Origin: a candidate division FCPU426 bacterium
GTDB taxonomy: Bacteria > Oederibacteriota > JAAXVQ01 > JAUVAV01
DNA: 64,000 bases
Direction of reading: 5' to 3'
Assembly (NCBI GenBank): GCA_040756875.1
Contig: JBFLYH010000001.1
Location: 864,001-928,000, forward strand
Shown here: positions 1 to 64,000 of the stretch, in pieces
Layout of the letters: each line of letters opens with the position of its first letter
Position numbering within the stretch: position 1 is the stretch's first letter
Position numbers and translations under genes: made by a program
Notes under the pieces: generated by a model
Databases searched by the model: none
Seen by the model: only the letters and a program-made list of their open reading frames with translations
Told to the model about the DNA's origin: nothing

Positions 1-3000
1 CCCGTACAGCCGTTCGGAATTGGTCGAATTGAAATTCAGCGTACTGCTGAGATCGTTCAATATCCTGAACGGCAGCGTGGCCGAACTGGTATGGGACAGC
101 GTGCGGTTGGTCACCTTGCTGTCGCGATCCAGGGTGTTGGTTTCGGAGTAATGATAATCCAGGCTCAGCGACTGCAGGACAACCCCAGGCAGGGAAAAAG
201 GCTGGTTCCAGGTCAAACCCGAACCCGCGGTCATGGTCTCCGTGGTGATGAAATTATTCCGGGTGTTCATGTCCCGTTTCCAATTGGTGGAGTAATCCGG
301 ATTCAAGGTGACGTTCGAAAGCACGTTAAAGGAAGTGCCCCAGGTTTCCCTCTCGTTTTTCGAATTGATGTAGGCATCGTCGAAGAGGTTGTCCTTTTCC
401 CGGAACCCGAACGGGTCAATGACCCACAGATGATCGAATTCCAGCTGACTGATGGGGTCCAAGCCGACCTCCGTGCGGTAGGTGGCGGAAATATTGTAAT
501 TGCGGCTCCAGTTGATTCTGGGAATTTCCCGCCAGCCGAAGATTTCCCCCAGCGCCACGCTGCTTTGCAGGGAAAGGCTGCCCGGAACGGCCAGCGTATC
601 GTTGATATAATCGCGGCTGTTGGTCATGGCATACGTCAGGCTGGGCGTCACCACGGGCAGGGACACCAGGTTGAGGTTGAGCTTGGCCACTTTTTCCAGG
701 CGCGAAGTCCGGTAGAGATCCGAAAAATAGTGGGCGTTGACGGTATTGGTCAATTCGGAATAAAACTTGTAAGCAGTCAGGAAACCCCGGTCGCTATTCT
801 GGCTGTAGGTAAAGCTCGGATTAAACCGCAGGAACGACAGGGGGCTGTAGCTGCCCTGGTAGGAATAGGTCTCCTCCTTGGTGTGCTTCCATTTGTCCCA
901 TAAATCCGTGCGTTTCAACTCCCGGATGCCTTCCGGATTGTACATGATGTGATTGTCCACGTACCTGAACTTCCCGGTGAACGTCGTGGTTCCGATCGGC
1001 AGATTCAGGATCTGGCTGGGCAGTGTATAGGACATGGTCGGCGTGGTCTCGGTGGTTTCCTCGTCATAATTGACGTTGTAACGCTGTTCGATGTAACTCG
1101 TGTTTTTACGAGTGCGCTTGGCGGACACCGAAAGATCCAGGCCTGTCAGCTGGTTGTAGGCAACATCACCGCCGATCGTTTCATTCACCACATCCGGCAC
1201 AGAGAAATTGTTGGAATACGTGGGCAGGGACCGGTTCTGAAGCTCCGTGTAATTCTCCGTCCGCGTCCAATTCACGTTGACCGGCAGGTAGGACAATTTG
1301 GTGATGCTGCCATCCACCCGTTCCTGGGTCACGTGCTGTTTGCCCGAGGGCGTTTCGTCGATTTGGAAAAAATCGGTGCCGATGTCGCGATGATCCGTAT
1401 TGACCGAAAAAATGTCGGACAACCGGGTGCTGGAAGTAATGCGCGCGGCCATGCCTTCGCGGGTTTTGGCGTCGGTGGCGCGGAGGCTGTTGATCCAAAG
1501 GATTTCCGGCACAGCCGTCGGATTGGGATTTATGACCCCGAGCGAAATTTCCTTCACCTGGTTCAAGCCGGCAATGATATTGGGCTGGAATACCGCTAGG
1601 CGCCGGCCGTCGCTGCCGTCGAGTTCGACGGTGTAGGTGTGCCAGGTCCCGATGCGGGCTTCGTCCAAGGGCAGCTCGTACTGGTAGAAATTGTTCTGAT
1701 CCAGACCCAGGCGCACGAACAGCCGTTCGCCCGGCGCGGTGGAGGTCTTTTTAAACACATCCACCCGCAAGTAACGGTAAAAAGAATAATCGTATCCCGT
1801 GGTGTCATTGGACAGCGTGCGGGTCAAATAGTACGCGGGCATGGTATTGCCGGCGTTATAATTAACCACCGCGTACTGGTCCAGGGTGTATTCCAGTTCC
1901 AAGGCCCGTTCGTTCTGCAGGTCCCTCTCCTTGTAATCCTCATCGTAAATGAAAAAATGCACGTCAGGCTGGTAGCCGCTGTAAGTTTCCCGGCTGATGG
2001 CCGTGGCGTTCAGCGTGCCGCCGGAGGCTTCGGACACCGGCACGCCGTTCACGTCGACCGTATTGGGGGCAACCCGCGGCTGCCATTTGTTTCCTGTCAG
2101 TTGGATGGATTCGATCTGAAAATATCCGGAAGAGGCCGAGCCGCTCTCCGCGGTGATCCACAGGCGCGCATGTTTGACAAAGCCCAGAAATGTCGGATCC
2201 TGCGAGTTGGCCGTAGGCAAGGTATCGCCCAAGAGGCGGGTAGGCGTCGCCAGCGGAATTTTAATCATGTTCCAGCCCGGTTGCAAGGTGATCTCATATT
2301 CGTAATAGCTTTGCGCCAGATCTATTTGGTCGTCATTATCCAAGTCCTCGTTGTCCAGCTTATCATTGCTGGCGCCCCAGTATTGGGGTACCCCGGGGCC
2401 GCTAAACCCGGCCTGCGCTGTGGTCGGATAAATCCCCGTCGGGCCCGAGGGATCGGCGGCAATGGTCGGCGGCACGGCGTACGGGTTGGACATATAATTC
2501 CCGATTCCCTTGTCAACACCCTGGGCAAATATCTGGCGGTCGCCTTCGAAGTTCAGGCGGTAGTTGCCGTTCGAATCTTCGCTGATGATTCCCAGATCGA
2601 TATTCAGCCTGATGGGATGGGCGCTGTCTGCTGCTGAATAATACGAAATTTCCAGATAGCGGTACTCGTGCAGATTGGCGCCAGAAGACGATATCGGATA
2701 AACGAATCCATCCCAGGTTGCGTTGCTCATATCCGAGTAATTCCAGCGCATCTGATGGACCTTGTCATTGCTGTCCACGGGAACGCGGCCGGTTTCAAAA
2801 ACATCCGTCAGATAAACATAACGGCGAAACGCCGGGTCGGTGAAAGTCCCGGGGCTGCTCGACGGAAACCAAATATTATTAGCGTTTTCATTCACAGGCA
2901 GGGCCAACACATTGTCCGAGCCTTCCATGCTGTCGATCATGGCCACGCTGTCTTCGCCTGCCCGGCGGTAGGTGTTGGAATTATAAATGCTGTACGCTCC

Positions 3001-5955
3001 TTCAGCCGCCACGTCCACGGTCAGGGGCACTTTGAAATTCCCCACCCAGGGCAAGGCCGCTTCGCCGAAATCATCGGGATTAAGGCTGAGTTTGATATCA
3101 CCGTCAAAGAGCGAGAGCGAGTTGGGCGTGGAGCGGATGTCCGGAATTTCCAGCGGGGCCTGGCTGGCATTGTACAAGAACGTCGAACCCACGGACAATT
3201 TTTTGGGGATGATGTCATACTCCCCGCGCGCGCCGAAAATGCTGGACTGGAACTTGCCACCGAACGGCAGGTACTCGTACGTCACTGTGATTTCGGTGCT
3301 GGAGGCGATGTTTTCCGGATTGAGGAAGGTCAGGTAGCCGCTGTCATTATCGAGGTAATAATCCGTGTTGCGCTGCAGTTTCAAGCCGTCCTTGCGGATG
3401 ATTTCGGAGTTGGGAATGATGTTGTAATGCTGCAACTGGAAGGTGCTGATGACGTTCTTGAATTCGATGTGCAAAGTGAATTTATGGGCCTGGTTGATGT
3501 CTCCGTTGGAAGTCAGCGTGGGGTTGTACTGGGTGTTATAGGCGTCGTTGCGGTTGGGCTGGTAATCATCCGATAAAAATTGGGCTGGCTCGCCGTTGGT
3601 CAGGCGCTGCTGCAGCGGATAATCATGAATGAACTGGATCGTGCCGAAGGTCGGGTCAATTCGGTAGTAATGTTCGGCATTCAGCGTATCCGAAGGCTGG
3701 GGGAGCTGGACTTCGCTGCCGTCATTGGCAAAGACTTTCAGTTTGAAGTCCGCGTCGCTCTGTGGGTCCAGGATGTTTTGGTACCCCAGGGCATAGCGGT
3801 TCATCAGCATCATCCGGTAATCGCGGGCATTGGTCAGGCTGTTGTAATTTTGGATCAGGTGTGACGTATCCGAGGTTTGACCCGCAGGGACGGGAACCGG
3901 CGCCGCAGGGTCGCCCGGCACGAAGAGGTTGGCCGGATTGAAATCGAAGACTGTTCCTGCCGGATCGCTGTACCCCACCGTATGGACGACGCCGTTTTCA
4001 TCCGTATATTTATACGCCACTGCAATCAGCCAGGTTTGTGCCATGGTGTTGGTGAACGTGATAATGCCCCGCTCGTAATCCAAGGTGTAATCCACGCCAG
4101 GCGAAAGCAGATTGAACCTGACTTCCTGGCCGTTGGCAGTCACGGTGACCGACTGGGCGGTCACTAATCCATTGGTTACGTAGATTTTGTCCGATCCGGG
4201 CACAATGCCGTGCCTGACCTGGTTGCCGTCGTAGATCGGTAATTCCGGGTGATTGACCTGGCTGGGCCAGGCTTTGGTCAGATAGTAATATTTAAACGCC
4301 GTGAAATAGACATCCTGCTTGTCCAAGGTGCGCGGCGAGGTATTGCCCTTGAATTTCTCGGTCACCGTAATGCCCTTGGTTTGGGCGCCGATCGCGTGGA
4401 AGCGAAAATTATTAAAGGCCACCTTGAGTTTGGCGCCAAAAAGGTTTTTGTTGTATCCGGCAAATTCGGTGCGGGGTAAGTCGAGCAGAATGTCGCCGAA
4501 CGCGGCTTCCTGAATGACTTCATCCGGATCGCCGGCGTAGATAATGGATATTTTCCGCTGTTCTTCCAGGGTGTCGTCGTAGTCCACGTCCACCGTGATT
4601 TTCTTGCCCACCTTCCCTTCCAGACGCACCTGCAGTTCCTGATCCAGGTTGAAACCCTTGGTCAAGCCCGACGTTAGCGAGGGATACCGGTCCGTCGAAC
4701 CGCCTTCCTGAACATTCAACGGCGTCACTTCGGTGTAAGACACGTCGATCTTCTTCCGCCCCGAGATGGTCAGGGACGATTCCGGCGGCAAGCCGGGAAT
4801 GGAGGTGGAAAGGAGCCCTGTGGAGGGAATCTCCAGCGGCGGCCGCGGCCCGGCTTGGGCGGAGGCGGATGCCGGCCCTTCGAAGCCTTCCACGTCCACG
4901 GCGCGGACCGTATAAGTATAAAAGCGGCCCAACAGGGGTTTGTTCACGCTGTTTTGCTCGTCATCCGAGAACAGCGGGCTGGTCAGGAGGTTTCGGTTGA
5001 CCTTCACCGGCTGGGCTTCGGCATCTGAGCTGCGGTACACATTGTAGCCTGCCAGCGGGAAGGTTCCGGCCTGGGCGGCGCTCCAGCTCACCTCGATGGC
5101 ATCGTCGGTCTTGCCGGTGGCGGTCAGGTTCTGCGGCGCACCGGCCGAGACAAAAGGAACGGCCGAAAGCGTTTCCAAAGGCGCTGACCGGTTGCCTCGG
5201 CGATCCTGGGCGTACAAGGAGTAATAATACGTTTGTCCGTTGACCAGCGGTTGATCGATATAGGAACTTTGCTCCAGGGGCTTGGGCGTCAGCAACTCCC
5301 CTTCCTGGCCTTGCGCCTCGGACCTGTACAAAACATATCCCGCCAAACCATAGGGCCCTCCGGAAAAAGACGGCACCCAGGTAAGCTCCACTTTCTGGTC
5401 CTGCGGCCGGGCTTCAAAGCTGGAGGGCGGGGTTAATTGCGCGAGATTCGCCACGGCCAACAAAGCGGACATAGCCGAGAGATTGCCTTGCCCGTCCATC
5501 ACCACAACTGCGTAATAGTAATTTTTTCCCGCCATAGGCGGCGCAATGGAGGTGTCGCGGCTGTCCAGAAAATACGGTTCCGAAACCGCGGACCGATTGA
5601 TTAAATTTTCAGAAGGCGGCGGATCGGAAAAGGCCGTTTCAGACCGATAGATGCGGTAGGTTACGGGCGTGGCCACGGCTGCCGGAGCCGGTTCCCAGGC
5701 CAGAATGATGCGGTCACCGGCGGCTTCGGCTTGCAGGCCGACCGGCGCGGGCAACAACGGCTTCACTTCGGCCGTCGGCTGCGGCGTGGGCGTGGTTCCC
5801 GGAGCCGGAGCGGTCTGAACATCCACCCGCGACACCCCGGCTGGAACAGGCAAGGCCGCCTGCCCTGCAATTGGGATTAGAAACAGCCCGGACAGGAAGA
5901 AAATCGAGAGGGCAAAAAGACGCGTTGCAGAACGGAGTAATACCGACAACAGCAT
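1..5955 (-). CDS. Very large outer-membrane protein: 3x fibronectin type III domains + SprA/Sov-like (T9SS translocon-like) body; 3' end runs off the window
   Basis: Manual translation from ATG at 5955, in frame at every segment checked and still open at base 1 (1985 codons). Signal peptide MLLSVLLRSATRLFALSIFFLSGLFLIPIAGQA, Pro/Thr linker, three FN3-like repeats (IILAWEP, VELTWVP..GYVLYRS, IEVSWSA..GYNVYRS..YTYTVRAVD), then SprA-like motifs LQVRLEGKVGKKITVDVDYDD..KISIIYAGDPDEVIQEAAFGDI..LFGAKLKVAF and LWINSLRATDAKTREGMAARIT. The long plus-strand ORFs in the track here are antisense shadows. Confidence 0.75.
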   Translation of the reverse strand, partial: MLLSVLLRSATRLFALSIFFLSGLFLIPIAGQAALPVPAGVSRVDVQTAPAPGTTPTPQPTAEVKPLLPAPVGLQAEAAGDRIILAWEPAPAAVATPVTYRIYRSETAFSDPPPSENLINRSAVSEPYFLDSRDTSIAPPMAGKNYYYAVVVMDGQGNLSAMSALLAVANLAQLTPPSSFEARPQDQKVELTWVPSFSGGPYGLAGYVLYRSEAQGQEGELLTPKPLEQSSYIDQPLVNGQTYYYSLYAQDRRGNRSAPLETLSAVPFVSAGAPQNLTATGKTDDAIEVSWSAAQAGTFPLAGYNVYRSSDAEAQPVKVNRNLLTSPLFSDDEQNSVNKPLLGRFYTYTVRAVDVEGFEGPASASAQAGPRPPLEIPSTGLLSTSIPGLPPESSLTISGRKKIDVSYTEVTPLNVQEGGSTDRYPSLTSGLTKGFNLDQELQVRLEGKVGKKITVDVDYDDTLEEQRKISIIYAGDPDEVIQEAAFGDILLDLPRTEFAGYNKNLFGAKLKVAFNNFRFHAIGAQTKGITVTEKFKGNTSPRTLDKQDVYFTAFKYYYLTKAWPSQVNHPELPIYDGNQVRHGIVPGSDKIYVTNGLVTAQSVTVTANGQEVRFNLLSPGVDYTLDYERGIITFTNTMAQTWLIAVAYKYTDENGVVHTVGYSDPAGTVFDFNPANLFVPGDPAAPVPVPAGQTSDTSHLIQNYNSLTNARDYRMMLMNRYALGYQNILDPQSDADFKLKVFANDGSEVQLPQPSDTLNAEHYYRIDPTFGTIQFIHDYPLQQRLTNGEPAQFLSDDYQPNRNDAYNTQYNPTLTSNGDINQAHKFTLHIEFKNVISTFQLQHYNIIPNSEIIRKDGLKLQRNTDYYLDNDSGYLTFLNPENIASSTEITVTYEYLPFGGKFQSSIFGARGEYDIIPKKLSVGSTFLYNASQAPLEIPDIRSTPNSLSLFDGDIKLSLNPDDFGEAALPWVGNFKVPLTVDVAAEGAYSIYNSNTYRRAGEDSVAMIDSMEGSDNVLALPVNENANNIWFPSSSPGTFTDPAFRRYVYLTDVFETGRVPVDSNDKVHQMRWNYSDMSNATWDGFVYPISSSGANLHEYRYLEISYYSAADSAHPIRLNIDLGIISEDSNGNYRLNFEGDRQIFAQGVDKGIGNYMSNPYAVPPTIAADPSGPTGIYPTTAQAGFSGPGVPQYWGASNDKLDNEDLDNDDQIDLAQSYYEYEITLQPGWNMIKIPLATPTRLLGDTLPTANSQDPTFLGFVKHARLWITAESGSASSGYFQIESIQLTGNKWQPRVAPNTVDVNGVPVSEASGGTLNATAISRETYSGYQPDVHFFIYDEDYKERDLQNERALELEYTLDQYAVVNYNAGNTMPAYYLTRTLSNDTTGYDYSFYRYLRVDVFKKTSTAPGERLFVRLGLDQNNFYQYELPLDEARIGTWHTYTVELDGSDGRRLAVFQPNIIAGLNQVKEISLGVINPNPTAVPEILWINSLRATDAKTREGMAARITSSTRLSDIFSVNTDHRDIGTDFFQIDETPSGKQHVTQERVDGSITKLSYLPVNVNWTRTENYTELQNRSLPTYSNNFSVPDVVNETIGGDVAYNQLTGLDLSVSAKRTRKNTSYIEQRYNVNYDEETTETTPTMSYTLPSQILNLPIGTTTFTGKFRYVDNHIMYNPEGIRELKRTDLWDKWKHTKEETYSYQGSYSPLSFLRFNPSFTYSQNSDRGFLTAYKFYSELTNTVNAHYFSDLYRTSRLEKVAKLNLNLVSLPVVTPSLTYAMTNSRDYINDTLAVPGSLSLQSSVALGEIFGWREIPRINWSRNYNISATYRTEVGLDPISQLEFDHLWVIDPFGFREKDNLFDDAYINSKNERETWGTSFNVLSNVTLNPDYSTNWKRDMNTRNNFITTETMTAGSGLTWNQPFSLPGVVLQSLSLDYHYSETNTLDRDSKVTNRTLSHTSSATLPFRILNDLSSTLNFNSTNSERLYG

Positions 5956-6089
5956 GACCCCCAAAGGATATCCAGCATAAGCCCCTCCGGATGAATATTT
6001 ATTATTGCAGGCTGGCGTCCATCCCGCAAGCTGAATATTCTTCGATCCCCTCCCCTTGCGTCTCCCCGATTGGTCTCCTCACCCTGCGC

Positions 6090-6118
6090 TTGACAGGTCT
6101 GAAGTCCCCCACTAGAAT
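6090..6118 (+). promoter_or_regulatory. sigma70-type promoter for GT39-lptF-lptG
   Basis: TTGACA-N17-TAGAAT about 47 bp upstream of the TTG start, which has an AGGAG RBS. Confidence 0.7.
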
Positions 6119-6165
6119 GTATTGATTTATAGACCATTTGAACGCCTTTTTTACAGGAGCAGCCC

Positions 6166-7686
6166 TTGTCCCAGGAAGAAAAATGGTTCTGGATTACCTT
6201 GGCGCTGGTAACCGGGCTGCGCCTTTTTGCCATCGCGGGTTTTGAACTCGCGCCGGACGAGGCTTATTACTGGACATGGTCCAGGCACCTGGACTGGGGT
6301 TATTACGACCAAGGGCCTTTGCTGGCTTTGGTGATCCGGCTGGGTACCTGGCTGGGCGGCGGCCCCTCGGCATGGAGCGTGCGCCTGGGCAGTGTCCTGC
6401 TGTCCGGTGTGACCTCGTGGTTTTTTTTCCAATTGGTGCGGCGCGCCACGGCCAGCAACCGGGCCGCCTGGTACGCCTTCCTGCTGCTGCAATCGGCGCT
6501 GTTGATTTCCGCCGGCGCCCTTTTAATGATGCATGATTCGATCATGGTCTGCGCCTGGACCGCGGCTTTGTACTTCTTCCACCGGGCGCTGTGCCAGGAG
6601 TGGCGGCCCGGGTGGGTGGGCGGGGCGCTGGCTTTGGGAGCAGGCGCTCTGGCCAAGTATTCGATGGCCCTGTTCGTGCCGTGCCTGCTGCTGTTCCTGG
6701 TGGTATCACCGCGGCAGCGGAGGGAATGGCTGCGGCCCCCTCTCTACCTGGCCGGTGTGGCCACGCTCCTTTTGGTTGCACCCCTGGTGATTTGGAATTT
6801 GCAGCATGGCTGGGCTTCGTTCGGGCATATCGGCGATTTAAGCGGAGCCGGGCAGGCCTGGAAATTTTCCTTGTCCACGGTGGGCAATTATCTGGGCGGC
6901 CAGCTGGGTATCATGAGCCCTCTCCTGGGCGCTCTATGCTTCGCGGCGCCTTTGTTGGCCTGGCGCCTGTGGCGACAAGGCCAGCCGCACGGCGAGGATT
7001 ATCTTTTTTTAGCCTGCTTTTCAGCCCCTATTTTCCTGTTTTTCCTCGTCCTTTCCGTACGCACATCGGTTTACGCCAACTGGCCGGCGCCCGCCTACCC
7101 GGCGGCCCTTGCCATTCTCGGCGGCGTATACGCTTTCCGCCAACAACGAACGCCGTCGCGTGCGTGGCGTTCGTGGGCTTGGGCCACCCTTGCATTGTCG
7201 CTCCTCTTCACTCTGGTAGCGCATACCGAGGTCTTGTGGGGCGTGCCGCCGTTGACCGGACGGGCGGCCGAATCCATGGACCGGGTGCGCGGCTGGCGGA
7301 TCATGGGCAACGAAGCCTCCCGGCTGTTGCGCGAACTGCAAGCGCAGAGCCCGACTCCCCTGCTGCTTGGAGCCCGTCGCTACCAAATCGCCGGCCTGCT
7401 GTCCTTCTACACCGAGGGCCATCCGGAAGTGCAACTCTTCCCCCTGCGCGAGCCGGCGGACAATCAATACCGTTTCTGGGATCAGCGGTCCCGCTTGGCC
7501 GGGCGCAACTTTCTTTATGTCAGCGAGCATTATTGGGAGGCCGACCACATCCGCCCTTTTTTCAACGAAGTGAGAACCCTGGAACCGTTCGCGGTCATCC
7601 AAAACGGCCGCAAGATCCGCGAAATCCGCTATTTCCTCGCCTTGGGATATAACCCATCCGCCGCCCCTGCCGGAGCCAAACCGTGA
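6166..7686 (+). CDS. Glycosyltransferase family 39 (ArnT/PMT-like, GT-C fold) membrane protein
   Basis: N-terminal DEAYYWTWSRHLDWGYYDQGPL motif, LAKYS motif, many TM segments. Confidence 0.85.
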   Translation: MSQEEKWFWITLALVTGLRLFAIAGFELAPDEAYYWTWSRHLDWGYYDQGPLLALVIRLGTWLGGGPSAWSVRLGSVLLSGVTSWFFFQLVRRATASNRAAWYAFLLLQSALLISAGALLMMHDSIMVCAWTAALYFFHRALCQEWRPGWVGGALALGAGALAKYSMALFVPCLLLFLVVSPRQRREWLRPPLYLAGVATLLLVAPLVIWNLQHGWASFGHIGDLSGAGQAWKFSLSTVGNYLGGQLGIMSPLLGALCFAAPLLAWRLWRQGQPHGEDYLFLACFSAPIFLFFLVLSVRTSVYANWPAPAYPAALAILGGVYAFRQQRTPSRAWRSWAWATLALSLLFTLVAHTEVLWGVPPLTGRAAESMDRVRGWRIMGNEASRLLRELQAQSPTPLLLGARRYQIAGLLSFYTEGHPEVQLFPLREPADNQYRFWDQRSRLAGRNFLYVSEHYWEADHIRPFFNEVRTLEPFAVIQNGRKIREIRYFLALGYNPSAAPAGAKP

Positions 7687-8840
7687 AGACCCTTCGTTGG
7701 TACGTCGTCCGCGAACTGGTTTTCCCCTTTTTCATGGGCGTCACGGTGTTCACGTTTATTTTGATCATGGATAAAATTTTCACGCTCTCCGACCTGATCG
7801 TCAAATACGGCGTCTCGGTCCTGACCGTGGGCAGACTGCTGCTGTATATCCTGCCGGCGACTTTCGCCATCACCATCCCCATGGCCTGCCTGGTGGCCGT
7901 GCTCGTGGCCTTTTCCCGCCTGAAAAGCGACAACGAACTGACCGCCCTGCGCGCTTCCGGCATCTCGCCCCTGCCGCTGCTCGATTCCTTGCTGGCATTG
8001 GCCTTGGCCTTGACCCTGGGCATGATCGCATTCAACAACACCGTGCTCCCGGACGCCAATATGGCCTACCGGACGCTGTATTTCGACATTGTCAGCCAGC
8101 GCGCGGCGATCGTGATCAGGGAGCACGTCTTCGTTGAGGATTTCGACGGGTACATTTTTCGGGTGGGCGACAAGAATCCCGTGACCGGCGAACTCCGCGA
8201 CGTGATCGTCTTCGTCCGGGGCCAAAAGCCCGAAGACCCTGTCCGGACCATCTTCGCCCGGCGCGGCCAGCTCATCAGCGACCATGAAAACCGCCGCGTC
8301 CTGCTCAAGCTGGAGGACGGGTACATGCAGGTGGTGGCCCGGGACAATCCATCCGTGCTCTCGCGCGTGGACTTCAACACCACTTTTCTCGACCTCGACA
8401 TCAACCGTTCACTGGCGCAGCCGGTCCAGTCACTGCCGCGGAGCGCACGGGAAATGTCCATGACGGACATCCGTCGGCAAATCGACCTGGATCTGCGAGA
8501 AGGCAAGGACGTCAACCTGCTCTGGGTTGAGTACCACAAAAAGGTTTCGATCCCCTTCGCCTGCCTGGTGTTCGTGCTCATCGGTGCGCCGGTTGGCATC
8601 CTGGTGCCGCGCTCCGGAAGGTATGTGGCGTATTTCGTGGCAGTGATCCTGATCTTTTTGTATTACATCGCGATTTCCTTGGGCGAAACCTTCGGCGCCA
8701 ACGGCAAGCTGGACCCCTTCCTCTCTATGTGGATTCCGAACCTGTTCCTGGCCGGTGCCGGCTGCTACGGGCTGGCCTGGGTTCTCGGGGAGCAGCCGCC
8801 GGGATTCGGCCGCCATTCCTCCCCTCGGAGGGCCCCGTGA
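7683..8840 (+). CDS. lptF: LPS export ABC transporter permease LptF (YjgP/YjgQ family)
   Basis: FSRLKSDNELTALRASGIS, EYHKKVSIPFACLVF and WIPN motifs; overlaps both neighbours by 4 bp. Confidence 0.85.
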   Translation: MKTLRWYVVRELVFPFFMGVTVFTFILIMDKIFTLSDLIVKYGVSVLTVGRLLLYILPATFAITIPMACLVAVLVAFSRLKSDNELTALRASGISPLPLLDSLLALALALTLGMIAFNNTVLPDANMAYRTLYFDIVSQRAAIVIREHVFVEDFDGYIFRVGDKNPVTGELRDVIVFVRGQKPEDPVRTIFARRGQLISDHENRRVLLKLEDGYMQVVARDNPSVLSRVDFNTTFLDLDINRSLAQPVQSLPRSAREMSMTDIRRQIDLDLREGKDVNLLWVEYHKKVSIPFACLVFVLIGAPVGILVPRSGRYVAYFVAVILIFLYYIAISLGETFGANGKLDPFLSMWIPNLFLAGAGCYGLAWVLGEQPPGFGRHSSPRRAP

Positions 8841-9946
8841 AAACCATCGACCGTTACCTTCTGAAAGAATTTTTCCAGGCCCTGCTTTTTACCACCCTGG
8901 TTTTCGTCGGTTTGTATGTCATCGCGGAGATGGTGGACGACATGCGCGGTTTTGTGGAGCACCGGCCCGCCGTCACCCTGATCGTCCTGTATTACGTCTA
9001 TCGGCTGCCGTACTACCTGGTCCAGGTCATGCCCATGGCCGTGCTGCTTTCCGCCCTGTTTTCCCTGGGCCAGCTGGGCCGCCACAATGAACTGATCGCC
9101 CTGCGCTCTTGCGGGGTGAGCTTTTTTCGCATCGCCCGTCCCATTCTCCTGGCTGCCCTCGCCCTGGTCGCCCTGATTCTGATCTTTATTGAAGCCGTGA
9201 TTCCCGCCACCACCCCGAGGGCCCGCCTGATCAAACGGGTCAAAATCGAACAAAAAAGCGACGACTCCTACCAATACCGCCGGGATTGGATCACCCGCAG
9301 CCTGCCGGGCAACTGGATCCTGCAGGCGCGCCATTTCGACGCCCTTGCCGGGCATATGTCCGGCGTGATTGTGCTCCACCTGACCCCGGACCGCCGCGTC
9401 GAGGAACGCATTGATGCGGAATCCGGCGTATGGCAACCAGGCGAATGGCGTTTGGAAAACGGCGTACGGCGGGTTTTTACCGAGGCGGGCGAAGTCGTCG
9501 AGTGCTACCGTTTCGAAGTGTTCAATTGGAAAGTGCGCGAACAACCCCGCGAGTTCATCCGCGAAAACAAGGAAGAGGATCAGTTGCTAGCCATGCCGCT
9601 CAAGGAGCTTCGCTATCAAATCCGCTTGCTGCGCGAAATGGGCAGCGATCCCCGGACCGAGGAAGTGAATTTCCACTTGAAGATCGCCTTCCCCTTCGCC
9701 ATCTTCATTCTCGCGCTTTTGGGGGTCGCTTTGCCGTTTATCTTCCCGACCGGGCAAAGGGCCTTGGTCTGGACCGCCATCGGATTCGTGTTCACGATCG
9801 TCACGGCGTTTTTCTACATCGGATTTCTGGCCATCGGCACGTCACTGGGGAAAAACGGCTCGCTTCCCCCGCTGCTTTCGGTGTGGATCGCCAATCTGGT
9901 GTTCGCAGGACTGGGGATCGTGCTGATGAGCAAAGCGAAGACCTGA
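8837..9946 (+). CDS. lptG: LPS export ABC transporter permease LptG (YjgP/YjgQ family)
   Basis: GTG start in a GTGA overlap; KTIDRYL, LGRHNELIALRSCGVS, FHLKIAFPF and WIAN motifs. Confidence 0.85.
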   Translation: MKTIDRYLLKEFFQALLFTTLVFVGLYVIAEMVDDMRGFVEHRPAVTLIVLYYVYRLPYYLVQVMPMAVLLSALFSLGQLGRHNELIALRSCGVSFFRIARPILLAALALVALILIFIEAVIPATTPRARLIKRVKIEQKSDDSYQYRRDWITRSLPGNWILQARHFDALAGHMSGVIVLHLTPDRRVEERIDAESGVWQPGEWRLENGVRRVFTEAGEVVECYRFEVFNWKVREQPREFIRENKEEDQLLAMPLKELRYQIRLLREMGSDPRTEEVNFHLKIAFPFAIFILALLGVALPFIFPTGQRALVWTAIGFVFTIVTAFFYIGFLAIGTSLGKNGSLPPLLSVWIANLVFAGLGIVLMSKAKT

Positions 9947-10005
9947 AACAGGCCTTTTCCTCTTCGGCGCGGAATGTTCCCAGGCGCCCTTGCCGTCCGA
10001 GGGAT

Positions 10006-10479
10006 TCAGGCCATTTCCGCCGACAGGACGCGGTAGCGCCGCACTCCGGCCGGAATACGGATTTCGATGTCCTCCCCCACTTTTTTCCCGACCAATCCCT
10101 TGCCTACCGGAGAGGTGACTGAAATCCGGCCCTGCTCGAAGTTGGATTCCTGCGGGGAAACCAGCATATAAACCACTTCTTCCTGGGTGTTTAAATCCTG
10201 CAAAACCACGCGTTGGCCGACTGATACCCGGCCTTCGGGAATGTGGGCTTTGTCAATGACCTGGGCTTTGGCCAGCTGGTCCTGCAATTGGTGGATGCGG
10301 AGTTCCAATTTGGCCTGTTCTTCCTTGGCCGCATCATATTCGGCGTTTTCGGAAAGATCGCCATGTTCGCGCGCGACCTGAATGGCCTGGGTAACCACCC
10401 GCCTGCGTGGACCCATCAATTCCGCCAGTTCCGCTTGCAATTTCGCGTATCCCTCGGGAGTCAAGTAGACTTTTTCCAT
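10006..10479 (-). CDS. greA: Transcription elongation factor GreA
   Basis: AREHGDLSENAEYDAAKEEQ and ISVTSPVGKGL; start trimmed to MEKVYLT. Confidence 0.95.
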   Translation of the reverse strand: MEKVYLTPEGYAKLQAELAELMGPRRRVVTQAIQVAREHGDLSENAEYDAAKEEQAKLELRIHQLQDQLAKAQVIDKAHIPEGRVSVGQRVVLQDLNTQEEVVYMLVSPQESNFEQGRISVTSPVGKGLVGKKVGEDIEIRIPAGVRRYRVLSAEMA

Positions 10480-10511
10480 GTTCAAACCCGCCTTATTCGG
10501 TGTTTTTTGAA

Positions 10512-10540
10512 ATTGTATGCGAACCCGGATCATTTGTCAA
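10512..10540 (-). promoter_or_regulatory. sigma70-type promoter of greA
   Basis: TTGACA-N17-TACAAT on the minus strand; supports the 10479 start. Confidence 0.75.
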
Positions 10541-10590
10541 ATCCCTCCAGCCGGCTTGCTTTTTTTCCGGATTGACAATACAATACCCGC

Positions 10591-13038
10591 ATGGCATCCC
10601 CAACCTGGCTCCGTCATTTCTTCCCCTCCCTGCTCAACCGGTTGCGCGATATAAGGCCGCCGCTCAAGCTTCGTAACCAGCTGTTAAGCGTCATACTGAT
10701 CCTGGTCACGTTCAACTTCATCTTTTTTGCCCTGCTTGCCATGCGCACCCGCGTATCCTACGTGGCTTGGGAAACCGAGCGGGCGCTCCAGCACCAGGCC
10801 GGAGAATTGGGGCGTTTTACCGACGAATACTTCATGGAAATCATCCGCCGGATGCACGCCGACCTCTCAAAACTGAAAATCACGGACATCGAATCCCCCG
10901 AAAAATTCCAATCCGATCTGGATCCCTGGTTCCGCCGTTTCCCATCTTTGCAGGCCATCTCGCTTTTAAATGCCCGCCAAGCCGTCGTCGCATACGCGCT
11001 GCGCCAGCATCAGGATCTATCGTTGGTGGATGTCAAGGACCAGCATCTGCTCCGCCTAGCCGGCGACACTTCGGATGTCTGGCTGGGCAAGGCCGAGTAT
11101 CTTCCGACCTACGGCCGCCTGGTCTTGCCGGTTTTATTTTTGCTGCACCCCCAAAAATTTCCCGCCGGCGGCTGGCATTTGCGCGCCAGTTTGAATTTCA
11201 CGGAATTCATCCTGGAACTTTCCAAATACCACTTGCCGTCGGAAACAGAGATCGTCCTGGTCAATTCAGAGGGAAAAATCCTGTTGCATCCGCGTCTGCC
11301 GCCGGGGCGCCAATTGGGCCGCTACCAGCAGCTCATTCACGAATTGCTTTCGCGCCGCCAGCATGCCGGCGTCAGCCCCCAGGTTTTTCAAGTCGCCGCC
11401 TCGGAAAACGACCAGGGAGAGCGCGTGCTGCGCGCTTACGCCTATTGCGCGAATCTCGGGTGGGGATTGTTCCTGGAACAAAACGCCGCCATCATCCCCC
11501 AGCGCATCAACCGGCAGCGCCTGCTGCTGGCCGGATTGCTGTTGGGGCCGCTCATCCTGACTCTGATGGTCAGCCTGGGCGTGGTCGTCCAGTTGACGCG
11601 GCCGCTGGAAGAGCTCGAAGCCGGCATCAAATTGTTCGAAGCCGGATTGCTCTTCGAGCCATTGCCCATCCACGGCCAGGATGAAATCGGGCGTTTGACC
11701 ATGGCCTTCAACCAAATGGTGCACACTCTGGTGGCCCGCAACGAGGAGATCCAAAACAAAACCCGCAAGCTTCTCTTTTTCAACGAAATCACCAGCATTA
11801 TCAACCAATCCATCGATTTGCGCACATTCCTCAACCAGGCTCTGCGCAAAATTCTCCAGAATCTCAGTGTGTCCGCCGGCTGGATTTATATCTTCGATCC
11901 GCAAGTTAAAAAGCTCAACCTGCTGGCGCATTTCGGGCTGACCGAACAGCAGTTGTCATGGTTGAAGAGCCCCGACTTCACCGACGCGCTCCAGAAAAAA
12001 TTATACAGCACGGGCAAGCCCTCCCTCTGGCGGGACCTTTCCCGCCAGCTTGAACTCGATCACGCCCGCTGGGCGGAACTGCTGCCGGACCTTCTGCTGG
12101 TGCCTCTGCGTTCCAAAAAACGGACGGTGGGCGTGCTGGCCCTGACCACCACCCATAAGTATTTTTCGCAGTACAAGGAAATGGACCAATTGATCCGGAT
12201 CGGCGGCGAACTTGGAATCGCCGTGGAAAACGCCCTGTTGTACATCGAACTGCAACTGAAGATAAAGGAACGGGACGAAGTCAACCGCGAGCTGCAGGAA
12301 ATGGACCGTTTCAAGGATCACATTCTGTCCAACGTCTCCCACGAACTGCGGACGCCCATCACCTCCATACGTTCCTATACCGACCTCTTTCTGGCAGGCA
12401 AAATCGGGCCGCTGAGCGACGTGCAAAAAGACAAACTCGCCATCATCCAGCGCAACGTCAACCACCTGCTGGTGCTGATCAACGACCTTCTGACCATGTC
12501 CAAAATGCAGGATCAAAAGCTTCTGCTCAAACACCGGGAAACGATGGCCATCCAGGAGGCCGTCGACCAGGTACTGGCCGATACACGGGAGATGGCCCGG
12601 GCCAAGAATCTCAAACTGGCCCGCACGGGAGAATCCAAGCCCATATACATCCGGGTCAACATCCAAAAAATGTACCAGGTCTTGCAGAACCTGGTTTCAA
12701 ATGCCATCAAATTCACGGAACAGGGCTCGGTGACAGTCGACATCAAACTGGCGGCGGGCGGCCCGACGGGACGGCAGGTCGAAATCAGCGTCACCGACAC
12801 CGGCATCGGCATCCCGCCGGAAGCCCACGATAAGATTTACCAGCGTTTTTACCAGGTGGATTCTTCCAGCACCCGCAAATACGTGGGCACGGGGCTGGGC
12901 TTGGCGATCGTTAAAGAACTATTGGAAGCGCACGGGACGGAAATAAAATTGGAAAGTAGAGTGGGGGAAGGCAGCCGGTTTTGGTTCCGGCTGCCCGTGG
13001 AAGAAGCCCCGAAAATCAATCAATTGCCCAACGCCTGA
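10591..13038 (+). CDS. Membrane sensor histidine kinase (Cache-like, HAMP, GAF, HisKA, HATPase)
   Basis: Two TM segments, DEIGRLTMAFNQM (HAMP), SHELRTPITSI, NLVSNAIKFT, DTGIGI, GTGLGLAI. Confidence 0.92.
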   Translation: MASPTWLRHFFPSLLNRLRDIRPPLKLRNQLLSVILILVTFNFIFFALLAMRTRVSYVAWETERALQHQAGELGRFTDEYFMEIIRRMHADLSKLKITDIESPEKFQSDLDPWFRRFPSLQAISLLNARQAVVAYALRQHQDLSLVDVKDQHLLRLAGDTSDVWLGKAEYLPTYGRLVLPVLFLLHPQKFPAGGWHLRASLNFTEFILELSKYHLPSETEIVLVNSEGKILLHPRLPPGRQLGRYQQLIHELLSRRQHAGVSPQVFQVAASENDQGERVLRAYAYCANLGWGLFLEQNAAIIPQRINRQRLLLAGLLLGPLILTLMVSLGVVVQLTRPLEELEAGIKLFEAGLLFEPLPIHGQDEIGRLTMAFNQMVHTLVARNEEIQNKTRKLLFFNEITSIINQSIDLRTFLNQALRKILQNLSVSAGWIYIFDPQVKKLNLLAHFGLTEQQLSWLKSPDFTDALQKKLYSTGKPSLWRDLSRQLELDHARWAELLPDLLLVPLRSKKRTVGVLALTTTHKYFSQYKEMDQLIRIGGELGIAVENALLYIELQLKIKERDEVNRELQEMDRFKDHILSNVSHELRTPITSIRSYTDLFLAGKIGPLSDVQKDKLAIIQRNVNHLLVLINDLLTMSKMQDQKLLLKHRETMAIQEAVDQVLADTREMARAKNLKLARTGESKPIYIRVNIQKMYQVLQNLVSNAIKFTEQGSVTVDIKLAAGGPTGRQVEISVTDTGIGIPPEAHDKIYQRFYQVDSSSTRKYVGTGLGLAIVKELLEAHGTEIKLESRVGEGSRFWFRLPVEEAPKINQLPNA

Positions 13039-13047
13039 ACCGATCCG

Positions 13048-14223
13048 TCAGGCGAAAACTTTTTTCAGGCTGCGCAACGCCTGACGCGTGCGCTCTTCGT
13101 TTTCGATCAGTGCGAAACGGACATATCCTTCCCCGCCCTCCCCGAAGCCTTCACCCGGCGCCACGGCCACCTTGGCGGTCTGCAGCAGGTGCATGGCAAA
13201 TCCGACCGAACCCATCCCACGGAAGCGTTCGGGGATTCGGGCCCATACGAACATCGTCGCTTTCGGCTTGGGAACTTCCCAGCCCAGTTTATTGAGTCCG
13301 TCCACCAGCACATCCCGTCGCACGCGATACGTGTTGACGATTTCCCCCACGCAATCCTGCGGTCCGTTCAGGGCGCAAATCGCCGCGATTTGAATGGGTG
13401 TGAACATGCCGTAATCCAGATAGCTTTTAATCCGGGCCAGAGTAGCGACCGCCTGGGCGTTTCCGACCATGAATCCCACCCGCCAGCCCGGCATGTTGTA
13501 GGTTTTGGAAAGAGAATAAAACTCCACGCCCCGTTCCTTGGCTCCCGGCACCTGCAGCAAGCTGGGAGAACGAAAATCATCAAAGCACAACTCCGCGTAA
13601 GCGTGGTCGTGGATGACCCAAAATCCCTCCTCCTTCGCCAAGGCAACGACCTGTTCGAAAAAGCGGAGATCGACGACCTCGCCGGTGGGATTGTGGGGAT
13701 AGGAAAGGATCACTGCCTTGGGTTTGGGCCACGCTTGCCGGCAGCAGGCATGCAGCCTGGGCAGGATATCCTCACCCGGACTGAACGGAATGCTGATCAC
13801 GTTCCCTTCCGACAAAACCACCGAATAGGCATGAATGGGGTAGCAAGGCGTGGGCACGACCACCGTGTCCCCCGGATTGAGCAGGGAAAGCATGAAGTGC
13901 GAAATGCCTTCCTTGGCACCGATGGTCGCGATCGCTTCCTTGTCGGGATCAAGCTCCACGCCGAACCGTCGCGCATACCATTTGCAAATCGCTTCGCGCA
14001 GCTTGAAAACACCGCGCGACACCGAATAGCGGTGGTTTTGTGGCTTTCCGGCCGCCTCCACCAGCTTATCCACGATGTGTTGGGGCGTGGCCATGTCCGG
14101 ATTGCCCATGCCGAAATCAATGATATCTTCTCCCCGACCCCGTGCAGCTTTGGTTTCCGCCGTCACCTTGGCCAGGACATAGGGGGGTATTCGATCCAAT
14201 TTATTCGCGTGCATTTCGATCAC
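13048..14223 (-). CDS. Class I/II PLP aminotransferase (AlaC / LL-DAP aminotransferase-like)
   Basis: DFGMGNPD, YPHNPTG, SLSKTYNMPGWRVGF. Confidence 0.9.
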   Translation of the reverse strand: MIEMHANKLDRIPPYVLAKVTAETKAARGRGEDIIDFGMGNPDMATPQHIVDKLVEAAGKPQNHRYSVSRGVFKLREAICKWYARRFGVELDPDKEAIATIGAKEGISHFMLSLLNPGDTVVVPTPCYPIHAYSVVLSEGNVISIPFSPGEDILPRLHACCRQAWPKPKAVILSYPHNPTGEVVDLRFFEQVVALAKEEGFWVIHDHAYAELCFDDFRSPSLLQVPGAKERGVEFYSLSKTYNMPGWRVGFMVGNAQAVATLARIKSYLDYGMFTPIQIAAICALNGPQDCVGEIVNTYRVRRDVLVDGLNKLGWEVPKPKATMFVWARIPERFRGMGSVGFAMHLLQTAKVAVAPGEGFGEGGEGYVRFALIENEERTRQALRSLKKVFA

Positions 14224-14252
14224 CTACTCGTTCGCTGCGATTTGCCGCGGCC

Positions 14253-15194
14253 TCAAGGCCGCCGACGCTGTTTCAGACGCATCCGCAACGTCCAGGACGG
14301 TATGCGTTGCGAGGCCAAATACCGGTAACGTCTCTGCACTTCCCCGGCTTTCAAGCCGGTCAGGCCTTGCACTGAAAAAGCTTCCACTGTGTGTGCGGCC
14401 AACACCGTGCCGACCGCGACGGCCCGCCGCAAGGATTCAGCGGTCAGAGCCCGTCCCTGAGCCAGGATGCCGATCAGGCCTCCGGCGAACGTATCTCCGG
14501 CTCCCGTGGGGTCTTTTACTTCGTCCACGGGATAGGCCGGCAGCAGCCAGGTCTCCTTCCCCCACATCACCATGGCTCCGCAGGCACCCCTTTTGATAGC
14601 CACACCTCGCGGGCCGCGCCGCATCAGCCACCGCCCGGCTCTGACCACATTCGGTTCGCCCGACAACAGGCGCGCTTCACCTTCGTTGACCACCAGCAAG
14701 TCCGCGCGTTTCATCACCCGCAGCAGCTGCTCCCGTTTGTTTTCGATCCACAAATTCATCGTATCGAGCACAACCATGCTCGGCCGGATCATCTGGTCGA
14801 GCACCTGGTTTTGCAGGTCGGGATCGATATTCGCCAGGAAGACAAATGGGGCGTCCCGCCATTCGCGTGGCAAGCGAGGTTTGAAAGCGGCAAAAACGTT
14901 CAATTCCGTGGCGACCGTGTGCGCTTCATTCATGTCGCCCGTATAGTACCCTGACCAATGAAAAGTCTTGCCGGCGGCTCGTTCCAAACCGTCCAAAGCG
15001 ATCCCTTGGCGTTTGAGCAGCGCCAAATGCTCGTCCGGAAAATCCTCCCCCACCACACCCACGATTCCCGGCACCACGAACTGGCTGGCAGCCAGGGAGG
15101 CGTAAACCGCCGAGCCGCCCAACCCGCGGCGTATCGCGCCGTGCGGCGTCTTCACGTCGTCCAAAGCCACCGAACCGACGATCACCAGTTTCAT
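14253..15194 (-). CDS. PfkB family carbohydrate/nucleoside kinase
   Basis: GSVALD..LGGSA and DPTGAGDTFAGG. Confidence 0.9.
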   Translation of the reverse strand: MKLVIVGSVALDDVKTPHGAIRRGLGGSAVYASLAASQFVVPGIVGVVGEDFPDEHLALLKRQGIALDGLERAAGKTFHWSGYYTGDMNEAHTVATELNVFAAFKPRLPREWRDAPFVFLANIDPDLQNQVLDQMIRPSMVVLDTMNLWIENKREQLLRVMKRADLLVVNEGEARLLSGEPNVVRAGRWLMRRGPRGVAIKRGACGAMVMWGKETWLLPAYPVDEVKDPTGAGDTFAGGLIGILAQGRALTAESLRRAVAVGTVLAAHTVEAFSVQGLTGLKAGEVQRRYRYLASQRIPSWTLRMRLKQRRRP

Positions 15195-16801
15195 GAGGAA
15201 CGACTCCCTTTCCCCGCGCGCCGTTTATTGTTTATTGCGCGCACGCCGATAAAAAGAAGGTCCCAGAGTAGCATAAATCCGACAATCCCGCAAAGCCAAT
15301 CTCCCCAGCGCGCGAACCAGGTAAGCGTCTGTCGGGGACGCACATTCGCCACCACCGTTCCCGATTGACCCAAGGGCAGGATGGAAAGCAACCGTCCGCG
15401 GGGATCGTAGATCGCGGAAATGCCGGTGCTGGCGGTCCGCACGAGAAAACGGCCGTTCTCAGCCGCCCGGAAAGCCGAAAAACTGGCGTGCAAGGCCGGA
15501 GCGGCCGAATGGCCGAACCAAGCGTCGTTCGTCACCACCACCAGGATTTCCGCGCCCCGCCGTGTCAACTGGGCGGCGTACGCGGGAAACAGGCTTTCGA
15601 AGCAAATCAAGGCCGCCACCCAATGTCGTTCGCCGGACGTTATCCACGGCAGCAAGTCGCGTTTGCGGGCAGGCGTGAAACCTGCGCCTCCGTATCGTCT
15701 AACCACTTTATGGATGAGAGAAAAAACGGAATCCTTGAAGGGCACGTATTCCCCAAACGGCACCAAATGTTTCTTGGACGTGGCTCCGCTCACCCGCCCG
15801 GATTCATCCAGCGCCACGACCGAATTGTAATACAAGTACCCTTCGGCTGCATCGGGCTCGACCTCGTCCGTGCCGACTAACTGGGTGAGGCGCCAGCGTC
15901 CGGACCATTCCCGCACGACCTGAGCCGGTTCCCGGTCCAGGCTGAAAATGCCGGGGAAAGCGGTTTCCGGCCACACAGTCAAGCGGGCTCCCTGCGCCGC
16001 CGCCTGGGCGGTAAGGCGGCCGAATTTTTTCAAGGTCCGGCGCTGATAGGATTGGTCCCAAACCTGGTTCTGATCGATATTCCCCTGCAAGGCTGCCGCC
16101 ACCAGGGGCGTTGACCCAGGATGTTTCTTCAATTGCCGGTCCGATGCGATCGCTAGCAGTGTCACGAAGAGAATCAGGGCAGCCAAGCCGGCCAACCGAA
16201 GCCTGTTCGGCCGTGTTTCCCCGGCCACAGGGGATTGAAAAATCCCCGGCCAGATCCGGCGTAATACCGCGTACAAGCCGTAATTGACCAGAACGGTTGC
16301 CGCCGAGGCGCCCCACACACCCGTGACCGGCGCCAAGGCCAACATCCATGGATTCTGGTAATGCGCCATGCCCAGCATTACCCAGGGAAATCCGGAGATC
16401 ATAAAATTCCGCACATACTCCAGTCCCAACCATAAAGTGACCGCCGCGCTCCAGCCGGGCACCCCCGCGGCCAGCAAACGGCGATATCCCCATAAAAACA
16501 CACCCGTATACACAGCCAGATAAGCGGACAATGTCAGCCAGGCCAGCGGCCCCAGAGGATGCATGGCCGGCATGAAAGCCATCCAGATCGTGCTGGAACC
16601 GAAATAAACCATTCCGAAGACAAATCCGGATTTCCAGGCCTGGCTGAAAGTCATTCGCGGATCCAGGGAAAAAAGCGGAATCAAACAGAAAAACGCCAGA
16701 CTGCCTCCGCTCCACTGGAGGGAGGTCCCCACAGGGTTGGGAAACGACAAAGCCGCCAGCAAACCTGCCAGTAGCAATTTTCCCCAATCCGAGTTTTTCA
16801 T
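15191..16801 (-). CDS. lnt: Apolipoprotein N-acyltransferase
   Basis: GFPW, QGNI, VWPETA, KKHLVPFGEYVP, ICFES, TNDAWFG; start set at MKNSDW. Confidence 0.93.
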   Translation of the reverse strand: MKNSDWGKLLLAGLLAALSFPNPVGTSLQWSGGSLAFFCLIPLFSLDPRMTFSQAWKSGFVFGMVYFGSSTIWMAFMPAMHPLGPLAWLTLSAYLAVYTGVFLWGYRRLLAAGVPGWSAAVTLWLGLEYVRNFMISGFPWVMLGMAHYQNPWMLALAPVTGVWGASAATVLVNYGLYAVLRRIWPGIFQSPVAGETRPNRLRLAGLAALILFVTLLAIASDRQLKKHPGSTPLVAAALQGNIDQNQVWDQSYQRRTLKKFGRLTAQAAAQGARLTVWPETAFPGIFSLDREPAQVVREWSGRWRLTQLVGTDEVEPDAAEGYLYYNSVVALDESGRVSGATSKKHLVPFGEYVPFKDSVFSLIHKVVRRYGGAGFTPARKRDLLPWITSGERHWVAALICFESLFPAYAAQLTRRGAEILVVVTNDAWFGHSAAPALHASFSAFRAAENGRFLVRTASTGISAIYDPRGRLLSILPLGQSGTVVANVRPRQTLTWFARWGDWLCGIVGFMLLWDLLFIGVRAINNKRRAGKGSRSS

Positions 16802-16802
16802 A

Positions 16803-17510
16803 TCAGGCGGAGATGAGCGTCCGGACCCATTCGGCCATCCAGGCCACAAACGCCGCGAACAAGCGTCCGGTTTCAAGGAAGAAAACGGGCAGGGTGATGA
16901 TATCCGGGGAAATGATCGACAATACCATGACCACCATGACGAGATTCATGAAATAGACAAAAGCCAGCGAGAAAAAGACGCCTACCTGACGGATGTCGCT
17001 CTGGCGGTCGCGCAGGGAGTGCAGCGTCAGCGCCAGATGAAAAGCCAGGGTCAGCCCAATGAAAAACGAAAGCAAGGGATAGAATTTCGGCGCCGCGATG
17101 AAATAGATCGGCAAGAGCATGAATGTGTAAAGAGGGAAAAAATAGGGAGCCAGGGCGATGAGAAAATTGGTTTTCGACAGCGTAACCTGGCCGCCCTCGC
17201 GCGAAACGGAAAGGGACTTGATCTTCCCACCGAGCAATACGGCCCAAAAGGCGTGGGTTAATTCATGCCCCATGACATGGATAAAGATCGGTTTCCACAA
17301 GAGCAGGTGCATGACCAAATACACCCCCGCGCCGGTGACAAATGCCAGTTGCACGGGTGTGACCAAATTGAACTGCGATAAATGGCGGAGCAAAACGGCG
17401 GTGGCAAAAACACCGGGAATGGTCAGGAGGAGTCCGGTCACGACTTTCAGCCAGGATCGCGGTGGATGCTGGGGGCGGGAGCGCCGGGAAGAAGGCATGC
17501 GGCGTTTCAC
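16803..17510 (-). CDS. M50-like membrane zinc metallopeptidase
   Basis: HELTH (HExxH) in hydrophobic context, IALAPYF, downstream QSD. Confidence 0.65.
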   Translation of the reverse strand: MKRRMPSSRRSRPQHPPRSWLKVVTGLLLTIPGVFATAVLLRHLSQFNLVTPVQLAFVTGAGVYLVMHLLLWKPIFIHVMGHELTHAFWAVLLGGKIKSLSVSREGGQVTLSKTNFLIALAPYFFPLYTFMLLPIYFIAAPKFYPLLSFFIGLTLAFHLALTLHSLRDRQSDIRQVGVFFSLAFVYFMNLVMVVMVLSIISPDIITLPVFFLETGRLFAAFVAWMAEWVRTLISA

Positions 17511-18928
17511 GCGAGCGTGGTTTGGTTGCGCCCGTTTTCCTTGGAACGGTACAGGGCGGCGTCGGCCGCTTCGATCAGTTGGAGGGGCGTTTGGGCATCC
17601 TTATGATATTCAGCCAGGCCGATGGAAATGGTGACCTGCACGTTTTCGCCGTTGAGCACGAACGGAATCGCTTCAACCGCCTTGCGAAGGCGCTCCGCCG
17701 GGATGACGGCCTCCTCTTTGCTGACTTCCGGCATGATCACCGAAAATTCCTCGCCGCCGTAGCGCGCCGGCACATCCACATCCCGGAAATTCTCCTTGAT
17801 GGCTTTGGCCACGGCGATCAGCACCTCGTCGCCCTTGGTATGCCCATAGGTATCATTGATGTTCTTGAAGTGGTCGATGTCGCTCATCAGCAAGGTGAGT
17901 TTGTTGTGATACCGCTCCGCCCGCTTGATTTCATCATCCAGGCGCAGTTGAAAATAGCGTTTCAGATACAACTTGGTCATCGCGTCCGTAATCGCCTGTT
18001 CGTAATGACGGGCATTGCGCAGCGCCAAGGCGGCCAGGGAGGCCAGCGTATTGATGAAATCCTTTTCCCCCTGGCCAAATTCCTCTCCGGACAGTTTCTT
18101 GCTGATCATCATCGACCCGATGATCTGGTCCTTGGCCAGGAGCGGCACGATCATATAGGTCTTGTAAGCGGCGAAAAATTCCATTTCCGCTTTAAATTCC
18201 GGCCGGCTTTCCAGCTCATGCAAAATCAACGCCTGCTGTTCCCTCTGCCGGAGAAAATTAAGGAATGTTTCCGTGGTGGAAACCGATTCGGCGCGCTGGG
18301 AATCCTGGCGAAGGCCCTTCTGATACATGCGGACCAGGCGGGGCTGGGGCCCCTCCTCGTCCAGAAAGGCGATGGTCATGGTCGTGGTGCCCAACTGCCC
18401 CATTGAAGTGAAGCACGAAATTTTCAAAATCGTTTCGACCGACAGGGTGGAATTCAACTCTTTGCCGATGTTGAAAAGCGTGAACAAATCATAGACTTTT
18501 TTATCGAGTTCCCGGTAGGTTTTCTCGATGATTTCCGCGTGCGAAGCCAATTCGCGGTTGGAGGTTTCCAGTTCCAGCCGTTTCATTTGGGCGTCCAAAA
18601 CGATTTGGTTGAAATTATTGGCCAACCTTCCGATTTCGTCGTCGCGAACCAGCGAGATTCCTCCCTCGCGGATCCCCTGCAGCGTCTCTTCGGTCTCCTG
18701 GATCAACAAGCGGATGGGTTTGAAAAGCTGGTTATAGGTCACGAGAATGGCCAAAACCGTCACGGTGATCAGCCCGGCGCTGACACTCATCAGCAGGATT
18801 CTCAACCCGGGGTTTGGTTGAAAAAAACCGACAACGGCCATTACCAGGCAGCCGACCACCGCCATTCCGCCCAGCAGGAGGATGGAGCCGAAACGCCCGC
18901 GTTTGATCAACGCTTCCCCGTTGCCCAT
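17507..18928 (-). CDS. Diguanylate cyclase (TM, HAMP, GAF, GGDEF)
   Basis: DIDHFKNINDTYGH, RDVDVPARYGGEEF (RxxD I-site plus GGEEF). Confidence 0.93.
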   Translation of the reverse strand: MGNGEALIKRGRFGSILLLGGMAVVGCLVMAVVGFFQPNPGLRILLMSVSAGLITVTVLAILVTYNQLFKPIRLLIQETEETLQGIREGGISLVRDDEIGRLANNFNQIVLDAQMKRLELETSNRELASHAEIIEKTYRELDKKVYDLFTLFNIGKELNSTLSVETILKISCFTSMGQLGTTTMTIAFLDEEGPQPRLVRMYQKGLRQDSQRAESVSTTETFLNFLRQREQQALILHELESRPEFKAEMEFFAAYKTYMIVPLLAKDQIIGSMMISKKLSGEEFGQGEKDFINTLASLAALALRNARHYEQAITDAMTKLYLKRYFQLRLDDEIKRAERYHNKLTLLMSDIDHFKNINDTYGHTKGDEVLIAVAKAIKENFRDVDVPARYGGEEFSVIMPEVSKEEAVIPAERLRKAVEAIPFVLNGENVQVTISIGLAEYHKDAQTPLQLIEAADAALYRSKENGRNQTTLA

Positions 18929-19812
18929 TACGAAGCCGCCCCCGAAAAACGTTTCACCATGCGCAATTCGTTTATGTTGTCGCCGCTGCGATAATCAACC
19001 TCGTCCATGAATTGCGCGATCAAATAGCGACCCAATCCGCCGACCTTGCGTTCCGCCAAATGCCGCTTCAAATCCGGGAGCGGCGTTTTGGCGCTGTCGA
19101 AGGATTTTCCGTAATCACGCAACGCAATCTCCAGCCGGTCGGGATACAGCCAGGCTTCCACGTGAATCTCCTGATACGGATCGTAAGAATAAGCGTGTTC
19201 GACTACATTGGCCAGTGATTCATCAAGCGCCATCTCAATCTGCGAGATCGTTTCCGCGTCGAGGTTTTCCTCGCTGGTGATACCCACGATGAAGTTACGG
19301 ACATGGTTGAGATAATTGACATCGCTGGGAATGCGGAATTCCAGGTGCTTGACGTGTTTTAATCCCTGTATATAGCCGTGTTTAAGCGGGATGACCTTCC
19401 CGTATTTGTCGACAAAGTAAATTTCATTGCAGCGCAGGCAGCGGAAAATTTCGCTCTTGCCGGCAATGTTTTGCTGCCCGCATCCTGGGCACTGAATATC
19501 CTGAGGGAACGAGACCGGTTCCCCGCGCTCTATAACCTGAAAGTATTCTTCGCCGCTGCCCGCTTGATTCCAGGCGCGAATGCGAATCCGGCCCGAGCCG
19601 GTCACTGTCACTTCGCCTTCCCAGCGGCCTTGAAAAACGTTGGTGGCCAGCACCGGGGAAATCAACCCTCTGTCGGAGATGAGGTGCAGGTTGCCTTCAT
19701 AATCAGAAACCCGCGCGCCAGCTTCGTCCCGAGCCTCGATGACCAGCTGAAACGGTTCGCCGGCTACGATCTCCGAAGCATTCGTAAAGATCGAAAAATG
19801 ATGGACCGCCAT
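18928..19812 (-). CDS. RsbW/SpoIIAB-like anti-sigma Ser kinase with N-terminal Ig-like domain and CxxC..CxxC zinc ribbon
   Basis: C-terminal ESLANVVEHAY, RDYGKSFD, GGLGRYLIAQFMDEV; CPGC and CLRC in the middle. Confidence 0.8.
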   Translation of the reverse strand: MAVHHFSIFTNASEIVAGEPFQLVIEARDEAGARVSDYEGNLHLISDRGLISPVLATNVFQGRWEGEVTVTGSGRIRIRAWNQAGSGEEYFQVIERGEPVSFPQDIQCPGCGQQNIAGKSEIFRCLRCNEIYFVDKYGKVIPLKHGYIQGLKHVKHLEFRIPSDVNYLNHVRNFIVGITSEENLDAETISQIEMALDESLANVVEHAYSYDPYQEIHVEAWLYPDRLEIALRDYGKSFDSAKTPLPDLKRHLAERKVGGLGRYLIAQFMDEVDYRSGDNINELRMVKRFSGAAS

Positions 19813-20128
19813 TGCACATCCTAGTACGGCCGCCGGGCTGCGAGGTACTGGCCGACGAACCGGTTAGGTATTTCCCACAGGGGCGAGACGCGCCAAGCTG
19901 CATCTCCATCCCAATATCCCCTTCGTATTGGCCATGCATCCCCGGAGACAGGGAATCTGACTCGGGTTTCGTTTTTACCGTGCTTCAGATGGAGTTAGGA
20001 TTCAGGCAGGAGGGTCCGATGGCGTGACGGTTCGGTTTTACGCGGAAGCTCCCCGAAGCTCTGTTCCCCATCTCCATAGAGCGCTGCGGGATAGTGGCCC
20101 CGGGGCGGGAAGGTTCCCGCTTGCAGAC

Positions 20129-20491
20129 TCAGCGGCCATCCATGAATTTCGAGACCGCCGCAGCCTCATTGTCGGCAATTTGAAACAGCTCGGAAAAACC
20201 GAGCAGATCAAAAACCTTGTAAATTTTTGGCGACAGGTTGATCAGCACGATATCTCCGTGATTATCGCGGATTTCGTCGATCACACCCATGAATGTGCCC
20301 AACCCGGCGCTGCTGATGTAATCGAGTTGCGCCAAGTTGACGATGAGCTTGAATTTTTTATCCTTGATCAGACGGTTGAACGTCTCTTCAAGTTCGGCAA
20401 CGGTATAAGCGTCCAAGAATCCCTCGACATTCAATACGGTGCATTCGGGATTAAGCGAGGAACTTTGGACCGATACGTTGATTTTCTTCAT
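20129..20491 (-). CDS. STAS-domain anti-sigma factor antagonist (RsbV/SpoIIAA-like)
   Basis: GFLDA, LDYISSAGLG with the phosphorylatable Ser. Confidence 0.92.
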   Translation of the reverse strand: MKKINVSVQSSSLNPECTVLNVEGFLDAYTVAELEETFNRLIKDKKFKLIVNLAQLDYISSAGLGTFMGVIDEIRDNHGDIVLINLSPKIYKVFDLLGFSELFQIADNEAAAVSKFMDGR

Positions 20492-20596
20492 CCAGACACC
20501 TCCGCCTCAACAGCGTCCCGCTCAGATTCGGGGCGCGACCAGCTTTGAAGAGGCAGTTTAGCACAAATAATCGGTGAAAGAAAGTCTTTTTTATCC

Positions 20597-22117
20597 TCAA
20601 ACCACCTTGACCGTCACCAGCGTGATATCGTCGTGCTGTTCGGCCCCGGCCGTGAATTCCATGAGCTCGTTGACGATGATTTCGTTGATTTGCTTGGCTG
20701 AACCGTCCACTGAACGGCTGACCACTGCCGCCAGACGCTCTTCGGTGAATTCTTGTTCCTGTTTGTTCATGGCCTCGGTTACGCCGTCCGTATAAATCAG
20801 GAAGACGTCTCCCGGTTTTAAAGGAATATTCATGGCCTGCAGTTTTTTATCGAAACGGTCGCCGCTGTCAAGGCCCAGCGCGATTCCCGTGGGGTTATAC
20901 AGCTCCACTTTGCCGCCTTTGTGCCCCAGAATCATGGGGTTGTGCCCCGCGTTGGCGCAATTGATTACCTGGCGTTGCAGATCGATCAGGACATAAAACA
21001 TGGTAACGAACATTCCCCGTTTGATATCCTTAAACAGCAAGGAATTGGTCTTGGTCAGGATTTTATACGCATCCGCCAGATAAACCTGCGAACGCAAAAT
21101 GCTTCGGGTCATGACCATGCCCAGGGACCCGGGCACTCCCTTGCCCGAAACGTCGGCCACGGTCATGCCAAGCAGCTTGTCGCTTAGGCGGTGAAAATCG
21201 TAGTAATCCCCCCCCACTTCCTTGGCGGACTTGTAGAACGAGACAATTTCAAGCCCGGTGGCCACAGGATCTTCTTTCGGCAGCAACACGGCCTGGATTT
21301 TCCGGGCGGTTTCCAGTTCTTGTTCCATCTTCTCTTTTTCAATGAGGTTCTTCTGCGCGCTTTTCAAATCGCTGGTCATGCGATTGAACACGTTGGCCAG
21401 GTTGCCGATTTCATCCTGGCTTCTAACTGAAATGGAATAATCCAAATTGCCCTGGCCGATAATCATGGCACCCGCTTCCAACGCTTTGATCGGGCGAACG
21501 ATGACGCTCACTAAAATGAACGTCACCACGATTCCCGTCAAAACGAAGCCGATGGCCAGGATAATGATCTGCATCAACGCGGACTGGATTAATGCGTCGA
21601 TCAAGGATTGGGAAAGGCCGATATGAACCTCCCCCAGTTTGGCTTGATCTTGAAGCAACACCGGGACGGCAATGTTGACTGTCTTGGTGTTCTTGAATTG
21701 AAAGGGCTTCGAAATCGCCAGATTGCGGTTCCCCAGCGGTTCCACTCCCGGTGGGCGCTGGTAGGTTTTGCCGGCTTCCGAAATATTATTATGGGCCAAA
21801 ATCATCCCGTCTTCATCCACCAGCAATGCATACATCACGCCTTTATTACCCAGGGCATCTTTGACCAGAGTGGCAAGCGGCAGGATCTCGCCGCGCAAAA
21901 GCGGTTTTTCCGCATTCACCGCCATATTCTTGGCAATCGTGATACCGCGCTGCTCCATCTCGGCGCGCAAAGCTTTTTCCTCGCCCCGCAGCGCGAAATA
22001 ACTGATGGAAATGATGGTTAAGGAAAGCAAGAGCGTAATGGAAGCACCGAATTTAAACCGCAGGCCTCTTTTGGATTTGGGAATGGCGGGAGCCCGGGTG
22101 ACGCTTTCGGTTGGCAT
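20597..22117 (-). CDS. Membrane-bound PP2C/SpoIIE (RsbU-like) phosphatase with HAMP domain
   Basis: VGGDYYD, ADVSGKG, NAGHNP, YTDGVTEA, DDIT; start set at MPTESV. Confidence 0.92.
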   Translation of the reverse strand: MPTESVTRAPAIPKSKRGLRFKFGASITLLLSLTIISISYFALRGEEKALRAEMEQRGITIAKNMAVNAEKPLLRGEILPLATLVKDALGNKGVMYALLVDEDGMILAHNNISEAGKTYQRPPGVEPLGNRNLAISKPFQFKNTKTVNIAVPVLLQDQAKLGEVHIGLSQSLIDALIQSALMQIIILAIGFVLTGIVVTFILVSVIVRPIKALEAGAMIIGQGNLDYSISVRSQDEIGNLANVFNRMTSDLKSAQKNLIEKEKMEQELETARKIQAVLLPKEDPVATGLEIVSFYKSAKEVGGDYYDFHRLSDKLLGMTVADVSGKGVPGSLGMVMTRSILRSQVYLADAYKILTKTNSLLFKDIKRGMFVTMFYVLIDLQRQVINCANAGHNPMILGHKGGKVELYNPTGIALGLDSGDRFDKKLQAMNIPLKPGDVFLIYTDGVTEAMNKQEQEFTEERLAAVVSRSVDGSAKQINEIIVNELMEFTAGAEQHDDITLVTVKVV

Positions 22118-22297
22118 GGATACCTTTCCCCTACGCGGCCATAACTCCGGGCCGATCCCCGGGAAAGTTTTCCTTACAATCACCCAGGGATAAAGATGTC
22201 GGATTTCGCCTTGCCGGCCTGCATAAGCCAAACAAGCGCAGCGCACATAGAGATGGCGGTTTTCCGGGCGATTCCCCGAAAATCCGCTTTAGGATGC

Positions 22298-24268
22298 TTA
22301 CTGAGTTTTAATACCACGTTTTTCCATTTCTTTCAATTCCATTTCCGCCTTGGTGATGGAACTTTTAGCTTCTTGGTTCTCGGGATCCAGCACGAGAATT
22401 TTCCGCCAAACTTCAATGGCCCGGCGGTTTTGTCCGTCAAGGTACAAGGAAACGCCGTCGTAGTATAGTTTCTTGATTTCTTCCTTGCTGACGGTAACCT
22501 GGGCCGCCTTGCCGGTCAGATTGGTGAGGTATTCGCTGGCTTCGGCATTGTCAGGATCCAGCTTCAACACCTCGTTGAACTTCTCCTTGGCTTCCGTCGC
22601 CCTCCCGGAATTGACCAATTCCACACCGCGCGCCATGAGCGCTTTGACATTCTCGCGCAATTGGGTGCGGGTTTTATAAAGCAAATTCTTGATCCCCTGA
22701 TCGTTGGAATCCAGTTCCGCAGCCCGCTCCAGGCTGAATATCGCCTCGCGCAGCTTCCCTTGGGAAAGCAGTTCGATGCCCTTGCGATAATTCTTTTCGG
22801 TCCCCGACTTCTGCTCGTTTTGAATTTGATTGACGTATTTTTGCGCCAGCAGGTTTGACGGGTCCCGTTTCAGCGTCGTCTTGAAATCCTGAAGCGCGGC
22901 TTTCATGTTTCCATGTTTGATGCTGTCCAAAGCCAGGGCCGCCCCGATCTCCTCTTTTTCCTGTTTCTTCAATTGGACCTTGTCCAGTCCGGCGCGAGCC
23001 TGCGAATTCTTGGGATCGAGTTTCAGGGCGGCATGAAATTCGCGGTAGGCGTCCTGCTGCATATTCTGAAGCAGGAAAGTCTCGCCTTGCGCGACATGTT
23101 CTTTAATCTTGGCATCCAGTTTGACCTGGGCCGTTTGGATAAACTTATTGGCGGTTTCGTTTTTAGGATCCAGCTTCAGTACGTTGTTCCACGCTTGCAC
23201 CGCTTCCTCAAAATCGCCTTCGAAATAATCTTTGCTTCCCTTGCGCAAATAATGATCAATGGCTTTGGCGCGGACCGAACTATAGGAGCGTTTAGTCGTA
23301 CGGTCATCCGGCTGAAGTTTCAGCATCTGGCGGTAGTAATATAGCGCCTTGATATATTCGCCTTTGTCTTCATACGCAATGGCGATTTGGCGGTAGGCGT
23401 CCATGTAGTTTTTATTTAACTTCAACGCCTGTTTGAATTTCTTGATGGCAATTTCCAAATTGGCGTTTTTATAGGCGATCAGTCCCAGGCCATACTGGCT
23501 GACCGCGTCCCCGGGATTGATGCGAGAGGCTCTGGTGAAATTATCAAACGCATCCTGCATCTCCCCCTTGTACAAAGACGCGAAAGCCAGATGATTCAAC
23601 ATCGTGGCGTTTTCCGGCAAATTCCCTTTGGATTGTTGGACCAGCTTGATCACGTCGCTGTATTTTTGCTGATCCAGGTATAATTGGGCCAGACGGTCGT
23701 AGGCGGACAAAGATTTCGGATCCGCCTTGATGAGCCGCTTATAGGCGCCCACCGCTTCATCAATGCGGTTTAAGGTCGAATAGATAAAGGCGAGGTTGGT
23801 CAGGGCATCCACGTTATCCGATTGCAGACGCAGACTCTCTTGCAGGCTGTTAATCGCCTGATCCACTTTGTTCTGGTTGAAATAGACCAGACTGAGGTTG
23901 TTACGGGCATCAATATTGTTGGCGTTTATTGTCAGCGTCTTGTTGAGGTATTTTTCCGCCTCACCCAATTGACCCAAGCGCAGGTGAACGGCTCCCAGCA
24001 GAACTAAGGCTTCCTCATCTTGAGGATCGATGCTGATCACATTGGTCAGGGATTTAATCGCATCCTCATAACGCCCTTTTTGGTAGAAATACAAACCAAG
24101 ATTGAAATGAGCATTGGGGTTATTCGGCTCGGCTGCAACCGTAGCTTGAAGTTTGGACAGGGATTTATCTTCGGCTAAAGAAAAAACTGGCAAGCACAGC
24201 AGAAATCCGATCACGCACAGCCACAGACTCCTGCCCATTTTATCGGCGACTTTCTGCTTCATGAACAT
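22298..24268 (-). CDS. Exported tetratricopeptide-repeat protein
   Basis: Signal peptide followed by many TPR units ending in LxLDPxN. Confidence 0.88.
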   Translation of the reverse strand: MFMKQKVADKMGRSLWLCVIGFLLCLPVFSLAEDKSLSKLQATVAAEPNNPNAHFNLGLYFYQKGRYEDAIKSLTNVISIDPQDEEALVLLGAVHLRLGQLGEAEKYLNKTLTINANNIDARNNLSLVYFNQNKVDQAINSLQESLRLQSDNVDALTNLAFIYSTLNRIDEAVGAYKRLIKADPKSLSAYDRLAQLYLDQQKYSDVIKLVQQSKGNLPENATMLNHLAFASLYKGEMQDAFDNFTRASRINPGDAVSQYGLGLIAYKNANLEIAIKKFKQALKLNKNYMDAYRQIAIAYEDKGEYIKALYYYRQMLKLQPDDRTTKRSYSSVRAKAIDHYLRKGSKDYFEGDFEEAVQAWNNVLKLDPKNETANKFIQTAQVKLDAKIKEHVAQGETFLLQNMQQDAYREFHAALKLDPKNSQARAGLDKVQLKKQEKEEIGAALALDSIKHGNMKAALQDFKTTLKRDPSNLLAQKYVNQIQNEQKSGTEKNYRKGIELLSQGKLREAIFSLERAAELDSNDQGIKNLLYKTRTQLRENVKALMARGVELVNSGRATEAKEKFNEVLKLDPDNAEASEYLTNLTGKAAQVTVSKEEIKKLYYDGVSLYLDGQNRRAIEVWRKILVLDPENQEAKSSITKAEMELKEMEKRGIKTQ

Positions 24269-24325
24269 TAATGTGGCCTTCTTCCCAGAAAAAGTCTTGG
24301 CCTAAGTGATTTTAGTTACGGTATA

Positions 24326-24354
24326 ACTATAATTCTTTTTATGTTTTTTGTCAA
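24326..24354 (-). promoter_or_regulatory. sigma70-type promoter upstream of the TPR gene, in a very AT-rich tract
   Basis: TTGACA-N17-TATAGT on the minus strand. Confidence 0.6.
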
Positions 24355-24457
24355 ATTTTATTATGATATTTTGTAAGTTATGTCAGTTTTTTTTTGTTCC
24401 AAAATTTGTATGTTTTTTTTAATTATTTTTGTTTTTACAATTAGATTTAAAGGTTTT

Positions 24458-24533
24458 TGGTGAGCCGGGAGAGGCTCGAACTCTCGACACCCGCCTTAAA
24501 AGGGCGGTGCTCTACCTACTGAGCTACCGGCTC
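24458..24533 (-). tRNA. tRNA-Lys(UUU)
   Basis: 76-nt cloverleaf GAGCCGG..CCGGCTC-ACCA, anticodon loop CTTTTAA, GTTCGA T-loop. Confidence 0.95.
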
Positions 24534-24538
24534 ATTAT

Positions 24539-27431
<2,893 letters not shown>

Positions 27432-27501
27432 GCCCTTCCCCTCCCCATTTCCATACCCCGCCGCCGGTTCACGTCATCCCTGCCGTGCGGGGATATGATT
27501 T

Positions 27502-28650
27502 TTATCCAAACAGGACTTTTTCCGCGGCTGTCACGCCCGCGCCCAAGGTGAAGGAATATCCCTGTTCGCGCAAGGCCCGTTCCACGGCCGCAATCGTGGC
27601 GATGACGTCCCATTCATCCGCATAGCCAAGATGGCCGATGCGGAAAATAGAATCTTTCACTTTCCCCTGCCCGCCTGCCAGCGTAATGCCGTAGGTGTCA
27701 CGGATGGTTTTGAACAACTTTTTGCCGTCAACCCCGGCCGGCACCACGATGGACGTCACGGCATTGCTGGGCTGGCCGGTGCTGAAGAGTTTTAAACCCA
27801 AGGCCTGCACCGCCGCTCGTGTGGCCGCGCCCATTTTCGCGTGCCTAGCCCAGACAGCTTCCAGGCCTTCCTGTTCGATGAGCTTGACGGATTCCGCCAG
27901 CTGCAGGATCAGGGAAATCGAAGGCGTGTAGGGAGTATTGGCCAAGGCCTCTTCCGTCATGGATTTTTGGGCCTTTTCCCAGCTGAAGTAAAATTTGGGC
28001 AGCTTGGATGCCTTGGCCAGGGTCCAGGCCTTGGCGGAAATCGAGACCATAGCCAGCCCGGGCGGGATCATCAGCCCTTTTTGAGCGCCGACCACGACCA
28101 CATCCGCGTGCCATTCATCCGTTTTAAGCGGGATGGCGCCAAGTCCGGAAATGGCGTCCACCACCAGGACCGCCTGGGTTTTGGCCACGATCTTTCCGAT
28201 CGCCTCGATGTCGGATTCCACGCCCGTGGAAGTTTCGGATAAAGTGGTGTAGACGGCTTTAATGTTCTGATTCGCAGCCAGCCGTTTTTCGATTTCCTCG
28301 GGGCTGACACTGGCTCCCCACTCTACTTCGTAATGATCCGCCTCCACGCCGTAAGCTTTGGCGATGGAGGTCCAGCGGTTTCCGAAATTTCCACAGGAAG
28401 CCACCAGGATTTTATCCTGCGGGGAGCACAGATTGACCACCGCAGACTCCATGCCGCCGGTGCCTGCGGCCGGGAAAATAAGCATGTCGTTTTGGGTTTT
28501 GAACACCCGTTTCAGACCGGCGACCACCTCGGTCAACAGCTGCCGGAACGCCGGCGTCCGGTGGTGGATGATCGGTTTTGAGGCCTCCGCCAAAACGGTC
28601 GGCGGTATATCCGTGGGACCCGGGGTCATTAAACGTTTCTTGAAAAGCAT
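27502..28650 (-). CDS. Class V aminotransferase (alanine-glyoxylate family; probable phosphoserine aminotransferase role next to serA)
   Basis: LMTPGPT, VDAISG, GAQKGLMIPPG, FRIGHLG. Confidence 0.88.
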   Translation of the reverse strand: MLFKKRLMTPGPTDIPPTVLAEASKPIIHHRTPAFRQLLTEVVAGLKRVFKTQNDMLIFPAAGTGGMESAVVNLCSPQDKILVASCGNFGNRWTSIAKAYGVEADHYEVEWGASVSPEEIEKRLAANQNIKAVYTTLSETSTGVESDIEAIGKIVAKTQAVLVVDAISGLGAIPLKTDEWHADVVVVGAQKGLMIPPGLAMVSISAKAWTLAKASKLPKFYFSWEKAQKSMTEEALANTPYTPSISLILQLAESVKLIEQEGLEAVWARHAKMGAATRAAVQALGLKLFSTGQPSNAVTSIVVPAGVDGKKLFKTIRDTYGITLAGGQGKVKDSIFRIGHLGYADEWDVIATIAAVERALREQGYSFTLGAGVTAAEKVLFG

Positions 28651-28786
28651 GGCCGATGGCCTCCTTGGGCGAAGTCATTTCACGCCCGGCAAGGTGTTTT
28701 TTGCTTTTAAGACCGCGACACTCTAACATATTTGCTGCGCGGAAACAAGGGAAAGAGCTGAAAATTTAACGTGAATGCCCCGGATT

Positions 28787-31225
28787 TCAGCAGATATGCC
28801 GGCCGGGCGTCTCGGTCGGCGTCAGGGTGGGCAAAGGTTTGAGTCCGCGGGAGCGGCGAGACCGAGGCGTTGGTTTCGGCGGTTGCAGCAGGGCAATATT
28901 CAGCACCTCGGCCATGCCTTCGACCAGGTGCAAATCCAGGTTTTTTTTGACTTCCGTAGGCAAATTGGCCAGGTCTTTGGTGTTTTCCGTGGGAAGGATC
29001 ACGGTTTTAATGCCGGCCCGCATGGCAGCCAGCAGCTTTTCCTTGAGGCCGCCAATAGCCAGAATCCTCCCCCGCAGCGTGATTTCACCGGTCATGGCCA
29101 CCTGGCGTTTGACCGGGATCCCCGACAACGCTGAGATGATGGCTGTGGCAATGGCGATCCCGGCCGAAGGTCCGTCCTTGGGAATGGCGCCCTCGGGCAC
29201 ATGGATATGGATATCCGTTTTGGCGTAAAAGTCCTCGGCCAATTTCAAGTCGCGGCTGTGCGCCCGCGCGAAGGACATCGCGGCTTGGGCGGATTCTTTC
29301 ATCACTTCCCCCAGCTTTCCGGTCAGGATCAGTTGTCCCTTGCCGGGCATGAGCGTGACCTCCACCAGCAGGATCTCGCCCCCCACCTCGGTCCAGGCCA
29401 GTCCGGTGGACACGCCGACCTGGTTTTGGCGCTCGCTTTTGCGTTTCAGGAATTTCGGCGGGCCCAGAAACTTGGTCAATTGGGTTTCAGTGAGTCGCAA
29501 CCCCTTGGCCCCCAGCTTGTTTTCCACTTTCAGCCGGCTGCACTTGCGCATGACTGTCGCCAGTTCCCGGTTAAGGTTCCGCACGCCGGCTTCGGAGGTA
29601 TAACCGGTGATGATTTTTTCCAGGATTTTCCGTGGAATGGAAAGGTCCTGCCCGGTCAAACCGTGCTCTGACATCAGGCGGACGATCAGATGCTTTTCGG
29701 CGATCTGGATTTTCTCTTCCTGCGTATATCCGGGAATCTCGATCACTTCCATGCGGTCCCGCAGCGTCGGATGCAGGTGGTGCATGACGTTGGCCGTGGC
29801 GATGAACATGATCTCAGAAAGGTCGAAATTCGCATCCAGGTAATGATCGTTGAAGGCCGCGTTTTGCTCCGGATCGAGCACTTCCAACAGCGCTGCAGCC
29901 GGATCGCCGCGGAAATCAGAGCCGATTTTGTCCAATTCGTCGAGCAGCAGCAGCGGGTTCTTGCTTTTGGCGTTTTTCAGCGACTGAATGATACGGCCGG
30001 GCATGGCCCCGATGTAGGTGCGCCGGTGTCCGCGGATTTCCGCCTCGTCGCGCACGCCGCCGAGCGATATGCGCACGAAGTTGCGGTTCAGCGCGAGGGC
30101 GACGGAGCGCGCCAGGGAGGTCTTGCCCACGCCGGGAGGCCCCACCAGGCAGAGGATGGGCCCTTTATGGCCCGGCGACAGCTTCCGGACCGCCAGGTAT
30201 TCCAGAATCCGCTCCTTGACGTGTTTCAACCCGTAATGATCCCGCTCCAACTGCCGGGCCACGTTGCGTAAATCGAGTTTTTCCCGGGTACGCACGGCCC
30301 ACGGCAATGCGATCAGCCAATCCACGTAAGTGCGGATCACCGTCGCCTCGGGCGACATGGCCTGCATGCGGTCCAGACGGGACAATTCCTTAAGCGCCTT
30401 TTCCTCCACGTCCTTGGGCATGCCGGCCTTCTTGATTTTGTGGCTCAATTCGTCGATCTCGGATTCATCGTCCTTCTGGCCGAGTTCGCGACGGATGGCT
30501 TTCATCTGTTCCTGGAGATAATACTCCTTTTGGCTGTGCTCCATCTGCTTGCGGACCCGCCCCTTGATGCGCCGCTCGATTTCCAGAATTTCGATTTCAG
30601 CCAGCAGTTGGTGGGAAAGGAGTTCCAGGCGTTCGCGGATGTCCACGGCTTCGAGGAGCTTCTGCTTGTCCTCGATCTTGGACCATAGATTGGCGGCGAT
30701 GATGTCGGCCAGCCTGCCGGTTTCCTCAATGTGGTTGACCGACGAAACCACGTCGGCTGACACCTTTTTATTCAAGCGGGCGTACTGCTCGAACAATTCC
30801 ACGTTGTTTCGCATCAGGGCTTTTACCGTGGCATCGACCTCGACGGCTTCGGGCAGGTCCTCGCAGACGGCGGTCACATGCCGGTCCGCGGACTGGAACG
30901 AAGCGAAACGGATGCGCCGCTGCCCTTCCACCAGCACCTTGAGGGTGTTGTCAGGCATCCTCAAGACCTGCAGGATCTGGGCGCGCGTGCCGATGGCGAA
31001 GAGGTCCTCCGGGGAAGGATCGTCGATCTGGGCATGGCGCTGGGCGCAGAGGGCGATCATGCGGTTTTGCAACATGGCCGCTTCCAGGGCGACCACGGAT
31101 TTTTCCCGGCCCACGAACAGCGGGGTGATCATATGGGGGAAAACCACCAAATCGCGCAACGGCATGACCGGCAGCGTGGCGGAACCTGGGGTTTTGGTTT
31201 TAGCGGCGTTTTTTTCCATGCTCAT
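28787..31225 (-). CDS. lon: ATP-dependent protease La
   Basis: [29 protein letters not shown]; start MSMEK after AAGGAG. Confidence 0.97.
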
Positions 31226-31241
31226 GACTCCGCTCCTTTCT

Positions 31242-32504
31242 TCAGGCCAGTTTTTCCCGGCGCTCCTCTGCGGCAAGGATCAGTTCCGGTTTGGCCTGGC
31301 CCCGGATGACCTCCGGCGTGATCACGCAAGCCCGCACGTCCTCCCGACCGGGAAGTTCGTACATGAGGTCGAGCATAATATCTTCGAGGACCGCGCGCAA
31401 ACCCCGGGCGCCCGTTTTTCTCGACAGGCTTTCCCTGGCCACTTCGCGTTGCGCCTCGGGGGTGATGGTGAGCTTGACGCCTTCCAGGGCGAAAAACTTC
31501 TGGTACTGTTTGACCAGCGCGTTCTTTGGTTCCGAAAGGATCTTGACCAGCGCTTCCTCGTCCAAATCGTGCAAGGCCGCGACCACGGGCAGGCGGCCGA
31601 CGAACTCCGGGATCAGCCCGAACTGGATCAAATCCTCGGGCTGCACCAGCTGGCGGAGGTCATCCGGCGTGGGCGCGTGCCCTTGCGCCGCGCTCGCGCC
31701 GAATCCGATCATCTTTTTGCGCACCCGCCGTTCCACGATCTTTTCGAGGCCGATGAACGCGCCGCCGCAGATAAACAGGATGTTCGCGGTATCCACCTTG
31801 ATGTATTCCTGGTGCGGATGCTTGCGCCCCCCTTTCGGGGGAACATTGGCGGTGGTGCCTTCGATGATTTTCAACAAAGCCTGCTGCACGCCTTCCCCGG
31901 ACACATCGCGGGTGATGGAGGGGTTTTCGCTCTTACGGCCGATCTTGTCAATTTCGTCTATGTAGACGATGCCCCGCTGGGTCGCTTCCAAATCATACCC
32001 CGCGTTTTGCAGCAGCTTGAGGATGATGTTCTCGACGTCCTCGCCCACATATCCCGCTTCCGTCAGTGTCGTGGCGTCCACGATGGCGAAAGGCACCTGC
32101 AGAATCCGCGCCAGGGTCTGGGCCAGCAGCGTCTTGCCCGTCCCCGTGGGACCGATCATCAGAATGTTGCTCTTGCCTAATTCGACCCCGTCGGCAGCCT
32201 CCAGGTTTTCCGAGCGGATGCGCTTGTAGTGATTATGGACCGCCACGGCCAGGATCCGCTTGGCGCGTTCCTGCCCGATGACATACTGGTCCAGGGCCCG
32301 CTTGATGTCCTTGGGTTTGGGCAACGCAGGAGTTCCGGCGGCCGGTGTAGAGGCGTGCTGCCGGGACAGGATGTCGTTGCAGTAGGCCACGCACTCGTCG
32401 CAGATATAGACGCCGGGCCCTTTGATCAGGCGGCGCACGTTGGCCGCGGGCTTTTCGCAAAAAGAACAGTTGACGCCGCTCTTGGGAGCGTGGGTTTTCG
32501 CCAT
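31242..32504 (-). CDS. clpX: ATP-dependent Clp protease ATP-binding subunit ClpX
   Basis: CSFC..ICDEC zinc finger, [24 protein letters not shown] loop. Confidence 0.98.
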
Positions 32505-32511
32505 GGCCGGA

Positions 32512-33096
32512 CTACTTCTTTTCCAGGGTCATGACCTGGTCGATCACGCCGTAAGCCAGGGCCTCGGGCGCCGAGAGAAAAAAATCGCGGTCTGTGTCCG
32601 AAACGATTTTTTCCACCGACTGGTGGGTATGGCGCGCCAGAATCTCGTTCATCATAGTGCGCACCCGCATGATCTCCTTGGCCTGGATATCGATATCCGG
32701 CATGGAACCGGAAAACCCGGCTGATCCCTGGTGCATCATGATGCGGGCGTTGGGCAGCGCGTACCGCTTGCCGGGCGCGCCCGCGGCCAGAAGCACCGCG
32801 GCCATGGAGGCTGCCTGGCCCACGCACAAGGTGGACACCGGCGACTTGATGTACTGCATGGTGTCGTAAATGGCCAGGCCCGAGGACACGATGCCGCCCG
32901 GGCTGTTGATGTACATGGAGATCTCTTTCTGTTCCTCGGATTCGAGGAACAGGAGTTGTGCGATGATCAGGTTGCTGATTTCGTCATTGATGGGCGTGCC
33001 CAGGAAGATGATGCGCTCCTTGAGCAACCGGGAATAGATATCATAAGACCTTTCCCCGCGCTGGGTTTGTTCGACGACGATCGGAATCAGTGCCAT
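32512..33096 (-). CDS. clpP: ATP-dependent Clp protease proteolytic subunit
   Basis: [27 protein letters not shown]. Confidence 0.98.
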
Positions 33097-33107
33097 GGGA
33101 CTGCCTC

Positions 33108-34385
33108 CTATTGCACTTCGTTGATTTTGGCGTTGGCGATGATGACATCCAGCGTCTTTTCGTCCCGCAGACGGTCCCGCAGGTCTTCCCAGCCCTGGTT
33201 GCGGGTCAGATAGGCGCGAATCACGTCCGCGGATTGGCGGGCACCCCGGGCCAGCCGCTCCACTTCAAGGTTGATCTCCTCCTGGGACACGGCGAGATTC
33301 TCGAGCAGCGCGATCTCGCGCAGCGCCAGGCGCGCCCGCAGTTCGAAGTCCACTGACTCGCGGTGTTTGCTCTTGAACGGCTCCTCCGGCTCCTCGGCCC
33401 GTCCGAATTGAGCCGCCCGCTGCCGGTGCTCCTGATACAGGCTCTTCAGGGAACGATCGACCAATACCTGGGGCACCTTGACCTGGGTGGTCTTGCCCAA
33501 TTCCTTCATAATGCCGTCCTGCAGCAAGAGCCGGTTCTGGCGTTCCTTTTCGGCGGTCAGGTCGGCCCGAATCCGCGTTTTCAACTCATCCAGATTCTGG
33601 AACTGGCCCATTTGCTGGGCCAAGGCATCGTCCAGTTCAGGCAGCTTTTTCTGCTGCAATCCCTTGAGGGTCAGGGTGAACTCCAGGGTTTTTCCGGCCA
33701 CGTCCGGCGCATGATAATCCGCGGGAAACGCGACCGGAAACTGTTTGGTTTCCTCGGGACGCATACCCAGGATGGCTTGTTCGAAATCCGGAAGGGTTTG
33801 ACCGCTGCCGAGTTCCACCATCTGGTTGGAGGCCTGGGCTCCGCTGATTACCTGGCCGTCCAAACGGCCGGTATACTCGACCGTGGCCAGGTCCTGGGCT
33901 TGCGCCGGCCGGTCAGCGACGGGTTCCAAAAGCGCTTGCTGCTGACGCAGCTTCTCCAGCACTTCGGCGACGTCCTGGTCCGTAACCTGGATTTTCTTTT
34001 TTTGCAATTTCAAGCCGCGATAGGCGCTGACTTTAACCGCCGGCAGGACATCCACCACCACTTGATACGCCAGGGGTTGCCCCTCGTCCAGCGTCATCTT
34101 CTCCAGGCGCGGCCGGTCGATCGGAACGGACCGGGTCTGCTCCAACGCTTCGGGATAAGAACGGGCAAACAGGTTCTCGAAAACCTCGTCGCGGATTTCC
34201 TGGACGTATTTCTTGCTGATTACGTCCTTCGGGACCTTCCCCTTGCGGAAACCCGGCAGCGACACTTGCTGCTGCAGTTTCTCCACCGCTTGCGTAAAAG
34301 CCTCGGCCACGTCCTCGGAAGGCACGGTCACGTCGAAGACGCGGGTGTTGTCCCCTTTCTGGGTCATTTCAACGGAAATCGGCAT
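33108..34385 (-). CDS. tig: Trigger factor
   Basis: PGFRKGKVP ribosome-binding motif, FKBP domain, tig-clpP-clpX-lon synteny. Confidence 0.96.
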
Positions 34386-34390
34386 ATCCT

Positions 34391-34474
34391 TGGTGCGAGG
34401 GGCGGGAGTTGAACCCGCATGCCAAAGGCACTAGATCCTAAGTCTAGCGTGTCTGCCAGTTCCACCACCCTCGC
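34391..34474 (-). tRNA. tRNA-Leu(UAG)
   Basis: 84 nt with long variable arm, anticodon loop CTTAGGA, CCA end; directly upstream of tig. Confidence 0.95.
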
Positions 34475-34557
34475 GTGACTCCTCCCTTCCAATGACTGAA
34501 ATATTTTTTGCTTCACGGCATGAAATGCGGCAACACATGGAACGCAAGCATCGGATT

Positions 34558-34820
34558 CTGCAACGCCACATTTCGGCGTTGATAATCATAATCATGAGCA
34601 GTTGAGCAGTAGACCGCAGGCGATCTTTCTGCCGTTCAACTGTTCACCTGATCGCCTGCTCTGTTTTTTTCCTGCAACGCCGCATTTCGGCGTTGATAAT
34701 CATAATCATGAGCAGTCGAGCAGTAGACCGCAGGCGATCTTTCTACTGCTCAACTGTTCACCTGATCGCCTGCTCTGTTTTTTTCCTGCAACGCCGCATT
34801 TCGGCGTTGCAGGAAAAAAA
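34558..34820. repeat. Tandem direct repeat, 114-bp unit, about 2.3 copies, highly self-complementary
   Basis: Units start at 34558, 34672 and 34786 (CTGCAACGCC.CATTTCGGCGTTG...); copies 1 and 2 differ at only a few positions. Confidence 0.95.
34778..34820. terminator. Perfect bidirectional intrinsic-terminator-like hairpin abutting the tRNA-Lys 3' end
   Basis: TTTTTTTCCTGCAACGCCG-CATTT-CGGCGTTGCAGGAAAAAAA. Confidence 0.75.
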
Positions 34821-34821
34821 C

Positions 34822-34897
34822 TGGTGGGTGCTACAGGAATCGAACCTGTGGCCCGCTGATTAAGAGTCAGCTGCTCTACCAGCTGAGCTAAGCACCC
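34822..34897 (-). tRNA. tRNA-Lys(CUU)
   Basis: 76-nt cloverleaf, anticodon loop CTCTTAA, CCA end. Confidence 0.95.
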
Positions 34898-34946
34898 AAG
34901 ATGTTAGCGACCTTTCAATACAACCGCGGGCCGGAAACAGAACAAA

Positions 34947-35032
34947 GGAGCAACTTGAGCAAGTTGACCGCAATCGAGCCGCAGCCTTCCATTTACTCAT
35001 TACTCAAATTGTTCCATTTGCTCAATTGCTCC
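34947..35032. repeat. Inverted array of degenerate 8-9-bp units (TTGAGCAA-like) between tRNA-Arg and tRNA-Lys
   Basis: GGAGCAACTTGAGCAAGTTGAC.. facing ..TTGTTCCATTTGCTCAATTGCTCC. Confidence 0.7.
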
Positions 35033-35054
35033 GTTTCCCGCGGCGCGGGAAACC

Positions 35055-35130
35055 TGGCGCGCCTGAGACGAATCGAACGTCCGACCAACGGCTTCGGAGG
35101 CCGTTGCTCTATCCACTGAGCTACAGGCGC
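35055..35130 (-). tRNA. tRNA-Arg(CCG)
   Basis: 76-nt cloverleaf, anticodon loop CTCCGAA, CCA end. Confidence 0.95.
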
Positions 35131-35150
35131 ATAAATTCCAAGATGAAAAT

Positions 35151-35220
35151 GGAGCAACTTGAGCAATTTGAGCAACTCGAACACTCCACTTGCTCAACTT
35201 GCTCTATTGCTCAATTGCTC
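35151..35220. repeat. Second inverted array of 8-9-bp TTGAGCAA-like units between tRNA-His and tRNA-Arg
   Basis: GGAGCAACTTGAGCAATTTGAGCAACTCGAACA facing ACTTGCTCAACTTGCTCTATTGCTCAATTGCTC. Confidence 0.8.
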
Positions 35221-35242
35221 AGCCCCTCGCGCAGCGAGGGGC

Positions 35243-35320
35243 TGGGGTGGACGACGGGATTCGAACCCGCGGCCTCCAGGACCACAACCTGGCGCTCAAA
35301 CCAGCTGAGCTACGTCCACC
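35243..35320 (-). tRNA. tRNA-His(GUG)
   Basis: Cloverleaf with encoded G-1, C discriminator, anticodon loop TTGTGGT, CCA end. Confidence 0.95.
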
Positions 35321-35362
35321 ACCCAATGCTCCGGGAGGCAAACTTTCCGAAGCAGAATGAAC

Positions 35363-35390
35363 ATTTTACGTAATTGCCTTGACTTGTCAA
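35363..35390 (-). promoter_or_regulatory. sigma70-type promoter of the tRNA His-Arg-Lys cluster
   Basis: TTGACA-N16-TAAAAT, typical spacing for stable-RNA promoters. Confidence 0.75.
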
Positions 35391-35529
35391 TGCTTTTCGG
35401 CCAGCGCAAAATCTAACAGAGTGCTGAAAAACAGAAATATCTTCCGCTGGCGCCCTATTATCCCTTAAAAAGCTCCTGATTTTCCAAGGAATATTCAACG
35501 CAGCGCGGGCAACGATAGCCATCAGCCTG

Positions 35530-37050
35530 CTAACGGCCGCCCAGTTCCTCCTTGACCCGGACTATCTTCAGGTTTTTTTTATCCGGATCGGACAAAAGGC
35601 CCAGATAGGAAATGGTATTCCCGGAGGTGAAAACCACGTTGCCGTCCACGATGCTGTTGAACGCCTCACCGGGATGACCGTTGACCATGACATAGCGGTT
35701 CAATCCGCGCGTAGCCACGTAAACCACGTATTTGCCGCCCGGGCATTCCACCACCGGCCAGACATCGTGGTAATATGGGTGGGATTTTCCGTTTACAACC
35801 ACGAATAAATTGAACCCGCGGTTGGCCCGATAGGTCAGGGTTTGGTTGTCCGCGCCGTACGTCATGGATTTCACCAGGTCATATTTGCCATAAGAACGGC
35901 CGTCGGCCACCACCGTCACTTTCTTATCCTTTTCTGCGCTGTAGGCAAAGTGTTTGCCATCGCCGCTGAAGACCATTTCCCCGACGGCATCGAAGGCCCC
36001 CCCTTCCTTGCCGTCCAGTACCACGCTTTGATATTTCACACCCTTGACTTTTTCGCTCTCGCGCACGATCACATAAGCCACGCGCGCGCCATCCACGCTC
36101 AGCCGCAGGGACGTGGGTTCGATCTGCGGGAAAGCCGGGCCGGCTTCGTTGTCGCGGACAACGTGCCATTGTTTTTGATCCTGGACCGCATAAGCCAGAT
36201 GCTGGCCATCCTGGCTGAAGACCAGCGAATCCTTTGCCACGATGTCGTGAGGGGCCTGGGGTTGGTTGTCCAGAACAACCATTTCCTGCGCCTCCACCAC
36301 CACAGCATAGGCCAGATGTTCGCCGTCAGGACTCAGGACCGGGTCTCCGGTCAAGGCGTAACTTTTCAACTTTTGCCCGTCGTAAACGATGAAGGACTTG
36401 CCGCCGCTTTCGGCCCGGTAGGCCACGTGGCGGCCGTCCGGGGAAAACACCGGCTCCCCGGCGTCCGTGTACACCGGGCTTTTCCTGCCATCCACCACGA
36501 CCGCCATTTTCTCGTCGCCGATGTGGCCCCGGTAGGCCATCCGCCTGCCGTCCTGGCTAAAAACCGGGGGGTCCACCTTTTCATACCGTTCCTGTTCACG
36601 GCCATTAACCACCAGGATTTCTTTGCCGCCCGCCTCGCCGATATAGATGGCTTTCTGGCTGTCCGGGCTGAACTTCAAGGCCGCGACGCTTTGATAGGCG
36701 TTTCCGGGCTTGCCGTCCACGACTACTTTCCAGCGTTCGCCCTGAAGGGCGCCGTACATAAAACGTTTGCCGTCTGGGCTGAAGGTCAGCCAGCCGACCT
36801 CGTCGTACGGCTGGCTTTCATGTTTGCCGACGGTGATGCGCTGTTTGTCTTCCTCGGCGCGGATATAGGCCAAGGTTTGGTTGTCCGGCGAAGTGCGCAC
36901 GGAATCATATACCACATCCATTAACTCGGCTACCGGCTCCTGGGTCACTTTGCGTTCAACTTTGGGACCGGGCTGCCCGCCCCCGCAACCCGCGAGCACC
37001 AGCATTCCCACCATTGCGATTCGCACGCTTATGTCGTTTGTCATCGTCAT
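35530..37050 (-). CDS. Lipoprotein with TolB/PD40-like beta-propeller repeats
   Basis: Lipobox LAGC; about ten repeats of FSPDG++LAY..VVVDGK. Confidence 0.85.
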   Translation of the reverse strand: MTMTNDISVRIAMVGMLVLAGCGGGQPGPKVERKVTQEPVAELMDVVYDSVRTSPDNQTLAYIRAEEDKQRITVGKHESQPYDEVGWLTFSPDGKRFMYGALQGERWKVVVDGKPGNAYQSVAALKFSPDSQKAIYIGEAGGKEILVVNGREQERYEKVDPPVFSQDGRRMAYRGHIGDEKMAVVVDGRKSPVYTDAGEPVFSPDGRHVAYRAESGGKSFIVYDGQKLKSYALTGDPVLSPDGEHLAYAVVVEAQEMVVLDNQPQAPHDIVAKDSLVFSQDGQHLAYAVQDQKQWHVVRDNEAGPAFPQIEPTSLRLSVDGARVAYVIVRESEKVKGVKYQSVVLDGKEGGAFDAVGEMVFSGDGKHFAYSAEKDKKVTVVADGRSYGKYDLVKSMTYGADNQTLTYRANRGFNLFVVVNGKSHPYYHDVWPVVECPGGKYVVYVATRGLNRYVMVNGHPGEAFNSIVDGNVVFTSGNTISYLGLLSDPDKKNLKIVRVKEELGGR

Positions 37051-37133
37051 GCCTTGGCCCTCCCCCGTTATGGATGTGCTTGGACTATCCTAATATAGAA
37101 GCCCGCAACTTTCCAGTTTCATCATCGCCATTC

Positions 37134-37949
37134 CTACCCTCTTTTCCTCCGGCGTTTCCCGCGCAATGCCCGCATGGCAAACAGCGCTTTACGCAACTTG
37201 GCGTAATGGGAACCCTTCCAATAAATACGGCCACAGGATCGGCAGTTATAAAAGCAACGATAAGTTCTCGCGGTCATGGGTGGTAGCCGGTTTGCCACTG
37301 CCTGCTTGTTCACCTTCACCAGCCGGCCGTTGCAAACCAGGCAGCGTGAAAATGGCCGCCCGACGCAGGCCCGCGGGTACCGCCGCAAGACCTCGCGCCA
37401 CTGCCGTTCCGTATCCGTGGCACGAACCCAATGACCGTGGCGGAGCGCTTTGTGCTTCAACAGATTGAGGTCCCGGGTCAGGACCGCCCGCCGCTCCCGG
37501 AGGGCAACGGCCACGATTTCCTCATCCGAAAAATCGTTGCGGTACGCTGTATCCAAGCCCCACAGGCGCAGACGGCGGGCCAGCTTGCCCAAATGCACGT
37601 CTGCGACGAATTTAAGGGGCCGCGGCCCGTCCGCAGGCGCTAGCGGTTTCAGGCCGCGCCTGGTCAAACGTGTGAAATGGGGATAAACCGATACTCGTTC
37701 GCCCGGAAAAACCTGATAGGCAAAACCCACGGATCGCCCGGAAACCAGGATATGGGCCACTTCCACGTGCGGCACACCCAGTGCCTCCAAAGTATCCTTG
37801 ACCGCAGGGCGGCCTTTCACTGGATGCCAAAAACAACGATGCCGTCGGGCCGAAGGCAGAAAATCGTTCAGATGGCCGTAGAATCTATAAGAAGCTGTCG
37901 TTTGCAGGATGGGGGGAGGCGGTGGTTGGCTTGGAGTCTTCGGGATCAA
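37134..37949 (-). CDS. Mut7-C RNase (PIN fold) with N-terminal ubiquitin-like domain
   Basis: KDTLEALGVPHVEV, FVADVHLGKLARRLRLWGLD, LTRD, RCLVCNG, CRSCGRIYWKGSHY. Confidence 0.9.
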   Translation of the reverse strand: MIPKTPSQPPPPPILQTTASYRFYGHLNDFLPSARRHRCFWHPVKGRPAVKDTLEALGVPHVEVAHILVSGRSVGFAYQVFPGERVSVYPHFTRLTRRGLKPLAPADGPRPLKFVADVHLGKLARRLRLWGLDTAYRNDFSDEEIVAVALRERRAVLTRDLNLLKHKALRHGHWVRATDTERQWREVLRRYPRACVGRPFSRCLVCNGRLVKVNKQAVANRLPPMTARTYRCFYNCRSCGRIYWKGSHYAKLRKALFAMRALRGKRRRKRG

Positions 37950-37970
37950 AGCCGCCGCACCCTGAGGAGG

Positions 37971-38540
37971 CTACTCTTCCCAGCGGATTTCCCAGACGCA
38001 GGCCGGCGCGCCCTTGAGCACGCACTGAACGTGCGTGGTATGCGTGTTTTTCCCGCCTGATATACGGATGATCTCGTCAATCGAAGGGGTCAGGTTGTAT
38101 TCGTGGTTCGGCGGTGTATTGGAAAAACCCGTCAGTGTGGCCCGGGCATGGCAAGGCTCCGGCACCTCGGTCAGCATTTTTCCGGAATCGAACCATTGCT
38201 GCCAGGCGATGTTCGCCCTTTTAATGATGAACGCCGGCGTGACGAAGGAAACGAGGATTTTATACACGCCTTTGAAATTTTTATCCATGTTGTAGCGGGC
38301 GGCTTCTTCCACGATCTTCATGTCGCCCTTGCCGAGCACCTTGTCGGCCACGACGATCATGCGCATGTAGAAGCCGAAATCCACCCACGTCACAGGCAAA
38401 ATCGGTTTATCGAAGGTTTTTTGGTCTTCCGGACTCAAGGCTGACCGCAGCATTTGCATGCCGGGTTCGCCGAAGCGTTGTTTGAGGAACTCATAAACCG
38501 CCAAAGGGCCGGTTCCCTTGACATTGGCCATTTCCGTCAT
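37971..38540 (-). CDS. Hypothetical small-ligand-binding protein (V4R/H-NOX-like)
   Basis: N-terminal VKGT and C-terminal HVQCVLKGAPACVWEIRW resemble V4R-type stand-alone proteins. Confidence 0.55.
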   Translation of the reverse strand: MTEMANVKGTGPLAVYEFLKQRFGEPGMQMLRSALSPEDQKTFDKPILPVTWVDFGFYMRMIVVADKVLGKGDMKIVEEAARYNMDKNFKGVYKILVSFVTPAFIIKRANIAWQQWFDSGKMLTEVPEPCHARATLTGFSNTPPNHEYNLTPSIDEIIRISGGKNTHTTHVQCVLKGAPACVWEIRWEE

Positions 38541-38611
38541 CCTCCCGATAAACTCGGGTTATTTTAGCACAAAGTCAGACTAGTGAAAGGCGAAAATCCG
38601 GTCCCAATAAT

Positions 38612-38646
38612 AAAAACGCCGCGCGGCCCAAATGACCGCGCGGCGT
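38612..38646 (-). terminator. Intrinsic terminator after the membrane pyrophosphatase gene
   Basis: ACGCCGCGCGG / CCGCGCGGCGT stem followed by a T-run on the minus strand. Confidence 0.7.
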
Positions 38647-38660
38647 CGGGAAAGCCCGGA

Positions 38661-41105
38661 TTAACGCTTGATGCGCATGGCGTAGAAGGAACGCCAGACG
38701 AAGGTGGCTGAGATCAGGAAAAACAGGGCCGCCACCTCCAGGCTGATGCTCCTGGGCAAGGTGATGGCCAGCTCCACGGCCAGCAGCCCGAAAAGCGTGG
38801 TGAATTTAATGACCGGATTCATGGCCACGGACGACGTGTCCTTGAAGGGATCACCCACCGTGTCGCCCACCACCGTGGCGTCGTGCAGCGGCGTGCCCTT
38901 TTCCTTGAGCTCGGTTTCCACGATTTTCTTGGCGTTGTCCCAGGCGCCGCCCGCGTCAGCCATGAAGATGGCCTGGTACAGGCCGAAGACGGCGATGGAG
39001 ATGAGGTAGCCGATGAAGAAACTGGAGTCCAAACAGGCGAAGGCCAGCGTGGCGGTGAAGACCGCGATGAAGATGTTGAACATACCGCGCTGGGCGTACT
39101 GGGTGCAGATCTCGACCACGCGCTTGCTGTCCTCGATCGAGGCCTTGGTGGCGCCCTTGTCGAGCTTGATGTTGGACTTGATGAATTCCACGGCGCGGAA
39201 GGCACCGGTCGAAACCGCCTGGGTGGAGGCACCGGTGAACCAGTAGATCATAGCGCCGCCGGTGATCAGGCCGAGCAGGAAGAGCGGGTTCAGAACCGAG
39301 AACATGCCAGCCGCCTGATTGAGCTGGTCCTGCGTGATCATCTGGTGCCCGCCGGGATTGGCGAGGAGCACGATGATGGAAAAGATCAGGGTTGTAGCGC
39401 CAACCACGGCCGTGCCGATCAGCACGGGTTTGGCCGTAGCTTTGAAGGTATTGCCGGCGCCGTCGTTTTCCTCCAGGAACCCCTTGGCCTTGGCGAAATC
39501 CGGCTCAAAGCCGAAATCCTTCTGGATCTCCTGTTTGATTTTGGGCAGGGTTTCAATGGTCGAAAGTTCGTAAACTGACTGGGCGTTGTCCGTGACCGGT
39601 CCGTACGAATCCACGGCAATGGTCACCGGGCCCATGCCCAGGAACCCGAAGGCCACCAGGCCGAACGCGAAGACCGAAGGGGCTACCATGTGGTCTCCCA
39701 GCCCGGCCGTGCTCACCAGATAAGCCACGGCCATGAGTGCGATGATCGAGAGGCCCATCCAATATGCCGAAAAATTGCCGGCCACGAAGCCCGAAAGGAT
39801 GTTGAGCGAGGGGCCGCCTTCACGGGACGAGGTCACCACCTCCTGCACGTGCTGGGACTTGGTGGAGGTGAAGATCTTGACCAGCTCGGGGATGATGGCG
39901 CCGGCCAGGGTGCCGCAGGTGATGATGGTGGCCAGCTTCCACCAAATAGTGCCGTCGCCCACGTCGCGGATCAGGTAATACGAGGCCAGGTAGGTCATGG
40001 CGATGGAGATGGCCGAGGTGAGCCAGACCAGATTGGTGAGCGGGGTTTCGAAGTGCATTTTATCCGCCCGGCTGTAGCGGGCCTTGGCCAGGGCTTCGTT
40101 GATCCAGTAAGAGACGCCGCTGGTGACGATCATCAGGATACGCATGACGAAGATCCAGACCAGCAGCTGGATCTGGGTCGTGGAATTGGCCACGGCCAGC
40201 ACGATGAAGGTGATGAGCGCCACACCGGTCACGCCATAGGTTTCGAACCCGTCGGCCGTGGGGCCGACCGAGTCGCCGGCGTTGTCGCCCGTGCAGTCCG
40301 CGATCACGCCCGGGTTGCGCGCGTCGTCCTCCTTGATTTTGAAGACGATCTTCATCAGGTCCGAGCCGATATCCGCGATCTTGGTGAAGATGCCGCCGGC
40401 GATCCGGAGGGCTGCCGCGCCCAGCGATTCGCCGATGGCGAAACCGATGAAACAGAACCCGGCCAGGTGCCCGGGAATGTAGAGCAGGATGGCCAGCATG
40501 ATGATCAGTTCGATGCTGATCAGGAGCATGCCGATGCTGATGCCGGCCTTGAGCGGAATGGCGTAGGTCGGATAGGGTTTACCGCCCAGGCTGGCGAAGG
40601 CCGCGCGCGAGTTGGCGAAGGTGTTGACGCGGATGCCGAACAGGGCCACGAAAAAGCTGCCGGCGATGCCCACCAGGCTGAACAGCAGGATGATCAGCAT
40701 GTTGCCGAAGCCCACGGGTTTGAGCCAGCCGAAATAAACGGTGATGATCACGCCGATGAAGACCCACAGCAGCAGGATGAATTTAAGCTGGGTGAAGAGA
40801 TAGGTTTTGCAGGTGGCGTAGATCAGTTCGGAGATTTCGCGCATGGCTTTGTGCACCGGCATGTTCCGCAACTGCATATACATGCCCAGACCGAACAGCA
40901 TGCCCAGCAGGCAGATGAGAATGCCCCAGTTCAGCAGCGTGCTGCCCGACAGGCCCAGGAAAGCCACGCTGCCCAGGTCCGGCAGCTTCAAATCCGCTTC
41001 GCTGGCCCAGGCCGGAAGCGCGAGCGCCGAGGCAAGCGCAGCCACGGCCGCCACCTGTGCCCCTCGGATCAGGTTGTGTATCCACTTCGAAAACCCTTGC
41101 TTCAT
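38661..41105 (-). CDS. hppA: Membrane-bound ion-translocating pyrophosphatase
   Basis: GGIFTKIADIGSDL..EDDARNPGVIADCTGDNAGD, GPVTDNA, GGAWDNAKK, GDTVGDPFKDTS. Confidence 0.95.
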   Translation of the reverse strand: MKQGFSKWIHNLIRGAQVAAVAALASALALPAWASEADLKLPDLGSVAFLGLSGSTLLNWGILICLLGMLFGLGMYMQLRNMPVHKAMREISELIYATCKTYLFTQLKFILLLWVFIGVIITVYFGWLKPVGFGNMLIILLFSLVGIAGSFFVALFGIRVNTFANSRAAFASLGGKPYPTYAIPLKAGISIGMLLISIELIIMLAILLYIPGHLAGFCFIGFAIGESLGAAALRIAGGIFTKIADIGSDLMKIVFKIKEDDARNPGVIADCTGDNAGDSVGPTADGFETYGVTGVALITFIVLAVANSTTQIQLLVWIFVMRILMIVTSGVSYWINEALAKARYSRADKMHFETPLTNLVWLTSAISIAMTYLASYYLIRDVGDGTIWWKLATIITCGTLAGAIIPELVKIFTSTKSQHVQEVVTSSREGGPSLNILSGFVAGNFSAYWMGLSIIALMAVAYLVSTAGLGDHMVAPSVFAFGLVAFGFLGMGPVTIAVDSYGPVTDNAQSVYELSTIETLPKIKQEIQKDFGFEPDFAKAKGFLEENDGAGNTFKATAKPVLIGTAVVGATTLIFSIIVLLANPGGHQMITQDQLNQAAGMFSVLNPLFLLGLITGGAMIYWFTGASTQAVSTGAFRAVEFIKSNIKLDKGATKASIEDSKRVVEICTQYAQRGMFNIFIAVFTATLAFACLDSSFFIGYLISIAVFGLYQAIFMADAGGAWDNAKKIVETELKEKGTPLHDATVVGDTVGDPFKDTSSVAMNPVIKFTTLFGLLAVELAITLPRSISLEVAALFFLISATFVWRSFYAMRIKR

Positions 41106-41291
41106 TCTAGCCTCCCTAAATTGGTTTGTGGAGCCCCGCGGGCCGAAAGGCCCGCGGTACTTACTTCCAATCCTGCGTTGAACTGTTTTTAGCAGGCGAC
41201 ATCCCCGACGCAGAGCACTTCATCATTTTTCACCGGGCAAGCCCCGGGTTTCCTGCGGAGGGGAAAGAATCGGACCCCAAATTGAGGCACT

Positions 41292-41319
41292 ATTATGAAC
41301 ACCCGGAGCGAGTTGTCAA
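41292..41319 (-). promoter_or_regulatory. Candidate sigma70 promoter of hppA, implying a ~180-nt leader
   Basis: TTGACA-N16-CATAAT on the minus strand. Confidence 0.5.
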
Positions 41320-41367
41320 ATTATTTTTCAGGCGGAACGGCGGGAAGATGCCGAAAGCGTTCCGGAT

Positions 41368-43092
41368 TCACGCAGGTTTTCGTTGCTGCCCTGTCCGCGC
41401 GCTTCCCCGCCTTAACAGCGTCTGCCGTTGCCGCCTGCGTTCCTGATGCGTACGGGGCACGGCCAGTTTTTTCCGGGTCCAGGGGTTTTCGCCTGTGGCA
41501 TACATGACGCCGGCCAGGGTCATGGGCAAGGGGATGAAATCCTGCATCTGTTCTACGCGCAGCCCCAACCGTTTGGCTTGCACAGCCGCCTGTTTCATGC
41601 CGGCGGCGTCGGCGCCGGGAAAAGAAGCGATGAAATAGGCCGTCAGCAGGCCGCGCTGGCCCGAGCGGGTGCAGGCCGCCTGATACGCCCGCACAAAACG
41701 CTCAAACACTTCCCATGGCGGCTTGCGCATCAAGGCCAGCACTTCGGAATCAGCGTGTTCAGGGGCGACTTTCAATGCACCCGAAACATGCCCGCCATGC
41801 ACCAAACCGGAAAGGTATCCGGGATCGCAAAGCGCCAGGTCGTAACGGATGCCCGAGGCCACGAAGACGTGCCTGACCCCGGGGATAGCCGCCGCTTGTT
41901 TCAGCAGTTTCAGCTGGGCCGCGTGGCTGGTCTCCAGGTGGCGGCACACTTCGGGCACCAGGCACGAGGGCCGGCTGCACGGCCCGTGCGGCCGCGAACA
42001 ACGCAACCCGTACATGTTCGCCGTCGGGCCGCCGAGATCCGTGAGGGTGCCGTGGAAATCCGGCCGGGCCGCCAGGCGGCGCGCTTCGGCCAGAACTGAC
42101 TCCGCGCTGCGGGACTGAATCACCTTGCCCTGGTGCAGCCCCAGGGCGCAAAAACTGCAGCCGCCGAAGCAGCCGCGGTGCGTGATGATCGAATGGCGCA
42201 CCGGTTCAAGCGCCGGAACGGGTTCGGCGTATGACGGGTGCGCCTCCCGGGCGAACGGCAAACCGTAGATCTCGTCCAACTCCGCCGCGCCGAGCGGCCG
42301 GGAGGGAGGATAAACGGCCACCCAGCGTTTCCCGTGCGGCTGTGCGATCACTCTCGCCGGATGGCCTTCGCGGGCGCGCTCCTCGTCCGTTGCGGCCCGA
42401 GTCAATAAGCGGCGGTCCTGAACCAAGTCCTCATAGGACGGCAGCATAACCAGGCCCGGATCCCCGGGAAGGCTGGCAACGACCGCCGCAGTGCCCGGAA
42501 TGCCGGCCAGGTCCGACTCTTGATCCAGCCGGCGCGCGATCTCAGCAACCGCCAGTTCGCCCATGCCGTATACGATCAGGTCCGCTTTGGCGTCCAGCAG
42601 CAGGGACCGCCGGACGCGGTCCTCCCAGTAATCGTAGTGCGCCAGCCGCCGCAGGCTGGCTTCGATGCCGCCCAGCACCACGGCCAGGCCGGGAAAAGCG
42701 CGTTGGATGAGATTGGCGTAGATGATGGAAGCCCGGTTGGGCCGCCGCCCGTGCGCGCCGCCGGGCGCGTAGGCGTCGTCGCGACGGAGTTTCTTGTTGG
42801 CTGTGTAATTGGCGACCAGGGAATCCATGGCGCCGGCCGTGATGCCGGCGAACAAGCGGGGGCGTCCCAGGCGGGTTATTTCCTGTGGTTGTTTCCAATC
42901 CGGCTGGGCGATGACGCCCGTGCGGAACCCCCGGCTGACCAGGTACCGGCCGATAACCGCCGTTCCGAAGCTGGGATGGTCCACATAGGCATCGCCGCTT
43001 ACCAGCAGAACATCGAGTTCATTCCATCCCAGGCGGCGCATTTCCTCCCGCGTCATGGGCAGAAAGCCGGGTTGTTTCAAGGAACGGGTCAT
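41368..43092 (-). CDS. YgiQ (UPF0313) family radical SAM protein
   Basis: GDAYVDHPSFG, HRGCFGGCSFC, DLGGPTANMY, SGIRYDL, KVAPEH. Confidence 0.93.
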   Translation of the reverse strand: MTRSLKQPGFLPMTREEMRRLGWNELDVLLVSGDAYVDHPSFGTAVIGRYLVSRGFRTGVIAQPDWKQPQEITRLGRPRLFAGITAGAMDSLVANYTANKKLRRDDAYAPGGAHGRRPNRASIIYANLIQRAFPGLAVVLGGIEASLRRLAHYDYWEDRVRRSLLLDAKADLIVYGMGELAVAEIARRLDQESDLAGIPGTAAVVASLPGDPGLVMLPSYEDLVQDRRLLTRAATDEERAREGHPARVIAQPHGKRWVAVYPPSRPLGAAELDEIYGLPFAREAHPSYAEPVPALEPVRHSIITHRGCFGGCSFCALGLHQGKVIQSRSAESVLAEARRLAARPDFHGTLTDLGGPTANMYGLRCSRPHGPCSRPSCLVPEVCRHLETSHAAQLKLLKQAAAIPGVRHVFVASGIRYDLALCDPGYLSGLVHGGHVSGALKVAPEHADSEVLALMRKPPWEVFERFVRAYQAACTRSGQRGLLTAYFIASFPGADAAGMKQAAVQAKRLGLRVEQMQDFIPLPMTLAGVMYATGENPWTRKKLAVPRTHQERRRQRQTLLRRGSARTGQQRKPA

Positions 43093-43107
43093 GGGCAGGC
43101 CGGGCGG

Positions 43108-43815
43108 TCAATAAAAATCGAAGCCGATGTCCAACAGCACCTGCCAGCGCTGGTCCTGGAGATAGGTGTCCGGAATGGCGTCAAAACTCATGGCGTTGAA
43201 AACGCGGTCATAATAGAAATCGTTCACCTTGGCCTGGTAGAACGTGTAGCGGAACTTGAGGCCGTAGGAAAACAGCATGTTGCCGAGAGGCACATAACGG
43301 CTCAACCCGGTTTCCGCGTATCCGCCCCAGCCAAAGGTCCAGCGGGGCGTATACCCGTCGATTTCATCGAGCCCGGCCTCCGCCTCGCCGTAATAGCTGC
43401 CGCCGCCGGCCAGGCTCGCCACCCAATCCGTCCCGGGCAGCTGGTAATACAGCCGCGGCCCGAAAAACCAGGCGTAAAAATTTCCGCCCGTGCTCTCGCG
43501 GTCGCCGTAGTCACCGGTGGAGGGGTAATAGACGTACACCTGGTTTTTCATCCGCTCCGTGATGCCGGTATAACCGTAAATACCGCCCACTTCCAATCCC
43601 AGCCACGGCAGGGGTTTGTATCCGATCACCGCATCCAGAGCCAGCCCGCCTCCCCAGATCTCGGAGATTTCTCCGGCAGGCTGCATATAGCCTGCGCCCA
43701 GGTGCATGGTGATCCCGGGCTGCAGAAGCGCGTCCTCGGCCCCGGCCGGACGGACGGCCAAAAGCGCCAGACTCATTCCCAACGCCAACCGCTTCGCCAG
43801 CAACACCTTTTTCAT
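43108..43815 (-). CDS. Outer-membrane beta-barrel protein (OmpA/OmpW-like transmembrane domain)
   Basis: Signal peptide from MKKVLL, alternating aromatic/Gly strands, C-terminal IGFDFY. Confidence 0.65.
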   Translation of the reverse strand: MKKVLLAKRLALGMSLALLAVRPAGAEDALLQPGITMHLGAGYMQPAGEISEIWGGGLALDAVIGYKPLPWLGLEVGGIYGYTGITERMKNQVYVYYPSTGDYGDRESTGGNFYAWFFGPRLYYQLPGTDWVASLAGGGSYYGEAEAGLDEIDGYTPRWTFGWGGYAETGLSRYVPLGNMLFSYGLKFRYTFYQAKVNDFYYDRVFNAMSFDAIPDTYLQDQRWQVLLDIGFDFY

Positions 43816-43989
43816 CGTTCCCCCTTGGTGGCCTTCCCGCCGTTTCCCCGGAAAAGCGGACATTAGTATATCACAGGGAATGGTCTCCCGGCAGGAATCC
43901 TCGGCGCGCCAAAGAGCCTGCGGACCGGAACGAGGTTTTTTTCAATGCAGCAGTTGGCATTCACGGTTTTTTCATTTACAATACCGGCC

Positions 43990-45297
43990 ATGAACGACCT
44001 TCTGCACCCGCATGCCAAGCGCAATACCGAAAGCCTCATCCAGCACATACAATCCACGCGCAAGGAACGCACCATTCTGTTCACGGACATCGAACATTCG
44101 ACCCGTTTCTGGTCCCACCACGGCGACATCAAAGGCCGCCTGATGGTGGACCGGCACAACTGGCTGCTCTTCCCTATCATCAAGCACTTCGGCGGCTGGG
44201 TCGTCAAAACCATCGGCGATTCCATCATGGCGGCATTTAAAGATCCCGACCAGGCCATGCAGGCCGCCATTGCCTTCCAGCAGATGCTGGAACGCGAACG
44301 CCGGGCCAATCCCGATTTCACCATCCAAATACGCATCGGCCTGCACAGCGGCGCCACCCTGGTCGAGCACAACGATGTATTCGGCGACGTGGTGAACATT
44401 GCGGCCCGCGTGGAAAGCCAGGCCGAGGGCGGGGAGATCCTGCTGTCCGCCGAAACCCGCAAGCACCTCGACCGGAAAAAATACGCCCTGGAAGACCGGG
44501 GCGAATTCATGCCCAAGGGCAAAACCAAAGCCTTGCAAGTGTACCTGTGCCGCTGGCAGGAGGCGCCGGACCTGCTGGCGCCCATCCACGTTTCCACCCG
44601 GCTCCCGCTGGTTCCCCGCCAGCGCTTCGAAATTCTGCTCTATGCCGTCTCCAGCCTGGCCTTGGCCGTCTTCCTGGTTTGGCGCTATTTGCGCTTTCTT
44701 TTGAGCGAAAACGAAACCATCTCCCTGATGTTGCTCAACCCCGGAACTTTTTGGTGGGAATATCCGCTGCTGGTTTTGCTCGGCTTGAGCCTGGCAGCAG
44801 GCGTTTATTATGCGGCCTTTCGTTTGAAAAAATTCCCGCATACCCTGTTGAGAAGCCTGAAAGGCGGTTTCGGTTTTTTGGCGGCGTTTCTGTTGGGACT
44901 GGGACTCTTCAGCCTGATGCCGGGAGCGCCGGGCCACTACCTCCGGACCCCTCTGGCCGCATCCAAGCATTTGTTCGTCAAAGCCCTGCTGCCGGATACG
45001 CCCGTGTATCGCGTCCCGGCCATCGGCGGCGAGATCATCAAGCATTACCAGCCCGGCCAGCTGCTCCTGCTCGCGGACGTGAAAACCAACGGGCCTGTCA
45101 CCTGGAACAAAGTGCTGATCGGCCCCGGCCGCTACGGCTGGACGCCCCGGGTGATGCCGCCGGACATCGGCGTCCCGGCCAAGCGGGTGACCCTCACGGA
45201 TAAATTCACCTTCCGCATCCGCGACATTTATTCCCTGGTCCTGGGCTTGGGCGGTTTTGTTTGGGGTTTCCTCACCTTCCGCCTGCGCCCGGCGTGA
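43990..45297 (+). CDS. Class III adenylate/guanylate cyclase with C-terminal TM segments and an SH3b-like domain
   Basis: ILFTDIEHST, VVKTIGDSIMA, RIGLHSG, DVFGDVVNIAARVE; Lys/Asp specificity residues favour ATP. Confidence 0.85.
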   Translation: MNDLLHPHAKRNTESLIQHIQSTRKERTILFTDIEHSTRFWSHHGDIKGRLMVDRHNWLLFPIIKHFGGWVVKTIGDSIMAAFKDPDQAMQAAIAFQQMLERERRANPDFTIQIRIGLHSGATLVEHNDVFGDVVNIAARVESQAEGGEILLSAETRKHLDRKKYALEDRGEFMPKGKTKALQVYLCRWQEAPDLLAPIHVSTRLPLVPRQRFEILLYAVSSLALAVFLVWRYLRFLLSENETISLMLLNPGTFWWEYPLLVLLGLSLAAGVYYAAFRLKKFPHTLLRSLKGGFGFLAAFLLGLGLFSLMPGAPGHYLRTPLAASKHLFVKALLPDTPVYRVPAIGGEIIKHYQPGQLLLLADVKTNGPVTWNKVLIGPGRYGWTPRVMPPDIGVPAKRVTLTDKFTFRIRDIYSLVLGLGGFVWGFLTFRLRPA

Positions 45298-45968
45298 TCT
45301 TCGCAATACAGCCAGCATAAGCTGACCACCCAGTCCGCGCTGCCGAACCACTTGCCCTGAAATCTTCTCCCCCGGGGGAAATCCCGGCCCAGGTCCTCGT
45401 TCAGGACGAACTCAAAATGATCCGCAGTCACGGGCGGGAGCAGGGACAGGGCCGGGAAGGAAAACCGCCTGCCCACGAGCGGAGACAGGAGTTTGAAGGC
45501 GCTTTCCTTCGCGCCGGCGAGGAAGAGCGGGCTCACGCGGCCGGGCGCCGAAAAAAAGTGCAGCCAGGCGAGTTCGTCCTCATTGGCGATCAGGGCCAGG
45601 CTGCCGGGGCTCAGACGCCGGGCGCGGCTTTCCAGGTCAATGCCCAGGGAACGATAACGCCGCGTGCCTGCGGCCACAGCGCACGCCGCTTGGGCGGCAT
45701 GGGCGATGCTTCCGCAAGTGCCCGCGGGCCAGGCCGGCGCGCCGGTCGCCCTGCTGGGCAGGGGCCGGGGCGCGATCCCCAGCGCGGACAAGGCGCGACG
45801 GGCGCACCAACGGCCGGTTGCGTACTCGCGGACCCGGGCCGGAACCGCCGCGGAGACAGCCGCCCGCTCTTCGGGCCGCAGCACCGCCGAAGTCTTAGGA
45901 GCGGGCGTGCCGCAGAAGTGTAGGCCGAGGGGCGCGAGAGTCCGCCTGAGACGCGAGAAGAAGTCCAT
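45228..45968 (-). CDS. 4'-phosphopantetheinyl transferase (EntD/Sfp-type)
   Basis: REYATGRWCAR, PAWP..GSIAH, LGIDLE, AKESAFK. Confidence 0.88.
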   Translation of the reverse strand: MDFFSRLRRTLAPLGLHFCGTPAPKTSAVLRPEERAAVSAAVPARVREYATGRWCARRALSALGIAPRPLPSRATGAPAWPAGTCGSIAHAAQAACAVAAGTRRYRSLGIDLESRARRLSPGSLALIANEDELAWLHFFSAPGRVSPLFLAGAKESAFKLLSPLVGRRFSFPALSLLPPVTADHFEFVLNEDLGRDFPRGRRFQGKWFGSADWVVSLCWLYCEDHAGRRRKVRKPQTKPPKPRTRE

Positions 45969-45977
45969 GCCTGCCGC

Positions 45978-46505
45978 CTACTCCAGAAAACACACTTCGC
46001 ACAGGGCGGCCGCGCAGATCCGGCCCGCGTAAATCACCTGCCCCTGCACGCTGGCCAGGTAAGGGTCCTGGGCGAGTTTCTTGACCACGACCATGACTTC
46101 CTGTCCGGGAAGCACGGACTCCAGGAAATGCGCGCCTAAAATTTTGGTGGCCCGGACCTTGAGGGGTCGGGGCTCGGCCGCGATCTCACGGCTTTGCCTC
46201 TCCAGGAAAGAATAGAGGCACAATCCCGCCTGACCGATCATTTCCACCTGCAGGGCGCCGGGATAGACCGGCAAGCCGGGGAAATGGCCCCGCAGGACCG
46301 GATCCCCGGGGTCAATGCGGCGGGAAGCGGCCAACACGGCCTGGTCCAGGTCCAACCCGATCAAGCGGTCGAGCAGAAGAAAGGGTTCGCGGTGCGGCAG
46401 GATGCGGCGGATGGCGGCCTGGTCGCAAGACCAGCCCTGGGTCAGCAGGTCCGGCGGGGCCAGGGGCTTCTTGCGCAGGGACTTGAGGATCGTCTCGGAG
46501 TCCAC
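45978..46505 (-). CDS. FabZ-like 3-hydroxyacyl-ACP dehydratase
   Basis: LPHREPFLLLD and GHFPGLPVYPGALQVEMIGQ; likely start is the GTG just after the upstream stop (track ORF is over-extended). Confidence 0.88.
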   Translation of the reverse strand: MDSETILKSLRKKPLAPPDLLTQGWSCDQAAIRRILPHREPFLLLDRLIGLDLDQAVLAASRRIDPGDPVLRGHFPGLPVYPGALQVEMIGQAGLCLYSFLERQSREIAAEPRPLKVRATKILGAHFLESVLPGQEVMVVVKKLAQDPYLASVQGQVIYAGRICAAALCEVCFLE

Positions 46506-46507
46506 GT

Positions 46508-47764
46508 TCAGGTCTTCAACCCCTTGGCGATGACGTCTTCGATGATGTTGCACGCCTGGTCCATCTCTTCCCGGGTCAGCTGGGCGGAGACCGAAATGCG
46601 GAAGCGGCGGGCATGGGCGGGCACGGCCGGGAAATCCACGGGCTGCAGGAACAGGCCGCGCTTCTGGATCTCCGTGGCCATCTGGAAAAGTTTTTCGCCC
46701 GAGGACCCGATGATGATCGGGATCACCTGGGATTCGGTCTCCCCCAGGTCCAGCTTCAGGTCCAGCAGGCGGCGCTTGAGATAGGCCGTGTTCTCCCAGA
46801 GCTTCTCCCGCAGGGAGGAATCGCGGGTCGCGACTTCGAGGGCCTTCATCAGGCCGGCCACAATCGCGGGAGCGGGCGCGCAGGAGAAGTGGAAGGGCGA
46901 CGCGTAGCATTTCAGGTAGCGGATGAGCCTGGCGTTGGAGCAGATGAACCCCCCCACCCCGCCGAAGGATTTGCTCAGCGTCCCAAAGCTGACCCCGACC
47001 TTGTGCTCCAAACCGAAATGCTCGCCCACGCCGCGGCCGCTCGGGCCGAACATCAGGGTGGAATGCGCCTCGTCCAGATACAGGCCGGCCTGGTGCCGTT
47101 CGCAGGCCTCCACCACGCCCGGCAGCTTCACCAGGTCCCCGTCCATGGAGTACACACCCTCCACGGCCACCAGCTTGCGCTTGCCCTTGCTCCGCTCCAG
47201 CATCTGTTCCAGGGAGTCCAGGTCGTTGTGCGCGAAGAAGAGCATCTTGGCGCCGGCCAAGGTCCCGCCGTCCACCAGGCTCTTGTGGCATTTTTCATCG
47301 AGGATGAATACGTCGCCCTTGCGCAGGATTCCCTGGATGGCGCCCATGTTCCCGCCCAGGCCGCTGGAAAAGAGGATGCAATCTTCTTTCTGCTTGAACT
47401 CGGCCAGCTGTTTCGCGAATTGGACGTGCAGGTCAAAAGTGCCGGAGAGAAGCGGCGCGCCTGAGGCTCCCAAGCCGTACTGTTCCAGGGCCTCGCGCGC
47501 GGCCTGGATGACCTCCGGATGAGTGGACAGGCCGAGGTAGTTATACGAGGTCAGGTTGATGACCTTGCGTTTTTTATGGTCGAGGTTGCTGATGATCTCG
47601 GTGGTGCTCCGGGGCGCACGCAGCAACTGCTGCTCGAAAAAGCTCAGCCCATACCCCACCTGCGGGTCCGCCATCCAGGCATCAAAGTCCTCGGGCGGAG
47701 CCAGCACGTCCGGATTGTCCGTGTAGTGGAAATCCGCCAGGCTGTATTTTAAGGGATTGTCCAT
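46508..47764 (-). CDS. PLP-dependent alpha-oxoamine synthase (serine palmitoyltransferase / BioF / Kbl family)
   Basis: SYNYLGLSTHP, FAHND, EGVYSMDGD, DEAHS, GTLSKSFG. Confidence 0.9.
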   Translation of the reverse strand: MDNPLKYSLADFHYTDNPDVLAPPEDFDAWMADPQVGYGLSFFEQQLLRAPRSTTEIISNLDHKKRKVINLTSYNYLGLSTHPEVIQAAREALEQYGLGASGAPLLSGTFDLHVQFAKQLAEFKQKEDCILFSSGLGGNMGAIQGILRKGDVFILDEKCHKSLVDGGTLAGAKMLFFAHNDLDSLEQMLERSKGKRKLVAVEGVYSMDGDLVKLPGVVEACERHQAGLYLDEAHSTLMFGPSGRGVGEHFGLEHKVGVSFGTLSKSFGGVGGFICSNARLIRYLKCYASPFHFSCAPAPAIVAGLMKALEVATRDSSLREKLWENTAYLKRRLLDLKLDLGETESQVIPIIIGSSGEKLFQMATEIQKRGLFLQPVDFPAVPAHARRFRISVSAQLTREEMDQACNIIEDVIAKGLKT

Positions 47765-47774
47765 CCGCGGCTTC

Positions 47775-48020
47775 TTACCGGCTCTGGTTTTCCATGAATT
47801 TGTTCACCAGCTCGTCGATGGATTTGATCTCGGCCAGCTCGGACCTGGGTATTTTAATGTTCAGCTCCCGCATCGAACAGGAAACCACCTCGATGATGTC
47901 CAGGCTGTTGGCGCCAAAATCCTTCAGCGACCGCTTCGGGTCGAGGTCCGACTCCTTGAGGTCTTCCACGTTCTCCAAAATGTGCTTCTTGACGACTTCC
48001 AAAATCTGCGACCGATCCAT
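47775..48020 (-). CDS. Acyl carrier protein with GANS motif (AcpK-like beta-branching donor type)
   Basis: 81 aa, acidic, DFGANSLDIIEVV. Confidence 0.9.
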   Translation of the reverse strand: MDRSQILEVVKKHILENVEDLKESDLDPKRSLKDFGANSLDIIEVVSCSMRELNIKIPRSELAEIKSIDELVNKFMENQSR

Positions 48021-48073
48021 TCCATGCTCCTTAGTTTTTTTCGTCTCCCGGGTTCCAAAACCCGGGCGGCTTA

Positions 48074-48889
48074 TTATACAGGTTTTCCGGCTTTCCGGCT
48101 TTCATAATACCGCATCATGATGTTGTCCCGCAAGGAGACTCCGTAGTCCGCGGTGATGATTTGTCCGTTGACCGCGTCCAACAGGCCGCTGCACAGCCCC
48201 AAAACCGTCCGGCCGCACGCTTCGGGGGTCAACAGCATGTTTTCCGAAACCCCCTGGGCCCGCAGGTACTTGAAGAACTCCTCCCCGAAAATCATCTCGA
48301 AAGATTCGGTCCTTACCATGCCGAACCGGATGACGTTCACCCGGCTCCCTTCCTCGAACAAATGCGCGGACAGATACTTGGCGAAAAACTCGAGCAGGGC
48401 TTTGGAGGCCGCCACGAAGTCATAGCCCGGGTAGAAATGGTCTGGCCCGTCGCTGGAGATCCCCACCAGGTGCCGGGGATAGGCGCCGAATTTTTCTTTC
48501 AGCTTCCGGGCGTAGGCGACGAGCGGCCAGGTGCTGTATTCCAGGCTCTTGAAGAGGGTCTGCTTCTTGTACTCCTCCAGGGCCATGGTCCGCTGGGCAA
48601 AGCCCACGTTGCTGATGAAATAGTCCACGCGCGCTTCGCGCCCGGCGATCTCCGCCAGCAGGCGGTCCGTGTCCTCATCGCGGGAAACATCCGCCTCGAG
48701 CAGCACAGGTTCGGCCGCGCCCAGGCTCGCAAACTGCGCCAACACCTGTCCGGGGTCCGCAGAACCCCACTTATAGGTCAGGTAGCACTTCGCCCCGGCC
48801 TGGGCGAACTGCAGGCCCGCGGCCAGGCCGATGCCCTTGGTCCCGCCGGTAATGAGCGCCACTTTTCCAGCCAAGTCAATTTTCAGCAT
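48074..48889 (-). CDS. SDR enoyl-ACP reductase (FabL/FabI-like)
   Basis: TGGTKGIG; YDFVAASK is the YxxxxxxK pattern of enoyl reductases rather than YxxxK. Confidence 0.75.
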   Translation of the reverse strand: MLKIDLAGKVALITGGTKGIGLAAGLQFAQAGAKCYLTYKWGSADPGQVLAQFASLGAAEPVLLEADVSRDEDTDRLLAEIAGREARVDYFISNVGFAQRTMALEEYKKQTLFKSLEYSTWPLVAYARKLKEKFGAYPRHLVGISSDGPDHFYPGYDFVAASKALLEFFAKYLSAHLFEEGSRVNVIRFGMVRTESFEMIFGEEFFKYLRAQGVSENMLLTPEACGRTVLGLCSGLLDAVNGQIITADYGVSLRDNIMMRYYESRKAGKPV

Positions 48890-48896
48890 CACGGCC

Positions 48897-49646
48897 TCAC
48901 GCGGGGTAGGTTTCCTCGATCCGCTTCCGGGTCTCGGGATCGGCAAAGCACAGCCGGTGCATGCGGTCTTCCCCGGCCCGGGCTTCGGCGAGGAGGGCCT
49001 GTTTTTTCGCGCCGAGAGATTGTTTCAGTAAAAGCACAGATTGTAACCTTTTTTCGCTGATTTGCAAGGCCAGATTTTCCGCCTGGGCCATGACTTCCGC
49101 TTTAGGCAGGATGTAATTGATTTGGGTTCCCCGGCCTTCCAGTTCCCGGCCCTTGAAGCTTTTGGCCGTGTACATCATCTCGGCGGCGACATTGGGCCCC
49201 ATCAGTTCGGCCAGCAGGCGCGTGCAGCCCATGCCGGGCGTGAAGCCCAGGGACATGAAGACCGCGCCGTACCGGCTCTCCCTGGCCGCCACGACGAGGT
49301 CCGAACAGGCGGCCAGCACCAGGCCGCCGCCCACGGCGTGGCCTTCCATGGCCGCGATCACCGGGAACGGCATGCCCACCAGGCGTTCGGAGATCGCCAG
49401 GTCCTTCACGTGCACCCGCCCCTCGCACAGCGCGAGCAGGTCCTCTTTCTCCGCGCCCCCGCAGAACACGTCCGGCAGGCCGGACAGAATCAGCACTTTG
49501 GCCTTCCGGCTGCCGGCCAGCTTTTCCAGGGCGTCCAGCATGTCCCGCACGAACGCCTGGCTGAAGCGGTTCTTGGTTTCCGCGTCCAGCATCCTGAGAC
49601 GGGCAATGCCGTTCTCCGCGACTTCCGCCTGAAGCCGTTCGCTCAT
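48897..49646 (-). CDS. Enoyl-CoA hydratase-like decarboxylase ECH2 (PksI-like)
   Basis: FCGG, AMEGHAVGGG, FMSLGFTPGMG; start MSERLQ in an ATGA overlap. Confidence 0.85.
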   Translation of the reverse strand: MSERLQAEVAENGIARLRMLDAETKNRFSQAFVRDMLDALEKLAGSRKAKVLILSGLPDVFCGGAEKEDLLALCEGRVHVKDLAISERLVGMPFPVIAAMEGHAVGGGLVLAACSDLVVAARESRYGAVFMSLGFTPGMGCTRLLAELMGPNVAAEMMYTAKSFKGRELEGRGTQINYILPKAEVMAQAENLALQISEKRLQSVLLLKQSLGAKKQALLAEARAGEDRMHRLCFADPETRKRIEETYPA

Positions 49647-50467
49647 GATCCCCCCTGGGGCGCCAGCGGGTGCTTGGGCTGGTATTTGGAGAACCAGGAC
49701 GGCGTCAGGCCGTCTTCGAACGCTTGGATCGCGGCCAGGACCTCCGGGTCCTGGATCAGCTCCAGCAGCTTGGCCTGAGCCTTGGCGCTGGCCTCTTCCC
49801 GGGTCTGGCGCGCCAGCTGGCTGAAAAACCGCTTGGCCTCGGCCAGGGCCCGGGGCGAGGCCCGGAGCAGGGTCTTGACCACGGCCTTGGCGCCGGCCGC
49901 CAGCTGGGCCTGGCTGAAAACCTCGTCCACCAGGTTCACGGCCAGCGCTTCGGCGGCGTCGAGCCGCTTCGCGGTCAAGATCAAATACTTGAGGACCTGG
50001 GCCGGCACGCGCGCGCCGGCGAGGAACGGAATCACGTTGGCGGGAATGAGGCCCAGGATGACCTCGGAGAACTCGAAAGTGGCCCCTTCCGAGGCCAGCA
50101 CGATGTCGCACGCGCCTGCCAGGCCGATCCCGCCCGCCTTCACCGCGCCGTGCACCACCGCGACCACGGGTTTGGCCGAGTCCTGGATGGCGGCCAGCAG
50201 AGCCGTGTATTGCCCCACGGTTTCTTTCGCGAGGCCGGGATCAGCGGCGCCGGCCCGCACCAGGCTCAGGTCCATGCCCAGGCAGAAGGAATCGCCCTCG
50301 GCCCGCAGGACGACCACGCGCACGTCCGGGTCGGACGCGGCCCGGTTCAAGGCCGCCTGGAGCGACCCCAGACTCTCGTGGTTGAGCACGTTGCCGGCCG
50401 CGCCGTTGGTCAGCGTGACCACGGCCGCGCCGGAATCAACCTCGTACGCTGTCACGGCCACGTTCAT
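49643..50467 (-). CDS. Enoyl-CoA hydratase-like dehydratase ECH1 (PksH-like)
   Basis: FCLGMDL, VKAGGIGLAGACD, FSEVILGLIPANV. Confidence 0.85.
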   Translation of the reverse strand: MNVAVTAYEVDSGAAVVTLTNGAAGNVLNHESLGSLQAALNRAASDPDVRVVVLRAEGDSFCLGMDLSLVRAGAADPGLAKETVGQYTALLAAIQDSAKPVVAVVHGAVKAGGIGLAGACDIVLASEGATFEFSEVILGLIPANVIPFLAGARVPAQVLKYLILTAKRLDAAEALAVNLVDEVFSQAQLAAGAKAVVKTLLRASPRALAEAKRFFSQLARQTREEASAKAQAKLLELIQDPEVLAAIQAFEDGLTPSWFSKYQPKHPLAPQGGS

Positions 50468-51695
50468 CGCTCCATTCGTAAGTTCGAACGAAATCCTTCA
50501 CCCCGGCGAGCACCAGATACCGTTGGCCGGCGTAGTGCCGGCCGTACCAATCGCCCAGCAGGCCGAAGTCCGGGGTCACATCCGGCTGCTCGATCATGCT
50601 TTCCCGGATGGTTTCGATTTGTTCGTACTCGGCAAAGCTCACTTCCCTGCGGCTGTCCAGGGCCTGGTCTAAATGCGGTCCGGGCACAGCCGCTTTGGCC
50701 CCGGGGAGAATGCGGGCGCTGTAGAATTCGCCGATCGCTCCGGACCCGTAGGTGAAAAAGCCAATCCGGTCTCCGGGCGCAACCGGCGCGTCGCCGCTGA
50801 GCAGGCCGGCCAGGCCGATGAAATTGCTGGCGCCATAGGTGCTGCCCACCCGCTGGGCAAAACGCAGGGAGGGCCAAACCTTGGCCTGGAAACTTTCCTG
50901 GACCTCGGCTTTTTTCCTGGGCCGCGCCAGGTTGCACAAGGTGCGGTGCGCCTGGAAGGCCATGCCCGGGAACGGCATGTGGTAGATGTTGTATTGGAAG
51001 TGCCGGTCAAAATCCACGGCCTCGGCGAAAGACTCCCGGTAGTGCGCGTACGCCCCTTCCAGGGCGTCCATGTAGCTGTAGAGGCTGACCTCGTTGTTGC
51101 CGGATTCATGCTTCGCGGTCGGCCGGAACGTGTCATAAATGTCCGTGGTCCAGGAGCCTTTGTGCTCCAGCTCGTATTCCACGACCCTGGGGGTGTCGCT
51201 GACCAGCACCGCGGCCGCGGCCCCGCCCAGGACGAATTCGTGGTCTTTCCCGAAATGCGTCCGGCTGAAGTCCGCGGCGATCACCAGGGCTTTTTTCCCC
51301 CGGTTCAGGCCCGCGGCGATCCAATTGACCGCCGTGTCCAAAGCCGCCACGCCGCTGTAGCACGCGTGCTTGGTCTCGTAATTCCTCACGTTCGGCGGCA
51401 GGCGCAGGGCCCGGTGCAGGTTGGTGCTGATGGGCTTGCCGAAATCCACGGAGCCCTCGGTGCCCACGATCAGCAGGCCGATGGACCGGCGATCCTCCTC
51501 GGAAAGCATGGGCTCGGCCGCGTTGGCGGCCATGGTCACCGTGTCCTCATAGGGGGGGTTGAGGGAGCGGGTGCGGATCAGGTAATTGTTCACCACCTGC
51601 TCCGGGTCCTTGCCCCGGGCCCGGGCCAGCTCGGCCTGCTGCAGGCAGAGCGAGCAGCCGTAGAGATTGATCTTTTCGATGCCGACCCTTGTCAT
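50436..51695 (-). CDS. HMG-ACP synthase (HMG-CoA synthase-like, PksG/HCS type)
   Basis: EDTVTMAANAA, GTEGSVDFGK, ETKHACYSG, YHMPFPGM, FTYGSG; alternative start at 51707. Confidence 0.92.
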   Translation of the reverse strand: MTRVGIEKINLYGCSLCLQQAELARARGKDPEQVVNNYLIRTRSLNPPYEDTVTMAANAAEPMLSEEDRRSIGLLIVGTEGSVDFGKPISTNLHRALRLPPNVRNYETKHACYSGVAALDTAVNWIAAGLNRGKKALVIAADFSRTHFGKDHEFVLGGAAAAVLVSDTPRVVEYELEHKGSWTTDIYDTFRPTAKHESGNNEVSLYSYMDALEGAYAHYRESFAEAVDFDRHFQYNIYHMPFPGMAFQAHRTLCNLARPRKKAEVQESFQAKVWPSLRFAQRVGSTYGASNFIGLAGLLSGDAPVAPGDRIGFFTYGSGAIGEFYSARILPGAKAAVPGPHLDQALDSRREVSFAEYEQIETIRESMIEQPDVTPDFGLLGDWYGRHYAGQRYLVLAGVKDFVRTYEWSDERGRDSVRG

Positions 51696-51733
51696 CTTAT
51701 ACCCCATTCATAATGTATAGATATTCGCGACAT

Positions 51734-51761
51734 GTAGGGGCGTTCAATTGAACGCCCCTAC
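51734..51761. repeat. Perfect 28-bp palindrome of REP type (GTAG family)
   Basis: GTAGGGGCGTTCAATTGAACGCCCCTAC equals its own reverse complement. Confidence 0.8.
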
Positions 51762-51800
51762 GATCATGGCTCATCGAGACATCTTCGCGGCGGATCAACC

Positions 51801-52541
51801 TTACGGCGCGTAGGTCAGGCCGCCGGCCACGCGGATGACCTCGCCGTTGATGAACGCCGCTTCGTCCGAGATCAGGAAGTTCACCAGATTGGCGATGTCC
51901 TCGGGTGCGCCCACTTTTTTCTGCGGGCAATGCTGCAGCCAGAAAGCGCGCAGGCTCTCGGCCAAATTGTCCCGCGTGAGGTCCGTGGGCACATAGCCCA
52001 CGGTGACCACGTTCGCGGTCACGCCTTTGGAACCGTATTCCTTGGCCAGGGTCTGGGTCAGGCCGATCAGCCCCGCCTTGCTGGCCGCGTAATTGGCCTG
52101 CCCGCTGCAGCCGGCCTCGGCCAGGGAGGAAATATTCACGATCCGGCCCTTGCGGTTGGAGAGGAAATGCATGAGCAGGCCGCGGATCACGTAAAAGGGT
52201 CCGGTGAGGTTCGTGGCGATCACCTCGTCCCACTCCTCGTTGCTCATGAGCGCGGCGGCCTGGTTGCGAACCACAGCCGCGTTGTTCACCACCGCCCCCA
52301 CGTCCCCAAAATCCCCGAGCACGGTTTCGACGGTCTTTTCCACCTGATCCGCCTGCTTGACGTCCAGTGGGTAGGCCCGCACCACGGACCCCGGAGCGAG
52401 CGTCCGGGCCTGGGCCAGCGTCTCTTCGGCGGCCTTCGCGTTCTGCGCGTAGGTGAAGGCGCAGCCCAGGCCGGCCTTGGCCAGGCGGAGCACGATGGCC
52501 CTGCCGATTCCCCTGGACCCGCCGGTCACGAGCGCGTTCAT
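51801..52541 (-). CDS. 3-oxoacyl-ACP reductase (FabG-like)
   Basis: TGGSRGIG, VNNA, NISS, GQANYAASKAG. Confidence 0.93.
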   Translation of the reverse strand: MNALVTGGSRGIGRAIVLRLAKAGLGCAFTYAQNAKAAEETLAQARTLAPGSVVRAYPLDVKQADQVEKTVETVLGDFGDVGAVVNNAAVVRNQAAALMSNEEWDEVIATNLTGPFYVIRGLLMHFLSNRKGRIVNISSLAEAGCSGQANYAASKAGLIGLTQTLAKEYGSKGVTANVVTVGYVPTDLTRDNLAESLRAFWLQHCPQKKVGAPEDIANLVNFLISDEAAFINGEVIRVAGGLTYAP

Positions 52542-53839
52542 ATTTTCCCCTCCACCTTCGCGAGCAGGGCGCAACAGTTCAGGCCGCCGAAGCCGAAGGA
52601 ATTTTTAAGCAGGTAGCGGACCTCGTGGTCCTGGGCCTGGTTGGCGCAGACGTCGAGGTCGATTTCCGGGTCGAGCTCGTCCACGTTGATGGTGGGATGG
52701 AGCCGGTTGTGGTTCATCTGCAGCACCGCGCCGATGGTTTCCACGACGGGCGCGGACCAGCACACGTGGCCGAGCATGGATTTCGGGGCGTTGAGCTTGA
52801 GCCTGTAGGCGTGCGGCCCGAAAGCCGCCTTGATGGCCCGAATCTCCTCCAGGTCGCCCTGGGGCGTGCCCGTGGCGTGGCAATTGATGTAATCGATCTG
52901 CTCGGGCTTCACGCCGGTCGCAGCCAGGAGGTCCTTGATCAGCCGCTCCTGGCTCTCGGCCGACGGCGCCGGGAGGTGGTTGGCGTTGGCGTTGGCTTTC
53001 ACGGCCAGGACCTCGGCGTAAATGCGCGCGCCCCGCTGCCGGGCAGCCGAGAGCTCTTCCAGAATGAGCGTGCCGGCCCCGTGGGAGGGCACGAAGCCGC
53101 ACCGTTTCCGGTCAAAGGGCCGGGAAGCGGCGGCCGGGTTCTGCTGGTACTCGGGCTTGACCACCACGGAATCCAGGTACGCCATGGCGTGGATGTCCGC
53201 GGCCGTCATGTCGAAAACCGCGCCGGCGACGACCGCGCGTTCGCATTCGCCCGTCGCCACGTCCCGGAACCCCTCGCGCAGGGCGATGTTGCCGCTGGCG
53301 CAGGCCGCGCCCACGGTAAAGGCCGGACCGCGCGCGCCCAGGACCTCGGTAACCGAGGCGGCGATGTTGGGGTCCAGGGCCTCCACGCCGAAGAGCGGAT
53401 CGATGTACAGGGGTTCGGCCTTGAACTGCTCGGAATTTTTCAGGATGTACCGGGAATTGAAATTATGCCCGGCCACCAGCACGCTGGTCGCGAACGGGTC
53501 GGCCTCCAGTCCGAAGAGGCCGGCATCCAGCCAGGCGCCGAGGCTGCAGAGCAGGGTGAGGCGGTTGGAAAAGGTCGCGGTCTTGAACAGCTTGGCGGTT
53601 TTCTTGTGAATCAGGGGTGGAAGGGATCCTCCCAGGCGCTCCAAGGCCGCTTTGGCGTTATAGTCCCCCAGGTCGCCGCCGATCTTGCACTCCACCTGCG
53701 AGAGGTCCAGCGAGGTCCAGACCTTGACGCCCGAGACGCCCCGGAGCAGTTGATCGTAATACCCCGCCAGGGTGTCCCCCAGGGGATTGATGGTCGCCAT
53801 TCCGGTGATCACCACGCGTCTCTTTCCGCTCGCCGCCAC
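52538..53839 (-). CDS. Beta-ketoacyl-ACP synthase (FabF/PksF-like), active-site Cys retained
   Basis: VGAACASG, SRPFD, NCHATGT, KSMLGH, NSFGFGG. Confidence 0.9.
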   Translation of the reverse strand: MAASGKRRVVITGMATINPLGDTLAGYYDQLLRGVSGVKVWTSLDLSQVECKIGGDLGDYNAKAALERLGGSLPPLIHKKTAKLFKTATFSNRLTLLCSLGAWLDAGLFGLEADPFATSVLVAGHNFNSRYILKNSEQFKAEPLYIDPLFGVEALDPNIAASVTEVLGARGPAFTVGAACASGNIALREGFRDVATGECERAVVAGAVFDMTAADIHAMAYLDSVVVKPEYQQNPAAASRPFDRKRCGFVPSHGAGTLILEELSAARQRGARIYAEVLAVKANANANHLPAPSAESQERLIKDLLAATGVKPEQIDYINCHATGTPQGDLEEIRAIKAAFGPHAYRLKLNAPKSMLGHVCWSAPVVETIGAVLQMNHNRLHPTINVDELDPEIDLDVCANQAQDHEVRYLLKNSFGFGGLNCCALLAKVEGKI

Positions 53840-53842
53840 GGC

Positions 53843-55099
53843 TCACCCTTTGAACTTCGAGATGACGACCGAGGCGTTCTGGCCGCCGAACCCGAAACTG
53901 TTGGAGAGAAAATGGCCGACCTCGGCCTCGCGCGCCTGATTGCGCACCACGTGCAGGTGGATCTCCGGATCCTGTTCGAACTGATTGATGGTCGGGTGGA
54001 TGATGCCCTTGTCCACGGCCAGCAGGCCGGCGATGGCCTCCACGCCGCCGCCGGCGCCAACCAGGTGCCCGATCATGGACTTGGTACTGTGCACCGGAAT
54101 GTCCGGCGTGTGCTCCCGGAACACCTTGCCGATGGCGCGGCTTTCCGACAAATCGCCCAACGGCGTCGAGGTTCCGTGGGCGTTGATGAGATCGATGTCA
54201 CCGGGTTCGAGGCGCGCGCTTTCCAAGGCCAGGTTCATGGCCTCGACGGCGCCCCGCCCTTCGGGATGGGGCGCGACCAGATCGTGCGCGTCGCAGGTGA
54301 AGCCCCAGCCCGACAGTTCGCCGTAGATGCGGGCGCCCCGCCGGCGGGCGTGTTCCAATTCCTCCAGGCACAGAACCCCTGCGCCTTCTCCCAAGACAAA
54401 GCCGTCGCGGTCCTTGTCGAACGGCCGGCTGGCGGTTTCGGGCGAATCATTCCGCTCGGACAAAGCCCGGATGACTCCGAACCCCGCGAAACCCATGGTG
54501 TTCACCACCGCTTCAGCTCCGCCGGCCAGCATCGCGTCCGCCTCGCCCAGCTTGATCATCATGGCCGCGAGGCCCAGGGCGTGGTTGCTGGAAGCGCAGG
54601 CCGAATTGACCGTGAAATTAGGGCCCTGAAGTCCGTATTCCGTGGCCAGATAACCCGCCGCAGTATTGGGGATCGTTCCCACCACGTAAAATGGCGAAAC
54701 CGATTCCATGCCTTTTTGCAGGACCGTGCTCACGTTCGCAAACTGCACGCCCACCCCGGCGTCCCCGGTCCCGATGACCGCGCCAAAGCGGCGGGGGGCC
54801 CGGGCCACCTCGAGCCCCGAGTCCCTGAGCGCCTGCGCGCCCGCGATCTGGCTGAAAACAATGAAGCGGTCCAGGCGCCGGATCATCTTCGGGTGGAGAA
54901 AATAGGGGGCCAGGTCAGGCAGGTCCACTTCCCCGCCGATCCTGACCGGGAACCCGTCCAGGTCCGTGTGCCGGGCCAAGCGGATTCCGGAGCGGCCCGC
55001 AGTCAAATTCTCCCAGAATTCACCGATCGTGTGGCCGAGGGGATTGACCGTTCCCAGGCCGGTAATCACCACTCGCGTGGCATAAGGATCACGCCGCAT
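53843..55099 (-). CDS. Beta-ketoacyl-ACP synthase II (FabF-like)
   Basis: NSACASS, GFVLGEGAG, NAHGTST, KSMIGH, NSFGFGGQN. Confidence 0.93.
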   Translation of the reverse strand: MRRDPYATRVVITGLGTVNPLGHTIGEFWENLTAGRSGIRLARHTDLDGFPVRIGGEVDLPDLAPYFLHPKMIRRLDRFIVFSQIAGAQALRDSGLEVARAPRRFGAVIGTGDAGVGVQFANVSTVLQKGMESVSPFYVVGTIPNTAAGYLATEYGLQGPNFTVNSACASSNHALGLAAMMIKLGEADAMLAGGAEAVVNTMGFAGFGVIRALSERNDSPETASRPFDKDRDGFVLGEGAGVLCLEELEHARRRGARIYGELSGWGFTCDAHDLVAPHPEGRGAVEAMNLALESARLEPGDIDLINAHGTSTPLGDLSESRAIGKVFREHTPDIPVHSTKSMIGHLVGAGGGVEAIAGLLAVDKGIIHPTINQFEQDPEIHLHVVRNQAREAEVGHFLSNSFGFGGQNASVVISKFKG

Positions 55100-55419
55100 A
55101 ACGTCCTGCCCTTCTTCATCAGCTTATTGCGCGGAAGTATATTGCCTGCCGTGGGCAAACCTGTCAAGCTTTAAGCCCGGTTCAGCCCACCATCCCGCAA
55201 ACCTCCGGGAGCCGAAGCCCGGCCGAAGGTCTTGCAGAAGGATTAAGCATGGCGGCTCGCGGGTATTGCCCGCGGTCCCTTCTCTCGGAACCCAATAGCG
55301 GCGATATCCGCCGCTGGTTTCGTTCTGCTGGTGTGGTTTTTTTTAAAAAGCATAGGCGAGGAGTTCTCACCGTCTTTTAACTTTCCACCTGCGGCCCGCC
55401 TGAACCGCCGTTGCCTGGC

Positions 55420-55983
55420 TCAGTTTTTACCGGCTTTGCCGAGCAACGCCGTCCGTTTGGCGATATCCGCCGTGCCGATTGCGGCCAACCCGTTTTCCTT
55501 CGCCCGGCCGAGGGACGCCTCGAATGCCTCCGCCGTCACATGCCCTTTGGGTTCGATAAAAAGCAATCTTCCGCCGGGTTTCAACGCCTGGCCGATCTCC
55601 CTGAAAAATCTCCCGTCGTCCGGCACTTCGTGCACCACGGCGACCGCAAAAGCGAAATCGACCTTTCCCTGCAGATCCCCGATCCGCAAAGAATCCGCGG
55701 CGCACACGCGCAGTTCGATCCTGTCCGAAAGGCCCGCTTGGGCCGCACGCTTCTGCAGGCCGGCGATCATCCCGGCTTGCAGATCAACGCAAATCACCCT
55801 GCCTTGCGGACCAGCCAGGCGGGCGGCAGGCAGGCTGAAAAACCCCATGCCGCACCCAGGCTCCAGCACAGTCATTCCCGGTTTGATGTGCGCGCCCAAC
55901 AACCGCCTCGGATTGAGCGCCAGCTTCCTGAGCGGATTGACCAGCCACCATCCCATGCTTGCCGGAAAAACGCGTTCTGCCAT
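55420..55983 (-). CDS. Class I SAM-dependent methyltransferase
   Basis: VLEPGCGMGFF, VDLQ, VVHEV, LKPGGRL. Confidence 0.85.
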   Translation of the reverse strand: MAERVFPASMGWWLVNPLRKLALNPRRLLGAHIKPGMTVLEPGCGMGFFSLPAARLAGPQGRVICVDLQAGMIAGLQKRAAQAGLSDRIELRVCAADSLRIGDLQGKVDFAFAVAVVHEVPDDGRFFREIGQALKPGGRLLFIEPKGHVTAEAFEASLGRAKENGLAAIGTADIAKRTALLGKAGKN

Positions 55984-56177
55984 CGCATCCCCCTTGGCCT
56001 TTGATAACGCAACCCCTTGCCCTCAATCCCGCGTCCGAGTGTATCCATTTGCTCCACCGCGGTCAAAAACCCATTGGTCTTTATCAAATCCCGACCCTGG
56101 CATCCCTATTATAACCAACCGAAGGCAGTTTGACAGCCGCCAACTCGTCCCAGGCGGTTTTCCAAGCATTTTGGGCC

Positions 56178-56203
56178 TAAAGTATCCGGTAATTTGCCGA
56201 TGC
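56178..56203 (+). promoter_or_regulatory. Candidate sigma28 (FliA/SigD) promoter of the chemotaxis operon
   Basis: TAAA-N14-GCCGATGC about 60 bp upstream of cheA, versus consensus TAAA-N15-GCCGATAA. Confidence 0.5.
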
Positions 56204-56261
56204 TATATCCAGTTGCTCTTTTGCGGATACATATATATTAAAGCAACCGAGGTCTCCCAGC

Positions 56262-58415
56262 ATGCTTCTGGATGAACTGGCGGCCGCTATTGTCGGGTTG
56301 GATTCCAACGACCCCCAGGAATTGAAACGCATTCAATCCCTGATCGCGCAATACCGGGGCGAATCCACGCGCACGGCGGCGGAACTGAAACTCACCGATC
56401 AGGCGCAGGCCGTAGTCAGCCGGTTGCTGGCAGGTTCAGCCAAGGACCTGGACGCCGCCCTCAAGGAATTGGGAGACTGTATATCCGAATTGCAGGAACC
56501 TCCGGCCGCGGCGCCGGCGGCCCCGGCCCCCGCCACCGAAGAAACCGGGCTCGAAAACGACCCCGAAATCCTCGCCGAATTCATATCCGATGCCACGGAC
56601 CATCTGCAAAACGCCGAATCCTCCCTGTTGGCTCTGGAAGCCGATCCCAATGACCAGGAGAATCTCAACAAAGTTTTTCGCGCTTTTCATTCCACCAAAG
56701 GCACGGCCAGCTTTCTGGGATTGAACGCCATCAAAGAACTGGCCCACAACGGGGAAATGCTCCTGGATCGGGCGCGGAAAAAGGAACTGGAACTCAAGGG
56801 GCGCTATGCGGATCTGGCGCTGGAAACCGCCGACACCCTTCAGTCCATGGTTAAAACCCTGGCCCAGACAACCGGCGGCGCGTCCGCGCTTCCTGCCAAT
56901 TACGATGACCTGATGCAGCGTTTGAGCGCTCCAGCCGACGCAGCCAAAACAGCCTCCGCGCCTGCGGCAGCCCCGGCTCCGGCCCCATCTGCAACTCCGA
57001 AACCTGCGGCCGCATCCCCCGCACCCACTCCGGCTCCGGCGACTCCGGCTCCACAACCCCAGCCCGAGCCGGCTGCCCCGGCTTCGGCCGCACCCGTTTT
57101 CGAAACGCGCCCGGCCGCTTCCCCGGTCCGGACCGCAAGTGGATCCGCACCGGCCCCTGCGTCCCCACCCCCGGCGGTTCCGGCCGCCGCGGACAAGGAA
57201 GCCGCCGCGAACAGCCAATCCATGGTTCCGACCGTGCGCGTGGCCACTGACAAGCTCGACGGGCTGATCAACCGGGTGGGCGAGCTGGTGATCATCCACG
57301 CCATGATTGCCCAATACGAGGACAAGCTCGGCGTCCGCAACCAGGGATGGTCCAGCAACATCCTCCAGCTCGAGCGCATCACCCGCGAGCTGCAGGACTT
57401 GAGCATGTCCCTGCGCATGGTGCCGCTCAAGCCCACTTTCCAAAAAATGGAGCGCCTGGTCAGGGACATGGCCCGGAAATCGGGCAAGGTCATCCGTTTC
57501 GTGACCGAAGGCGAGGACACGGAAATCGACCGCAACATGGTGGAAAGCCTGAACGACCCGCTGGTGCATATGATCCGCAATGCCATCGATCACGGCATCG
57601 AACCGCCGGACAAACGCCGGGCCGCCGGCAAGCCCGATGCGGGCACCTTGATCCTGCGCGCGTACCACGGCGCCGGCAGCGTGGTGATCGAAATGCGCGA
57701 CGATGGCCAAGGTTTGAACCGTTCGAGAATCCTCGCCAAGGCCGTGGAACGCAACCTGGTGGAGCCGAACCGCGAATTGACCGACGCCGAGGTCTTCAAG
57801 CTCATCTTCATGCCCGGTTTTTCCACCGCCGAAAAAGTCACGGACATCTCCGGCCGGGGCGTGGGCTTGGACGTGGTGAAGAAAAACATCGAAGCGCTCC
57901 AAGGCCGGGTTGAAATCAACTCGGTCCCGGGCAAAAGCACGGTCTTCACCATGCGCATTCCCCTCACGCTGGCGATCATCGAGGGCATGTTGCTGCAAGT
58001 CGGGGACCGCCAATACATCCTGCCCACCCTGAGCGTCCAGAAAGCCTTCCGTCCCGCGCGCGAGGATTTGCTGACGCTGACCGAGGAAGGCGAAATGGTG
58101 AAGGCGCGGGGGCATTTGCACCCCATTTACCGCCTGCATGAACTGTTCAATGTCAACAACGCCATCCAGGATCCGGCGGAAGCGCTGTTGATTCTGGTCG
58201 AACACGAAGGCGACATCTGCGCGCTCTTGGCGGATACGCTGGTCGGGCAGCAGCAGGTGGTGATCAAATCCATGCCCGACAACCTGGGCAAGGTCGCCGG
58301 AGTTTCCGGCGCCGCCATCTTGGGCGACGGCCGGATTGGGTTGATCCTGGACGTAGGCAGCATTATGCGTTTTGCCAGGGGAAAGACGTCCCTGATTCAA
58401 TTGGCAACGGTATAA
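56262..58415 (+). CDS. cheA: Chemotaxis histidine kinase CheA
   Basis: Hpt FRAFHSTKG, Pro/Ala linker, HMIRNAIDHGIE, SGRGVGLDVV, C-terminal CheW domain. Confidence 0.97.
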   Translation: MLLDELAAAIVGLDSNDPQELKRIQSLIAQYRGESTRTAAELKLTDQAQAVVSRLLAGSAKDLDAALKELGDCISELQEPPAAAPAAPAPATEETGLENDPEILAEFISDATDHLQNAESSLLALEADPNDQENLNKVFRAFHSTKGTASFLGLNAIKELAHNGEMLLDRARKKELELKGRYADLALETADTLQSMVKTLAQTTGGASALPANYDDLMQRLSAPADAAKTASAPAAAPAPAPSATPKPAAASPAPTPAPATPAPQPQPEPAAPASAAPVFETRPAASPVRTASGSAPAPASPPPAVPAAADKEAAANSQSMVPTVRVATDKLDGLINRVGELVIIHAMIAQYEDKLGVRNQGWSSNILQLERITRELQDLSMSLRMVPLKPTFQKMERLVRDMARKSGKVIRFVTEGEDTEIDRNMVESLNDPLVHMIRNAIDHGIEPPDKRRAAGKPDAGTLILRAYHGAGSVVIEMRDDGQGLNRSRILAKAVERNLVEPNRELTDAEVFKLIFMPGFSTAEKVTDISGRGVGLDVVKKNIEALQGRVEINSVPGKSTVFTMRIPLTLAIIEGMLLQVGDRQYILPTLSVQKAFRPAREDLLTLTEEGEMVKARGHLHPIYRLHELFNVNNAIQDPAEALLILVEHEGDICALLADTLVGQQQVVIKSMPDNLGKVAGVSGAAILGDGRIGLILDVGSIMRFARGKTSLIQLATV

Positions 58416-58479
58416 GAGCCAGAGCGGCTCCGCCACTTCTTACCGCCTGCGCGTGCAGGCAAGAAAGGATGGAATCATC

Positions 58480-59007
58480 ATGACTTCCGTAGGAACGATC
58501 GCGAACCAAGCTGTTTCTTCCGCCGAATCCAAAACCCACGAGCTCGGAGGCAAATATTTGTCCTTCCGGCTGGCGGGCGAGGAATACGGCCTCGAAATCC
58601 TCAAAGTCAGGGAGATCATCGGCCTGATGGAAATCACCCCGGTCCCCTGCACGCCCTCGTTCGTGCTGGGTGTCATCAATCTCCGCGGCAAAGTGATCCC
58701 GGTCACGGACCTGCGCAGCAAATTCCGCATGGCTCCGGCGGAGCGGACCGGTCAAACCTGCATCATCGTCGTGGATATGGGGCTGCTGGAGATGGGGATC
58801 CTGGTCGACAGCGTATCAGAAGTCCGCAATATATCCAGCGAAGCGATCGAAGCGCCCCCGAATTTCGGGACCGAGGTCAAGACCGACTTCATCCTCGGCA
58901 TGGGCAAACTCGCGGATCGCGTTACCATCCTTTTGGACATCAACAAGATCCTGACATCCGAAGAAATCAACACGCTGCAACCTCTGAGCGCCAAAAAAGC
59001 CGCTTAG
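58480..59007 (+). CDS. cheW: Chemotaxis coupling protein CheW
   Basis: [24 protein letters not shown]. Confidence 0.96.
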
Positions 59008-59069
59008 GCCAGCAGCGCGAAATAAAGCGCCTATTAAAAAGGCGCCCGCGTGCATGGAGGAGGACTCCC

Positions 59070-60800
59070 ATGTTCAAAGATCTGACCTTGAAACAAAAGT
59101 TGGTGTTTTCGAGCATTTCCATGGCCGCCCTGCCGATCATCGCCCTGATGATCATCGTCCAGGTGCAGAATCACGGCGTGCTCCGCAAATCGGCCGACGT
59201 CAGCAACAAGCTCGGGATTGAGGGGCTGGACAATATCCTGCGCGTCACGACCGAAATGATCGAAATGGCCAATGCCAACGGCCTCTCCTCCCAGGTCGGC
59301 GGCGAGAGCCAGCAGGATCTCCTGTTCAACCACTTGAAAATGGTCAAAGTCGGCGAATCCGGATATATCTACATTCTTAAAGGTACAGGCGACGAACGCG
59401 GCACCTACATCCTTTCCAAAGGCCGGGAGCGCGACGGCGAGAACATCTGGAACAGCCACGACGCCGGTGGAAACTACTTCATCCGCAACATTTGCAACCG
59501 CGGCGTCCAACTCAGCCCGGGCGAATATGCGGAAGAACGCTACGCCTGGCAGAACCAGGGCGAAAGCAAAGCCCGCGTCAAAGTCGCCCGGATCGCTTAC
59601 GTGAAAAGTCTGGACTGGGTCATTGGCGTGGGGGCCTACCAGGACGAATTCGAGGAAGGCGTGCGCTTCGTGGAAAGCTATTCCCGCAACGGCATGCGGC
59701 TGATGTTCACCCTGGTCGCCGTGGCCTTGGGCCTGATCATCACGTTCTCGCTGTTCATGGCCTCATCCCTGACTTCCAAAATCACGCGGACCGCGCACGA
59801 TTTGAGCGAAGGCGCCGAGCAGACCGCTTCGGCGGCCGGGCAGGTGTCCGCGGCCAGCCAGTCGCTGGCCAACGGCGCCAACAAGCAGGCCGCCGCCGTG
59901 GAGCAAACCACCAGCAGCCTGGAGGAAATGACCTCCATGACCAAACGCAATTCTTCCAACGCCGAGGAAGCCAAAAAACTCTCCGACAGCGTGAGGGGCA
60001 AAGCCGAGGAAGGCCTCAACGCCGTCGACAAAATGTCGGCCGCGGTCACCGAAATCAAGAAGGCCTCGGACGAAACCACCAAGATCGTCAAGACCATCGA
60101 CGAAATCGCCTTCCAGACCAACCTCCTGGCCCTCAACGCCGCGGTCGAAGCCGCCCGCGCCGGAGAAGCCGGCAAGGGCTTCGCCGTCGTGGCCGAGGAA
60201 GTCCGCAATCTGGCCATGCGCAGCGCCGAGGCGGCCAAGAACACCGCCAACCTGCTGAAGGAGGCCTCGCAGAAAACCGAGGTCGGCGTCTCCATCAGCC
60301 AGAACGTCATGTCGACCTTCAAGGAAATCCACGAGGGCGCACGCAAGGTCAACGACCTGGTCACCAGCATCGCCATGGCCAACAGCGAACAGGCCCAGGG
60401 CATCGAACAGATGAGCATTTCCATGGGCCAGGTGGACAGCACCACGCAGGCCAACGCTTCCACCGCCGAAGAGGCGGCGTCCACGGCGGAAGAGCTCAAC
60501 TCCCAGGTGGAAATGCTGCGCGACATCGTGGTGGCCCTGAACGAGATCGTCGGTTCCAGGAACGGCCACGCCCCGGCCGCGGTTGTCCGCCGTCCGAGCC
60601 AGGCGCTGTCCGTGTCCGGGGCCCCTGCCGCGGCCGCCAGGCCCGCCATGGCGCCGCTGGCAGCCAGTGCAAAGAAAGCGACGGTCAAGGCCGCCGGCCC
60701 GGCCGCGCCCAAGCCGGCCGCCGGCCGCAAAACCGAACCGGCGCTGAAGCCCGAAGAGGTCATTCCCTTCGGCGACGACGAGGTGTTGGCCAAATTCTGA
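59070..60800 (+). CDS. Methyl-accepting chemotaxis protein with Cache domain
   Basis: Two TM segments, Cache-like [46 protein letters not shown]. Confidence 0.95.
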
Positions 60801-62815
60801 GCGAACCGCCCGCAGAGGGCAGCGCGCGGGAGGGATGGATCCATGGCTTTCCAAAATATGACGCTGAGGACCAAGTTGCTGGCCATCGGGGTTTTGCTGA
60901 CTGCCCTGCCCTTGTTCGCAGTCACCTGGGTGGTGTTCGCGCAAAACCACACCATCGCCTCCACCGCGGCAACGCAGAGCATGGATCTGATGATGAAAAG
61001 CATCGATGAGCAGGTTACCAAAGTGCTGGAAATCGTCCTGACCCACCACACCAATTTGAACCAGCGGCTGCTGGCCGCCTCCGACTCCGCGGCCCTTATC
61101 CTGCAACGGGCCGGCCAGGTCCGGTTGGAACCGGAAACCGTATCCTGGACCGCCGTGGACCAGGCCAGCAAACGTTCCCAGTCGCTGGAATTGCCCAAGC
61201 TGGCCATCAACGGCCAGTGGTTGGGACAGGAAAGCGACCCGGCGCGCGAAACGCTGGTGGTCGACGAGATCAAACGGATGACCGGCGCCACGGCCACCCT
61301 CTTCCAGCGCATGAATTCCGGCGGAGACATGCTGCGCGTCGCCACCAACGTAGTCAATCCCCAAGGGCGCCGCGCCATCGGCACCTATATTTCAGCGCGC
61401 AACGCCGACGGAACCGCGAACCCCGTATTGGCGGAAGTCCTGAAAGGGCGCCCGTACGTCGGCCGGGCCATGGTCGTGGACTCCTGGTACCAGACCGCCT
61501 ACCGCCCTTTGTCGGACGAAAGCGGCCAGATCATCGGGATGCTCTACGTCGGCATTAAGCAGGAAAACGACAGCACGCTTAACCAGCAAATCGCCCAAAT
61601 CCGGATCGGCAAAACCGGGTATGTCTACGTTTTGAACGCCCAAGGCGCCAACCGGGGGCATTACGTGATTTCCAAGGATAATCAAAGGAACGGCGAAGAT
61701 CTGTGGAACACCCAGGATCAGAACGGAAAATTTTTCATCCGCGACATCTGCGAGAAAGCCACATTGCTGCCCGAGCGCGGCATCGGTGAAATCAGCTATG
61801 CCTGGAAAAACCCCGAGGACCCCAAAGCCAGGAACAAGATCGTCCATTACGCCTATTTCAAACCCTGGGACTGGGTGATCGCCTGCGGCATCTACGAGGA
61901 GGAGCTGAAGCCGATCGTAAATGAAATCAACCGCATCGCCGCTTCTTCGCGCACCATTCTCTTCTTGGTCATCCTCGCCGCAGTGGCCGGCGCGGTCGTC
62001 ATCTGGTTCCAGATCTCCGGAGGGCTGACCAGCAAGATCATTCAAAGCGCGCACGAAATTTCCCAGGGCACGGACCAGGCCGCTTCGGCGGCCGGGCAGG
62101 TGTCCGCGGCCAGCCAGTCGCTGGCCAACGGCGCCAACAAGCAGGCCGCCGCCGTGGAGCAAACCACCAGCAGCCTGGAGGAAATGACCTCCATGACCAA
62201 GCGCAATTCCTCCAACGCCGAGGAAGCCAAGAAGCTCTCCGACAGCGTGAGGGGCAAAGCCGAGGAAGGCCTCAACGCCGTCGACAAAATGTCGGCCGCG
62301 GTCACCGAAATCAAGAAGGCCTCGGACGAAACCACCAAGATCGTCAAAACCATCGACGAAATCGCCTTCCAGACCAACCTCCTGGCCCTCAACGCCGCGG
62401 TCGAAGCCGCCCGCGCCGGAGAAGCCGGCAAGGGCTTCGCCGTCGTGGCCGAGGAAGTCCGCAATCTGGCCATGCGCAGCGCCGAGGCGGCCAAGAACAC
62501 CGCCAACCTGCTGAAGGAGGCCTCGCAGAAAACCGAGGTCGGCGTCTCCATCAGCCAGAACGTCATGTCGACCTTCAAGGAAATCCACGAGGGCGCACGC
62601 AAGGTCAACGACCTGGTCACCAGCATCGCCATGGCCAACAGCGAACAGGCCCAGGGCATCGAACAGATGAGCATTTCCATGGGCCAGGTGGACAGCACCA
62701 CGCAGGCCAACGCTTCCACCGCCGAAGAGGCGGCGTCCACGGCGGAAGAGCTCAACTCCCAGGTGGAAATGCTGCGCGACATCGTGGTGGCCCTGAACGA
62801 GATCGTCGGTTCCAG
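59824..62815 (+). repeat. Near-identical ~735-bp direct repeat (59824-60559 and 62080-62815) covering both MCP signalling domains
   Basis: Offset 2256 bp; only a handful of synonymous differences seen. Confidence 0.92.
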
Positions 62816-63056
62816 CAACGGCCACACCGCGGCCGCGGCTGTCCGCCGGCCGAGCCAGGCGCCGTCCGTGTCCGCGGCCCCGCTTGCGGCCGCCAAGCCC
62901 GTTGCGGCGCCGCTGGCAGCCGGAGCGAAGAAAGCGACGGTCAAGGCGGCCGGTCCGGCCGCACCCATGACGGCCGCCGGCCGCAAAACCGAACCCTCGC
63001 TGAAGCCCGAAGAGGTCATTCCCTTCGGCGACGACGAGGTACTGGCGAAATTCTGA
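60843..63056 (+). CDS. Methyl-accepting chemotaxis protein with Cache_3/Cache_2-type fusion sensor
   Basis: TATLFQR..RVATNV..RAIGT, second Cache unit, MCP signalling domain. Confidence 0.95.
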
Positions 63057-63121
63057 ACGAACCGCCCGCAGGGCGGCGCGTGCGATCCCAACGGATCGAC
63101 CAAACAACCGAGGTACGAGGG

Positions 63122-64000
63122 ATGATCTCCAGTTGGCTGGGCCGAAAAAAAGAAGATGCCACCGCCATGTTGAGTACGCCCGAGCTGACTGCTTCGGATT
63201 TTAAAGCCATCAGCACCCTGGTCATGGAACGGTGCGGCATTCATTTGCACAGCGGCAAGCAGGAGCTGGTCAAAGCCCGCCTGGGCAAGCGCCTCCGGAC
63301 CCTGGGATTCGAAACCTGGCGGCAATACCTGAATCTGCTCAAAGAAGACGAGAGCGGCGACGAGATCACTTCCATGCTGGACGCCATCTCCACCAACCTG
63401 ACTTATTTTTTCCGGGAAAACAGCCATTTCGATTTTCTCGCCCAAACCATCCTTCCCGCCGTTGTGGCCACGGCCGACAAGCGCGGCCGCAAATTGCGCA
63501 TTTGGAGCGCCGGGTGTTCAACCGGCGAGGAACCCTACACCATCGCCCTGGTCTTGTCGGAATGCATCCCGGATCTCGACCGTTGGGACGCCAAGATCCT
63601 CGCCACGGACCTGTCGACCCGCGTGCTGGCCAAAGCCAAGAACGGCCACTACGAACCGGAACGGCTGCAGGATCTCCCCCACACGCTGCGGTCCAAATAT
63701 TTTTTCGAAACCGCGGTTGACGGCCAGACCCGCTTCCAGGTCAGGCCCGAACTGCGGCGTCTGGTGCATTTCGCCCGTTTGAACTTCATGGAGTCGTGGC
63801 CGCTCCGGGGTCCGTTCGACGTCATTTTCTGCAGAAATGTCATGATTTATTTTACGCACGAAACCCGCAACCAAATGATCAGGCAGTTTTGGTCGCTGCT
63901 GCCGATGGGAGGTTATTTTCTCATCGGCCATTCAGAAAGTTTGACCGGGCTGAATCATGAATTTAAATATTTGAAGCCGTCGACATACCAAAAAACATGA
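63122..64000 (+). CDS. cheR: Chemotaxis protein-glutamate methyltransferase CheR
   Basis: TNLTYFFRE, IWSAGCSTGEEPYT, FDVIFCRNVMIYF, IGHSESL; stop TGA at 63998-64000. Confidence 0.97.
   Translation: MISSWLGRKKEDATAMLSTPELTASDFKAISTLVMERCGIHLHSGKQELVKARLGKRLRTLGFETWRQYLNLLKEDESGDEITSMLDAISTNLTYFFRENSHFDFLAQTILPAVVATADKRGRKLRIWSAGCSTGEEPYTIALVLSECIPDLDRWDAKILATDLSTRVLAKAKNGHYEPERLQDLPHTLRSKYFFETAVDGQTRFQVRPELRRLVHFARLNFMESWPLRGPFDVIFCRNVMIYFTHETRNQMIRQFWSLLPMGGYFLIGHSESLTGLNHEFKYLKPSTYQKT

Follow-up and report, generated by a model that had tools for sequence, protein, structure and literature searches.

A cluster of 11 same-strand genes in the 64,000-nucleotide window (the whole stretch of DNA analysed, from a candidate division FCPU426 bacterium) probably specifies a type II pathway that would assemble a methyl-branched acyl-ACP and release it as an amino-ketone lipid base. 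A fatty acid synthase (FAS) set is combined with polyketide-style branching and an enzyme of the amino-acid-joining type, and this package recurs across many uncultured bacteria. The cluster is regarded as self-contained because the genome encodes neither a modular PKS nor an NRPS. An earlier note on this DNA had proposed a dissociated pathway to a branched aminoketone with no characterised equivalent; the parts of the proposal that can be tested on sequence (gene content, synteny and the lack of a partner PKS) all held, and no characterised pathway of the same architecture was found in the literature searched. Together with the catalytic motifs and the gene families, the conservation of the package and the lack of a partner PKS are direct observations.

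Family calls for the cluster genes were made with Pfam and NCBIfam models (Table 1). They confirm the row KS-KS-KR-HCS-ECH1-ECH2-ER-ACP-AOS-DH-PPTase described previously, at the same coordinates (45228-55099, minus strand), as well as its flanking by an unrelated cyclase and a methyltransferase, the latter being detected by tblastn in 0/44 related loci. With start codons refined, adjacent genes overlap or are separated by at most 10 nt, the only larger gaps being those between KR and HCS (93 nt) and between ER and ACP (53 nt). The sequence GGAGG was found 5' of the KR start codon. Two gene labels of the earlier note needed correction: KS2 is a ketosynthase with a Cys-His-His triad, and ECH1 is closer to generic or methylglutaconyl-type crotonases than to PksH.

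Table 1. Genes of the cluster and its flanks, with positions in the window.
Gene	Position	Strand	Product
Guanylate_cyc protein	43945-45297	+	flanking cyclase
PPTase	45228-45968	-	Sfp/EntD-type phosphopantetheinyl transferase, 246 aa
DH	45978-46505	-	FabA/FabZ-like 3-hydroxyacyl-ACP dehydratase, 175 aa, GTG at 46505
AOS	46508-47764	-	Aminotran_1_2; PLP-dependent alpha-oxoamine synthase, distinct clade, 418 aa; putative off-loading enzyme
ACP	47775-48020	-	the pathway's only carrier protein, 81 aa
ER	48074-48889	-	SDR; FabI/FabL-family enoyl-ACP reductase, about 271 aa
ECH2	48897-49646	-	PksI/CurF-type decarboxylase (by family), 249 aa
ECH1	49643-50467	-	crotonase, 274 aa; putative dehydratase of the HMG-type intermediate
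HCS	50436-51707	-	HMG-synthase homologue, beta-branching type, 423 aa
KR	51801-52541	-	FabG-like 3-oxoacyl-ACP reductase, 246 aa, ATG at 52541
KS2	52538-53839	-	divergent ketosynthase, 433 aa; putative priming KS (decarboxylation and first condensation)
KS1	53843-55099	-	FabF-type beta-ketoacyl-ACP synthase II, 418 aa; putative elongating KS
SAM methyltransferase	55420-55983	-	flanking methyltransferase

Discrete KS, KR, DH, ER and ACP proteins with catalytic motifs constitute a type II FAS elongation set. KS1 scored 510.8 bits with the fabF model TIGR03150 (cut-off 493.75), shares 48% identity with the housekeeping FabF (C1:539197), and has a homologue within or beside the cluster in 28 related loci. 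It is the only member of the set above an equivalog cut-off, KR, DH, ER and ACP matching FabG, FabZ, FabI/L and ACP models below theirs. KR, present in 41 related loci, gave 186 bits with adh_short_C2 and 241.7 bits with TIGR01830 (cut-off 297.75); DH, present in 29, gave 57.8 bits with the FabA domain and 71.7 bits with NF000582 FabZ (cut-off 113). The top PDB matches of ER were enoyl-ACP reductases (1ulu, 84 bits; several FabI entries, about 65 bits), its score with NF005975 FabL was 91 bits (cut-off 328), and Tyr-x6-Lys spacing is visible in its translation. A housekeeping fab cluster exists elsewhere in the genome, and where a paralogue of the present cluster's FAS genes could be detected among the housekeeping copies, identity was 25-48%.

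The top NCBIfam model for KS2 was NF005490, "polyketide KS" (324 bits, cut-off 445), followed by fabF at 298 bits. Its Cys-His-His triad is invariant in 40/40 sequences (the window and 39 loci), and with the triad intact a decarboxylase-only, condensation-inactive KS0 was rejected. KS2 is the sole cluster KS recovered by tblastn in the three Myxococcota loci. The ACP matched PP-binding (36.4 bits) and, as its top NCBIfam model, NF005502 (63 bits, cut-off 79); it has no Trp, hence no Trp flag, and a single ACP match per locus was obtained in all 33 loci having any. The PPTase (4PPT_N, 79 bits; ACPS, 31 bits) has homologues at the same position in loci L001, L002, L004, L024 and L038 (tblastn), and a different PPTase type adjoins nine Spirochaete loci.

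Based on the description of HMGS beta-branching cassettes in PMC10006238, the cluster includes an HMG-CoA synthase homologue with a Glu/Cys/His triad and a decarboxylase which by family is ECH2; KS2 is not the KS0 that only decarboxylates malonyl-ACP, and the donor ACP with separate PKS-module acceptor ACPs, usually in tandem and carrying the Trp flag, was not found. HCS carries the N and C domains of HMG_CoA_synt (Pfam), and its PDB matches were CurD (257 bits), PksG (219), the hydroxymethylglutaryl-CoA synthase 5hwo (215) and further HMG-CoA synthases at about 181. Its Glu, Cys and His motifs, which we take to be the catalytic triad, are kept in 43/43 sequences. CurD acts on acetoacetyl-ACP. 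HCS is the sole HMGS homologue of the genome, and a role as a mevalonate enzyme was rejected because the genome has no HMG-CoA reductase. ECH2 exceeded the cut-off of NF005496 (262 bits against 215) and matched PksI (146 bits) and CurF (139.5 bits) in the PDB, the next crotonase scoring 79; one His aligns with a His which varies among PksI entries and with a CurF His. ECH1, present in 39 related loci, is a crotonase in the position expected for the cassette dehydratase (ECH_1, 141.7 bits; NF005498, 139.5 bits against a cut-off of 250), with generic crotonases as its top PDB matches (3i47, 105 bits) and PksH at 73 bits.

Comparison of gene order with other genomes, a check suggested in the earlier note, revealed the syntenic core KS2-KR-HCS-ECH1-ECH2-ER-ACP-AOS-DH in 44 loci, belonging to Spirochaetota, Aminicenantes, Firestonebacteria, Chloroflexota and Myxococcota. 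Since the same content and order recur in these loci, the gene set is not a chance assembly. The AOS was found in 31/31 loci extending far enough, the remaining 13 stopping earlier at a contig edge. In the Chloroflexota locus L042 neither ER nor DH was recovered by tblastn. The occurrence is patchy (8/99 genomes in the window's phylum and 27/401 sampled Spirochaetota), a pattern in keeping with accessory metabolism no less than with a lipid. A gene for a 377-aa GNAT-like protein lies immediately upstream, co-oriented, in 13 related loci; this protein has two homologues in the window genome, one of them fused to a serine-palmitoyltransferase-like AOS. The Enhygromyxa version is followed by a GT4 glycosyltransferase. 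The window's own cluster has neither an N-acyltransferase nor a reductase for the 3-keto group. KS1 as the putative elongating KS in 28 loci, the GNAT-like gene and the Enhygromyxa glycosyltransferase speak for a long-chain, decorated lipid.

From these sequences we infer every chemical step of the pathway, as well as its chain length, branch position, amino acid and cellular role. The ACP would be activated by the PPTase, and malonate would be loaded by a malonyl transferase, presumably the housekeeping FabD here; many related loci encode their own. KS2 would supply acetyl-ACP and acetoacetyl-ACP, and the beta-keto group would receive acetyl via HCS. Dehydration by ECH1 and decarboxylation by ECH2 would create the beta-methyl branch, and reduction of the double bond by ER would, in the favoured version, give isovaleryl-ACP as a branched starter. 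After chain extension by KS1, KR, DH and ER, the AOS would join the acyl-ACP to an amino acid, putatively serine-like, yielding a methyl-branched 2-amino-3-keto lipid. In relatives, the GNAT-type acyltransferase encoded upstream probably N-acylates this base to a ceramide-like lipid. There is precedent for an SPT fed by a dedicated acyl-ACP (PMC11324152) and for a PKS and an AOS which together yield sphinganines (PMC12134224).

The AOS scored below every NCBIfam AOS equivalog cut-off, including those for SPT (NF047600, 321.7 bits against 640; NF047599, 277.4 against 500; NF047603, 240 against 670), and its top PDB match was a serine palmitoyltransferase entry (3a2b/8guh, 272 bits). In a phylogenetic tree of the kind proposed in the earlier note, the cluster AOSs formed a clade of their own with 100/100 support, separate from BioF. 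The cluster AOSs retain both the PLP Lys and the stacking His, but not the SPT active-site residues Asn52 and Ser81-Arg82-Phe83 (Sphingobacterium numbering): Asn52 is replaced by Tyr in 31/32 cluster AOSs, and the Ser-Arg-Phe loop reads Ala-Pro-Leu, with Pro in place of Arg. The changes to Tyr and to Pro are specific to this clade. Among 12 comparison AOSs the Asn was kept in all and the Arg in 10. Serine as the substrate of the cluster AOS is doubtful because the conserved Asn and Arg are missing.

This divergence from SPT is one of the points in favour of a different product, namely a diffusible signal of the CAI-1 or Bacteroides Lgs kind (a branched amino- or alpha-hydroxy-ketone with a short or medium chain), which we consider unlikely. 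The nearest references to the cluster AOS clade were a pair of plasmid AOSs from Bacteroides ovatus and Phocaeicola dorei (95/85), candidate Lgs relatives, in a sister grouping of long branches which could be an artefact. The Phocaeicola dorei AOS, the one of the pair whose flanks were viewed, is followed by a TetR-family gene, and TetR-linked Bacteroides AOSs yield a released ligand according to a preprint (10.1101/2025.08.20.671311). A patchy, horizontally transferred occurrence would also fit accessory metabolism. However, no conserved regulator, sensor or transporter lies beside the cluster among the loci compared, and the CqsA model NF005526 gave only 194.2 bits against a cut-off of 428, CqsA also being the lowest of the named AOS types among the PDB matches (106 bits). 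The FabF-type KS and the decorating enzymes of the relatives likewise argue against a small signal and for the lipid base.

Such a lipid base could also carry its methyl groups elsewhere. Branching might be late or repeated, with longer beta-ketoacyl-ACPs as the substrates of HCS, ECH1 and ECH2, either a single time close to the thioester or in every other cycle, and give a 3-methyl or multi-methyl, isoprenoid-like chain; we judge this to be quite improbable. The reductive loop (KR, DH, ER) and the branching loop share one ACP, so that alternation is mechanically possible, and the two KSs of the cluster differ from each other. In SPT the altered loop, which includes Phe83 of the Sphingobacterium enzyme (PMC10196870), lines the acyl site. 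Ala-Pro-Leu in this place could fit a branch near the thioester. On the other hand, no sequence feature programmes an alternation, the ACP is single rather than one of tandem acceptors, and the closest solved HCS is CurD. A role in making the starter unit, as in the favoured isovaleryl-ACP version, needs no chain-length gating.

That the cassette instead serves another synthase in trans, as canonical HMGS cassettes do (PMC10006238), is very unlikely, whether the partner is sought in two other KS/ACP loci or in a PKS missing from the assembly. The 3.2 Mb genome has a completeness rating of 100%, with 500 N in the assembly gaps; just one listed sequencing run contains this DNA, and it is a DNA run. 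A genome scan of the kind proposed in the earlier note detected no modular PKS or NRPS and 0 condensation domains; none of the nine KS matches falls in a frame longer than 811 aa, and the four PP-binding carrier proteins are each stand-alone. The two further KS/ACP loci, C2:733997-744215 and C3:11676-13808, are both small and type II-like: the first comprises ACP-KS-KS together with two CN_hydrolases and a KS protein of 807 aa, the second ACAD-ACP-KS-KS, and tandem ACPs occur in neither. In the related loci the cassette is linked to its own ACP, KS, KR and AOS across at least five phyla, and the claim of a self-contained cluster was thus borne out.

A cofactor route, in which a BioF-type AOS would use a pimelate-like or other primary-metabolic thioester made by the cluster, can practically be dismissed: FAS-like genes do sit with bioF in some sulfate reducers and the bioF model TIGR00858 gave 328.3 bits, but this is below its cut-off of 426.45, the cluster AOS was rejected as BioF because a distinct bioF (392 aa, grouping with named BioF at 100/98) adjoins bioB, ECH2-type decarboxylation gives a methyl branch and no dicarboxylate, and the occurrence among relatives is patchy.

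Among known systems, the HMGS cassettes that serve trans-AT and certain cis-AT PKSs, such as those of bacillaene (PksF/AcpK/PksG/PksH/PksI), curacin (CurA-F), mupirocin and virginiamycin, resemble the cluster in an HCS nearest to CurD/PksG, an ECH2 of the PksI/CurF family, a crotonase at the ECH1 position, a small, separately encoded ACP and a free-standing KS matching NF005490 best. They differ in that here there is no modular PKS, one ACP lacking the Trp flag must be both donor and acceptor, KS2 keeps the Cys-His-His triad in place of a condensation-inactive KS, ECH1 is like generic or methylglutaconyl-type hydratases and not PksH, and the cassette sits inside a complete type II FAS set ending in an AOS. 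Seven orphan clusters termed "HCS associated with type II PKS", possible aromatic-polyketide modifiers (bioRxiv 10.1101/509463), likewise have an unexplained HCS outside a modular PKS, with no AOS link mentioned in the available part of that preprint. CqsA of Vibrio and Lgs of Bacteroides fragilis share the PLP-dependent AOS fold, and the Bacteroidales plasmid AOSs, one of them seen to be TetR-linked, are the nearest references in the tree, whereas the present AOS has no cognate sensor or TetR gene nearby, a CqsA score far below the cut-off and an attached acyl-chain factory.

The sphingolipid pathway of Caulobacter (Spt/AcpR/AasR, then bCerS and CerR) also has an ACP gene adjoining an SPT-like AOS, and its order of AOS reaction followed by N-acylation matches the GNAT-like gene upstream in 13 related loci, a putative N-acyltransferase. 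In contrast to the loading by an acyl-ACP synthetase in Caulobacter, the chain here would be built de novo on the ACP; the AOS is outside the curated SPT equivalogs, with the conserved Asn and Arg missing, and none of the genes in the window's cluster encodes a CerR-type reductase. PfSgaAB of Pseudomonas fluorescens MYb115, an iterative type I PKS and an AOS with SPT activity that form sphinganines, similarly couples a dedicated synthase to a releasing AOS; PfSgaA is one iterative PKS of several domains and lacks a branching cassette, whereas discrete enzymes including HCS, ECH1 and ECH2 are encoded here. The alternative isovaleryl-CoA route of myxobacteria (MvaS, LiuC, AibA/B and AibC) converts an HMG thioester via 3-methylglutaconyl and dimethylacrylyl to isovaleryl, and is a source of primers for iso-branched lipids. 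The chemistry proposed here is the same, and ECH1 resembles the methylglutaconyl-type hydratases. The myxobacterial intermediates are CoA-bound, whereas those proposed here would be ACP-bound; the decarboxylase there is the glutaconate-CoA-transferase-like AibA/B and here the crotonase-fold ECH2; and here alone do the branching genes lie together with an elongation set and an AOS.

Eleven open reading frames make up the cluster, as the earlier note had stated, and were assigned to families based on Pfam and NCBIfam searches. With refined start codons, neighbouring genes overlap or are separated by at most 10 nt, save two gaps of 93 and 53 nt. The flanking cyclase and methyltransferase genes also match the earlier description. 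The methyltransferase was left out of the cluster since tblastn found no match to it in any of the 44 related loci, that is, loci from other genomes which share the gene set. The cyclase and PPTase genes are convergent and share 70 nt at their 3' ends. Four tRNA genes lie within 1 kb elsewhere in the window, and a fifth stands apart. A scan for promoters and terminators gave counts not above those of shuffled sequence, and Rfam searches of the window and four related loci returned tRNAs only, with no riboswitch. Only one sequencing run with this DNA is listed, a groundwater DNA run that may represent the source sample; no RNA run is listed.

Positions and assignments of the cluster genes, their flanks and other loci. 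Positions are those of the window unless a contig of the same genome (C1 to C3) or another locus (L number) is named.
Feature	Position	Strand	Assignment
Cluster	45228-55099	minus	Eleven genes
KS1	cluster	minus	FabF-type ketosynthase; TIGR03150 510.8 bits (cut-off 493.75)
KS2	cluster	minus	Divergent ketosynthase; NF005490 "polyketide beta-ketoacyl:ACP synthase" 324 bits, below cut-off of 445; fabF model 298
KR	cluster	minus	FabG-like
HCS	cluster	minus	HMG-CoA-synthase homologue
ECH1	cluster	minus	Crotonase-fold protein
ECH2	cluster	minus	Crotonase-fold protein; NF005496 262, above curated cut-off of 215
ER	cluster	minus	SDR; enoyl-ACP reductases are best solved relatives
ACP	cluster	minus	81 aa
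AOS	cluster	minus	Alpha-oxoamine synthase
DH	cluster	minus	FabZ-like dehydratase
PPTase	cluster	minus	Sfp/EntD-type
Cyclase	43945-45297	plus	Adenylate/guanylate cyclase
Cyclase/PPTase overlap	45228-45297		Shared 3' ends
Methyltransferase	55420-55983	minus	Outside the cluster
Four tRNA genes	34394-35319	minus
Fifth tRNA gene	24461-24533
KS/ACP locus	C2:733997-744215 (L048)
KS/ACP locus	C3:11676-15034 (L049)
Fusion protein	C3:188885-191272 (L045:5885-8272)	minus	AOS and GNAT-like halves, 795 aa
GNAT-like paralogue	C3:235395-236549		Stand-alone
Very long open frame	C1 from 375288	plus
Very long open frame	C2, coordinate 1036819 from the reverse-complement end	minus
Extra SDR genes	L013:4848-5744; L017:4232-5080		Two Spirochaetales loci
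AOS and regulator	L057:5986-7940		Phocaeicola dorei plasmid NZ_CP072250.1; AOS, then TetR/AcrR regulator

Beta-branching cassettes are standard accessories of giant modular polyketide synthases (PKSs). The whole genome of the window (3.22 Mb in 7 contigs, completeness rated 100%) was searched for ketosynthase, phosphopantetheine-binding and condensation domains. None of the nine ketosynthase matches lies in an open frame longer than 811 aa, the four phosphopantetheine-binding matches are stand-alone frames of about 100 aa, and no condensation domain was found; these searches therefore revealed no modular synthase for the cassette to serve. The presence of such a synthase had been named in the earlier note as fatal to its proposal. 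The genome does hold very long open frames on several contigs, thirteen of them above 4,000 aa and the longest of 12,551 aa, none of which overlaps a match to any of the three domains. The two other KS/ACP loci are small dissociated sets. One (L048), which adjoins SPFH/NfeD genes, has an ACP and two KS-like proteins; it also encodes an 807-aa protein that carries a KS at its C-terminus and two CN-hydrolase proteins that resemble apolipoprotein N-acyltransferase. In the other (L049), a further small acyl-chain locus, genes for an acyl-CoA dehydrogenase, an ACP and a KS-like protein follow one another, and a weaker second KS match lies immediately past them. The housekeeping fab cluster (FabH, FabD, AcpP, FabF) is located elsewhere on contig 1. 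HCS is the sole HMG-synthase homologue and no HMG-CoA reductase was found in the genome, which rules out a mevalonate role. In a tblastn search of the whole genome (E <= 1e-5), ECH1 and ECH2 matched only the two cluster genes; close crotonase-fold enzymes other than these seem to be absent from the genome.

Scanning the HCS protein against one genome per prokaryotic species confirmed the 44 related loci. By record title these belong to Spirochaetota (the majority), Candidatus Aminicenantes, Candidatus Firestonebacteria, Brevinematales, Chloroflexota, an Olavius symbiont spirochaete and Myxococcota, the last including two strains of Enhygromyxa salina. When searched by tblastn with the window's proteins, the related loci kept the gene order KS2-KR-HCS-ECH1-ECH2-ER-ACP-AOS-DH throughout. 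Every locus that reaches far enough (31) has the AOS, the remaining 13 ending earlier at a contig edge; the three Myxococcota loci differ in having the AOS, a malonyl transferase and DH upstream. A KS1 was found in 28 loci, placed either upstream, like that of the window, or just downstream in convergent orientation. In one Chloroflexota locus ER and DH were not found by tblastn. HCS was detected in 8 of 99 genomes of the window's own phylum, all from its order, and in 27 of 401 sampled Spirochaetota genomes, 22 of them at identities of at least 58%. The Olavius algarvensis endosymbiont has kept the full cluster in a genome of only about 2.1 Mb; a search there with a single query did not find the GNAT-like gene discussed below. 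Metagenomes are rich in close AOS relatives (identities of 71-95% for the best 120 database clusters), which carry generic names only, and the ESM Atlas likewise yielded generic AOS and GNAT clusters only.

A maximum-likelihood tree of 44 AOS rows was built from 32 cluster AOSs, the two other AOS paralogues of the window genome and 10 annotated-plasmid references, hand-picked from 618 and 643 plasmid matches and without a curator-named SPT or CqsA. With bootstrap values that had not fully settled, the cluster AOSs grouped in a single clade (100/100), whose stem measures 1.04 changes per column and which is sister to two Bacteroides/Phocaeicola plasmid AOSs (95/85, with a long-branch warning). 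The clade stands apart from Kbl, BioF, HemA and a Bacteroidales AOS group which holds a fusion protein of the window genome. The other paralogue adjoins bioB and groups with a named BioF, which rules out a biotin role for the cluster AOS. None of the 618 plasmid-collection records matching the AOS is of the cluster type; all are below 60% identity. Within the clade, Spirochaetota sequences surround the window's AOS with its three closest relatives, and likewise the sequences of Aminicenantes and Chloroflexota, a pattern that points to horizontal spread of the package. It has spread between at least five phyla, mostly of uncultured bacteria, and the gene cluster is well supported as real, widespread and uncharacterised.

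The cluster AOS scored below every curated equivalog cut-off tested (score/cut-off: BioF 328/426, SPT 322/640, Kbl 322/460, ALAS 251/339, CqsA 194/428). Among solved structures it is closest to a serine palmitoyltransferase entry (3a2b/8guh, 272 bits), cited as SPT in PMC12134224 and taken as the Sphingobacterium enzyme from PMC10196870. The next match is 8s1y/7poa, named 8-amino-7-oxononanoate synthase/2-amino-3-ketobutyrate CoA ligase (238 bits), and CqsA was the weakest named AOS type among the structure matches (106 bits). Alignment revealed that the Asn of the Ser/Ala-Asn-x-Tyr-Leu-Gly motif is replaced by Tyr in 31 of 32 cluster AOSs, and that the clade has Pro for Arg in the glycine-rich loop; comparison AOSs keep the Asn in 12/12 and the Arg in 10/12. 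In the Sphingobacterium SPT, a water link between the Asn and the serine hydroxyl is described, and the Phe of the loop is reported to line the acyl site (PMC10196870). Since the replacements fall at the serine and acyl sites of SPT, substrate choice may differ from that of SPT.

Taken together, the cluster probably specifies a self-contained type II pathway in which a methyl-branched acyl-ACP is off-loaded as an amino-ketone lipid base. A lipid product is favoured by the dedicated FabF-type KS, and also by a GNAT gene in relatives and a glycosyltransferase in Enhygromyxa. The former encodes a 377-aa protein without a Pfam match, placed among GNAT acetyltransferases by feature search; it is present in 15 related loci and directly upstream and co-oriented in 13. 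The window genome has two homologues. One forms the C-terminal half (about 377 aa) of the 795-aa fusion protein, the N-terminal half of which is an SPT-like AOS (528 bits on the CFB SPT model, cut-off 640); the second is a stand-alone paralogue. The 795-aa protein has the appearance of a naturally fused "long-chain-base synthase plus N-acyltransferase"; this fusion and the position of the GNAT gene ahead of the HCS cluster speak for N-acylation of the AOS-made amine as the next step. The same order, AOS first and N-acylation second, is reported for bacterial ceramide synthesis (PMC11087976; PMC11324152). In Enhygromyxa a GT4 glycosyltransferase follows and the ER-like SDR is doubled. Two Spirochaetales loci carry an extra SDR gene before the GNAT-like gene at the cluster head; the encoded SDR is a candidate for reducing the 3-keto group left by the AOS. 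Lipid precedents are an ACP-dependent SPT and a PKS-AOS pair making sphinganines (the latter in PMC12134224).

That the product is instead a diffusible signal seems unlikely. It would fit the patchy distribution and the place of the cluster AOSs next to Bacteroidales plasmid AOSs in the tree, of which the Phocaeicola dorei one adjoins a TetR-family gene; such Bacteroides enzymes are reported to make a released ligand (bioRxiv 10.1101/2025.08.20.671311). However, no regulator or sensor is kept beside the cluster in the loci compared. The P. dorei AOS belongs to the reference group nearest to the cluster clade, and its immediate pairing with the regulator gene is similar to that in the Lgs/TetR signal pairs reported from Bacteroides fragilis.

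For the lipid-base pathway, the chemical steps below are inferred from family membership. PPTase would make holo-ACP, which a malonyl transferase would load; 20 related loci encode their own malonyl-CoA:ACP transacylase. KS2 would supply acetyl-ACP and acetoacetyl-ACP, HCS, ECH1 and ECH2 would convert the beta-keto group to a methyl-bearing enoyl thioester, and ER would reduce it. The chain would then be extended by KS1, KR, DH and ER, and released by the AOS through decarboxylative condensation with an amino acid. The favoured point for the branch is the acetoacetyl stage, where it would give an isovaleryl-ACP starter and an iso-branched chain, because no chain-length gating is needed and because CurD, the nearest solved relative of HCS, reportedly acts on acetoacetyl-ACP. 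Late or repeated branching before AOS release is given little credence. An equally slim chance is assigned to a polyketide-style isoprenoid mimic, in which branching (HCS, ECH1, ECH2) and reductive (KR, DH, ER) loops would alternate on one ACP to give a multi-methyl-branched, isoprenoid-like chain, to which the AOS with its non-canonical site would add a non-serine amino acid; if true, this would be a new class of bacterial aminolipid, whose makers would include several uncultured phyla from anoxic habitats as well as about one in twenty Spirochaetota species and which might account for orphan branched-lipid biomarkers.

A literature search found no characterised pathway of this architecture and no paper on an HCS-plus-AOS cluster; the "type II-associated" HCSs in the supplement tables (S173-S179) of bioRxiv 10.1101/509463, outside that search, may include family members. 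The cluster is rated a new combination of familiar elements, namely a beta-branching cassette, a type II FAS and off-loading by an AOS, and beta-branching chemistry appears to be built into a small stand-alone fatty-acid-type machine ending in an amino-lipid-forming enzyme. Confirmation of the product would establish a new route to methyl-branched sphingoid-like lipids or branched signals, independent of branched-chain amino acids. It would also define a new AOS subfamily, whose altered active site would interest biocatalysis, and supply a gene marker for reading branched aminolipids in environmental lipidomics. A cultured species, Enhygromyxa salina, carries a diverged version of the cluster and offers an experimental entry point.

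The branching enzymes were compared with those of canonical cassettes. The best solved relatives of HCS are CurD (257 bits) and PksG (219), against 215 for a hydroxymethylglutaryl-CoA synthase entry (5hwo) and about 181 for the next-best HMG-CoA synthase entries, and its Glu, Cys and His motifs are kept in 43/43 sequences. ECH2 is clearly a PksI/CurF-type enzyme, with 146 bits to PksI and 139.5 to CurF versus 79 for the next match; ECH1 is not specifically PksH-like (73 bits, versus 105 for a generic crotonase). The canonical cassette is described in PMC10006238 as a donor ACP, KS0 (a condensation-inactive ketosynthase), HMGS, ECH1 and ECH2 acting on the acceptor ACP of a PKS module. Unlike KS0, KS2 of the cluster retains Cys-His-His in 40/40 sequences, and in place of donor and acceptor ACPs there is exactly one ACP per locus (33/33); that of the cluster contains no Trp. 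The cluster would thus work in the manner of a cassette, yet it does not belong to the canonical ones.
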